From the IMG/VR virus record IMGVR_UViG_3300030433_001432, positions 1-43,271 of that record: 43,271 bases of DNA. The stretch is one strand, 5' to 3'. How positions within the stretch are numbered: the first letter of the stretch is position 1; each line of letters opens with the position of its first letter. A model generated the notes under the pieces. That model worked only from the letters and a program-made list of their open reading frames with translations. It was not told where the DNA came from and did not search any database. The translations under genes were made by a program, and so were the position numbers. This DNA comes from a virus. Taxonomy: Duplodnaviria; Caudoviricetes. Of the stretch, positions 1-43,271 are shown piece after piece.

Positions 1-607
1 CTTCCGCTTGAGCTTCAGCTTGTTTCATTAGCGACATTAAATTGTCAGCTCCTAAAACTTCTACAGCCTTTGCAGTAAAGACAAACTCTCCATCCGACAA
101 CCTTGCGGGTATCGAATCAGAGACTTCCGAGCCCGGTCCTTCAACTGGACCAGAGCCTGAAAATTCCATTGCAACTTCCATAACTTTGTCAAACAACATG
201 CTAAGTTGTGGATTTGCTTGTAATTCTTGCATAAGCATTTCTTCTTCATCTTCATCTAATGCTTCATCTATTAAAAAGTCTATATAATTATCTTCCATCA
301 TTTCATCTGGAACTTGAGACTCTTCTATTTCCATTTCTTCTGCAGTTTTTTCTGGCATCATATCTGCCATTTGATTTTCCATATCAGGTGTTTCTTCTCT
401 TTGCATCATGGAATCCATTTGGTCATCCATCATCATACCACCTTCTTGTTTTTGTTCTCTCATAGATTCTTCGATAGCTCTTCCCCTAGCTTCTTCGTAA
501 GAAGATATTTCACCATCTTTATCTAAGTCAGCTTTTTCAGGATTTACTAATTCACCTTCAGCATAGTTCATACGGTTTTTATCGTTATCTAACATTCCTT
601 TTTTCAT
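1..607 (-). CDS. Acidic putative head/virion-associated protein, truncated at window edge (not in ORF track)
   Basis: ATG at 607, right after the stop of 609..839. The frame is open to the edge: MKKGMLDNDKNRMNYAEGELV...GPVEGPGSEVSDSIPARLSDGEFVFTAKAVEVLG. The GPG..SDSIPARLSDGEFV motif is common in phage virion proteins. Confidence 0.8.
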   Translation of the reverse strand, partial: MKKGMLDNDKNRMNYAEGELVNPEKADLDKDGEISSYEEARGRAIEESMREQKQEGGMMMDDQMDSMMQREETPDMENQMADMMPEKTAEEMEIEESQVPDEMMEDNYIDFLIDEALDEDEEEMLMQELQANPQLSMLFDKVMEVAMEFSGSGPVEGPGSEVSDSIPARLSDGEFVFTAKAVEVLGADNLMSLMKQAEAQAE

Positions 608-608
608 A

Positions 609-839
609 TTAGTCCTCTAATCTACTAAGTGCTTCTTTAACCTGCTGCGGTAGGGATTCCAACCGTGCCAGAGAATGTATCCTCCCCTGCAACCGGTACA
701 TCTCCGATTCCGATGTTGCCACCGCCAGTGCCTGTAGCTCCAAGGTCTTGAGGTTCGACAGGTGTTCCACCAAGACCTCCCATACCTGCTGGTTGTTGAC
801 CACCGGGTTGAGTTTCCTCGCCTGTGTTTTGTCCAACAT
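609..839 (-). CDS. Small helical protein overlapping the portal 3' end
   Basis: 76 aa amphipathic ORF (EMYRLQGRIHSLARLESL); its stop lies 2 nt before the next ATG. Similar small genes follow portals in marine podoviruses (recollection, not searched). Confidence 0.65.
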   Translation of the reverse strand: MLDKTQARKLNPVVNNQQVWEVLVEHLSNLKTLELQALAVATSESEMYRLQGRIHSLARLESLPQQVKEALSRLED

Positions 840-2847
840 TTTGCATTCCTATAATTTGTGCCATGATAGCTGCTTCCTCTGGGTCATTCAGAATTTCATC
901 TGGGTCGAGGTCTAAGCTGTAGGCAAGTTCACTAACCAATTTAGATATTTTAACAAATGGTGCAATAGCAGGACTTTGTGCAGTTTGTAAGAACATAGTA
1001 AGTCTTTGACTTCTAACTTCTTTCTGCATCAAGCTATTAGTACCAGTTGCTTTAACTTCTAAATCACCTGCCACATTAAGACTTCCTTCAAAGAACTGCA
1101 TGTTCCATTGAAAGTAAGACTCTCCTAGTGGCTTTAGTAAAAAGTCATCAAGATTCTTAACAACTGTTTTTATGTTTAAACTTGCTGCTCCTAATAACAT
1201 TGACATACCTGAAGCAGTCCTTGTCATACTTTGAACTCCTGTTTGTCCATGTGAATAACTTGGAATACCAGTTTGTTCATCAGCAAGTTGTCTAAAACGG
1301 TCAAACATCATCATATTTTCTGGTGCTGTGTTTGGAAACTTCAGACCATAAATAGATTGACCGGGCATACCAGCTTGTCTTCTAAAGATTTTGCCGGGAT
1401 AGACTTCCATATTTTGCCCACCTACCAAAGCTGATTCATCAACATCAAATACTAATGAACCGGCTAATGCTAAATTATCAATAGCCATTCGAGCATGACC
1501 ATTCATAATTTGTTGAGAATCATTCATATTCTCAGCTACTCCTATACCAAAGAAATTGTAAGGGTTTCTTTCATAAGGAAATGCACTGTATGGTATGCGA
1601 TATGGTGTAAATGGATTGATTACTGCTCGTAGTAATTTGTTACCACATACCCATGCATTTATTTGTACCTCATCTAAGTCATCAATATTATCATCAAGTT
1701 CAATACCAACTTCTCTAGCATACTCTGCATCCATAATACCCCAGTATTCAAGGACTTCAAAGTTAGCCATGTAAGTATCGTCTAACTGATAATCGTCTCT
1801 TAGTTGCGATTCAAAATCTTTGTCTTCGTAGTTTGGTCCATCTTGTATACATTCCCTGATGGCATTTTCATCAAAGTAAGGCATGTTTCTTAATTGCCTT
1901 AACTGACTACGATTCATTTTGTGTCTATGTACTACATATTCACATTCTTCTATGTTTGTTGCTGCAGGGTCTGGATAAAAATCCCAACAACTTACAAACT
2001 CAATTCTTGGTACTCTAACTTCTAAAGGGTTGTATTGTCTTTCGCCACTTTCGTTTGTATCCCACTTGTGAAGTTTTTTATTAAAATTAAATGGACCTTT
2101 AACAATTCCTGTACCTAATAGTGAAGCTTCTAGTAAAGCATTTCTTATTTCTGAACCACCATTAGATTCTTCTATTTGGTCATGGATTAATTTTTCCATT
2201 CTTCTCGCAGCTTTTTGGGCTGGAGAAACTTCAGGTGTTTGTGGGTTAGGAGTTAAGCCCTCTTGTAACATCCCTTGTTCATCTGCTTGAGTAACTATAT
2301 CATCCTCAAACATACCAGTGCCTAACGTTGCTCCAGCTTTTAAAGTTTTACCATCGCCTTCATAGCCAACATCATAGATACTTTCTACTGGAGCATCTTC
2401 TAATCTATTACCAATATTATCTGGTAGATTAGATTCAATTCCCGTTTGTGGGTTTTGTGTATCTAAGTAAGCATTTTCTTTTTCGCCTTCAGGTATTTTA
2501 GTTTCTTCAATACCAATAGGAAATTTACCTGTGCCAAAGATAACATCTACCAGTTGTCCAAAAGCAGCTAATACTTTTGTCTTAGTTATCTTAACAAAGA
2601 TACGAGACTTTTCAGACTCTCTAAATTTTACTGATTTATTATATAGCCCTCTATAGTTTTCGTAAGCTCTGAGCCATCTTCTTTCATCACCATTACGAGC
2701 TTCTTCTGATAAAGCGAATCTACTTTTAATGATACCTACTAAATTATTTTGCTGGTCTTCTTCTAAAGATAAATTTTTACCAGCTTCTCCCTCTACATCT
2801 TCATAGATATTATCAGCATTCAAAAATGTATTTTCGTTTTCTGCCAT
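637..2847 (-). CDS. Portal (head-tail connector) protein
   Basis: About 736 aa, directly downstream of terL. Portal-like motifs WDFYPDP, FFGIGVAE, TGIPSYSHGQ, RTASGMSML. ATG at 2847 preferred over the track start at 2853. Confidence 0.9.
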   Translation of the reverse strand: MAENENTFLNADNIYEDVEGEAGKNLSLEEDQQNNLVGIIKSRFALSEEARNGDERRWLRAYENYRGLYNKSVKFRESEKSRIFVKITKTKVLAAFGQLVDVIFGTGKFPIGIEETKIPEGEKENAYLDTQNPQTGIESNLPDNIGNRLEDAPVESIYDVGYEGDGKTLKAGATLGTGMFEDDIVTQADEQGMLQEGLTPNPQTPEVSPAQKAARRMEKLIHDQIEESNGGSEIRNALLEASLLGTGIVKGPFNFNKKLHKWDTNESGERQYNPLEVRVPRIEFVSCWDFYPDPAATNIEECEYVVHRHKMNRSQLRQLRNMPYFDENAIRECIQDGPNYEDKDFESQLRDDYQLDDTYMANFEVLEYWGIMDAEYAREVGIELDDNIDDLDEVQINAWVCGNKLLRAVINPFTPYRIPYSAFPYERNPYNFFGIGVAENMNDSQQIMNGHARMAIDNLALAGSLVFDVDESALVGGQNMEVYPGKIFRRQAGMPGQSIYGLKFPNTAPENMMMFDRFRQLADEQTGIPSYSHGQTGVQSMTRTASGMSMLLGAASLNIKTVVKNLDDFLLKPLGESYFQWNMQFFEGSLNVAGDLEVKATGTNSLMQKEVRSQRLTMFLQTAQSPAIAPFVKISKLVSELAYSLDLDPDEILNDPEEAAIMAQIIGMQNVGQNTGEETQPGGQQPAGMGGLGGTPVEPQDLGATGTGGGNIGIGDVPVAGEDTFSGTVGIPTAAG

Positions 2848-2849
2848 TA

Positions 2850-4505
2850 TCAATAACCAAAATCTGAATCAGCAGGTTTGAATATATCACGTTTGTAACC
2901 TCTAAGTCTTTCTAATGGGCTTTCCATTCTTGGTCTGCTCATTATCATATATCTTAATGCATCGTATGCATGGTCAGAAGCGTGTGTATCTACATCCTCT
3001 GGATTCGTTTTTGATAACGGTATGCTTTGTAATTCTCTTATTAAGTTTTGGCAAGTATTGAATATTTGCAACTTAGGTCTACCGTTATCTTTTACTTTTA
3101 AAAATTCATGTATCTGAATCTTGCCTTGTATACGATTTTTATCGGCACGTCTTAACTTATGACCTGCTCGTAACAAAGCTTCTCCAACGGTAGGACCAGT
3201 TGTACCTGTTCTAGCCCAAGCTGCAGTATCCAATACACCATTTACTGAAAATGGGTCTACCACTTCCATATCTGTTATTATACTACCTAATTCTTCACCT
3301 GTCAAGCCTTTTTTGTATAATTCTCTATAAATTATTAAAGTTCCATCATTTATATCAATAGTTCCCCATAAACAACAACTTTCAGAGGCATAACCGTAGT
3401 CAATACCTTTGGTTCTTTCCCATGATAAAGGTATCTCAAATGGTGGTATTACATGTACGGTAGGGTCAAATTCTACAAAAGCAGCACCTTCAGCGACATC
3501 CCAGTTACCTTCTAATAACTGTCTACGCTGTATTGGCGGTAACGAATTAAGCATTTGTTCGTAAATACCATCATCAGCTAAGTATGGATTATCTGCTAAT
3601 TTAGCTGGAATAAATTTACGACTTAGTCCATCTGTACCTAAAAAACTTTTATTAGGTTCATAAGGGTCTATGTATCTACGTTTTACCCACGTAGAGCCAA
3701 CACCACCGGGGTTAGCAGTGCAACGTAAATAAGTTTTAATTTCAGGGTCAGTTGTTCTAAGTCTAGATGCTAGATAGTTCCAACTAAACTCTGTAGGTAA
3801 ATGGGTAATCTCATCAAAGCCAATCCAAGAGTATGCTTGTCCTTGATAACGATAAACATCTGCATCTCTTTCTAAGAAACCAAACTCTATCTTTGCACCA
3901 CTTGGAAAGTTCCAAAGCTTTTCTACTTCTCTAAACTTAGCTCCGGGAAATGCTTGAGGATATAGTTCACGAGATTTATCAATCATCTCTCGTAGTTCTG
4001 GCATAGACCTACGTAAGATTAAGGCACGGTGAGCTTTACGGTGAGCATATCTCAGTGGGTCAACCAACATTGCGTATGATTTTCCACCCCCTGCTGCACC
4101 ACCGTAAAGGACATCTTTTTCGTCTGCAGCTAAGAAATCTGTTTGTGGTCCTTCGTTAGCATGAAATAAAACATTAGCATCTTCTAAATCTTTTTTAACT
4201 GTTGCAGGTAATTTGTCTAACTCATCAGTGGTAGCAATATTTTTTTCATTACCACTTAAATCTTGTAAAGTATTTTTTTGTTTTTTTAAAGACTTACGAG
4301 CATTGTTAAGTTTCTGCTCAATCTTTTTAATATTTTTTTGTTTTCGAGAGATTGCTCGATGAGCTGCAAACTTTGCTTCATCTTTTAAAGCTGGTCTACC
4401 ACTTTTTTTTCTAGGTGTACCGTCTTTTTTTAAAACAAAGTTACCTTCATTATCTTGCAAGTAAAGATGAGGATTCTCTTCCCAGTCTTTCAGTTCTTGT
4501 GCCAT
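2850..4505 (-). CDS. terL: Terminase large subunit
   Basis: Walker A YGGAAGGGKS, Walker B IGFDE, coupling motif TANPGG, nuclease motifs GIDYG and DHAYDALRY. Confidence 0.95.
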   Translation of the reverse strand: MAQELKDWEENPHLYLQDNEGNFVLKKDGTPRKKSGRPALKDEAKFAAHRAISRKQKNIKKIEQKLNNARKSLKKQKNTLQDLSGNEKNIATTDELDKLPATVKKDLEDANVLFHANEGPQTDFLAADEKDVLYGGAAGGGKSYAMLVDPLRYAHRKAHRALILRRSMPELREMIDKSRELYPQAFPGAKFREVEKLWNFPSGAKIEFGFLERDADVYRYQGQAYSWIGFDEITHLPTEFSWNYLASRLRTTDPEIKTYLRCTANPGGVGSTWVKRRYIDPYEPNKSFLGTDGLSRKFIPAKLADNPYLADDGIYEQMLNSLPPIQRRQLLEGNWDVAEGAAFVEFDPTVHVIPPFEIPLSWERTKGIDYGYASESCCLWGTIDINDGTLIIYRELYKKGLTGEELGSIITDMEVVDPFSVNGVLDTAAWARTGTTGPTVGEALLRAGHKLRRADKNRIQGKIQIHEFLKVKDNGRPKLQIFNTCQNLIRELQSIPLSKTNPEDVDTHASDHAYDALRYMIMSRPRMESPLERLRGYKRDIFKPADSDFGY

Positions 4506-4746
4506 ACTTTTTATCTATGTGTTTTTTTAATCCGGGAGTTGAAATCTTACGACCTGTTTCATATTCTAGCCAATCTACTGCAGTTTGTAAAGATACTTCT
4601 TCATTAACAATCATATTTTCTACAGTTAATAAAGCTTCTAACTCTTCTTCTATAGGTTTTAAATAGCCAGTAATTTCATCATACTCATAACCAAAAGGTA
4701 TAGTTGATGTGGTTCTTTTTATATAACCATCTGGTAACATGTTCAT
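4450..4746 (-). CDS. Small protein with recombinase-domain-like (PFGY) DNA-binding fold
   Basis: STIPFGY followed by a helical HTH-like segment; no catalytic serine-recombinase domain; sits upstream of terL. Confidence 0.6.
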   Translation of the reverse strand: MNMLPDGYIKRTTSTIPFGYEYDEITGYLKPIEEELEALLTVENMIVNEEVSLQTAVDWLEYETGRKISTPGLKKHIDKKYGTRTERLGRESSSLLAR

Positions 4747-4808
4747 ACTATTATACTAATTTATTTTAAATAAGTTGAGCAGTTTTATTTCTTACTCAGG
4801 AAGTTAGC

Positions 4809-4970
4809 TTAGTCAGTCCATTTCACACCACGGTAAATACCGTTAGTGGCTTTTTTAGACTTACTAGGTTCTGCATCATGCTTGATACCTCTGTAGATAC
4901 CCGGTTGAGCTTTTACTTTTTCAACGTGAGTATTTTCAGGAGTTATCTTGATACCTCTGTAAGTAGCCAT
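4809..4970 (-). CDS. 53-aa YRG-repeat peptide (DUF4278/Downstream-peptide-like)
   Basis: MATYRGIKITPENTHVEKVKAQPGIYRGIKHDAEPSKSKKATNGIYRGVKWTD has three YRG[IV]K motifs and a GGAGG RBS; not in ORF track. Confidence 0.85.
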   Translation of the reverse strand: MATYRGIKITPENTHVEKVKAQPGIYRGIKHDAEPSKSKKATNGIYRGVKWTD

Positions 4971-5026
4971 ATCATGCCTCCAGTTTTCATAGGTTAATAT
5001 TAAGTCATATTTAAATGACAGCCTAT

Positions 5027-5138
5027 GCGTTCCTTCGGTAGATGTCGGTCTCTGTTCCCATTACTGGTACTTAGCTTACCCCTATCATAGGGAGGTTTTC
5101 CTTTCTAGCCTACTTCCGTCTCTTGCGAGATGAACGAA
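5027..5138 (-). ncRNA. Glutamine riboswitch-like element (glnA RNA motif) with expanded P3
   Basis: Minus strand reads UUCGUUCAUCUC-GCAA-GAGACGGAAGUAGG...UCUACCGAAGGAACGC. P1 is CGUUC/GAACG, P2 is UCUC/GAGA with a GNRA loop, and the E-loop strands GGAAGUA/GAA are present. It lies directly upstream of the YRG peptide. Confidence 0.8.
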
Positions 5139-5234
5139 TTATTGATTATGACAAGCTAATGATTGTTGTCTAATCAATTCTTTAAGCTCCTCTTTAGAAA
5201 GAACATTTGCTTGTTCTTGTGGAGAAAGCTTCAT
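5139..5234 (-). CDS. 31-aa hypothetical peptide
   Basis: MKLSPQEQANVLSKEELKELIRQQSLACHNQ; ATGA overlap with upstream ORF; stop abuts the riboswitch. Confidence 0.5.
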   Translation of the reverse strand: MKLSPQEQANVLSKEELKELIRQQSLACHNQ

Positions 5235-5374
5235 TTTTTTTTGTCTTTGTTAAAAATTTTATCCCAGTTATCAGCAATTTGTTCATCACTAACAACTTGA
5301 CCTCGTGCTTTATTACGAGCCATGCGATTACGTTTAGCTGCTGATTTTACTCCAAAATGTCCTGCGTGTGGCAT
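5231..5374 (-). CDS. 47-aa basic hypothetical peptide
   Basis: MPHAGHFGVKSAAKRNRMARNKARGQVVSDEQIADNWDKIFNKDKKK; starts 3 nt after the iscU stop. Confidence 0.6.
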   Translation of the reverse strand: MPHAGHFGVKSAAKRNRMARNKARGQVVSDEQIADNWDKIFNKDKKK

Positions 5375-5377
5375 TAT

Positions 5378-5827
5378 TTAATATCCGTAACCGTTAGGGT
5401 CTTCCCAACGTTCTGTTTGATTATGTGTTCTATGTTTTATTTTAGTTTCCCAGTTTTCTATAGCTTTACGAATACTTTCTTCAGCTAAAACACTACAATG
5501 TAGTTTGATTGGTGGTAAATCTAAAGCTGCAGCAATATCTTTATCTTTGATAGCTTTAGCTTCAGCGATTGTTTTACCTTTTAACATATCAACAAACATT
5601 GTGCTCGAAGCAATCGCAGAGCCACAACCATAAGTTTTAAACTTAACATCTGTTATTATATCATTGTCAAGTTTTAATTGCAACTTCATTACATCCCCAC
5701 AAGCCGGAGCACCAGTCATACCAGTAGCAACATTAGGGTCATTAGGGTCAAACCGACCAACAGCGTGTTTTTGTGGATTATTTAACACGCTTTCAAATCT
5801 ATCAACCACTTCTTGTGAGTATGCCAT
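5378..5827 (-). CDS. iscU: Fe-S cluster scaffold protein IscU/NifU-N
   Basis: GAPACGDVMKLQ, FKTYGCGSAIASS and LPPIKLHCSVLAE give all three Cys ligands and the HscA-binding LPPVK-like motif. Confidence 0.95.
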   Translation of the reverse strand: MAYSQEVVDRFESVLNNPQKHAVGRFDPNDPNVATGMTGAPACGDVMKLQLKLDNDIITDVKFKTYGCGSAIASSTMFVDMLKGKTIAEAKAIKDKDIAAALDLPPIKLHCSVLAEESIRKAIENWETKIKHRTHNQTERWEDPNGYGY

Positions 5828-5880
5828 TTAATCTTCAGTTAATATATTATTTATAAGCTGTATTTCTCTTTCTGTTAATT

Positions 5881-6171
5881 TTACCATTTTACCTTGTCAG
5901 CCCAATATGCTGCTGACATCTTTCCTCGTTTAATGTTTTTAGCATGACGAGCTTTAAAAGATTTACGTTTAGCTTTCATTCTTGCAGACTCACCGGGTTT
6001 AGGTTTACCTGCTGTCTTAGCTCCTTTCTGTCCAAACCTAATAGTTTTTATTTTATCACCTTCTTTAGCGACAACTATATGCGACTTCTTAGGATGATTA
6101 GGAGTTCTTTTAGGTTTATTATAACCTGAAACTCCAGCACGTTCAAGTCTTGAATCTTTTTTCTTGGTCAT
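5881..6171 (-). CDS. Small basic hypothetical phage protein
   Basis: K/R-rich; KTIRFGQKG and RKSFKARH..MSAAYWADKVKW motifs; tightly packed with neighbours. Confidence 0.8.
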   Translation of the reverse strand: MTKKKDSRLERAGVSGYNKPKRTPNHPKKSHIVVAKEGDKIKTIRFGQKGAKTAGKPKPGESARMKAKRKSFKARHAKNIKRGKMSAAYWADKVKW

Positions 6172-6425
6172 GCTTTTTTCTTTTTCTTTTTAGTTTTTCG
6201 ATGCAAACCATGCTGTGCATGTTGTTTACCCTTCGCAGTAGCTTCTCGTTTCTTTTTATTAGCTGCTGCTAACTTACGTCTACCTGCAGGGGTAGATTTA
6301 AGTTTTTTAATTTTAGCTTCCGGTGCATATACTTCTCCAGTCTCCGAGGATTTTTTACCACTCGGAGTTCGCCATTTCTGTTTAGTCCACTTACGTAAAC
6401 TACGTTGACTTTTTTTAAGTGCCAT
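6168..6425 (-). CDS. Small basic hypothetical phage protein
   Basis: SQRSLRKWTKQKWRT motif; poly-K C-terminus; overlapping start/stop codons. Confidence 0.8.
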   Translation of the reverse strand: MALKKSQRSLRKWTKQKWRTPSGKKSSETGEVYAPEAKIKKLKSTPAGRRKLAAANKKKREATAKGKQHAQHGLHRKTKKKKKKA

Positions 6426-7108
6426 TATTTATCTTTATCACTATATAAGTTATTAAATGTTTCATCTGGATTCATATAGCTTTCATGTCCTTCTGCAGAA
6501 TGTAACCACTGTGAAGGTATGAAGTCTGGTGGACCATCACCGGTTGCCCATAAAGCAGGGTTAGTAACTCTAACTCTGTTATTAGGCAAAGCTATAATAT
6601 TTCCTTTCCAAGGACAATCTTCAGTAATGTATAATACATGCGATTGTTTATGTTGAGCTGGGTCATCAGCAATACTATTATCAGTATAGTCAACAGTAAA
6701 CAAATATCTGGAAGTATAGAAATCACTACCGATTTTTGCTATCCAAGGTGAAGAACTGGTTCTATCTAGAGTAACAACTGAATGTGTTCTAGATTCGCAA
6801 TCCCACGGTTGTGCCAAATGGTTTTCCATTGGCTCTGCCCATTCATCCATAGGTATATCAGCAACTAATGCTTGTATAGGCATTCTCGCCCACATAGCAC
6901 CGCCATGTATGTTGCCCTCTTTCCAGTCATCCCTATCCATCTCGTTGCCAGTAAAAACAACTTGAAAACTTAGAGACCTATCTGGAATTGTATTTACCGC
7001 TATTGCTAGAGCATGTAAATATTCGCCATGGTATTTTAGATGATTATGGGTAAATTCCCTTCTTACCCAACACGGGAAGTGAGGGATATTACTCATCAAG
7101 TATGACAT
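6425..7108 (-). CDS. Conserved hypothetical phage protein
   Basis: 227 aa globular sequence with GGAMWARMPIQAL, DDPAQHKQSHVL and ALPNNRVR motifs. Confidence 0.8.
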   Translation of the reverse strand: MSYLMSNIPHFPCWVRREFTHNHLKYHGEYLHALAIAVNTIPDRSLSFQVVFTGNEMDRDDWKEGNIHGGAMWARMPIQALVADIPMDEWAEPMENHLAQPWDCESRTHSVVTLDRTSSSPWIAKIGSDFYTSRYLFTVDYTDNSIADDPAQHKQSHVLYITEDCPWKGNIIALPNNRVRVTNPALWATGDGPPDFIPSQWLHSAEGHESYMNPDETFNNLYSDKDK

Positions 7109-7114
7109 GTAATA

Positions 7115-7306
7115 TTACTTTTTACCGCCTCTTGCGTAGCTTTTCCTTCCTTTAGCTCCGCCTCTTGCCATACTCTTCCTTTTTTTCATCCCACCTTTAG
7201 CCATGGTTTTTCTTTTTTTAACACCGCCTTTAGCCATACTCTTTCTTTTTTTTGTACCGCCTTTAGCCATGCTTTTCCTTTTTTTATGTGTAGGTGTATG
7301 TGGCAT
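7115..7306 (-). CDS. Protamine/histone-like basic repeat peptide
   Basis: Five 11-aa repeats of the xKKRKSMAKGG type; AGGAG RBS. Confidence 0.8.
   Translation of the reverse strand: MPHTPTHKKRKSMAKGGTKKRKSMAKGGVKKRKTMAKGGMKKRKSMARGGAKGRKSYARGGKK
7123..7285. repeat. Imperfect 33-nt coding tandem repeat (about 5 copies)
   Basis: Repeated ccgcctttagccat...cttttttt units encoding the KKRKSMAKGG repeats. Confidence 0.85.
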
Positions 7307-7333
7307 TTTGCACTCCTATATTAATGGTTAAAA

Positions 7334-7630
7334 TTAAGTCTTGCGACCATGTTTCTTCCTAATAGCTGTTTTACCAGCTTTAGCAATTCTTGCTTGTTCG
7401 TGTTTACCTGCTACTTTAGCACGTTGTTCTAACACTGTCAAAATCTGTATCTTACGAGCAAAAGGTTTTTTAATTCTTTTTACTTTGGCTACGGTTGCTC
7501 GGGCATCAGCCGGAGTCTTGTATTTAATACTAACAGTATCTTTAGGATTCTCGTCAGTATATAAACGTCTGTCTGACCCTTTAGGTTTTTTACCTGTACC
7601 AACTTTAGGGTCTCTCGTTTTACGTGGCAT
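7334..7630 (-). CDS. Small basic hypothetical protein
   Basis: LYTDENPKDT and QILTVLEQRAK motifs; start coupled to the upstream stop. Confidence 0.8.
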   Translation of the reverse strand: MPRKTRDPKVGTGKKPKGSDRRLYTDENPKDTVSIKYKTPADARATVAKVKRIKKPFARKIQILTVLEQRAKVAGKHEQARIAKAGKTAIRKKHGRKT

Positions 7631-7833
7631 TATTTATAACCACCACCAGCAGCTTTGTATTGTTTAGCTAACATCTGAGCTTTTCTGGCACTCCACTGTC
7701 CGGGTCTACCACCTTTACTACCTGCTTTGATTTTATTAAACAATCTTTTACGCATAGTAGGCTTAGTATAATTACCAGCTTTATTTACTGTGCTTTTTTT
7801 TTTCGTTGTGGTTTTCTTCTTTGGCATAATCAA
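7630..7833 (-). CDS. Small basic hypothetical protein
   Basis: GQWSARKAQMLAKQYKAAGGGY motif; likely start at ATG 7827. Confidence 0.8.
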   Translation of the reverse strand: MIMPKKKTTTKKKSTVNKAGNYTKPTMRKRLFNKIKAGSKGGRPGQWSARKAQMLAKQYKAAGGGYK

Positions 7834-7905
7834 CCTTAAACATTAAATTATTAACTATATAGTAACTGATATAGAAGGCAGTAACAAAGGCAACAAAAAA
7901 TTCAA

Positions 7906-8121
7906 TCAATGTAACACCTTTTCTTTATTGTAACCTTCTGGCTCTAAGTAGTGCATTAGTCCGTCTTCAGTTACGATTTCAACAAACTCGCCTAATAATG
8001 TTAGACCATTTACTTCGGCAGCTTCTTCAGCTTCTTGTAAAGTTTCTGCAACTATATTAGGTCCAGCATACTTTTTACCGTGCTGTTCCATTTCAGTCAG
8101 ATATATCTTCATACTCATCAC
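7906..8121 (-). CDS. Hypothetical acidic protein
   Basis: 71 aa ORF overlapping the 3' end of the putative terS. Confidence 0.65.
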   Translation of the reverse strand: MMSMKIYLTEMEQHGKKYAGPNIVAETLQEAEEAAEVNGLTLLGEFVEIVTEDGLMHYLEPEGYNKEKVLH

Positions 8122-8512
8122 TCTCGATTATTACGTTTTCTTTTTGCGGTAGTATAAAAATACCACCTTGTACATTGTGGTCAACCTGCACCCTGTCAGT
8201 CTTACTAACACCTACTCTGTCTAGAATAGTTTGGGCTGCAGCAAGTTTTTGACTAGCTTGAGGTACAGGTCTATCAGAATCAATCATTTCGATTAACTTA
8301 AAAGCAGCCTTCGGTGCAGACTTGGCAAGTACATCCGAGGCTAAATCAACTACTTCATTTTTAAGTGATTTGATAACTTGATAGTGATTGCCTGAGTATC
8401 CTGCTAGTTCTGCAGCCTTTTTAAAGTCTCCTTTAGTTTCGACTAGATTGTCTAAAAAACTTTGTTGTTTCTCAGTTAAATTCTTCTTACGAGTTTCTGA
8501 TAAGTATGTCAT
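8093..8512 (-). CDS. Putative terminase small subunit
   Basis: N-terminal HTH LTEKQQSFL...KAAELAGYS and AAQTILDRVG, typical of TerS; first gene of the packaging arm. Confidence 0.7.
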   Translation of the reverse strand: MTYLSETRKKNLTEKQQSFLDNLVETKGDFKKAAELAGYSGNHYQVIKSLKNEVVDLASDVLAKSAPKAAFKLIEMIDSDRPVPQASQKLAAAQTILDRVGVSKTDRVQVDHNVQGGIFILPQKENVIIESDEYEDISD

Positions 8513-8520
8513 ACTATAAT

Positions 8521-8549
8521 ATTATAGAGACACTTTGCAAGTTTGTCAA
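8521..8549 (-). promoter_or_regulatory. Consensus sigma70 promoter for the packaging arm
   Basis: Minus strand TTGACA-17 nt-TATAAT, ending 8 nt upstream of the ATG at 8512. Confidence 0.85.
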
Positions 8550-8576
8550 GTTATTTTAAAATAAACACGAAAGGTC

Positions 8577-8605
8577 TTGACAAATGCTGAAAAAAAGTGT
8601 ACAAT
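8577..8605 (+). promoter_or_regulatory. Sigma70-type promoter, divergent
   Basis: TTGACA(8577)-17 nt-TACAAT(8600). Confidence 0.7.
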
Positions 8606-8665
8606 ATACTTGTATGCCACCCCGGTGCATACCTATAGAATAACACTATAGCTTATAGAGCTTTT

Positions 8666-8694
8666 AAAACCTTGTACAACGTACAGGGTTTTTT
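8666..8694 (+). terminator. Rho-independent terminator
   Basis: CCTTGTAC-AAC-GTACAGGG stem followed by T6. Confidence 0.65.
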
Positions 8695-8723
8695 ATTATA
8701 TAACCAGTGTGAGTTTTATTATA

Positions 8724-9100
8724 AAACTTTATAAAGTTTAGGGCAACTGGTTAATACCTAAACTAGGTTGAAATGTATGAGTTTTATATATATATACGGG
8801 TAGCCCCCCTGTACATCCTGCCCCGCCCTTATAACCAAACTTCAAAAACTTTGCAAGTCTTATAACCTTTAGGAATAAAGGATTTTCTTATATCACACTT
8901 TGAAAGTTTTGTCAATACTTTTTTTAAAAACTTCTCAAACTTTATAAAGTTATATAATTTCTTGTGCCGATTAAAATAAAACTTGACAAACTTTGTAAAG
9001 TGTGTATCTGGTTAATGCAATCTTGACACTTTGTAAAGTTTATTAAGTTTATTATTGTATCTACACTTCACAAAGTTTTTTAAAACTTTACAAAGTTTTT
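8724..9100. repeat. Cluster of imperfect palindromes, consensus ACTTTRYAAAGT
   Basis: Perfect AAACTTTATAAAGTTT at 8724-8739; variants near 8848, 8897, 8938, 8990, 9028, 9065 and 9085. Confidence 0.75.
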
Positions 9101-9111
9101 TAAAAAAACAC

Positions 9112-9141
9112 TTGACAATCTTTAAAAGTCTTTGCTAAAGT
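9112..9141 (+). promoter_or_regulatory. Putative early promoter
   Basis: TTGACA at 9112, 18-nt spacer, extended TGn-TAAAGT; upstream of the first plus-strand gene. Confidence 0.5.
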
Positions 9142-9205
9142 TACATCATCAATTAGCAATTAAGCCGATTGAGTAACGCACCAAAATGGTGCAAGGAGTT
9201 AAAAC

Positions 9206-9520
9206 ATGAAAACACAAGAAATAACAGCACTAAGTTACTTTTTAAAAGATTTAGAAGTAATCAAAAATATTTTTGAAAATACTTCTGAGACTTTTGATAA
9301 TGTTTCTTTTACGAAGATAGAAAACGATAGATATATACATCTTACTAACCCAGATACTTTTAAAGATACATCAATTTTTACTGAAGAATTTACAGAAGAT
9401 GGGTATAGAATTTATAGGGAATATAAAATAAAAGATTATTTTTGGAGTGATGAACCTTCAATAGAAAATGATTTAGATTTAGTATATATGCACAAAAAAT
9501 TAAAGAAGGAGGATAAATAA
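9206..9520 (+). CDS. Hypothetical early protein
   Basis: AAGGAG RBS; 104 aa; first gene of the plus arm. Confidence 0.75.
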   Translation: MKTQEITALSYFLKDLEVIKNIFENTSETFDNVSFTKIENDRYIHLTNPDTFKDTSIFTEEFTEDGYRIYREYKIKDYFWSDEPSIENDLDLVYMHKKLKKEDK

Positions 9521-9597
9521 TGGATACTTTAACGAGTACGCTGTCAGATTTAGATTTATTTGATGACTTAAATACAGATGATATAGTAATCCGATAA
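9520..9597 (+). CDS. 25-aa acidic peptide
   Basis: MDTLTSTLSDLDLFDDLNTDDIVIR; AGGAGG RBS; TAATG coupling; followed by a terminator. Confidence 0.5.
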   Translation: MDTLTSTLSDLDLFDDLNTDDIVIR

Positions 9598-9610
9598 GCT
9601 AACCAAAAGA

Positions 9611-9644
9611 AAAGCCCTCAATTCAAAAGATTGGGGGTTTTTTT
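9611..9644 (+). terminator. Rho-independent terminator
   Basis: GCCCTCAAT...ATTGGGGGT stem followed by a T-run. Confidence 0.75.
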
Positions 9645-9856
9645 ATGCCTTTTGGTTATATACCTTTTAAAGCTAAATAGAGCCATTCTAAGAGCCGAAA
9701 AGGTTTTTACATGGTTTAGTATCAAAAAAACTTTTTAAAGGTTTCTGTGAAAGTCAAGACTTCAAAACTTTTAGTTATAAATATATAGCTACAAAGTACT
9801 TTACAAAGTTTTAAAATTATGTAATAGTACACAATATAAATTAATGAGGTTTAACA

Positions 9857-10087
9857 ATGATTAAAAAGTTAACACTGAAAGAAAAAAAGAGATTGAAAAA
9901 GAAACACAACGAGTTAAATTTTAAAATCTCTAATAAAGAAGCTATCAAAATTATTAAGCTTAAATCTTCAAAGAATGATTTCTTTAATAACTTTGATACG
10001 CATAAGAGAAACGCTAATCCTTTGACATATTGGTTAGCAGTAGAAGAAAGTAAAGAACTTAATAAACTTTCTAATCTTTGGGGTTAA
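9857..10087 (+). CDS. Hypothetical basic protein
   Basis: GAGGT RBS; 76 aa. Confidence 0.7.
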   Translation: MIKKLTLKEKKRLKKKHNELNFKISNKEAIKIIKLKSSKNDFFNNFDTHKRNANPLTYWLAVEESKELNKLSNLWG

Positions 10088-10129
10088 GTCTTATAACTTT
10101 TAGTAATAAGATTATAAGTACAAAGTATT

Positions 10130-10158
10130 GGACAGATTGAAAAAAGTTTAGTATAGTA
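10130..10158 (+). promoter_or_regulatory. Putative sigma70 promoter for ardA
   Basis: TGGACA-17 nt-TATAGT. Confidence 0.55.
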
Positions 10159-10223
10159 CAATAATAAATAACAGCGAAAAAAACCAACGTGTTCGAAGCT
10201 GTTAAAAACAAAAGAGGTAAATT

Positions 10224-10733
10224 ATGACAATTAAAATATATGTAGCTTCTTTGGAAGCATATAATGCTGGTCGCATGGTTGGTGATTGGCTAACGCCTAG
10301 CGATTTTTCAGACTTTGAAAAGTTTAATAATGCTATTCAAATCGCCACTGAATACGCTGATGAGGTAGCCGTACATGACTATGACGGCATAAATTTAAAT
10401 AATGAGTATCCAAATTTTGAAGACCTTTATGAGTTTTGCAAAGCTTTAGAAGATGCAGATGAACATATGCGTGAGCCAATAATAGCTTACGCAGAAAATG
10501 CTTACGAGGATTTAAACCCTGATATAGTAACTAAAGCAGAAGATTATTATGTAGGTACTTACAGTAGCTTTCAAGAGTATGCAGACGATTATGCAAATGA
10601 AATCTTATTAAGTAATGCAGATGATTTTATCAAAGGTTATTTTGATTACGAGAGCCATGCTAGAGATTTAGAATATAATTACATGATATGTGATGTATCA
10701 GATTATAACGTAGCAATTTTCAGTAATTGTTAA
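10224..10733 (+). CDS. ardA: Antirestriction protein ArdA (DNA mimic)
   Basis: IYVASLEAYNAGRMVGDWL, HDYD and YFDYESHARDL motifs; highly acidic. Confidence 0.9.
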   Translation: MTIKIYVASLEAYNAGRMVGDWLTPSDFSDFEKFNNAIQIATEYADEVAVHDYDGINLNNEYPNFEDLYEFCKALEDADEHMREPIIAYAENAYEDLNPDIVTKAEDYYVGTYSSFQEYADDYANEILLSNADDFIKGYFDYESHARDLEYNYMICDVSDYNVAIFSNC

Positions 10734-10757
10734 GACTATTAGACAAAGGAAAGAAGT

Positions 10758-10925
10758 ATGAAAAAAATAATAGACAGTTTTAAAATCTTCATAGAAGATA
10801 TAAAAATTATGACTAGCCAAAGTTGGATGGACTGGATTAATTGGTATGTATTAAAACCACTTGTCCTATTAGTGTGTTTAGTTTTAGTTTTAGTTATAAC
10901 TCAAAGTTATATGCTTATACTATGA
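10758..10925 (+). CDS. Small membrane protein (55 aa)
   Basis: MKKIIDSFKIFIEDIKIMTSQSWMDWINWYVLKPLVLLVCLVLVLVITQSYMLIL; AAGGA RBS. Confidence 0.55.
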   Translation: MKKIIDSFKIFIEDIKIMTSQSWMDWINWYVLKPLVLLVCLVLVLVITQSYMLIL

Positions 10926-10997
10926 AGTTATGATTTATATACTTTTAAATTCATTGCTGTATAAAGGTATATATAACTTTTAAACAAGAGGTGTAAT

Positions 10998-11159
10998 ATG
11001 TATGTAGGTTATGACTTTAATGGAATTGTTCGAGTGTGGGGAACTACTGAAAAAGAATGTGAACTAGCACGAGAAGAATATTTAAATAACAAATCTAAGT
11101 TGTGGGTTTATAAAAATGGGAAACCATTACCACACTTAGCAATAAAAAAAGTGAGGTAA
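10998..11159 (+). CDS. Hypothetical protein (53 aa)
   Basis: GAGGTG RBS; MYVGYDFNGIVRVWGTTEKECE... Confidence 0.65.
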   Translation: MYVGYDFNGIVRVWGTTEKECELAREEYLNNKSKLWVYKNGKPLPHLAIKKVR

Positions 11160-11162
11160 AAT

Positions 11163-11354
11163 ATGTTAAATATAAAAACATTTGAGGGTAATAATTTTCT
11201 AGGCACTAAGTACGTGCATATTAAATTGTTAGGTTTTAAATTTAGAGTTGGGTTTCATGTGCGAACTAAACTCAAGAAGATAAATACCTATGCTACTGGT
11301 AGAGGTAGAGTCTTTAATTTAGGCAGAGGTTATATCTGTTTTATGAGAGGGTAA
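11163..11354 (+). CDS. Hypothetical basic protein
   Basis: GAGGT RBS; 63 aa. Confidence 0.7.
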   Translation: MLNIKTFEGNNFLGTKYVHIKLLGFKFRVGFHVRTKLKKINTYATGRGRVFNLGRGYICFMRG

Positions 11355-11356
11355 TT

Positions 11357-11587
11357 ATGTTAAATAAAATATTAAAAAAGTTTTTAGGTGTCAATCAATT
11401 AGAGGATGACTTAACTAAAATGGATGAAGAACTGCAAGACAGTATTCAACGAATGGATTGTGTAGAAGTTTCAGTTGAGGACAGAGCATACGAGTATGAC
11501 TTGGAAAGCTTACGAGAAAATGTAATTGAGTTAGAGCAAAAGATTGAAGAGCTAGAAGGCAAGTTAAAATCTTTGAAGGTCGCATGA
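11357..11587 (+). CDS. Hypothetical coiled-coil protein
   Basis: Acidic heptad pattern; ATGA coupling to the next gene. Confidence 0.7.
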   Translation: MLNKILKKFLGVNQLEDDLTKMDEELQDSIQRMDCVEVSVEDRAYEYDLESLRENVIELEQKIEELEGKLKSLKVA

Positions 11588-11850
11588 GTATAGATAATAA
11601 AGGAATACATTTTGCAGATGAACTACATAAGATAGTTGATATGATAAGAACAAGTGAAGATGATTTTCTCAACTCTTATTCTTACTTATCAAAAGAAGAT
11701 TATGATGAAACAATTAAGTTTATTTTGAACTTAATTAAAGACCATTGGCAAAAGAAATATCCTGAATATGTACTTAAAGAAGTTATTGATATAGATACCT
11801 TTGATGAAATGTTTGGAGATATTTATAGTCTAGGTAAGGAGGAAGCATGA
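11584..11850 (+). CDS. Hypothetical protein
   Basis: ATGA overlaps at both ends. Confidence 0.7.
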   Translation: MSIDNKGIHFADELHKIVDMIRTSEDDFLNSYSYLSKEDYDETIKFILNLIKDHWQKKYPEYVLKEVIDIDTFDEMFGDIYSLGKEEA

Positions 11851-12032
11851 GTAATGATGTAAATGATAATGTATGGGAATACATTTGGGAAGAGGTAGAG
11901 CAGATGTCTTTGGAGGAAGTAAAAGAATTCTTATTGAGTAATTTACATTCTCGAGAAGAAGTAACAAGACTTAACGAGGTTGAATTGCGAGAGGCAGTTG
12001 CCGAAGATATGTTTAATTTAAGAGGTGTATAA
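11847..12032 (+). CDS. Hypothetical acidic protein
   Basis: AGGAGG RBS; 61 aa. Confidence 0.7.
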   Translation: MSNDVNDNVWEYIWEEVEQMSLEEVKEFLLSNLHSREEVTRLNEVELREAVAEDMFNLRGV

Positions 12033-12199
12033 TGAAAAGTTGGACAAGCGTAATAACCTATTCGGTATTTGATATGGGTTCTGAATTTGAAACCAAAGAA
12101 GAATATATAGAATGGGTTAAACAATCATTTTGGGAAGAACATGGTATTAAATTAACTGATAATGAAATATCAGAGATAGAATGTGAGGAGGTCGCATGA
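12032..12199 (+). CDS. Hypothetical acidic protein (55 aa)
   Basis: MKSWTSVITYSVFDMGSEFETKEEYIEWVKQSFWEEHG...; GAGGTG RBS; fills the gap with coupled start/stop. Confidence 0.65.
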   Translation: MKSWTSVITYSVFDMGSEFETKEEYIEWVKQSFWEEHGIKLTDNEISEIECEEVA

Positions 12200-12498
12200 C
12201 AGATGTTAGATATGTAGAAGCAAAGTATGATACCACTATCATGTGGGATATTGAAAGGATTGCTGAATACGAAGGCTTTGAACTTGAAGATATTGAAAAG
12301 GTTGAAGTAGGTAAGTGGGTTGAATTACACATTACGTTAAAAGACGGCACGTTTATTTCAACACAAATGACGCCTGAATTAGATAATACAGATTGGAAGT
12401 GGTCGTCAATGGACTCTTATCTTGATGAAGACTGGAATCCAATAGACGAGGATGAACTTTTCCCTGACACTTACATAGAGGAGGAAGTAAATGGATAA
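12196..12498 (+). CDS. Hypothetical acidic protein
   Basis: GAGGAGG RBS; 100 aa. Confidence 0.75.
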   Translation: MTDVRYVEAKYDTTIMWDIERIAEYEGFELEDIEKVEVGKWVELHITLKDGTFISTQMTPELDNTDWKWSSMDSYLDEDWNPIDEDELFPDTYIEEEVNG

Positions 12499-12634
12499 GA
12501 TAGAAATGATTGATGAAATACAATCTATTTGTAAAGTTAATAAAAACAATCCTTATTGTTCTGTTTATTGGTTAGCAGATATGATTAAGGAAATAGTAGA
12601 TAGCATAGATTTAACAGAAGATAACAGAACTTAG
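12491..12634 (+). CDS. Hypothetical protein (47 aa)
   Basis: MDKIEMIDEIQSICKVNKNNPYCSVYWLADMIKEIVDSIDLTEDNRT; GAGGAGG RBS. Confidence 0.6.
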   Translation: MDKIEMIDEIQSICKVNKNNPYCSVYWLADMIKEIVDSIDLTEDNRT

Positions 12635-12642
12635 GAGGAGAT

Positions 12643-12771
12643 ATGAGTAAAAAAAATAATAAAATATTTGAAAAAAAATTAAAAGATAAATTAAAAAAAG
12701 AAGGCATTAACGAAGATTGGATGAAAAAACATCTAATCATTGATGTAGATTTAATGGAGGATAAAAAATGA
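12643..12771 (+). CDS. Hypothetical protein (42 aa)
   Basis: AGGAGG RBS; MSKKNNKIFEKKLKDKLKKEGINEDWMKKHL... Confidence 0.6.
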   Translation: MSKKNNKIFEKKLKDKLKKEGINEDWMKKHLIIDVDLMEDKK

Positions 12772-12977
12772 GTAAAGATATTGGTGAACAATTTGCCATG
12801 ATGAATGAGGTGTCGGCTAAGATTTCTCAGAAAACTTTTGACAAGTTTGTTGCAGAGGCAATGGCTGAGTTTAAGAGAGACCCTGACCTATGCCATAAGT
12901 CTGACTTAGAAGTGTATGAATTTATAACAGCTAAGATTGCTGAAATACTTGATATGCACTATGACGGAGAATTATAA
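12768..12977 (+). CDS. Hypothetical protein
   Basis: GGAGG RBS; ATGA coupling. Confidence 0.7.
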   Translation: MSKDIGEQFAMMNEVSAKISQKTFDKFVAEAMAEFKRDPDLCHKSDLEVYEFITAKIAEILDMHYDGEL

Positions 12978-13201
12978 TGTCGTGGGTATTGATAGCATTT
13001 TTTAATATACCAGTAACAGCAGTTTTACTGGAAGATGTACATATCTTTGAGTTTCTTTTCAAGACTGAACAAGATTGTGAAAAATTTATTATTGAGAATA
13101 GAAAAGGTTTAGAACAAGTAATCAAAGATGAATATAAAACGTTTGCTAAATCATTTGTGTGTGTCGATGCTGATAGAATTTTAGATGCATTGACTAAGTG
13201 A
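12977..13201 (+). CDS. Hypothetical protein with N-terminal hydrophobic segment
   Basis: Signal-like N-terminus; F.TEQDCE and FVCV motifs. Confidence 0.65.
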   Translation: MSWVLIAFFNIPVTAVLLEDVHIFEFLFKTEQDCEKFIIENRKGLEQVIKDEYKTFAKSFVCVDADRILDALTK

Positions 13202-13353
13202 TTTAAGGCAGTGTTAACTAGAGAATATAGGGTAGGTCATAAATATAATTATCGTCTGTTAGAGGGCTTGTATGGAAGCGACAGAGGTATTTTATTTCCT
13301 ACCCTAACCTAAGTTTAACACATATTAATTTAATAATTAACATAAAAATAAAT

Positions 13354-13382
13354 TTGACAAGAACAAAAAAGTATGATACAAT
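13354..13382 (+). promoter_or_regulatory. Sigma70 promoter
   Basis: TTGACA-17 nt-TACAAT with extended TG. Confidence 0.75.
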
Positions 13383-13472
13383 CTTTATAACTTTTATAAA
13401 TATATTATAATAAATATTATTATAATTATATTATAAAACTTTATAAAACTTTATAATAATAATGAGGTAACT

Positions 13473-13583
13473 ATGGAAGATAAAATAAAAACAGTAGATG
13501 AAGTTGTTGATGAATGGTATGATGAAGCACCAATCATTGATACTGATTCTGATTCTACAGAGGTTTATAGCTATGACATTTGA
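13473..13583 (+). CDS. 36-aa acidic peptide
   Basis: GAGGT RBS; MEDKIKTVDEVVDEWYDEAPIIDTDSDSTEVYSYDI. Confidence 0.55.
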   Translation: MEDKIKTVDEVVDEWYDEAPIIDTDSDSTEVYSYDI

Positions 13584-13725
13584 ACAGTTTGCTAAAGACA
13601 TGTACTATGAAAATAGAAATGAACGTAGAGAGTATGGCGAAAAACTTTATGATACTTTTGAGGATTACTTTGAAAACAATAAAAGTTTTTTAATGGATAT
13701 TTATAGGAAACATTATGGCGGTTAA
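13573..13725 (+). CDS. Hypothetical protein (50 aa)
   Basis: Likely real start MTFEQFAKDMYYEN with GAGGT RBS; the track start at 13498 looks over-extended. Confidence 0.65.
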   Translation: MTFEQFAKDMYYENRNERREYGEKLYDTFEDYFENNKSFLMDIYRKHYGG

Positions 13726-13873
13726 GAAAGAAGTAGGATTAATCAAGCACGTAAAGAAATCAACTTCACAAGGTTTGGCAGGTCGTGGTAGAAAGGTTAA
13801 ACAATCTACCAAGCACATGAATAAACATAAAAGGTTGCAGAGTAAAGTTAGATATAGAGGACAAGGCAGATGA
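13715..13873 (+). CDS. Basic peptide ending in YRGQGR (52 aa)
   Basis: MAVKKEVGLIKHVKKSTSQG...MNKHKRLQSKVRYRGQGR. Confidence 0.7.
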   Translation: MAVKKEVGLIKHVKKSTSQGLAGRGRKVKQSTKHMNKHKRLQSKVRYRGQGR

Positions 13874-14001
13874 TAGAACTATTAATAGTGTTATTAGTAT
13901 TCATAGGCAGTACCACGTTTGTTTTGTTTGGTTTATCTGGTGGCTTTGAAAAAACTTTTAGTAGAAAAAAGAAATCAGATAAAGAACAAGGCGGTTGGTA
14001 A
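13870..14001 (+). CDS. Small membrane protein (43 aa)
   Basis: MIELLIVLLVFIGSTTFVLFGL...; ATGA coupling. Confidence 0.55.
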   Translation: MIELLIVLLVFIGSTTFVLFGLSGGFEKTFSRKKKSDKEQGGW

Positions 14002-14336
14002 TGGCACAAGTACATGAAATGATTTACATGCTGATGACCAATGGCGAGTATATTTATGGAACTAATTTAGATATTGGCAGATATAGTGTGGAACATAACT
14101 GCGAATGCCAACGTGAGTTTGACCATGTGCCACCATGTAAGTTAGAAGGACAAGGAGGATACTCAGAGGGCTCAAAAGCATTTAAGTATGTAGGTAAAGA
14201 CCACGACCCAATGACACATTCACATCCACCAAGTAGAGAAGAACTGCACATTGATGCATGGGGTAAAAAAGTTTTTAAGAAAACTAACGGTTGGAATTAT
14301 GAAACTGGAGAATTTATTTATAATGAAAAATGGTAG
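13995..14336 (+). CDS. Hypothetical protein
   Basis: About 111 aa; likely start at ATG 14001. Confidence 0.7.
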   Translation: MVMAQVHEMIYMLMTNGEYIYGTNLDIGRYSVEHNCECQREFDHVPPCKLEGQGGYSEGSKAFKYVGKDHDPMTHSHPPSREELHIDAWGKKVFKKTNGWNYETGEFIYNEKW

Positions 14337-14345
14337 AGGTAAATT

Positions 14346-14483
14346 ATGTATGATGGCTATTTATTAATTTTTTGTATAGTTACATTTACTATAGCAATGG
14401 CATTGATATTTGTTTTACAACCCAATGAACCAAAAAAATTTGACAAGCAGGGAATGGTAAAATATAATGACAATGATTATTAA
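14346..14483 (+). CDS. Small membrane protein (45 aa)
   Basis: GAGGT RBS; single TM segment YLLIFCIVTFTIAMALIFVL. Confidence 0.6.
   Translation: MYDGYLLIFCIVTFTIAMALIFVLQPNEPKKFDKQGMVKYNDNDY
14440..14468 (+). promoter_or_regulatory. Consensus sigma70 promoter
   Basis: TTGACA-17 nt-TATAAT upstream of the glycosylase gene. Confidence 0.75.
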
Positions 14484-14492
14484 GGAGGAAGG

Positions 14493-15002
14493 ATGAACAT
14501 ATTTTATTTTAATCACAGCCCGATAACTTCGGCAGAAGCACAGCCAGATAAAATGCTAGTGAAGATGCCGTTGGAAACAGCACAGATGTTATGCACAGCA
14601 CATAGAGAACTGGATGGCGATGAGTATGCAGATGAAGTAGGACTTTACAAAAGAGCATACTGGAATCATCCTTGTACTATTTGGGCAAGAGAATCTAGTC
14701 AAAATTATTCATGGCTGTATGCACACTTTCTAGCACTAGGTACGGAGTACACTTTTCGCTATGGAAAAGAACATGCAAGTGTTGTTAAGTTAGCAAAACC
14801 TTTAATGCAGTTTCCAAAGAATATAAAGCAGGGCGAAATGACACCACTAGCACAAGCTATGCCTGATGAATACAAGCATGAAGACCCTATCATTGCCTAT
14901 CGTAGATATGTTATTAACGAAAAGCACTATGCCAAGTGGGAAAAAGGTAGGTCAAAACCTAAGTGGTGGAATAAAAATTATGCAGAAGTACTTGCAATTT
15001 AA
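14493..15002 (+). CDS. Pyrimidine-dimer DNA glycosylase / endonuclease V-like protein
   Basis: MNIFY..DK..VKMPLETAQML, NHPCTIWARES, EYTFRYGKEH and AMPDEYK motifs. Confidence 0.85.
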   Translation: MNIFYFNHSPITSAEAQPDKMLVKMPLETAQMLCTAHRELDGDEYADEVGLYKRAYWNHPCTIWARESSQNYSWLYAHFLALGTEYTFRYGKEHASVVKLAKPLMQFPKNIKQGEMTPLAQAMPDEYKHEDPIIAYRRYVINEKHYAKWEKGRSKPKWWNKNYAEVLAI

Positions 15003-15020
15003 TTAAAAGTATGGTATAAT
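14992..15020 (+). promoter_or_regulatory. Sigma70 promoter
   Basis: TTGCAA-17 nt-TATAAT with extended TG. Confidence 0.7.
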
Positions 15021-15033
15021 GTAGGACTAAATT

Positions 15034-15234
15034 ATGAAAGCACAAAGAGATATATTTTATTCAACAACAAAACAAGTCACTGAAGACGAGTACAAAAGGT
15101 TTGTAGATTATGTTTATGATAACTACGAGGAATGGTACGAGCATAAAGTTTGTTATGAAGTTTCTAAAACTAATAGCAATTACTTCGTGACATTGTATGG
15201 TAATGAGATTGTCACTTTCAATGACATCTTTTAA
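15034..15234 (+). CDS. Hypothetical protein
   Basis: 66 aa; AGGA RBS downstream of a promoter. Confidence 0.7.
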   Translation: MKAQRDIFYSTTKQVTEDEYKRFVDYVYDNYEEWYEHKVCYEVSKTNSNYFVTLYGNEIVTFNDIF

Positions 15235-15445
15235 TTGACATGGTAGCCCTCAATAAAACCTTCCTAACCATGTTAATGTGTCTTGCAAAAAGACAAGCGA
15301 GTTTGAGGTCTCGGAAAAAACCTCACAGAATTTAACACTTGTGCCGGCATTGTTTTGTCAAGCTGGGTGAGTAAGGTGGTAGTAGTCAGAATGGTACTGC
15401 AGATATTGTAGGAGAAATAGCCACCTACACTACTACTGCCACCGA
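15234..15445 (+). ncRNA. Candidate structured RNA (multiple stems plus H-type pseudoknot)
   Basis: GC-richer intergenic region. Stems at 15234-44/15267-77 and 15279-84/15290-95. Pseudoknot CGAG/CTCG plus TGAGGT/ACCTCA. Long stem GGTGGTAGTAGT/ACTACTGCCACC. Confidence 0.55.
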
Positions 15446-15463
15446 CAGATTTAAAGAGGGAGT

Positions 15464-15850
15464 ATGAAAAAACAAAATAAACCAAAACATACAAAACCTT
15501 TTGAATGGGAAAAAGGTTCTTATAAAGCAGGAGAAATATTAAATAATGAATGGGTTTACTATGATTACTATGGCGAGAATGATGACCCAAACAAAAATAG
15601 ATTCGAAGATAACGAAGAAAAATTTTCTTGGAAAATGAAAGAAGATAAATTAAATTATTATCAAAGTCTTATTTATTTTCCAAAACATATATCAATCATT
15701 GATAATAAAACAAGTAGAACAGATACAGAATTAAAAAGATATGTCTGTAATGTAATCTTAAAAAAAGAGAATGCTGACACCAGAGAAAGAAATAATAAAA
15801 AAGCAAGAGAAAAAAGACAAAATATAAAAGAAAAAAGACTTGCAATTTAA
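15464..15850 (+). CDS. Hypothetical protein
   Basis: GAGGGAG RBS; 128 aa with basic C-terminus. Confidence 0.7.
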   Translation: MKKQNKPKHTKPFEWEKGSYKAGEILNNEWVYYDYYGENDDPNKNRFEDNEEKFSWKMKEDKLNYYQSLIYFPKHISIIDNKTSRTDTELKRYVCNVILKKENADTRERNNKKAREKRQNIKEKRLAI

Positions 15851-15868
15851 ATTTACTTGTGGTATAAT
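15840..15868 (+). promoter_or_regulatory. Sigma70 promoter for the replication operon
   Basis: TTGCAA-17 nt-TATAAT with extended TG. Confidence 0.75.
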
Positions 15869-15911
15869 GTGCAAAGTAATTAAAATAATTTATATATAAA
15901 GGAGTAAAACT

Positions 15912-16322
15912 ATGTATGAATATGTAGAAGGCGAGGCGATGTATCCACACATCACTACACCTAACACGAGGTTTCAACCTCACAAGTATGTCATTACAGT
16001 TTTAACTGATGACAGCACTGCTTCTGATTTAGAAGCGAAAGGTATCTCTCAAGTTAGAGATAGAAGTGGGCAACCTAAGTTTGATAAACCTGCTTTTTCT
16101 TTTAGTAGAAAAGTAGAAGTTGCAGGTCGTATCAATGAAGCACCAAAGCTAATTGATAATGACGGCAACCCTATGGATGTTGCAGTTGGTAATGGCTCTA
16201 AAGTTAAGGTTAAAATTAAACCTTACAAGAATGACTATGGAACTTTTGCTGAATTGATTGCAGTTAAAGTTGTAGAGTTAGTTGAGTACGCTGAACAATC
16301 AGCAGACAACGAGGAGTTTTAA
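15912..16322 (+). CDS. Putative single-stranded DNA-binding protein (T7 gp2.5-like)
   Basis: PKLIDNDGNP..VGNGSKVKVK and AVKVVELVEY motifs; acidic tail ending in Phe; upstream of primase. Confidence 0.75.
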   Translation: MYEYVEGEAMYPHITTPNTRFQPHKYVITVLTDDSTASDLEAKGISQVRDRSGQPKFDKPAFSFSRKVEVAGRINEAPKLIDNDGNPMDVAVGNGSKVKVKIKPYKNDYGTFAELIAVKVVELVEYAEQSADNEEF

Positions 16323-16323
16323 T

Positions 16324-16593
16324 ATGATTATAAGTGTTAAAAAAGATGATGGAGATATTTCCTATGATGTTAATAATATTTCTGACCAAGCTAAACAAGG
16401 CGAAGCCAGAGTTATTATTACGAAAGTAGGAACTCTTGAAACTATTTTGGAAGCAATTAACTTTGCAAGTGCTACACATAGAGCTAATCTTGAAAAGCTT
16501 TTAGAAGGCTGTGAAGAAGCTCTTATAGAGAGTGCTCCAACTGAGGAAGTATCTGAAACTAAAATTATAACTGAAGATACTAAAGATAAATAA
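16324..16593 (+). CDS. Hypothetical protein
   Basis: GAGGAG RBS before ATG 16324 (MIISVKKDDG). Confidence 0.7.
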   Translation: MIISVKKDDGDISYDVNNISDQAKQGEARVIITKVGTLETILEAINFASATHRANLEKLLEGCEEALIESAPTEEVSETKIITEDTKDK

Positions 16594-16599
16594 TAATTA

Positions 16600-18276
16600 G
16601 TGAGGGCTAATATGACAAGCACTTGGGATAAGGTGCATCAACCGTGTCCTATTTGTAATAGTAGCGATGCAGTTGGTGTTAATGAAGATGGGTCAGCTAA
16701 ATGTTTTAGTTGCGATACCTTCATGCCTAACTATAAAGAAAGTTGCGAAGGAAAAAATATGGAAGTAAAACAAGATAATACATTTAAACAACCTGATGAT
16801 TTATCAGTCGGTGCTTTCTCAGCATTGACCGATAGAAAAATATCACAAGCTACTGCTCAGAAGTATGGAGTAAAAGTTGTCCATGACTTACAAGGCAAAG
16901 TAGTAAAGCACATGTATCCATTTTATAATGGACATGAGTTAGCTTCAACCAAAGAAAGAAACGTACCTAATAAACAATTCTTTTGGAATGGTTCGCTAGA
17001 TGATACTGGTTTGTTTGGACAACAACTTTTCAAGAGTGGCAAGTATGTAACTTTAACCGAAGGCGAGTGTGATGCTATGGCTGCCTATGAATTATTAGGT
17101 AGTAAGTGGGCAGTTGTCTCTATTAAACGAGGTGCAGCAGGTGCGGTTCGTGATGTTAAAGATAGTCTTGAATTTCTTGAAGGATTTGAAAATGTTATCA
17201 TTGCATTTGATAATGATAAAGCAGGTAAGGAAGCAGCTAGAAAAGTTGCAAGGTTATTTAAACCAAGCAAAGCTAAAATACTTTCTCTACCTAACGGCTA
17301 CAAAGACCCTAATGATATGCTCCGAAACAACAAGCACAAAGAGTTTGTTGAAGCATGGTGGTCAGCTAAAACCTATACACCTTCTGGTGTCTTAAATGTT
17401 TCTGAACAAAGAGACAAGTACCACACTAGAGAAAAGAAAAACAGTGTACCTTATCCATGGCAAGGATTGAATGACAAGTTGTATGGACTACGACAAGGAG
17501 AACTGGTAACGCTTACTGGTGGAACTGGTCTTGGTAAGTCTTCTGTAACAAGAGAGCTAGAACACTGGCTAATCAAAAGCACCAAAGATAATGTCGGTGT
17601 GATTGCTCTTGAAGAAGATTGGCGAAGAACTATTGATGGTATTATATCTATCGAAGCTAATGCTAGATTATATATAGACCAAGAACGAGAAAAGTTTACA
17701 CCAGAACAACTTGATAAATTCTTTGATGTCTTGTATGATGGCGAGAACAAGAACAGAGTTTGGGTTCATGCTCACTTTGGCACGAATGACATTGATGAGA
17801 TATTTTCCAAGCTTAGATTTATGATTATCGGTTGTGAATGTAAATGGGTTGTAGTTGACCACTTACACATGTTAGTGAGTGCAGTATCAGAAGGCGATGA
17901 ACGTAGAGCCATTGATAATATTATGACTAGACTTAGAAGTATCGTTGAAGAAACTGGTGCAGGTATAATCTTAGTATCACACTTGAGAAGAGTTGATGGT
18001 AACAAAGGACATGAGAACGGTATCGAAGTAAACCTATCTCACTTGAGAGGTTCACAGAGTATTGCTCAACTATCTGATTGTGTCTTAGCATTAGAGAGAA
18101 ACCAACAGTCTGATGATGGTGATGAGTCTCGTACTACAAAAGTCCGTGTGCTTAAATCAAGATACACTGGCGATGTTGGCATGGCAACACACTTGCTATA
18201 TGATTCTAAAAGTGGTAGACTATCAGAGGTAGATATATCTGACATTCAAGTTGATGAAGATGAACACGGATTTTAA
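16600..18276 (+). CDS. DNA primase-helicase (T7 gp4-like)
   Basis: Zn finger CPIC..CFSC; TOPRIM EGECD/FDND; Walker A GGTGLGKS; VVDHL; LRGSQSIAQLSD. Confidence 0.95.
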   Translation: MRANMTSTWDKVHQPCPICNSSDAVGVNEDGSAKCFSCDTFMPNYKESCEGKNMEVKQDNTFKQPDDLSVGAFSALTDRKISQATAQKYGVKVVHDLQGKVVKHMYPFYNGHELASTKERNVPNKQFFWNGSLDDTGLFGQQLFKSGKYVTLTEGECDAMAAYELLGSKWAVVSIKRGAAGAVRDVKDSLEFLEGFENVIIAFDNDKAGKEAARKVARLFKPSKAKILSLPNGYKDPNDMLRNNKHKEFVEAWWSAKTYTPSGVLNVSEQRDKYHTREKKNSVPYPWQGLNDKLYGLRQGELVTLTGGTGLGKSSVTRELEHWLIKSTKDNVGVIALEEDWRRTIDGIISIEANARLYIDQEREKFTPEQLDKFFDVLYDGENKNRVWVHAHFGTNDIDEIFSKLRFMIIGCECKWVVVDHLHMLVSAVSEGDERRAIDNIMTRLRSIVEETGAGIILVSHLRRVDGNKGHENGIEVNLSHLRGSQSIAQLSDCVLALERNQQSDDGDESRTTKVRVLKSRYTGDVGMATHLLYDSKSGRLSEVDISDIQVDEDEHGF

Positions 18277-18278
18277 TT

Positions 18279-20009
18279 ATGGATTTAGTATTTGACATAG
18301 AGACAGACGATTTAAAAGCCACTAAGGTTTGGTGTATCGTTGCTCAAGATGTAGACACAAATGAAATATTTAAGTTTCCACCTAGCAAACTTGATGATGG
18401 TGTAAAACTTTTACAATCAGCAGATAGATTGATTGGACATAATATTGTTGGCTTTGATATACCGATGATTAAAAAGTTTTTTGATGTAGACTTAGCTAGT
18501 AAAGAACTTCTTGATACTTTAGTTTTATCAAGACTATTTAATCCTACTCGTGAAGGTGGACATTCACTAGAAAAGTGGGGATATAAATTAGGATTTAAAA
18601 AGATTGAGTTTGAAGATTATCAAAACTATTCAGCAGACATGTTAAACTATTGTGTTCGTGATGTTCAACTTAATACTTTAGTTTACAAAGAACTTAAAAA
18701 AGAAGCTAGAGGTTTTTCTAAAGACTCAGTTTGTTTAGAACATTCTGTTTCTGATATAATGAAACAACAAGAAGTAAATGGATTTAAGTTTGATGAGAGA
18801 AGTGCTAATCTATTATTAGCAGAGCTACGAGAACAAATGCAATCTATTGAAGATGAAGTACATAAAACATTTCAACCTCGTCTGGTTGATGATAAGTTAG
18901 TTAAGCCTTACATTAAAAAGGATGGAACTCTATCTAAAAGAGGACTTACTGATGATGAGTATCAAAGATGTTTAGATAGTTCTGACTATCGACCATTTAT
19001 GAGACAGACTTTACAAGAGTTTAATCTTGGTAGTCGTAAACAGATTGGTGAATACCTAACAGACTTTGGTTGGAAGCCAGAAAGATTTACACCTACCGGT
19101 CAGCCTATTGTAGATGAGAAAACTTTATCACAGATAACTCACATTCACGAGGCTAATCTTATAGCTAGATTTTTATTACTGCAAAAGAGAATTGCACAGA
19201 TAGAGTCTTGGTTAGAAGCATTACAAGATGACGGTAGAGTTCACGGCTTTGTTATTCCTAACGGTACGATTACTGGTAGGATGACACATAGAAATCCTAA
19301 CATGGCACAAGTTCCAAGTATCAATAGCGAATACGGTAAGGAGTGCCGTGCTTGTTGGATTGTTGACGAAGGAAATAAATTAGTTGGTATTGATGCTAGT
19401 GGTCTTGAGATAAGAATGTTAGCACATTACATGGATGATAAGGAGTTTATAAATGAAATCATTAACGGAGACATACACACCTCTAATCAAAAACTTGCAG
19501 GACTTGAATCAAGAGATAAGGCAAAGACTTTCATCTATGCCCTCATGTACGGAGCAGGAGACGAAAAACTTGGCAAGGTGGTTGGTGGAAATACAACAGA
19601 TGGTAAAAGAGCTAGACAGTATTTCTTTGATAATAAACCAGAATTTAAATCTCTTAGAGATAGAGTGCAAAGAGCAGCAACTAAGAAGTACCTCAAGGGT
19701 ATAGACGGTAGAAAGCTTTATATTAGAAATAATCATGCTGCTCTAAATACTTTATTACAAGGAGCAGGTGCTATCGTTATGAAGAAAGCATTATCTTTAT
19801 TAGATAACAAACTAAAATTAAATACTATTGACTATAAGTTCGTTGCGAATATACATGACGAATGGCAAGTTGAAGTGAGGGAATCTCAAGCAGACTTTGT
19901 AGGACTTCGTGCAGTCGAAGCTATAATAGAAGCAGGAGAATATTTTAATCTTCGTTGTCCTTTAGATGGCGAATACAAAGTAGGAGATAATTGGAGTGAA
20001 ACACACTAG
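18279..20009 (+). CDS. polA: DNA polymerase family A (T7 gp5-like)
   Basis: Exonuclease motifs DIET, GHNIVGFD, YCVRD; motif A DASGLEIR; motif B RDKAKTFIYALMYG (Tyr at the 762-equivalent position, as in T7); motif C IHDE. Confidence 0.95.
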   Translation: MDLVFDIETDDLKATKVWCIVAQDVDTNEIFKFPPSKLDDGVKLLQSADRLIGHNIVGFDIPMIKKFFDVDLASKELLDTLVLSRLFNPTREGGHSLEKWGYKLGFKKIEFEDYQNYSADMLNYCVRDVQLNTLVYKELKKEARGFSKDSVCLEHSVSDIMKQQEVNGFKFDERSANLLLAELREQMQSIEDEVHKTFQPRLVDDKLVKPYIKKDGTLSKRGLTDDEYQRCLDSSDYRPFMRQTLQEFNLGSRKQIGEYLTDFGWKPERFTPTGQPIVDEKTLSQITHIHEANLIARFLLLQKRIAQIESWLEALQDDGRVHGFVIPNGTITGRMTHRNPNMAQVPSINSEYGKECRACWIVDEGNKLVGIDASGLEIRMLAHYMDDKEFINEIINGDIHTSNQKLAGLESRDKAKTFIYALMYGAGDEKLGKVVGGNTTDGKRARQYFFDNKPEFKSLRDRVQRAATKKYLKGIDGRKLYIRNNHAALNTLLQGAGAIVMKKALSLLDNKLKLNTIDYKFVANIHDEWQVEVRESQADFVGLRAVEAIIEAGEYFNLRCPLDGEYKVGDNWSETH

Positions 20010-20310
20010 CAAAAATGATAGTAGTAGAAAAGGAGATATGGCAGAGTATTACGCTGTTACTTGGTTATGGGATAATGGTTATGAAGTTTTTAAAAATTGT
20101 GGCTGTACTGGCTTAGTAGATTTAATAGCTAGAGATAAAAAAGGTAAAACAATTTTAATAGATGTTAAAACATCTAGAGAACAAACTAATGGCGATTCAA
20201 ACCTGACAAAAACTAATAGTAGAACTAAACAACAAATAGAAGCAGGTGTTAAAATACTTATGTTTAATCCTAAGAGTAGAAAATTAAGATTTATTAATCA
20301 TACAAAATGA
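19996..20310 (+). CDS. PD-(D/E)XK endonuclease (Holliday-junction-resolvase-like)
   Basis: RKGDMAE...GYEV...VDLIA...IDVKT pattern. Confidence 0.75.
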   Translation: MKHTSKNDSSRKGDMAEYYAVTWLWDNGYEVFKNCGCTGLVDLIARDKKGKTILIDVKTSREQTNGDSNLTKTNSRTKQQIEAGVKILMFNPKSRKLRFINHTK

Positions 20311-21194
20311 AAAACTTAGATAACTTAGTAGAGGATATTTACTCTAAACTTTCTGTTTTAGGAGACGGTAAGCCATTAGATGTAAGTGAAAAAGATATAG
20401 ATGCTTTAGGAGAAAGTATAAAAGAAGTATTACATCACTGGGCTAACCCATCACCAAGAAGTTCAGACATGTTAAGAATGTCTAACATTGGTAAACCAAC
20501 TAGACAGTTATGGTATGATATAAAATCAGAGAATGAATCTACTGAGTCTTTACCTGCTCCAGTCTTTATTAAATTTTTATACGGTCATATCTTAGAAGAA
20601 GTGTTATTATTTTTAGTAAAACTTTCTGGACATAAAGTAGGTAATCAACAAAAAGAAGTATCGGTATCTGGTATAAAAGGACACATGGATTGTACTATAG
20701 ATGGAGAAGTAGTAGATGTAAAGACTGCTTCTGGTTTTGCTTTTAGAAAATTTAAAGATGGTACATTAGCAGAACAAGATACCTTTGGCTATCTTCCACA
20801 ACTTGCAGGTTACGAAGAAGCTGAAGGTACAAAGAAGGGTGGCTTTCTAGCTATCAATAAAGAGACCGGAGAGTTAGCTTTGTTTAGACCTTCTGAGTTT
20901 GATAAACCTAATATTAAAAAGAAGATAAGAGATGTTAAGAAAGCAATCAAACTTGACAATCCACCTCAAAGATGTTATAATCCAGAACCAGAAGGTAGCT
21001 CTGGCAATATGAAACTTCCTAAAGAATGTGTATATTGCAGACATAAGTTTGAATGTCATTCAGATGCTAATGATGGATTAGGTTTAAGAGTATTTAAATA
21101 TTCAAGAGGTTATAGTTACTTAACACAAACACCAAAACCACCAAAGGTTTTAGAGGTTACAAATGAATGGCAAAAAAGCAAAAAGACTTCGTAA
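20307..21194 (+). CDS. PD-(D/E)XK exonuclease (RecB/Cas4-like)
   Basis: LRMSNIGKP, GHMD..IDG..VDVKT, YLPQLAGY motifs; C-terminal CVYC..KFEC. Confidence 0.8.
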   Translation: MKNLDNLVEDIYSKLSVLGDGKPLDVSEKDIDALGESIKEVLHHWANPSPRSSDMLRMSNIGKPTRQLWYDIKSENESTESLPAPVFIKFLYGHILEEVLLFLVKLSGHKVGNQQKEVSVSGIKGHMDCTIDGEVVDVKTASGFAFRKFKDGTLAEQDTFGYLPQLAGYEEAEGTKKGGFLAINKETGELALFRPSEFDKPNIKKKIRDVKKAIKLDNPPQRCYNPEPEGSSGNMKLPKECVYCRHKFECHSDANDGLGLRVFKYSRGYSYLTQTPKPPKVLEVTNEWQKSKKTS

Positions 21195-21420
21195 ACATGC
21201 AACTCAGTTGTTAATTAGATGGATTAGGTCTATGACTCCTGATGGAGAAGATGCGACCAAGATTACTGCAAAAAATTTACATGAGTTTTTACCAGAAGAT
21301 ACTCACATATTCGCTAATAATAAATACATGGTTAGTGCTTATACTCTTAGATGGTTTTACAAAAAAGTAAAAGACAACCCTAATGCAACATTAGAGGAGA
21401 TATTAAATGAGCAAAGCTAA
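21163..21420 (+). CDS. Hypothetical protein
   Basis: MNGKKAKRLRK start; GAGG RBS. Confidence 0.7.
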   Translation: MNGKKAKRLRKHATQLLIRWIRSMTPDGEDATKITAKNLHEFLPEDTHIFANNKYMVSAYTLRWFYKKVKDNPNATLEEILNEQS

Positions 21421-21658
21421 AACAATCAACGATTTAATTAGTAAAGATGTAGTTAATAATCCAGAACATTATAATCAAGGAAAGATAGAATGTATAGACT
21501 CTATCGAAGCTATGTTAACTAAAGAAGAATTTATTGGCTATCTTCGTGGTAACTCTCATAAGTATCGTTGGAGATTTAGATATAAAAATGGTATTGAAGA
21601 TTTAAAAAAAGCTGAATGGTACGAAAACAAACTACTAAAAGTTTTAGAGGAGAAGTAA
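21407..21658 (+). CDS. DUF3310 (T7 gp1.7-like nucleotide kinase) protein
   Basis: VNNPEHY..G.IECIDSI, GYLRGNSHKYRWR, KNGIEDLKKAEWY motifs. Confidence 0.85.
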   Translation: MSKAKTINDLISKDVVNNPEHYNQGKIECIDSIEAMLTKEEFIGYLRGNSHKYRWRFRYKNGIEDLKKAEWYENKLLKVLEEK

Positions 21659-23554
21659 ATGGTAGAAGATAAAGTAGGACAAAAGCCTTACTTAGGTATT
21701 GAAATAAATTACGATAAAGAAAAAAAGCTAGACAAGTTTAGTTTAGATACATTAAAAGATAGATATTTCTGGGAGGAAGAAACACATGCACAAGAAGCTT
21801 TCGCAAGGGCTGCAGTATTTGCTGCCACCTACAAGGGTACAACAGATTATGAAATGGCTCAAAGACTTTACAACTACAGTTCCGATTGTTGGTTCATGTT
21901 TAGCACTCCTATACTTAGTAACGGGGGTACAACTCGTGGGCTTCCTATTAGCTGTTTCCTCAATTATGTACCTGACAGTAGGGATGGTTTATCTTCTCAC
22001 TATGATGAGAATATATGGTTGGCTAGTTCAGGTGGAGGCATTGGTGGATACTGGGGAGATATTAGGAGTAATGGTATTTCTACTTCTTCAGGCAGTCGTT
22101 CTACTGGTTCTATTCCTTTCATTCATGTAGTTGATTCTCAGATGTTAGCCTTCAATCAAGGTGTAACTAGACGTGGTAGCTATGCTGCTTACATGGATAT
22201 ATCTCATCCAGAAATTGAAGAGTTTATAAATATGAGAAAAGAATCTGGTGGAGATATAAATAGAAAATGTTTGAATCTTCATAATGGTATTAACATTACT
22301 AATGATTTCTTAAAAGCTGTAAGAGACGATTTAGATTGGAGATTGATAGACCCTAAAACAAACGAAGCTGTTAAAACTATAAATGCTAGAGAGTTATGGT
22401 GGCAGATTATCTACGCTAGAGCAGAAACTGGTGAGCCGTATATGATAAATATAGATAACTGTAACGATGCTTTACCGCAAGGACAGAAAGACTTAGGCTT
22501 AGAAATAAAACAAAGTAATCTATGTTCAGAGATAACCTTACCCACTAATGAAGAAAGAACAGCAGTATGTTGTTTATCTAGTGTTAACTTAGAACATTAT
22601 GATGAATGGTCTAAGGATGATTACTTTATAAAAGATTTAATAACTATGTTAGATAATGTTCTACAACATTTTATTGAGAATGCTATTGACACATCGCAAC
22701 TTGGAGAGTATAATGCTAACTATAAGAGATTTAAAGGATATGTTAAAGATGGTAAAGAAGGATTTACAAAAGCTGCTTACTCAGCTTACAGAGAGCGTTC
22801 CTTGGGTTTGGGTGCAATGGGTTTTCATGCCTATTTACAATCAAATAAAATTCCGTTTGGAGGCATCCAAGCTACCGGATTTAATTATCAAGCATTCAAA
22901 CATATTAAAAAGAAAGCTACTAAGGCTAGTGAGGAACTTGCTGATATTCGTGGTGAAGCACCTGATGTATCTGGTTCTGGGATGCGTAATGCTCATCTCC
23001 TTGCCGTTGCTCCTAACGCTAGTAGTAGTATTATATGTGCTGGTACATCTCCCTCAGTAGAACCTTATAGGGCAAATGTCTTTACTCACAAAACTTTATC
23101 AGGTAGTTATCAGGTAAAAAATAAATACTTAGAAAAACTTTTAAAAAGTAAAGGATTAAAAGGAGAGGAACTAGACAACGTTTGGAAAGATATTGCTGGT
23201 AACAATGGCTCAGTACAACATCTTTCTATATTAGATGATACAGAAAAAGAATTATTTAAAACTGCGAATGAGTTAAATCAAATATGGATTATTGAACATG
23301 CTCATAAACGACAAGAGTTTATCTGTCAAAGCCAATCAATAAATTTATTCTTTGTGTTGCCTAAAGCAACTGAAGAACAAAATGCCCATGATGAATACAT
23401 GCAGTATGTAAATGATGTGCATTGGTATGGTATGCATAAATTAAAATCACTATACTACTTTAGGTCTGATGCAGCTAGAGCAGCAGAGAATGTTAATATA
23501 AAAGTTCCACGAATAAAACTAGATGAAGTGGACTGTATAGCTTGTGAGGGATAA
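21659..23554 (+). CDS. nrdA: Class I ribonucleotide reductase alpha subunit
   Basis: STPILSNGG, PISC, SNLCSEI, VCCLSS, APNASSS, SLYY, C-terminal CIAC; no ATP cone. Confidence 0.95.
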   Translation: MVEDKVGQKPYLGIEINYDKEKKLDKFSLDTLKDRYFWEEETHAQEAFARAAVFAATYKGTTDYEMAQRLYNYSSDCWFMFSTPILSNGGTTRGLPISCFLNYVPDSRDGLSSHYDENIWLASSGGGIGGYWGDIRSNGISTSSGSRSTGSIPFIHVVDSQMLAFNQGVTRRGSYAAYMDISHPEIEEFINMRKESGGDINRKCLNLHNGINITNDFLKAVRDDLDWRLIDPKTNEAVKTINARELWWQIIYARAETGEPYMINIDNCNDALPQGQKDLGLEIKQSNLCSEITLPTNEERTAVCCLSSVNLEHYDEWSKDDYFIKDLITMLDNVLQHFIENAIDTSQLGEYNANYKRFKGYVKDGKEGFTKAAYSAYRERSLGLGAMGFHAYLQSNKIPFGGIQATGFNYQAFKHIKKKATKASEELADIRGEAPDVSGSGMRNAHLLAVAPNASSSIICAGTSPSVEPYRANVFTHKTLSGSYQVKNKYLEKLLKSKGLKGEELDNVWKDIAGNNGSVQHLSILDDTEKELFKTANELNQIWIIEHAHKRQEFICQSQSINLFFVLPKATEEQNAHDEYMQYVNDVHWYGMHKLKSLYYFRSDAARAAENVNIKVPRIKLDEVDCIACEG

Positions 23555-23555
23555 T

Positions 23556-23987
23556 ATGAAACACAGTATAGCAATGTTATTAGTTGGTATTTTAGGTATC
23601 GGTGGGATACTTTATACAGCTATAATCAACGCAGATGTTTCTGGATATGGAGACGTTCATGGTTGTTGGGGTGAGTGTTACGAAGAATATACTGCAAAGT
23701 ATGGTACATTTACAGAACAACTAGAAGCAAAAAGAGTTGCAATGCAAACTGAAACACCTGCTGACAAAGGTGCTAAGATATATGTTAATTGTAATATGTG
23801 TCATGGTATGCAGGGTGAAGGAGGTATTGGACCGAAATTATCTGGCAGTACATCTATTGTAAAAATGTTAATGCAATATAAAAATGGAGAAACTAGAGGT
23901 GCACAGTCTGCTCTCATGTGGGGTCAATCTGCTAATCTATCTCTTGAAGATATGGAAAATTTACAAGCTTACATTGATACTTTATGA
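23556..23987 (+). CDS. Membrane-anchored/exported monoheme cytochrome c (c553-like)
   Basis: N-terminal TM/signal; heme motif CNMCH; GEGGIGPKL; distal Met in ALMWGQSANLS; likely start at ATG 23556. Confidence 0.9.
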   Translation: MKHSIAMLLVGILGIGGILYTAIINADVSGYGDVHGCWGECYEEYTAKYGTFTEQLEAKRVAMQTETPADKGAKIYVNCNMCHGMQGEGGIGPKLSGSTSIVKMLMQYKNGETRGAQSALMWGQSANLSLEDMENLQAYIDTL

Positions 23988-24208
23988 AACCAAAACATGT
24001 CAAAAGATTTGAAGATTCTTTATCATATCCAGAGTACACTGAAGAAGATAAAAAGAAAGGTATGAATAATAAAGACCTAGATTTTATGACAAAGAACCCT
24101 ATGTTTTGGGCAGTAATACTACCATCTATTTTTGTAATCGGTATAGGTATATTACCTTTTATAACAATGTTTATTTTTTTTGACAAACCAGAATTTCTTA
24201 AACCATGA
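23984..24208 (+). CDS. Small membrane protein
   Basis: C-terminal hydrophobic stretch; ATGA coupling to the cytochrome c gene. Confidence 0.7.
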   Translation: MKPKHVKRFEDSLSYPEYTEEDKKKGMNNKDLDFMTKNPMFWAVILPSIFVIGIGILPFITMFIFFDKPEFLKP

Positions 24209-24221
24209 GGAGAAAATAATT

Positions 24222-24431
24222 ATGGCTGAATATGCAGGAGCATTATTGTATAAAGCTCTACAAACAAAATACAAAGCGGAGAAAGCAGAAGCAAAAGCTA
24301 ACTTAGAAATATACTTTACTAACAAAGTTGGAGTTGCAGAACATCCTAACGTTGTTGAGTCTATGGATAAACTTATGGAACAATACGTTAATGCAGATGA
24401 AAAACTAAGAATACTAGAGGAGGAGTTTTAA
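24222..24431 (+). CDS. Conserved hypothetical phage protein
   Basis: GAGGAG RBS before ATG 24222; ANLEIY..VGVAEHP motif. Confidence 0.7.
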   Translation: MAEYAGALLYKALQTKYKAEKAEAKANLEIYFTNKVGVAEHPNVVESMDKLMEQYVNADEKLRILEEEF

Positions 24432-25429
24432 TGAGCCTGTTAGGAACAAGAGATTATTACAAACCATTTGATAACCCGTGGATGTTTGATTACTATGTAT
24501 TACAAAATCAAATGCACTGGATGCCTGAGTCTGTACCACTACATACAGATGTTAAAGACTGGCAAGAGTTATCAGATAATGAAAAGAATTTATTGACACA
24601 GATATTTAGATTGTTTACCCAGTCTGATGTAGATGTTGGCTCTGGTTACATAGATAGATACATGAGAATATTTAAAAAACCAGAAGCAAGAATGATGATG
24701 GGTTCATTTGCTAACATGGAATCTATTCATCAACATGCTTATAGTTTATTATTAGACACTGTCGGTATGCCTGAGATAGAGTACAAAGCTTTTGCTGAAT
24801 ACGAAGAAATGTCTAATAAACACGAGTACATTAGTAATTTAAAAACAACTAAAAGAGATAAAGAAAGTATTGCAAAAACTTTAGCAGTCTATTCGGCTTT
24901 TACTGAAGGACTACAACTATTTAGTAGCTTTGCAATCTTATTAAACTTTCCAAGGTTCGGTAGAATGAAAGGTATGGGTCAGATAGTTACCTATTCTATC
25001 AGAGATGAGTCAATGCATGTTGAAGCTATGACCAAACTTTTTAGAGAGTTTATTCAAGAGAACTTAGAGATATGGACTGACAAGTTTAAAAAAGAATTAT
25101 ATGATATATGTAGACACATGGTAGAACTTGAAGATAAATTCTTGGACTTAGTGTTTGATATGGGAGACATACAAGGACTAACTAAGAAAGATATGTATGC
25201 ATATAATAGATATATAGCAGATAGAAGACTGCTACAACTAGGACTAAAAACAAACTTTGACCAGAGGGAGAATCCGTTAGGTTGGTTAGATGAAGTTATG
25301 GGAGTTGAACATCAAAACTTCTTTGAGGGTCGTGCTACTTCATACATGAAGGCAGGACTAAGAGGAAGACAAGACCAGATAACTTTCGCATCCATGGAGG
25401 AAAACAATGGCGAAGAAGAAAGAAGCTAA
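24431..25429 (+). CDS. nrdB: Class Ia ribonucleotide reductase beta subunit
   Basis: Di-metal ligands FTQSD, ESIH, EGLQLFSSF, RDESMH; radical Tyr in HQHAY; NFFEGRATSY. Confidence 0.95.
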   Translation: MSLLGTRDYYKPFDNPWMFDYYVLQNQMHWMPESVPLHTDVKDWQELSDNEKNLLTQIFRLFTQSDVDVGSGYIDRYMRIFKKPEARMMMGSFANMESIHQHAYSLLLDTVGMPEIEYKAFAEYEEMSNKHEYISNLKTTKRDKESIAKTLAVYSAFTEGLQLFSSFAILLNFPRFGRMKGMGQIVTYSIRDESMHVEAMTKLFREFIQENLEIWTDKFKKELYDICRHMVELEDKFLDLVFDMGDIQGLTKKDMYAYNRYIADRRLLQLGLKTNFDQRENPLGWLDEVMGVEHQNFFEGRATSYMKAGLRGRQDQITFASMEENNGEEERS

Positions 25430-25628
25430 TCTAATAAGTTTTAAAGTAGTACTTACTGCTAACAATGATATTGTTACTGAGATGAGTATGTTACCTATGG
25501 AGGAGGTAGATAAGGTATTTAAAACTAGAGATGAGAATGAAATAGTTAAAACTATCCTACAGGCAGGGCAAAAGAAATTTGCCACCTTGCATAATTATTT
25601 TCAGAGTGAACTAGATTTTATAAAGTAG
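25407..25628 (+). CDS. Hypothetical protein
   Basis: GGAGG RBS; last gene of the plus arm. Confidence 0.7.
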   Translation: MAKKKEANLISFKVVLTANNDIVTEMSMLPMEEVDKVFKTRDENEIVKTILQAGQKKFATLHNYFQSELDFIK

Positions 25629-25758
25629 TTCTTAGATTGCTGTAATTGAAGCATACATTACTGTTATTGTTATCCAGAATAGGATACAGAGGACACAGAA
25701 ATCCTCGCCATTGCCATTTCTCACTAGCTTTTTTTACCTCCGTAAGCATTGGTTAAAA

Positions 25759-26121
25759 TTATTTTGAATCTGTTTTCTTTAGTTTATCGTAACTTCTCAT
25801 TCCTGCAATTCCTAACATACCTGTTAGAAGTGGCATCATTACACCGGCATCAGCTTGTGGTATGTCAATACCAAAACCTTTTGCTACTGGTGAGATTAAA
25901 AAGTTAATAGCTAATCCGGCAACACAAACATAACCCGTTAGTGGTCGCCATGAAGATTGAAACCAGTTACCTTTAGCTTCTAGTTTATTTATTTCTACTT
26001 GTGCTAGATTAGCTTGATGGAATAATGTTTTTAGTTCGTGGTCTAGTTGTGCCTGTAAGTCTTTGTCCTTTACAAACTTACCAACTATATCACTTACTGG
26101 CTTAATTAATTTATCAAACAT
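25759..26121 (-). CDS. Holin, 3-TM GTA-release family
   Basis: FQSSWRPLTGYVCV and GMLGIAGMRSYDK motifs; near the endolysin. Confidence 0.85.
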   Translation of the reverse strand: MFDKLIKPVSDIVGKFVKDKDLQAQLDHELKTLFHQANLAQVEINKLEAKGNWFQSSWRPLTGYVCVAGLAINFLISPVAKGFGIDIPQADAGVMMPLLTGMLGIAGMRSYDKLKKTDSK

Positions 26122-26473
26122 CTTTTGCCTCCAATATTTTTCTAAGTTTTTCTGCCTTCTCTATAGCTGAGTCAGCATGTAAATCTTGGTCTACAACTTT
26201 TTCAAGTTTTATAGAATCTATCTTTTGATTGGGAATATACCTCCATGTATATCCATCATCTGAGTATACCCCGAATACAGTTTGGGTAAACCCTATTTTA
26301 ATTATCATTGCTACTTGTCCATCGAGAATAACTTTGTCCCCTTCTTTGAACGAGTTACTAAATCTAAACGTTGCACCTTTTATAAAAGACATACACCAAT
26401 CTTTCAAAGCTAGACCAGTTAGCAAAGTTATTATAAAGCCGATAGCCTCGGCATAGTATTGTTCTAAGTCCAT
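26114..26473 (-). CDS. Small MscS-like (mechanosensitive channel beta-domain) membrane protein
   Basis: One TM then G..F....FKEGDKVILDGQ..IIKIGFTQT...IPNQKI, the MscS TM3/beta-domain pattern; likely start at ATG 26473. Confidence 0.7.
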   Translation of the reverse strand: MDLEQYYAEAIGFIITLLTGLALKDWCMSFIKGATFRFSNSFKEGDKVILDGQVAMIIKIGFTQTVFGVYSDDGYTWRYIPNQKIDSIKLEKVVDQDLHADSAIEKAEKLRKILEAKDV

Positions 26474-26474
26474 A

Positions 26475-26741
26475 TTATTTTTTGTCAGGTTCAAAGTCTA
26501 TAGTTCTTTCTAGAGCTTTATTGACTTGCTCAATAACATATTCAGCAACGTCTTGTTCTTTTTTCTCTAGTTTTTTTTCTACAGAATTTGTAAAGTATGT
26601 ATCTAGTAAAGCTTCATATATGTTTCTAAAGTCTTCTCGCTTTATCCAAGGCTCGTTACCTCTGGTTCTAGCTCGACAATCTATTCTATATGCTTCGTCT
26701 AAATCACTTTCTCTGTATAATATTAACATTAGTAGCTCCAA
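26475..26741 (-). CDS. Hypothetical protein
   Basis: LYRESDLDEAYRID motif; likely start at ATG 26729. Confidence 0.7.
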   Translation of the reverse strand: MELLMLILYRESDLDEAYRIDCRARTRGNEPWIKREDFRNIYEALLDTYFTNSVEKKLEKKEQDVAEYVIEQVNKALERTIDFEPDKK

Positions 26742-27094
26742 ATACGAGGAGTGGCTCGTGAGTTATCCATGTCGATATGAATAAATCTTGAAGCACGGTC
26801 TCCTTTTTGTGCAACTCCTATCCTATTAATACCCTCTTCCAGAGCTATTTTAACGAGTGTCATGGCTTGTTCTCCGTTGACTAGTATGTCCATAGCCTTA
26901 CCAGAAGAATGAGCTCCGGGAGAGCTCTTTTTAGCTTCTATAGGGTGTTCTGGAGAACGATAAGCACTGCTTACTTTGAAAGGGAAACCACAACGTTCTC
27001 TAATCCTTTCAACTGTCTGCATAAATGCCCAGTCCATATCACATAGACCAGTGTGTTTGCATTTAAGTTCATCTTCTGTAAAGTATTTATACAT
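26729..27094 (-). CDS. Endolysin, peptidase M15A family
   Basis: SSAYRS, GAHSSGKAMD and FIHID motifs (Zn-binding H-x6-D...H). Confidence 0.9.
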   Translation of the reverse strand: MYKYFTEDELKCKHTGLCDMDWAFMQTVERIRERCGFPFKVSSAYRSPEHPIEAKKSSPGAHSSGKAMDILVNGEQAMTLVKIALEEGINRIGVAQKGDRASRFIHIDMDNSRATPRIWSY

Positions 27095-27099
27095 TATTA

Positions 27100-30000
27100 T
27101 TAGTTACCTTTTTTTAATTGTGCTTTTTCTAATTCTTTTAACTGTCTTCTTTTAAGTAGTTTATCAGTTAGACTACCTCTAGCAGCACGTCTTACTGGTA
27201 GCTTATCAAATACTGCAATAACATCATCACTTATATCAATACCATCAAAGCCCTCTCTTCTTAAAACTTTTCTTTGTACAGGTGATACTTTACTTATATA
27301 GCCAGAGCCGTATGGCTTTACTAAGTTTTCTAAATCTATTAATTCTTTTCTAAACTTTCCAAGGTTCTTTCGAGTGTTAGTTCGCTTTGCGAAGTCAATA
27401 AGATTTTTTCTAGTTGTTATCTCTTTGTTAATATTTTTTAGAACATCATCTGATATATTTCTAGGATTGTATAAGTTTTTTACAATCTTATTAAATACTT
27501 TTTCATCTATAATATTTACAAAACCTCCACCTCTTGCATAATAGTTAGCGATGTCTAAACCTCCTTCAGTTGGCTTACCTAAATAACTAGCTGCTTGAAA
27601 CATGTTTTGAAGTTTAGGGTCAACTCTATCTGCCATAGGTGTTATTTCTTTTAATTTTAAAGTACTGCCATGATAATATCTAAGAGGTTTTGGAGCTCTT
27701 TTAGAATTTTTAGATAATTCATCTATTAATTTGTATCCTTGTCTACCAACACCAGCAATTATTCTAGGAACACCGCTTACTAATAATTCAATGACTGGTG
27801 CTCTAGATTGTAGCTCACCACTTCTAACACCTCCTAGTCTACGTATTTCTTCATCTATAATACTTTTCTGTTCATTAGTCAAGCCACCGTCATCCATTGG
27901 CATTCTATTTAATAATGGAAAGTCTTCAACTACTAAACCAGAATAAGGTTCGCCAGTGTAAGGATTTATTCTATCTGCTGGATTTTCTTTAGTAAATGGT
28001 ACATCTTCAGTTCCCTCTACTAAACCTCCTACTACTTTACCTTCACGTTCTTCTTCTTTTGTTTCTATTGGTTTTTCTATAAATCTTTTTTGATAATCTA
28101 ATATTGGTAATTGTGATAAAGCTTGTCTTTTCTTTAACATTTCTTTATATATATCTAAGTAGTCAGAAATATCTATATTTTTATTTTCTCTTAAAGCTTC
28201 TAACAAACCTTCACTTGCTTCAAGAGGCACAAATTCATTAATGCCTGAACCTATAGATAAACTAATTTTTTCATTTAAATTTTCCATTAAACCTAATGGT
28301 TTTAAATCTAATCTTTCTGCAGCTCTTGTGACCTTAAAAAAATCTTTATAATTTTCATAATAATCTCCTTGAACTTTGTCAAAATTATTTATAAATTGTT
28401 CTTTAGAAGATGCATTATAAGCAAAACTAATTAATCTACTTTGATTATTTCTTAATTGCTTATTAAATTCATTTATTTTAAATCCATAAACATTTTGTAA
28501 ATATTCCTTATTTAAAGGAGTTGAACCATAACCAGTTAGTAGTTTTAAAATTTCTTTACCTTTATATATATTTTGGTCAAACTTTGTTTCATCTTGACCA
28601 TATCTATCTATATATCTTATAACTTCACTTGCAGCTCCCGGAGTTAAATCATTTAGTAAATTAGATAAAAGCACTTTAAGATTGTCTGTATCTATTCTCC
28701 CAGCTTCAGTGTTGTAACGTAATCCTGTACCACCAAATAAATTAGGATATGGATTTCTCATTAACTGACCATCACTATTTTTACCTTCACGATAAACGTA
28801 ATCAATTAAAGTTGATGTAACAATAGATTCACCAAAAAAAGGAGACAACATATCTTTGGCATATTCAAAAAATAAATCTTTCATATCTCCATCAGATAAC
28901 ATTCCCTCTTCAATTAAAGCAGGAAACATTTTTATTATTTTTTTTGGATAATCATAAAAATCATATCTACTAATATTATGCATTATTGGAGTGCCATCTT
29001 CAGCAATATTAATTATAACATTATCTAAATTCATATACGATGGAGCACCAACTGTTTTTAAATCTTTTTCAGTTTGTTCATCAACTCCATTAATATATTT
29101 ATTTATACCTTGATAACCTAAGTAAGCTCCTCCTCCGGGTAGAGCATATTTTGTACCTATTTTAAGAAGTTCTCCTCCAGCTCCCATAGTCATAGCTGCA
29201 GCTAATCTTCTATATCCTCTGTTTCTTAAAATTTTTCCAGACTCTTTAACATTTTGATTTATTAATTTTGTTCCTTCGACAATTTCATCTATTGCTTGAA
29301 ATGGAGTTGAAAAACCAATACGAGTTGACTCCGCTAAAAAAGAAAAGAAATTACCAAATATAGGTTGTTTTCTTAATGCTAATAAATTTGGCGGAACAAT
29401 ATCATAATTAGGTAAACCACCAATAACTCTTCTAGCAGCTTCACTTTTTATAGCTTCTTCAGTGTTGAATCTATAAAAACCATTGTAAGTATCAGGTAAA
29501 GCAGCATTAAATTTTTTTAAATATTTTAACTCTTGCTCATACATTAAGATTTTAAAAAAATCATCTTCAGCTATATACAAATCAGTTGCTGTATCTCCAA
29601 TTTTTCTAGCTTTATTATTAATAGAGTTTAAAACTTTATTTTTATATTCTTTTTTTATGATAAAATCAAAAGGACTTTTTATATCTTCAAAATCTTTTAG
29701 CATAGCATTTAGTTCTCTAGCTACTGGTGCTTTATTTAATATATTTAAACCCGCTAACTCTTCCATATATTTTTGCTGTTCTAAATTTGTTTTACCTCTA
29801 AAATCAGCAGATAAATCTTTAACAGCTTTTTGAAAAGTTTCTAATGAAGGAAAAACACCTTGAGCTACTGTACCATGAGCACCTCCATAAATATTTTGAT
29901 AATGTGTGCCTGTGTTCCAAACAGTTTTAAATCTTTGTGATGTTCCTTTTAAAGTAATTAAAGCTTTCCAAAAACCTTGAGCACCTCTTAAAAGAGGATT

Positions 30001-31980
30001 TTCTGATGAAGAATATTTGCCAGTTTTAGTAAACTCAGTAAATAACTTAGCTATATTTGGATGTGTGTATGTTCCAGATAAATCTCCAAAAGCAGGTATA
30101 ACACTTTTAGTATATCCTTTTTCAGTTTTAAAATCTTTACCTGTAGGTATTTTTACATTAAATCCCGGTGCTTCTTTTGAGTTTTTAAAAAAGTATATGT
30201 CTTTACCATCTTTGTATAAAGTATTATAAAAATTTAAATTAGTAACAAGTTTGCTAATTTTGTTCATAGAAATAGCTAATCTTTCTACTGGACTCGTAAT
30301 TTCTCCGTAGTAGTCTCTAATAGCTTTTGGAACTGCTAATCTTTCTTTTAATATATTTTTATTTAATCTACCAAACTGACCTTCTGATTTTATTAATTTA
30401 GCATATTGACCTTCTCCTTTTGCTAAATTATCCATTTCATTATAAAGTCTTATTTCTAAATCAGACTCTTTTATTTTAGGTTTCTTTTTTAATATTTCAG
30501 CTCTAATAAATTCTCTAGCAGTATTTACTACTTCAGCACTAGGAGTATATAAAGGATTTTCAAATTGTTTATAACTTCTTCTGGCATAAATACCTAATTG
30601 GTCTATAATATTTTTTTTATCTTTATCATTAATGTATTTAGAATCTAATAAAAGTTTACTTAAATTATCTTGTAAATCTCTTGCAGCTATAATAGGTGCT
30701 CTCGCATCTTCTGGAAACTCATTTACTTTTTTTAAAAATTCTCCTCGTTGAGTAATAGGAGGCTTTGTACCTTTACTAGTTACTATTCCGGGAACTCTAA
30801 AATCAGAAAATAATATTTCAGATAACTTATCTAATGTTTCTTCTTTAGTATCCCCTGTAGATTTATAGATACTTTCTAAAGCATTATTAAGATTACTTAA
30901 AGTATTTTCTATAGTTTTATCAAACTTAGACTGCATACCTTTAAATTTCATAGTAGTTTCAAACATTTTTTCTGTTTGAGAACCTCTAGAAGTAAAAGTA
31001 TTAGCTAAAAAATTTGCTAATCCTCTAATTGCTGGATTATAGGAAAATTTATTTAAACCTATATTAGTATAAGGAACTAATCTAAATTTTTCAGATAATC
31101 CCTCTATATCTCCCATGTCTCTTGCAGAACCAGATTTAATCATCTTTTGTCTTAGGGCTGTAGACTTTTCTTTTGTAATTTTTAATAAGTCTCTTTTAGG
31201 AGGTGTATTAGAATTAGTTTTTACTTTATTTATAAAATCTTTTGAAGCTTCTGTTCCTTTATTTTTAATTCCTCTTAAAACGTTAATAAAAGATTTTTTT
31301 ATTTGGTCAGCATTATTATATAAATATTTACCAGCAACCATTCCAGAACCTAAAGCTCCAGTAATAACAAGACCTTCAGCTAATAAAGCTAATCTATTTT
31401 CTAATTCTGTTTTATTTTGGCTTGATTTTATAGGGTCTAAAAAATAATCTTCAAAGTCTCCAAGTAGTCCTTGATTAGAATCATCTATCATACTACCTAA
31501 AAAATTTGCTAAATTTTCCTCATAAGGATTTATAGATAGTTGTGCTGCTACTTCGGTTTTACCTAAAAGTCCTGCTGCTTTAGTAATTTTTTGAGCAGTT
31601 TTATTAGAAGTTTGCAAAGCTTTTAAACCTTTTAAAGGTGCAGTTACTTTACCAACTCCTAACATAGAAGCAGTAAAAGAACCTATATCTCTTGCAAATC
31701 TTCCAACAGTAGTTTCTGGTTCAGCTATTACGGTAACTGTTCTATCACCTCTTTGAGCTTTAGCTACATTTTCTTTACCTACTACACCAGAGTATAAGTC
31801 TTCTAAAAATTTTTCTGTGGCTTGTACTTCAGATTCAGTAGGCTTATCTAACATTCTATATAGCTCTAAACCTTCTCTAATTACTTGAGAACTAACTCCT
31901 GCAGTGGTTCTTTTAACTTCTTTTTTTTGTTCTTCAGTTAAAAGATTGTACAGGTCTTTATAGAATAAATTATTTATCAT
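27100..31980 (-). CDS. Large internal virion (ejection) protein with C-terminal ADP-ribosyltransferase-like domain
   Basis: 1626 aa, helical, last gene of the structural block; AEDDFFK and FGNFFSF motifs; C-terminal YHGS..YL..ANYYA..EGFDGI..AVFD. Confidence 0.7.
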   Translation of the reverse strand: MINNLFYKDLYNLLTEEQKKEVKRTTAGVSSQVIREGLELYRMLDKPTESEVQATEKFLEDLYSGVVGKENVAKAQRGDRTVTVIAEPETTVGRFARDIGSFTASMLGVGKVTAPLKGLKALQTSNKTAQKITKAAGLLGKTEVAAQLSINPYEENLANFLGSMIDDSNQGLLGDFEDYFLDPIKSSQNKTELENRLALLAEGLVITGALGSGMVAGKYLYNNADQIKKSFINVLRGIKNKGTEASKDFINKVKTNSNTPPKRDLLKITKEKSTALRQKMIKSGSARDMGDIEGLSEKFRLVPYTNIGLNKFSYNPAIRGLANFLANTFTSRGSQTEKMFETTMKFKGMQSKFDKTIENTLSNLNNALESIYKSTGDTKEETLDKLSEILFSDFRVPGIVTSKGTKPPITQRGEFLKKVNEFPEDARAPIIAARDLQDNLSKLLLDSKYINDKDKKNIIDQLGIYARRSYKQFENPLYTPSAEVVNTAREFIRAEILKKKPKIKESDLEIRLYNEMDNLAKGEGQYAKLIKSEGQFGRLNKNILKERLAVPKAIRDYYGEITSPVERLAISMNKISKLVTNLNFYNTLYKDGKDIYFFKNSKEAPGFNVKIPTGKDFKTEKGYTKSVIPAFGDLSGTYTHPNIAKLFTEFTKTGKYSSSENPLLRGAQGFWKALITLKGTSQRFKTVWNTGTHYQNIYGGAHGTVAQGVFPSLETFQKAVKDLSADFRGKTNLEQQKYMEELAGLNILNKAPVARELNAMLKDFEDIKSPFDFIIKKEYKNKVLNSINNKARKIGDTATDLYIAEDDFFKILMYEQELKYLKKFNAALPDTYNGFYRFNTEEAIKSEAARRVIGGLPNYDIVPPNLLALRKQPIFGNFFSFLAESTRIGFSTPFQAIDEIVEGTKLINQNVKESGKILRNRGYRRLAAAMTMGAGGELLKIGTKYALPGGGAYLGYQGINKYINGVDEQTEKDLKTVGAPSYMNLDNVIINIAEDGTPIMHNISRYDFYDYPKKIIKMFPALIEEGMLSDGDMKDLFFEYAKDMLSPFFGESIVTSTLIDYVYREGKNSDGQLMRNPYPNLFGGTGLRYNTEAGRIDTDNLKVLLSNLLNDLTPGAASEVIRYIDRYGQDETKFDQNIYKGKEILKLLTGYGSTPLNKEYLQNVYGFKINEFNKQLRNNQSRLISFAYNASSKEQFINNFDKVQGDYYENYKDFFKVTRAAERLDLKPLGLMENLNEKISLSIGSGINEFVPLEASEGLLEALRENKNIDISDYLDIYKEMLKKRQALSQLPILDYQKRFIEKPIETKEEEREGKVVGGLVEGTEDVPFTKENPADRINPYTGEPYSGLVVEDFPLLNRMPMDDGGLTNEQKSIIDEEIRRLGGVRSGELQSRAPVIELLVSGVPRIIAGVGRQGYKLIDELSKNSKRAPKPLRYYHGSTLKLKEITPMADRVDPKLQNMFQAASYLGKPTEGGLDIANYYARGGGFVNIIDEKVFNKIVKNLYNPRNISDDVLKNINKEITTRKNLIDFAKRTNTRKNLGKFRKELIDLENLVKPYGSGYISKVSPVQRKVLRREGFDGIDISDDVIAVFDKLPVRRAARGSLTDKLLKRRQLKELEKAQLKKGN

Positions 31981-33362
31981 TCTTGAGGTGTTATATTTGT
32001 TCTTGATAAGTCGCTTAATGTTAAGAAATTAGAAATTAAAAATTCCATGTATTCAGGAATATTTGTATATCTAGGCTCTCTGTTTTCACCAATAGCTAAT
32101 GCTTTTTCAGCTTCAATTATTACTTCTGTTTCTTGTTCTTTTTTTGGAGTACCCATTAAATTTGTAATTAAACTTGCTTGAAAAGCTGCAAGACCATCAT
32201 CTTTACTTATATTTCTCATCATTAATTTTCCTAATTCTTGCATCTTTTTATCATCACTTTGTATTAGTTCCATTATATCATTTACTTTTGAAATTATAGG
32301 ATTTCTATTGAAAACGTTTCTATCAATTGTATTATTTAATCCTGTTAAATAATTTTTATAATTTTCATCTCCCTCTACAGGAACTTGGTCAAGATTATTA
32401 TTTCTCATATAATTAAAATCATATCTTTCCGTTTCATTTAAAATTTCTTTTTTAAATTCAGATAAATTTTCATTGTTTAAAATTTGATTAGATAATGCTA
32501 CAGATATAATATCATTTTTAGTAAAACTTATATCATCTCTTTTACTTTTTATAGATTTACTTAATTGTACTAAATCTCTAGGTGATAAAATATTTTCATA
32601 TTCTTTAGAAATAAATTCTAAAGATTCTTCTTTACTCATTTTAGGAACACTTTCAAGATAATTTGAAATTAACAACTCTGAACTTTCTTCTTTATTTTCT
32701 TGATTTTTTATATTAGCTTTTTGTAAATCTACTTCAGCTTGTAAATCTCCTATAGTGTTATCAAACCAAGAAGGAAAAAATTTATTAGCAGCATTTACGA
32801 TAACACTTTTTTTAGTTGGGTCGTTTTTAATTCTTGCTATTTCAGCTTTATAAGCATCGTAGTAAGCTTGATTATAATTTTGAAAAGTTTCTGAAGTATA
32901 TAAAGGATTGTTTCTATAACTTTCTAATTCTAAACGAGCTGTTTCTTTAGATTTTTCCCATAATTGGTCAGCTAAAACTTTAGCACTTCCCGTTAATTTT
33001 GATTTATCTGACAAAGTAACATTAGCACTTTTTATACCTTCATTGTTATTGTATAATTCAGTAGCTCGGTCAACAACAGCACCATCTGGATTTTTTAAAT
33101 ACTTTTCAAATAAAGCTCTACCTTCATTTGCTTTATTGTACATAGTTTCTCTAGATAATTTATCTCGGTTATAATCACTATTTAAAGTTGTCAAAGCTGT
33201 CTCTGTTCTATTTTTTAATTTTTGTTTTTGTGAATCTAATAAAGTTAAAACAGCAGTTAGAGCTAAAGCTTCGTTACGGTCTCTAGTTTTTATTTTATTT
33301 CTCTTTGATAACAAACTAGCAGCTACTCTACCAAAATCTGAATTATCCAAATAATTTGACAT
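31977..33362 (-). CDS. Putative internal virion protein
   Basis: 461 aa helical protein within the virion operon. Confidence 0.65.
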   Translation of the reverse strand: MSNYLDNSDFGRVAASLLSKRNKIKTRDRNEALALTAVLTLLDSQKQKLKNRTETALTTLNSDYNRDKLSRETMYNKANEGRALFEKYLKNPDGAVVDRATELYNNNEGIKSANVTLSDKSKLTGSAKVLADQLWEKSKETARLELESYRNNPLYTSETFQNYNQAYYDAYKAEIARIKNDPTKKSVIVNAANKFFPSWFDNTIGDLQAEVDLQKANIKNQENKEESSELLISNYLESVPKMSKEESLEFISKEYENILSPRDLVQLSKSIKSKRDDISFTKNDIISVALSNQILNNENLSEFKKEILNETERYDFNYMRNNNLDQVPVEGDENYKNYLTGLNNTIDRNVFNRNPIISKVNDIMELIQSDDKKMQELGKLMMRNISKDDGLAAFQASLITNLMGTPKKEQETEVIIEAEKALAIGENREPRYTNIPEYMEFLISNFLTLSDLSRTNITPQE

Positions 33363-33363
33363 T

Positions 33364-34092
33364 TTATACCTCTTCTTGTTTACTTAACAAACTTTTTACT
33401 TCAGAACCAGTTTCTTTTACTTTTGCTAATAAACTAGCAGGAAGAACATCTTCTCTTAGTTGTAATTTATTATCATTGGTTTCAGTTTGTTTATCTTTAA
33501 CTGTGTTTACAGCATTTTTAAATTGTCTAATACTTTGTTGAACATCTTCTTCATCTTCTTCATTTAAATCGTTTGGCTCAATATTATACTCAACTCCTGC
33601 TTCTGAACCTAGAGACATTACTGTGTATAGTATAGGTTCAATAAGTAATAACATGACATCAGGATTTATTTCACCTGTAAAAAACTTTGCAAATAAAATA
33701 CTTGTAGTAATGTCTGTAGCTGCCATGCCCTCTGATAAACTTTTAACAATGTTATAAGATGCATCTTGGGTTAGTAAATCAGCAGTAATGTTTGTTAGAG
33801 CTTCTCTAGGGTTAGAGTATTTTGCAGGTTTTTCCCAATTATAAGGAGCATTAGGGTCATTTGTTAGGGATTGTCCGGGAATAGCTTTACCTTTATTAAC
33901 TTGCTCAACTAATTCATTTAAAGTATTTTCATCATAAAGAGATTCTGCTTTAATAATATTAGGTTCTTTTTCTACAGCATCAACTAACTCAGATATATCT
34001 ATACCAGATTCAACTACATCATTTACGCTTTTTTCAATAGCTTCTGATAAATTTCTAGTTACAAATTTTTTCATTGGTTTTACTTTTGCCAT
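33364..34092 (-). CDS. Hypothetical virion-associated protein
   Basis: IPGQSLT..P..YNWEKPAKY and INPDVMLLLIEP motifs. Confidence 0.75.
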   Translation of the reverse strand: MAKVKPMKKFVTRNLSEAIEKSVNDVVESGIDISELVDAVEKEPNIIKAESLYDENTLNELVEQVNKGKAIPGQSLTNDPNAPYNWEKPAKYSNPREALTNITADLLTQDASYNIVKSLSEGMAATDITTSILFAKFFTGEINPDVMLLLIEPILYTVMSLGSEAGVEYNIEPNDLNEEDEEDVQQSIRQFKNAVNTVKDKQTETNDNKLQLREDVLPASLLAKVKETGSEVKSLLSKQEEV

Positions 34093-35212
34093 TATACTAT
34101 CCTAATTGTTTCTTGTCTAAATAATTCACTACCTATAGCATTAACATCTCCTGAACCATAAGTCATATTTTGATAAGCATCAGCTATATTAATGTCAGCG
34201 TTACGATAAGCAACTTGAAATTGTTCTAACAAGTTAGGTCCTACTGTTGTTGGTCTTTCACCATAAGCACCTACAGTTTCAGGGTCTCCTTGTAGTCTCT
34301 GAGCTATAGCTTGTTCGGCTGCTCCCATAACTAAATCACCTCCAGCAGATACAAGATTTTCAGGACTAAAAGTATCTTTTATACTATCTTTAAATCTCTC
34401 TCCAAAACTTTGTTGAGGTTTAATATCTTCTAATTTAGGAGCTTTTGGTAATTCTGGTAGTCCTGCAAGTTTTCTAACTGATGGGTCAGTAAAATCAAAA
34501 TCTACATTAGCTTGAGCTACTTGTTCTCCCATACTTGGAACTTGTCCAAACCTAGCTGCCGGAGGTAAACTTAAATCTCTAAGTTCTCCTAAAACAGTTT
34601 GAGCATCTGTTGCTAAATCTTTAGAAATTTCTAGAGGACTTGTAACTAACCATCTGCAGTTGTTAGTGCATCTAAATCAAGTGTTCCAGAACTATCTGTT
34701 GGTAATAAATCAACATCTATAGGCTTACTAGCATCAAAAGCTCCAGTAGCTTCTGCGGGTGTAGTAGCTTGAGCACCTTTTATAGCTTGTCCTATTCTAG
34801 CAAAAGCCGCACCAGTTGCTGCACCTAATGCACCAGTTTTTAATGCATCTTTTAAATCTCCACCAGCTAATAAAGTTGAACCTGCACCAGTTACTGCACC
34901 TGTTATTGCACCTGTGGCAACTGCTGCTGCAGTTGTGCCTAATGCAGATATTGCAGGTAATGCTGCTATAGCTCCGGGTAACATTACTGCTGCAGTTATC
35001 ATTAAACCTAGCCGTACATACTTATTCTTTGCTAATTTTCTAACCCCTCTACCAACTTCTCTAACACCTTTAGCTACTCCTTTAACAGCTTTTTCTGCAA
35101 CATTACCAACAGTTTTAACAGCTTTTTTAACTCCTTTAGCAACTCCACTAACTACTTTACTTACTGTACCTACTGCTTTTTTTGCAGTTCTTTCTATGAA
35201 TTTAAATACCAT
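34092..35212 (-). CDS. Putative internal virion protein with glycine-zipper/TM region, split by an apparent -1 frameshift near 34649
   Basis: ORF 34646..35212 stops at GGT-TAG. The -1 frame is open from before that stop through 34533 and is continuous with ORF 34092..34532. Confidence 0.65.
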
Positions 35213-35221
35213 TATATTCTC

Positions 35222-37330
35222 CTATGTTACATCCGTTATTATTCCAGCTATTAAATTTTGCAATGCTGTAGTATTTTTAAAACTCTCAGGGTCACTTGCA
35301 AGAGCTGTATTAACAATAGATGCTATTCTATCTTTTTCACTTTCTGCTGTTCTAAAAACAAAATCAGCATTATCTCTTAATTCTTGCCATAAAAATGCTT
35401 GAGCTTGACTACTAAGATTAAAAGCATTTTGTGCATTCTGTAAGTTGACTGCATTTTGTGCTGCAGTATTTGCAGTGTTTGCTTGTCTTCGCCATTGAAC
35501 ATTACTGGCTTCAACAGCAGCAGTATTCTGTGCATTCCATTGATTTCTAGCAAAATCTTGGTTAGCATTAAATTGGTCTATCTGAGTTTGTAATTGAGCA
35601 TTTAATCTATTTACATCTGCAATTCTACCTGCATTTCTAGCTGCAGCAGCATTAGCTTGAGTAGCATTGAATTGTGAAGTAGCTGCCTGTTGTGCTGAAT
35701 TAAACTGTGACATTTGTGCTGCTAAATTAGCCATAAATTGTTCAGTTTGATTTTGAGTCGTAGCATTAAACTGTGCAGCAGCATTTGTAGCAGCTTGATT
35801 CGATAACATTCTTTGTTGTTCTTGTTGAGCTTTTAATACATTTACCTGCTGAGTTGCATTTAAATTAGCTAAATCTGTTTGTAAAAAAGCTTTAGCATTT
35901 TGTATAGCTAACTTTGTATTAGCATCAGCTTCTACTAAATTAGCTTGTGATTGTAACACTGCATTTTGAATAATTCCTTGTTGTTCATTTGTTGCATCAG
36001 TTAATGAAACAGTTTGAAAAAATTTACTGTTTGACAACTCTGTTTGTTGGTCAGCGTTAAACTGAGCCATGTTTAAACTAAATACATTCTGAGCATTTTG
36101 TAATGCTGTTTGCTGTCTTAACTGAGCATTAGCTAAAGCTTCTTGACTTATTAAAGTTTTTTCTTGAGCTACTGATTGTTGGATAGCTTGAGCATTTGCT
36201 TGAGCTAAAGGCACTGCTGATTGTATTATAGCATTTACTAAATTATCTCTACCAACCGTAGAAGCTTCTAAACCTCTTTGTGCTAACATTTGTTCTACTG
36301 CTGATACTGCAGGTCTAGCCCACGTAGGTATTTCACCACTTTCGATACCTTTTAATAAAGTATCCATCTGATTACTTACTAATGCTTCTTGTGGTAAACC
36401 TTCAATAACACCTCTTTGTGCTTCAGTAAAATCAGTTAGCCTGTCTTCTAATGCTTCAGGATTATCACCTAACTGAGTAATTGTTTGTTCATCTAATCCA
36501 GCAGTTCTTAATTGTTTTTTAGCTCTAGTAACTCTTGCTAAAGTTGTACCACTTGCTTGAGCTGCAGTAGCTGTAGCTTGTGGACTTAACTGTCCTACTA
36601 CTCTTTGAGCAACTGCTCCTTCTTTTACTTGTACTTTTGCAGGGTCAATAGTAGGTATTCTCTGCACTCCTGCAGTTTTTGCTAATTCATCTTCTGATAG
36701 TGTTGTTTGTGCAGCAGTGACTGTAGGAGCTTGTTCAACTTGAGCAGGTTGTACTGTAGCTGCCGGTGCAACTGTTGGAGTTGGTGCAACTGTTGGAGTT
36801 TCTGCAGTGGTTACTTGTTCTTGTGGAGCTTGTGCAACTTGAGTTGTTCCAACAGTAGTAGGTGCAGACATAGTAGTACCTTGTTGTTGGATGCCAGTAT
36901 CTACTTGTTGAACAGCAGGTATTTGACCAGCAACAGGAACTTGTCCTGCTGCAGCACCTGCTAGTGCCTCTCTATTAGCTTGTTCTTGTTGAGGAGTTAA
37001 TCCAACATTATCTTTTTCAGATGCTCCTTTTACTGCTGTTTTTACTTTTTTAAATACTTTTTTTATTGGCATGTTATTTCCTGTTGTTGGTTGTGCTACA
37101 AATATAGGTGCTGGAGCTATTGGTGATGCTATTGGTTTAGGAGCTGGTCCAGATGTAAAACCCGGATTAAAATTAGCCATATCAAAAGCAGCTAATCCTA
37201 TATCACCATCGCCTATTGCATATCCTCCAGAAAGAAACTCTTGTCTTGGACCGTCTTTAGAAACTTGACCACCTTTGCGATAGTCTTGACGTTCAGAAGT
37301 AGTACCTGCTCTTTTGTACTTTTTCTTCAT
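35222..37330 (-). CDS. Putative internal virion protein, Q/N/A-rich
   Basis: 702 aa with repeated QFNA helical motifs and a P/T/A-rich linker. Confidence 0.75.
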   Translation of the reverse strand: MKKKYKRAGTTSERQDYRKGGQVSKDGPRQEFLSGGYAIGDGDIGLAAFDMANFNPGFTSGPAPKPIASPIAPAPIFVAQPTTGNNMPIKKVFKKVKTAVKGASEKDNVGLTPQQEQANREALAGAAAGQVPVAGQIPAVQQVDTGIQQQGTTMSAPTTVGTTQVAQAPQEQVTTAETPTVAPTPTVAPAATVQPAQVEQAPTVTAAQTTLSEDELAKTAGVQRIPTIDPAKVQVKEGAVAQRVVGQLSPQATATAAQASGTTLARVTRAKKQLRTAGLDEQTITQLGDNPEALEDRLTDFTEAQRGVIEGLPQEALVSNQMDTLLKGIESGEIPTWARPAVSAVEQMLAQRGLEASTVGRDNLVNAIIQSAVPLAQANAQAIQQSVAQEKTLISQEALANAQLRQQTALQNAQNVFSLNMAQFNADQQTELSNSKFFQTVSLTDATNEQQGIIQNAVLQSQANLVEADANTKLAIQNAKAFLQTDLANLNATQQVNVLKAQQEQQRMLSNQAATNAAAQFNATTQNQTEQFMANLAAQMSQFNSAQQAATSQFNATQANAAAARNAGRIADVNRLNAQLQTQIDQFNANQDFARNQWNAQNTAAVEASNVQWRRQANTANTAAQNAVNLQNAQNAFNLSSQAQAFLWQELRDNADFVFRTAESEKDRIASIVNTALASDPESFKNTTALQNLIAGIITDVT

Positions 37331-37338
37331 ATACTATT

Positions 37339-37581
37339 CTACCTTAATTCAAATAGTTTGTCAAGCTTTTCGTCTAACTTATCTAGCCTATCTACTAAGT
37401 CTTTCATAACTGCTCTGGACTCGTCTTTTGTTACATAATCTTTAGCTATCTCTTCTCTAGTTTTATTTAACAAAATATCAATACGTTTATTTTCTTGAGA
37501 GTTTTGTCGAATGTTGTAGAGTATTGGAGCTAAGACTAATGTTATAAAAGCATTCCAAATCAGGTACGAAGATATTTCCAT
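37339..37581 (-). CDS. Small TM plus coiled-coil protein
   Basis: N-terminal hydrophobic helix; C-terminal DRLDKLDEKLDKL. Confidence 0.7.
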   Translation of the reverse strand: MEISSYLIWNAFITLVLAPILYNIRQNSQENKRIDILLNKTREEIAKDYVTKDESRAVMKDLVDRLDKLDEKLDKLFELR

Positions 37582-37582
37582 A

Positions 37583-37906
37583 TTAGCCCACCTGTTTAGT
37601 TTGAACTGTTGGTGTAACTAACTCAGCTATAGTTGCATCAATACTATCTTTTTTAGCTTGAATTTCTTCTTCGCCCATAGCATCTTCAACCCAACCTTGT
37701 ACATCGCTTACAGTTAAGTCTGCAAAGGCTGTGAAGTCTGATAAGTCTGAAGTGTCTAATGATTGTGTGCCATATACTGTAGCAGATTCATCATTAGCAT
37801 CATCAGTTCCAGTAAGTCTCCAGTGGACATTAAAGACAGTATCAGCGTTGCCGTCTATTTCTTTAACATCTACAGTGCTTACATTCCATGTATAGTTAAT
37901 TGCCAT
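37583..37906 (-). CDS. Tail-fibre-associated hypothetical protein
   Basis: INYTWNV, VHWRLTGTD and VQGWVE motifs; directly after the tail fibre. Confidence 0.7.
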   Translation of the reverse strand: MAINYTWNVSTVDVKEIDGNADTVFNVHWRLTGTDDANDESATVYGTQSLDTSDLSDFTAFADLTVSDVQGWVEDAMGEEEIQAKKDSIDATIAELVTPTVQTKQVG

Positions 37907-37908
37907 TT

Positions 37909-40900
37909 TTATTCTCCTTTAAGTGTGTTAATTTCAGATTGTAAGGCTTCAATCTGTTCTTGTTGTTCTTGAATAGCTTTTATTGCTTTCATAAATAAAA
38001 TACTATATTTAACTCCTTTATACTCTGTATCTTCACTTTCAGTTACAAGACCACTCATTCCAGCTTCTTCTAATTCTTGAGCTATAACACCTATATGAGT
38101 TTCTCCTGTAGAATTTAAAGTGTATTTTCTTACTTTTACTTTTTTAATATCTTCAAGCTGTGAATTAGCATCAACGATATTTGATTTTAGTCTTTTATCA
38201 GATAAAGCACCATAAGAATTATTAGTATTTTCTATATCGCCATCACCTCTAATAGCTATTCTTAAAGTTGTACCTGAACCATAACCAAGAATAAGAGAAT
38301 TACTTGCACCACCATCTCCTCTTGAAATATTTAAAGGAACTGAACCACTTTTATAAATAGTATGACCACTATTATAAGCTGATGTTACTCCTACCAATAA
38401 ATTACCAGAAGTATCAAGAGCCATAGAATTAATTTGATTCTGTCCATCGTTTTCTAATTGATACCAATTAAAAGTTCCACGAGCTGATGAAGAACCCCAA
38501 GACCAAGACCTTGCACCATCATTGTAATAATCTACTGCTGTAGCGTTGAATGCTCCATCAGTATAGCTTCCTGCAGCTCCTAAAGTTGATAAAGCTCCAG
38601 TAGAAACAAGAGGTCCAGTTACGTTAAATTTTTGTCTTGGTGAAGTATTTCCAATACCAACATTACCTGAACCATCAATACGCATTCTTTCTGAACTATT
38701 TGTAGTGAAGTTAATGTATCTATTACCAACCGTTGTAAAACCTAAGTTTGTGGCATTTCCTAATATTCCTGCCATAGTAGTTCCGTCATCTTTAAATACA
38801 ACTTGTCCACCTGTTGTATTACTTAAACTTAAAGTTGAATAACCTGAATCGTTAGTAGGAGAAGTAGTTCCAATACCAACATTACCAGAAGAATCAATAG
38901 TAACTCTATCACTACCGCCAGTTTTAAAATCTATCTGGTCATCAGTATCTGCAGTAATAGAAGTATCACCATCATCATCAAGAATAAGTTCTGTACCATT
39001 TAAGTCAATCTTACTACCAGCTAAAACATTAAAGCTATTAGCAGTCATAGTAAAGTCTTCTGCACCTGCTATATCAAATCTAATAGTATCTTCATCAGTG
39101 CTTTCTTCTACTTGAATCTTAGTATCGTTATCAGCATCTTGTAAGATAGCTGCACTGTTTACTGAAGCAGAAGCCATTGACACTACTTCAATAGATACTC
39201 CGTTTGCCGGAGCTGTAGCGAATGTCAAAGTTGTACCACTTATAGAGTAAACACTTTTCTGTTGATATACACCTGATAAATAAACTTGAGTATTGTTTTC
39301 AGTAAGTGGTTGTCTTGATAAAGTAAATGTAGTATCTGAACCATCACCAGTAAATGAATCAACAACTAAGTCTGTAGCTGCTGTTACGTTTGTAAAAGTA
39401 ATACATTCAACTGCTGTGCCTGTTGGTGGAGCAGCACTAAATGTTAAAGTTGTACCAGAAACTGAGTAAGTTGATTTATGTTGAACAACACCATCAATAG
39501 TTACAAAAGTTTGATTTTCAGATATTGGTGCAACACTTAAAGTTAAAGTAGTGTCAGAGCCATCTCCAGTCATAGTATTAACAACTGGAGCAGTACCAAC
39601 AATACCGCCTTCAAGTTGGAATACTTCTATAACTCTACTATTAACAGGAGCTGTGGCAAATGTTAAAGTAGTGCCGGATACTGAGTAAACATTATCAGCT
39701 TGATAAACACCATCAATAAATACAATAAGTCCATCTTCACTGGACATAGTTTTAGTTAAAGTAAATGCTGTAGTAGAACCGTCACCGGTAAAAGTATTCT
39801 TAGCAAATTCAGAAGTACTGCCAGAACCACTACCGCTTCCAGAAGAAGCAAAGGTAATACTATCCCCTGAAGCATCAGTAGTAATTGTCATACCACTTCC
39901 AGCTACTAGTGTTAAAGTATCAGTAGTGCTATCAGCAACTACGTTAGATTGTCCACTAACAGCAATAGTAGAGAATAAGTTTTGACTACCACCACTACCT
40001 GAAGAGGCAAAAGTAATTGTATCACCAGAAGCACTTGTAGTAATAGTCATGTTACTACCAGCTACTAAAGTAAGTGTATCAGTAGCACTGTCAGCAACAA
40101 CATCATCCTGACCAGAAACAGATATAGTTTTAAATGCTTCTGATACTGAACCACCACCTGTAACACTAAAGTCTAATGTGCCATCAGAGTCTTCATAAGT
40201 TACAGTAATATTAGATTCAGTATTACCAGTTACCATAGCACCTACTGTATCTTGAATAACCTCTGTTAAGTCTATGTTGGCAGTACCATCAAAAGATACA
40301 CCGTGAATAGTTCTAGCAGTTGCTAATGCTGTAGCCGTAGCTGCGTTACCAGTAATATCACCAGAAGTAAGTGCAAGTGTACCTGTAGTTGCAGGAAGTG
40401 TTAAAGTTATATTACCACTAAATGCTGAGTGAGCTGGTGCTTGTAATCTTGCATAGTGAGCATTTGAAGACTCACAATAAAAATCTATGTATGATTGTGT
40501 ACCACCATTTTTAATAGAGATAGCACCTTGAGAAATCTGTACTCCATTAGTAGAACCACCACCGATTCCTAATGAAGTTGTAACTTGCGTAGCTGCTGGA
40601 AGACCAACAGTAACTGTACCAGAACTTTCTGCAACTTCTACTTCATTGGAAGTTCCTTGTATAGTTAGTGTGCCACCTAGAGCAACTGCAGTACTGTTTG
40701 AACCATCACTAATAGTTACACTAGAGTTAGCTAATTTAGAGTTAGCAATAGAACCTGCTAACATTGCATTAGTAATAACACCTGAACCAATTACAAAGTC
40801 TAAAGTATTATCACTGTCATCATACGTTACTGATATTCCAGTTTCAGTATTAGAGCCAACCATAGCTCCAACAGTGTCAGAAATAGTTTCTGCTAAAGTT

Positions 40901-42246
40901 GTACCATTAATTGTAATCGCATCTGCTTCTAGTGTACCATCAATATCTACATCACCAGATACATCTAAAGTAGCAGCATCAAGTTCACCTGTGATAGTGA
41001 TGTTTCTTGCACCAGTAAAGTCTTTGTTACTATCTACTACAATAGCTTTAGAAGCTTCTACAGTTCCTGCTGTAGCTACATCAACGTAGTTTAATTCAGT
41101 TGTAGTTGCAGTAACACCATCAAGTAAATTTAATTCTGTAGCAGTACTAGTAACTCCGTCAAGAATATTTAATTCAGCAGTTGTGGATGTTACACCGTCA
41201 AGTAAATTTATCTCAGTTGCTGTAGCTGTAACACCATCTAAAATATTTAATTCTGCAGCAGTTGAAGTAACTCCATCAAGAATGTTTAGTTCGGCTGCAG
41301 TACTTGTAACAGTTGTACCATTTATAGAAAGTGCATCAGTTTCTAACGTGCCATCAATATCTGCATCACCTGAAATATCTAGAGTAGCTGCATCTAACTC
41401 GCCAGTAATAGTAATATTACGACCACCAGTTATATCTTTGTTAGAGTCAACAACAATAGCTTTTGAAGCTGATACAGTTCCAGCAGTTACACCATCTATA
41501 GTTTCTAATTCTGCTTCGCTTATATCTGCTGAACCAATAACAAAACTTGTACCAGTAATAGTTGTACCAGTAATAGCTGCTGCACTTGAACCACCAATAA
41601 CAGCACCATCTACTGTACCACCATTTATGTCTGCAGTATCAGCAACAAGACTATCTATGTTTGCAGTGCCATCTATAAATAAGTTTCGCCACTCTTGTGA
41701 AGAACTACCTAAGTCATAAGTGTCATCATCATCAGGAATAATACTTGAGTCTACATCAGCTCCAAAGACTACGTTATCAGTAGCTGCATCACCCATAGTA
41801 ATTGTACCACCATTAAAAGTTGTAGTACCTGTGACTGTTAAATTACCACCTACATCTACATTACCTGTAGTAGTTATAGAGTCTGTAAAAGTATCTTTAA
41901 AACGTAATGAAGTTGTTCCTAAATCTATATCACTATCAGTAACAGGAACAATAGCACCATCTTGTATTCTTATTTGTTCTACAGCAGCAGCAGAAACTTC
42001 TACATAAAATCCTAATCTATTATTTGAACTGTCAACTTCTATTTTATTTAAGAAGTCTAAGTCACCAATTTTAAATATGTTACCACCTTGTCCAGCAGTA
42101 CCATCGTGTCTGTGTCCAGTAGAACTAGCACTACTAGAAGAATATGCGAAAGCATTTACTAATTGATTATATTCATCATTAAACAAAGCTGCGGTAATAG
42201 TATCACCGTCTGCAAAAGTACTTTGTCTTATATAAGCTTGTGCCAT
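37909..42246 (-). CDS. Tail fibre with C-terminal intramolecular chaperone (peptidase S74)
   Basis: G/T/S/D-rich repeats; GNVGIGTTSP motifs; C-terminal SDKRLKSNI...GVIAQELE plus coiled coil. Confidence 0.9.
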   Translation of the reverse strand: MAQAYIRQSTFADGDTITAALFNDEYNQLVNAFAYSSSSASSTGHRHDGTAGQGGNIFKIGDLDFLNKIEVDSSNNRLGFYVEVSAAAVEQIRIQDGAIVPVTDSDIDLGTTSLRFKDTFTDSITTTGNVDVGGNLTVTGTTTFNGGTITMGDAATDNVVFGADVDSSIIPDDDDTYDLGSSSQEWRNLFIDGTANIDSLVADTADINGGTVDGAVIGGSSAAAITGTTITGTSFVIGSADISEAELETIDGVTAGTVSASKAIVVDSNKDITGGRNITITGELDAATLDISGDADIDGTLETDALSINGTTVTSTAAELNILDGVTSTAAELNILDGVTATATEINLLDGVTSTTAELNILDGVTSTATELNLLDGVTATTTELNYVDVATAGTVEASKAIVVDSNKDFTGARNITITGELDAATLDVSGDVDIDGTLEADAITINGTTLAETISDTVGAMVGSNTETGISVTYDDSDNTLDFVIGSGVITNAMLAGSIANSKLANSSVTISDGSNSTAVALGGTLTIQGTSNEVEVAESSGTVTVGLPAATQVTTSLGIGGGSTNGVQISQGAISIKNGGTQSYIDFYCESSNAHYARLQAPAHSAFSGNITLTLPATTGTLALTSGDITGNAATATALATARTIHGVSFDGTANIDLTEVIQDTVGAMVTGNTESNITVTYEDSDGTLDFSVTGGGSVSEAFKTISVSGQDDVVADSATDTLTLVAGSNMTITTSASGDTITFASSGSGGSQNLFSTIAVSGQSNVVADSTTDTLTLVAGSGMTITTDASGDSITFASSGSGSGSGSTSEFAKNTFTGDGSTTAFTLTKTMSSEDGLIVFIDGVYQADNVYSVSGTTLTFATAPVNSRVIEVFQLEGGIVGTAPVVNTMTGDGSDTTLTLSVAPISENQTFVTIDGVVQHKSTYSVSGTTLTFSAAPPTGTAVECITFTNVTAATDLVVDSFTGDGSDTTFTLSRQPLTENNTQVYLSGVYQQKSVYSISGTTLTFATAPANGVSIEVVSMASASVNSAAILQDADNDTKIQVEESTDEDTIRFDIAGAEDFTMTANSFNVLAGSKIDLNGTELILDDDGDTSITADTDDQIDFKTGGSDRVTIDSSGNVGIGTTSPTNDSGYSTLSLSNTTGGQVVFKDDGTTMAGILGNATNLGFTTVGNRYINFTTNSSERMRIDGSGNVGIGNTSPRQKFNVTGPLVSTGALSTLGAAGSYTDGAFNATAVDYYNDGARSWSWGSSSARGTFNWYQLENDGQNQINSMALDTSGNLLVGVTSAYNSGHTIYKSGSVPLNISRGDGGASNSLILGYGSGTTLRIAIRGDGDIENTNNSYGALSDKRLKSNIVDANSQLEDIKKVKVRKYTLNSTGETHIGVIAQELEEAGMSGLVTESEDTEYKGVKYSILFMKAIKAIQEQQEQIEALQSEINTLKGE
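41074..41307 (-). repeat. 39-nt coding tandem repeat (about 6 x TSTAAELNILDGV)
   Basis: Visible in the tail fibre translation. Confidence 0.85.
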
Positions 42247-42248
42247 AA

Positions 42249-43271
42249 TTATCTCCTACCTGAAGGTATAAAGTCTACATAAAGTCCATTAACTGTGTAG
42301 CTTGGTTTTGTATCATTACTTGTTACTGTAAAATTATTACTTGTACCACTGCCTTGTAATGGTACTCTTATCATTGGATTATTTTGTCCAGCAAATTTGT
42401 TTGTGTTAAATACTGCATCACCGAATAAAGAAGGTGGGTTTATAATTCCTAAATCAAATAAATCTGTTGGTTGTGGTACATCTGAACTGTTGTAATCAAA
42501 TTTAATTTGTACATCAGGTTCTACAATACCCTCTGTTGCCATAGAAACTCTAAGATAGTGTAAAGTTTTTAAAGTTCCTAAATCACCATAGTCATAGTCT
42601 GGTGTGGTATATCTTGCTAAAATAGCAGTGCCATTAAAGTCATTACCACTATCATGTAAATAAACATTACCATTAGTATCACCATGATAATATTGTTCAA
42701 TACCGCTACTATCAAAACCAGAACCAATAGCAGTAACTTCTAATCCTCTAGTCTCTGACCATTCAAAACCGTTAGGTCTCAGTGTACCGATAATACCTCT
42801 TTGTGTAGTATCATCAGCTCCAGTATTTGTATAAAATAATCGGTACTGTGATTTTTCTCTAAGAACAACACTACTAATAACAAATTGATTTACAGTCTCT
42901 GCTAAATCACTAACAAGATTTTGTATGTTACTACTAACAGTTCCTAACTCCACATCTCCAATTCTTGCTGTACCAGCTACTGTTCTCAATCCATCTGGTG
43001 CTAAAAATATTAAGTCACCAGCAATCTCTTGAATACTATGACCACTTAAACAACCTACGTTTTTAGTAACTGGTACTACAGCTATCGTACTAGAATTGTT
43101 TATATTCTGTAGTTTAAATATTGAGTTTTCACAAAATATAAATAATTCGTTACGGAAACTTTTAATACCTTTTATTTGGTCTTCTAAAGCAATCGAACCA
43201 GAACCAGTGCTAGTAAAATCTGTTGGGTCTAAAGTACCACTAAAAAATACAGTATTTAAATTATCTTCAAC
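42249..43271 (-). CDS. Tail protein (tubular/nozzle-like), 5'-truncated at window edge
   Basis: The frame is open to the edge (VEDNLNTVFFSG...IQEIAGDLIFLAPDGLRTVAGT); beta-rich; upstream of the tail fibre. Confidence 0.75.
   Translation of the reverse strand, partial: VEDNLNTVFFSGTLDPTDFTSTGSGSIALEDQIKGIKSFRNELFIFCENSIFKLQNINNSSTIAVVPVTKNVGCLSGHSIQEIAGDLIFLAPDGLRTVAGTARIGDVELGTVSSNIQNLVSDLAETVNQFVISSVVLREKSQYRLFYTNTGADDTTQRGIIGTLRPNGFEWSETRGLEVTAIGSGFDSSGIEQYYHGDTNGNVYLHDSGNDFNGTAILARYTTPDYDYGDLGTLKTLHYLRVSMATEGIVEPDVQIKFDYNSSDVPQPTDLFDLGIINPPSLFGDAVFNTNKFAGQNNPMIRVPLQGSGTSNNFTVTSNDTKPSYTVNGLYVDFIPSGRR

Follow-up and report, generated by a model that had tools for sequence, protein, structure and literature searches.

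A glutamine-I riboswitch with a long branched P3 arm precedes a three-YRG DUF4278 peptide in a phage that probably infects SAR86

The stretch of DNA analysed here (the window) is a virus record of 43,271 bases with T7-like replication genes and an SU10-type portal. On its minus strand, a glutamine-I riboswitch aptamer, a hairpin and a Shine-Dalgarno sequence (SD) lead into the gene of a 53-aa peptide; this switch and peptide gene are referred to below as the unit or cassette (Table 1). The elements listed in the original prediction, namely P1, P2 with a GNRA loop, the GGAAGUA/GAA motif, the hairpin at 4988-5027, the GGAGG ribosome-binding site and a 53-aa ORF with YRGIK, YRGIK and YRGVK, were all found in place on the minus strand. 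The neighbouring positions 5139-8121 (minus strand), between terS and terL, form a shuffled block of small, very basic ORFs and iscU, whose content and order differ among relatives. An own promoter for the unit was considered and rejected: the sigma70-like site at 5172-5145 is part of a coding frame and is absent in the relatives L003-L008, and 10 such sites were found against 5.2±2.8 by chance.

Table 1. Features at and around the riboswitch locus of the window.
Feature	Position	Strand	Basis or remark
Glutamine-I riboswitch aptamer, long-P3 variant	5024..5138	-	RF01739, 46.8 bits
P1	CGUUC 5136-5132 / GAACG 5032-5028	-	
P2 with GCAA loop	5130-5119	-	
GGAAGUA of GGAAGUA/GAA bulged-G motif	5117-5111	-	
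G23-C60 linchpin equivalent	G5116-C5027	-	Numbering after PMC6212724
Conserved branched domain on P3	5044..5100	-	Own model R1, 57.1 bits, and covariation
Arm parts	AAAACCUC linker; hairpin P4 5091-5081; second AGUA/GAA bulged-G-like loop; hairpin P5 5067-5058; GAGACCGA	-	
Hairpin CAUAGG...CCUAUG, likely expression platform	4988..5027	-	Starts at linchpin C
Shine-Dalgarno GGAGG	4977..4981	-	Conserved context AAAACYGGAGG
53-aa DUF4278 peptide	4809..4970	-	Three YRG (Y4, Y26, Y46), pI 9.9
Predicted peptide fold: three small beta-hairpins on flexible linkers	4809..4970	-	AlphaFold2
Small pseudoknot-like element	4772..4805	-	Loop CUGAGUAA pairs with tail UGCUC; directly behind peptide stop
31-codon ORF	5139..5234	-	Stop abuts switch; without Pfam match
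Sigma70-like site	5172-5145	-	Inside 31-codon ORF
IscU	5378..5827	-	Context gene for host inference

The aptamer is of the glnA type, as had been predicted. A covariance-model search against Rfam gave 46.8 bits for RF01739 (gathering threshold 35; E = 2.9e-7), which is the sole gathering-level match in the window. The alignment covers model positions 1-53 with every core consensus letter matched, and the G23-C60 pair of the core is present. Since all core positions are kept, glutamine very probably binds this aptamer. Its P3 holds 70 nt where the RF01739 model has 6, and is not the simple short hairpin typical of this variable family. Judged from the alignments, this length marks a variant of RF01739 and not exclusion from it, because the 2010 family alignment already admits such rows as an unaligned loop. 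In the Glutamine-II class (Downstream-peptide, RF01704) a pseudoknot stands in place of P3 and the E-loop; the RF01704 score of the window is 12.1 bits against a gathering threshold of 33, with only P1 and P2 aligned. A second known aptamer within the arm was also looked for and rejected, as Rfam at E≤10 gave only RF01739, RF01704 and a chance ribozyme match, and the plain folding energy of the feature is no better than that of shuffles (z +0.62). The predicted combination of a glnA-type aptamer with a DUF4278 peptide is real, but it is not a cross between two riboswitch classes: type 1 with DUF4278 is the usual pairing, reported in 25 of 28 cyanobacterial genomes (PMC6212724).

As indicated by its alignment, the 70-nt insert is a conserved, covarying branched domain on P3, laid out as P3 - AAAACCUC - hairpin P4 - GG.AAGC(U)AAGUA - hairpin P5 - GAAC(A)GAGACCGA - P3. 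All 27 viral peptide loci have an aptamer upstream with identical insert blocks. A pattern taken from the 3' end of the insert retrieved 116 viral loci, of which 112 are long and 111 are followed by a YRG frame; many of the pattern matches are near copies, and the distinct RNAs number 61 viral and 17 cellular. We built a covariance model of the long arm (R1), leaving the window out of the training set. Among 51 copies aligned with it, 98.5% of cells are paired and both partners have changed in 7 of 8 pairs (112 cells, compared with 29 after shuffling; pairing in slid controls did not exceed 67%), in an alignment that is fitted to the model and whose sequences are related to one another. An independent anchored count gave several pair types in both P4 and P5, and the bracketed U and A of the layout are inserted jointly in 20 and absent jointly in 58 of 78 RNAs. 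When metagenomes were scanned with anchors on the 3' side and SD context only, the 119 loci comprised 110 long and no short forms, five without a detected P1 and four truncated. Both blocks are present in 105 of the 110 long RNAs, with a point change in one and unrelated branched inserts in four. The SD context AAAACYGGAGG accompanies a long branched P3, not always that of the window's type.

Rfam largely misses the long form (16 of 36 known copies reported, one above cut-off). Long rows are present in the 2010 glnA alignment, the insert being unaligned and unannotated there (PMC2864571, supplement 5, part 128). Our literature search, which covered the early riboswitch papers and their supplements in part, found no description of the arm, and one may be in print. 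Mimicry of rRNA by the arm was rejected: R1 has no match in the E. coli rrnH operon (best E 5.2), and what arm and rRNA have in common is the widespread bulged-G motif and nothing more. In L563, L615/L561, L620 and L651, the same three-YRG peptide is preceded by glutamine-I aptamers whose branched P3 inserts are of other, unrelated kinds. In most long copies, such as L158 at 3030-3090, the aptamer is followed by another conserved structure, GAGAAGGGUG-hairpin-GUACGAAAUCGA, which in the window's lineage is replaced by a simpler hairpin.

We then turn to the expression platform. A covarying helix starts at C60; its second pair occurs as four pair types and is formed in each of the 75 RNAs parsed. 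Many of the short viral copies have a hairpin that extends over the SD itself, and so do 3 of 78 long RNAs; in most long copies, the window's included, it stops 6 nt short of the SD. The hairpin of the window (5027-4988) has a folding energy of -9.4 kcal/mol, with 5 of 200 shuffles as good. Nearest-neighbour folding of the window RNA gave no SD switch (SD unpaired 0.37 free and 0.37 bound-like), and none that is clear across 77 long RNAs (SD opening in 32 and closing in 12). As previously reported, ligand binding reorients P3, forms G23-C60 and melts the helix attached to P1 (PMC6212724), and both DUF4278-linked switches tested in cyanobacteria turn expression on (PMC6212724, PMC6316151). SAR86 genomes also place G23-C60 switches before glutamine synthetase and before a gene leading amtB operons, where OFF would be expected; the aptamer therefore does not fix the direction. 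On these analyses we hold a translational ON switch, with the arm as lever or tuner, to be probable. Glutamine binding would swing P3 and pair G23 with C60, so that the hairpin started by C60 would open and ribosome entry be eased, while the large arm would amplify or tune the ligand-driven movement of P3. The switch likely acts on translation of the peptide alone.

The opposite direction has been weighed as well. Glutamine could dock the arm's invariant CCUC on GGAGG and turn the peptide off, in which case the peptide would act when nitrogen is scarce, for instance as a decoy by which AmtB is held open or GlnD is titrated. Of the 110 long RNAs retrieved with the insert left free, 105 indeed have the invariant CCUC, none of the short aptamers shares the SD context, SAR86 has the aptamer before nitrogen-scavenging genes too, and a decoy would suit a phage. 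We nevertheless consider this arrangement unlikely. Four RNAs carry unrelated branched inserts without CCUC, and the relative L842 keeps CCUC beside GGAGA, with no compensatory change seen; where folding does predict CCUC-SD pairing (19 of 77 RNAs), it characterizes the ligand-free form and would give ON. Of the 36 cassette genomes, 26 yielded no GlnD.

The assignment of the peptide to DUF4278 was borne out by the Pfam HMM PF14105 (29.5 bits, cut-off 25.3), whose match spans residues 3-50 of 53. The peptide falls into PHROG 5049, and the nearest Atlas clusters are DUF4278 (scores <0.9). It has no match to PF00543 (PII) at E 0.1, no predicted globular fold and, in structure searches, no PDB match. 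Three YRG motifs are present in 128 of 163 peptides and two in the other 35, mostly spaced by 20-22 residues. AlphaFold2 predicts a small hairpin around each YRG and otherwise unfolded linkers (pLDDT 73, pTM 0.24). When windows from other proteins were scored on the peptide profile, six PII T-loop windows outscored all 30 background YRG windows, a small background; they score -0.8 to 4.2, a long way below the median of 10.9 for the peptides themselves, and at position +4 the peptides mostly have K where PII has E or S. The PII T-loop traits of a YRG hairpin, an Arg at its tip and an aromatic residue at +5 are compatible with the profile and the model, again relative to 30 background windows. 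The feature belongs to RF01739 and DUF4278, and is neither glutamine-II, nor IF17 proper, nor PII.

Searching a genome collection (30 of 64 parts) with the insert pattern gave 120 matches, of which 17 are complete units and 103 are without the remaining blocks. Fifteen of the 17 are titled SAR86 and two Gammaproteobacteria, one of these within the SAR86 order; the scanned part held the long arm in no other cellular group. The four cellular units inspected are chromosomal, and three of them adjoin glnK, amtB, trmJ, suhB or secDF. Within the SAR86 order, the insert pattern occurs in 55 of 266 genomes (about 52 after three were dropped by eye), and R1 finds one copy each in 44 of 151 genomes at 67-83 bits and nothing weaker. 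The IscU of the window has its best matches in the same order (192 and 164 bits, whereas the other 33 matches among 151 class genomes do not exceed 152), with 56 of 61 in the SAR86 order. These similarities make SAR86 the highly probable host. From its distribution, the unit was likely captured from a SAR86 host; a tree of the units, in which the window was represented by its near copy L001 and the variable hairpins were left out, does not resolve the donor and forces at least two label changes.

Short glutamine switches are above cut-off in 57 of 121 SAR86 genomes and precede glnA/glnII, a GATase_2 (gltB-like) gene, a CP-ATP-grasp operon and the ORF leading amtB operons. Together with the cassette, they agree with the earlier expectation of a host outside the cyanobacteria whose nitrogen genes are under glutamine switches. 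Short glutamine-I switches in SAR86-order genomes are often tandem (L913-L935, L504, L505). The unassigned marine 'glnA-linked' switches of PMC6212724 may be those of SAR86. Among the 121 SAR86 genomes, the 326-aa GlnII-like glutamine synthetase (GS) adjoins ntrB-ntrC in three that were inspected, and GlnD is missing from whole clades.

What, then, might the peptide bind? The cassette lies within 3 kb of amtB in 21 and within 14 kb in 26 of 36 SAR86 cassette genomes, a linkage that reflects few independent lineages and is not seen in 10 of the 36; within 14 kb of type II GS it was found in 0 of 33 genomes. GlnK plugs the Amt trimer 3:3, with Arg47 at the apex of a hairpin and the three tips 31 Å apart (PMC3198391, PMC8395244). 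Our best guess is that the peptide forms three PII T-loop-like hairpins that bind the AmtB trimer. Each YRG hairpin would carry its Arg at the tip as in the PII T-loop, three per chain could reach the three AmtB pores, and the linkers could span the 31 Å between the Arg47 tips. GlnK and the peptide would thus be alike in the YRG at a hairpin tip and in threefold use, whereas the peptide differs in having no PII core and no nucleotide or 2-oxoglutarate sensing, three motifs per chain and control at the RNA level. A precedent for the shut-off of AmtB by a small protein, under nitrogen excess, is the 61-aa archaeal sP36 of Methanosarcina mazei (PMC10714827). A T-loop-type target with AmtB as best candidate remains tentative, at somewhat under even odds. 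The phage copy might keep the host feedback running, or override it, late in infection; it is not obvious how the closing of ammonium uptake would benefit a lytic phage. Replacement of a lost GlnD by the cassette was rejected as a general link, as GlnD is missing in 26 (one clade), whole in 8 and present as contig-end pieces in 2 of the 36 cassette genomes, and is also missing in a clade without the cassette.

PII-type targets would fit better than glutamine synthetase, which is disfavoured. An IF17-like inactivator of host GS switched on by glutamine has in its favour that DUF4278 is part of IF17 (PMC6212724) and that GlnE occurs in 0 of 121 SAR86 genomes (control positive in 3 of 14), so that another brake on GS could be needed. 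Yet the peptide corresponds only to the IF17 N-terminal domain, reported as dispensable for inhibition and needed for stability (PMC6316151). Judged from the DUF4278 span, the Pfam match to residues 3-50 leaves no room for the C-terminal GS-binding part. Moreover, type I GS is above cut-off in only 5 of 121 SAR86 genomes, most having the 326-aa GlnII-like, type II enzyme (359-363 bits, below the cut-off of 500), and the cassette is near that gene in 0 of 33. These points make GS inactivation improbable. Slightly less probable still is that the basic peptide (pI 9.9) binds RNA or a protease, either in autoregulation through the long arm or as a stability or degradation signal, even though the IF17 N-terminus governs stability (PMC6316151) and the arm appears to have a bulged-G motif of protein-binding type. 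YRG peptides also stand behind short, arm-less switches, which are much more frequent in viruses (an estimated 840 or so stretches) and were followed by a YRG ORF in 22 of 120 sampled loci; the PDB sequence matches to ribosomal proteins are at chance level (E 0.63-1.5).

How the unit is distributed among related phages bears on its use to the phage. The best 80 of at least 598 confirmed terminase relatives (41 of 64 parts) are 80-98% identical to the window's, and 64 of them span terS-terL; the set searched may lack very close records. Of these 64, one carries the unit: L842, in a different two-YRG version that the model matched and the regular expression missed. The unit is accessory in this phage lineage. 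Its place between terS and terL varies among twelve relatives found via the peptide, and one contig shares exactly 4809-5138 with other flanks. Such scarcity, along with the codon changes that separate eight near relatives (13 synonymous, 22 non-synonymous), might suggest passenger DNA without benefit to the phage. There is little reason to prefer this idea, given that aptamer and arm are intact, as are all nine YRG residues in 52 of 52 aligned peptides (members chosen for three YRG), and that the unit recurs in unrelated large phages and in two versions (window and L842) in the window's own lineage. At 16 of 26 loci in other phages, a phrog_138 major capsid gene, which we take to be T4-type gp23, is no more than 3 kb away, in a scan that covered 31 of 76 ORFs. 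The suggested influence on terL and portal can practically be set aside: the unit is on the same strand, probably in the same late transcript and 465 nt upstream of terL, but 63 of the 64 relatives spanning terS-terL are without it, gene order is shuffled with one to four matched genes between unit and terL in L001-L012, an RNA-library contig joins 4754 to 5246 with other DNA, and neither behind the aptamer nor elsewhere on the minus strand was a terminator found. Contigs from the RNA libraries X2 and X4 cover the cassette as a small share and stem from relatives, which is not proof of transcription. Among isolated phages (50,697 records), tblastn gave no match and blastn only chance-level matches.

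Taking the observed family memberships, the conserved arm, the chromosomal occurrence beside glnK-amtB in SAR86 and the accessory status as starting points, we put forward the following reading, with a probability of about 0.4: a long-armed glutamine-I switch and its three-YRG peptide, likely captured from SAR86, would be ON at high glutamine, and the peptide would dock on a PII target, likeliest AmtB. A bolder version, which we think unlikely, would see in the peptide a mimic of the GlnK trimer built as one chain with three prongs, so that every pore of AmtB is plugged; it would be a virus-carried and RNA-sensed replacement of GlnD/PII in the control of ammonium uptake, by which nitrogen entering infected cells would be steered. 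If true, it would give DUF4278/YRG its first function, and host glutamine, sensed by viruses of an abundant ocean heterotroph, would be their means of controlling ammonium uptake.

The closest known system is the type-1 gifB/IF17 switch of Synechocystis PCC 6803 (PMC6212724), which has a like aptamer core, G23-C60 pair, C60-started hairpin and downstream DUF4278. In contrast to it, P3 here is a 70-nt branched arm and not a short hairpin, the SD lies outside the C60 hairpin, the product is a stand-alone 53-aa peptide without the GS-binding half of IF17, and the carriers are phage and SAR86, not cyanobacteria. The type-2 (RF01704) switch before PMM1846 of Prochlorococcus MED4 likewise precedes a short stand-alone DUF4278 protein, but its aptamer class differs (12.1 bits here). 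Phage glutamine riboswitches of RF01739 are already known from Melnitz, Mosig and AG-345-P14 (PMC9004378) and from S-CREM1 and other cyanophages (PMC9964418). Those are marine phages too, including phages of heterotrophs; they are T4-like, unlike the 43-kb phage here with its T7-like replication genes, and in the covered parts of these reports the switches are linked to ssrA or to no gene, with no DUF4278 peptide or long arm described. The SAR86-assigned phage OBV_N00005 has an IscU closest to SAR86, as does the window, and the main text of that paper is without the word 'riboswitch' (PMC5332604). The switch class, the DUF4278 linkage and phage-borne glutamine riboswitches are published; new relative to the literature covered are the arm as a structured domain, the assignment to SAR86 and the hypothesis on AmtB. 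Glutamine riboswitches have been described as limited to cyanobacteria and unassigned marine DNA (PMC6212724, PMC6316151); unlike this restricted range given in reviews, they are common in SAR86. An arm placed on the helix that the ligand moves also offers a natural test of how an added domain affects a switch.

Many viral short or tandem glutamine switches precede small basic non-YRG peptides, which form several recurring families (L384-L503). Finally, the pseudoknot-like element at 4772-4805 (minus strand; also L698-L832) consists of a stem around the loop CUGAGYAW and a tail, AAACUGCUC. Its stem shows covariation, with several pair types and with pairing in 129 and 126 of 133, and 12 loci gave no Rfam gathering-level match. 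It lies directly 3' of the peptide gene in the window's lineage (L001-L012, L842) and occurs in 2 of 80 terminase loci; an estimated 7,700 or so viral stretches match it (from 1 of 64 parts), and it is also found beside tRNAs.
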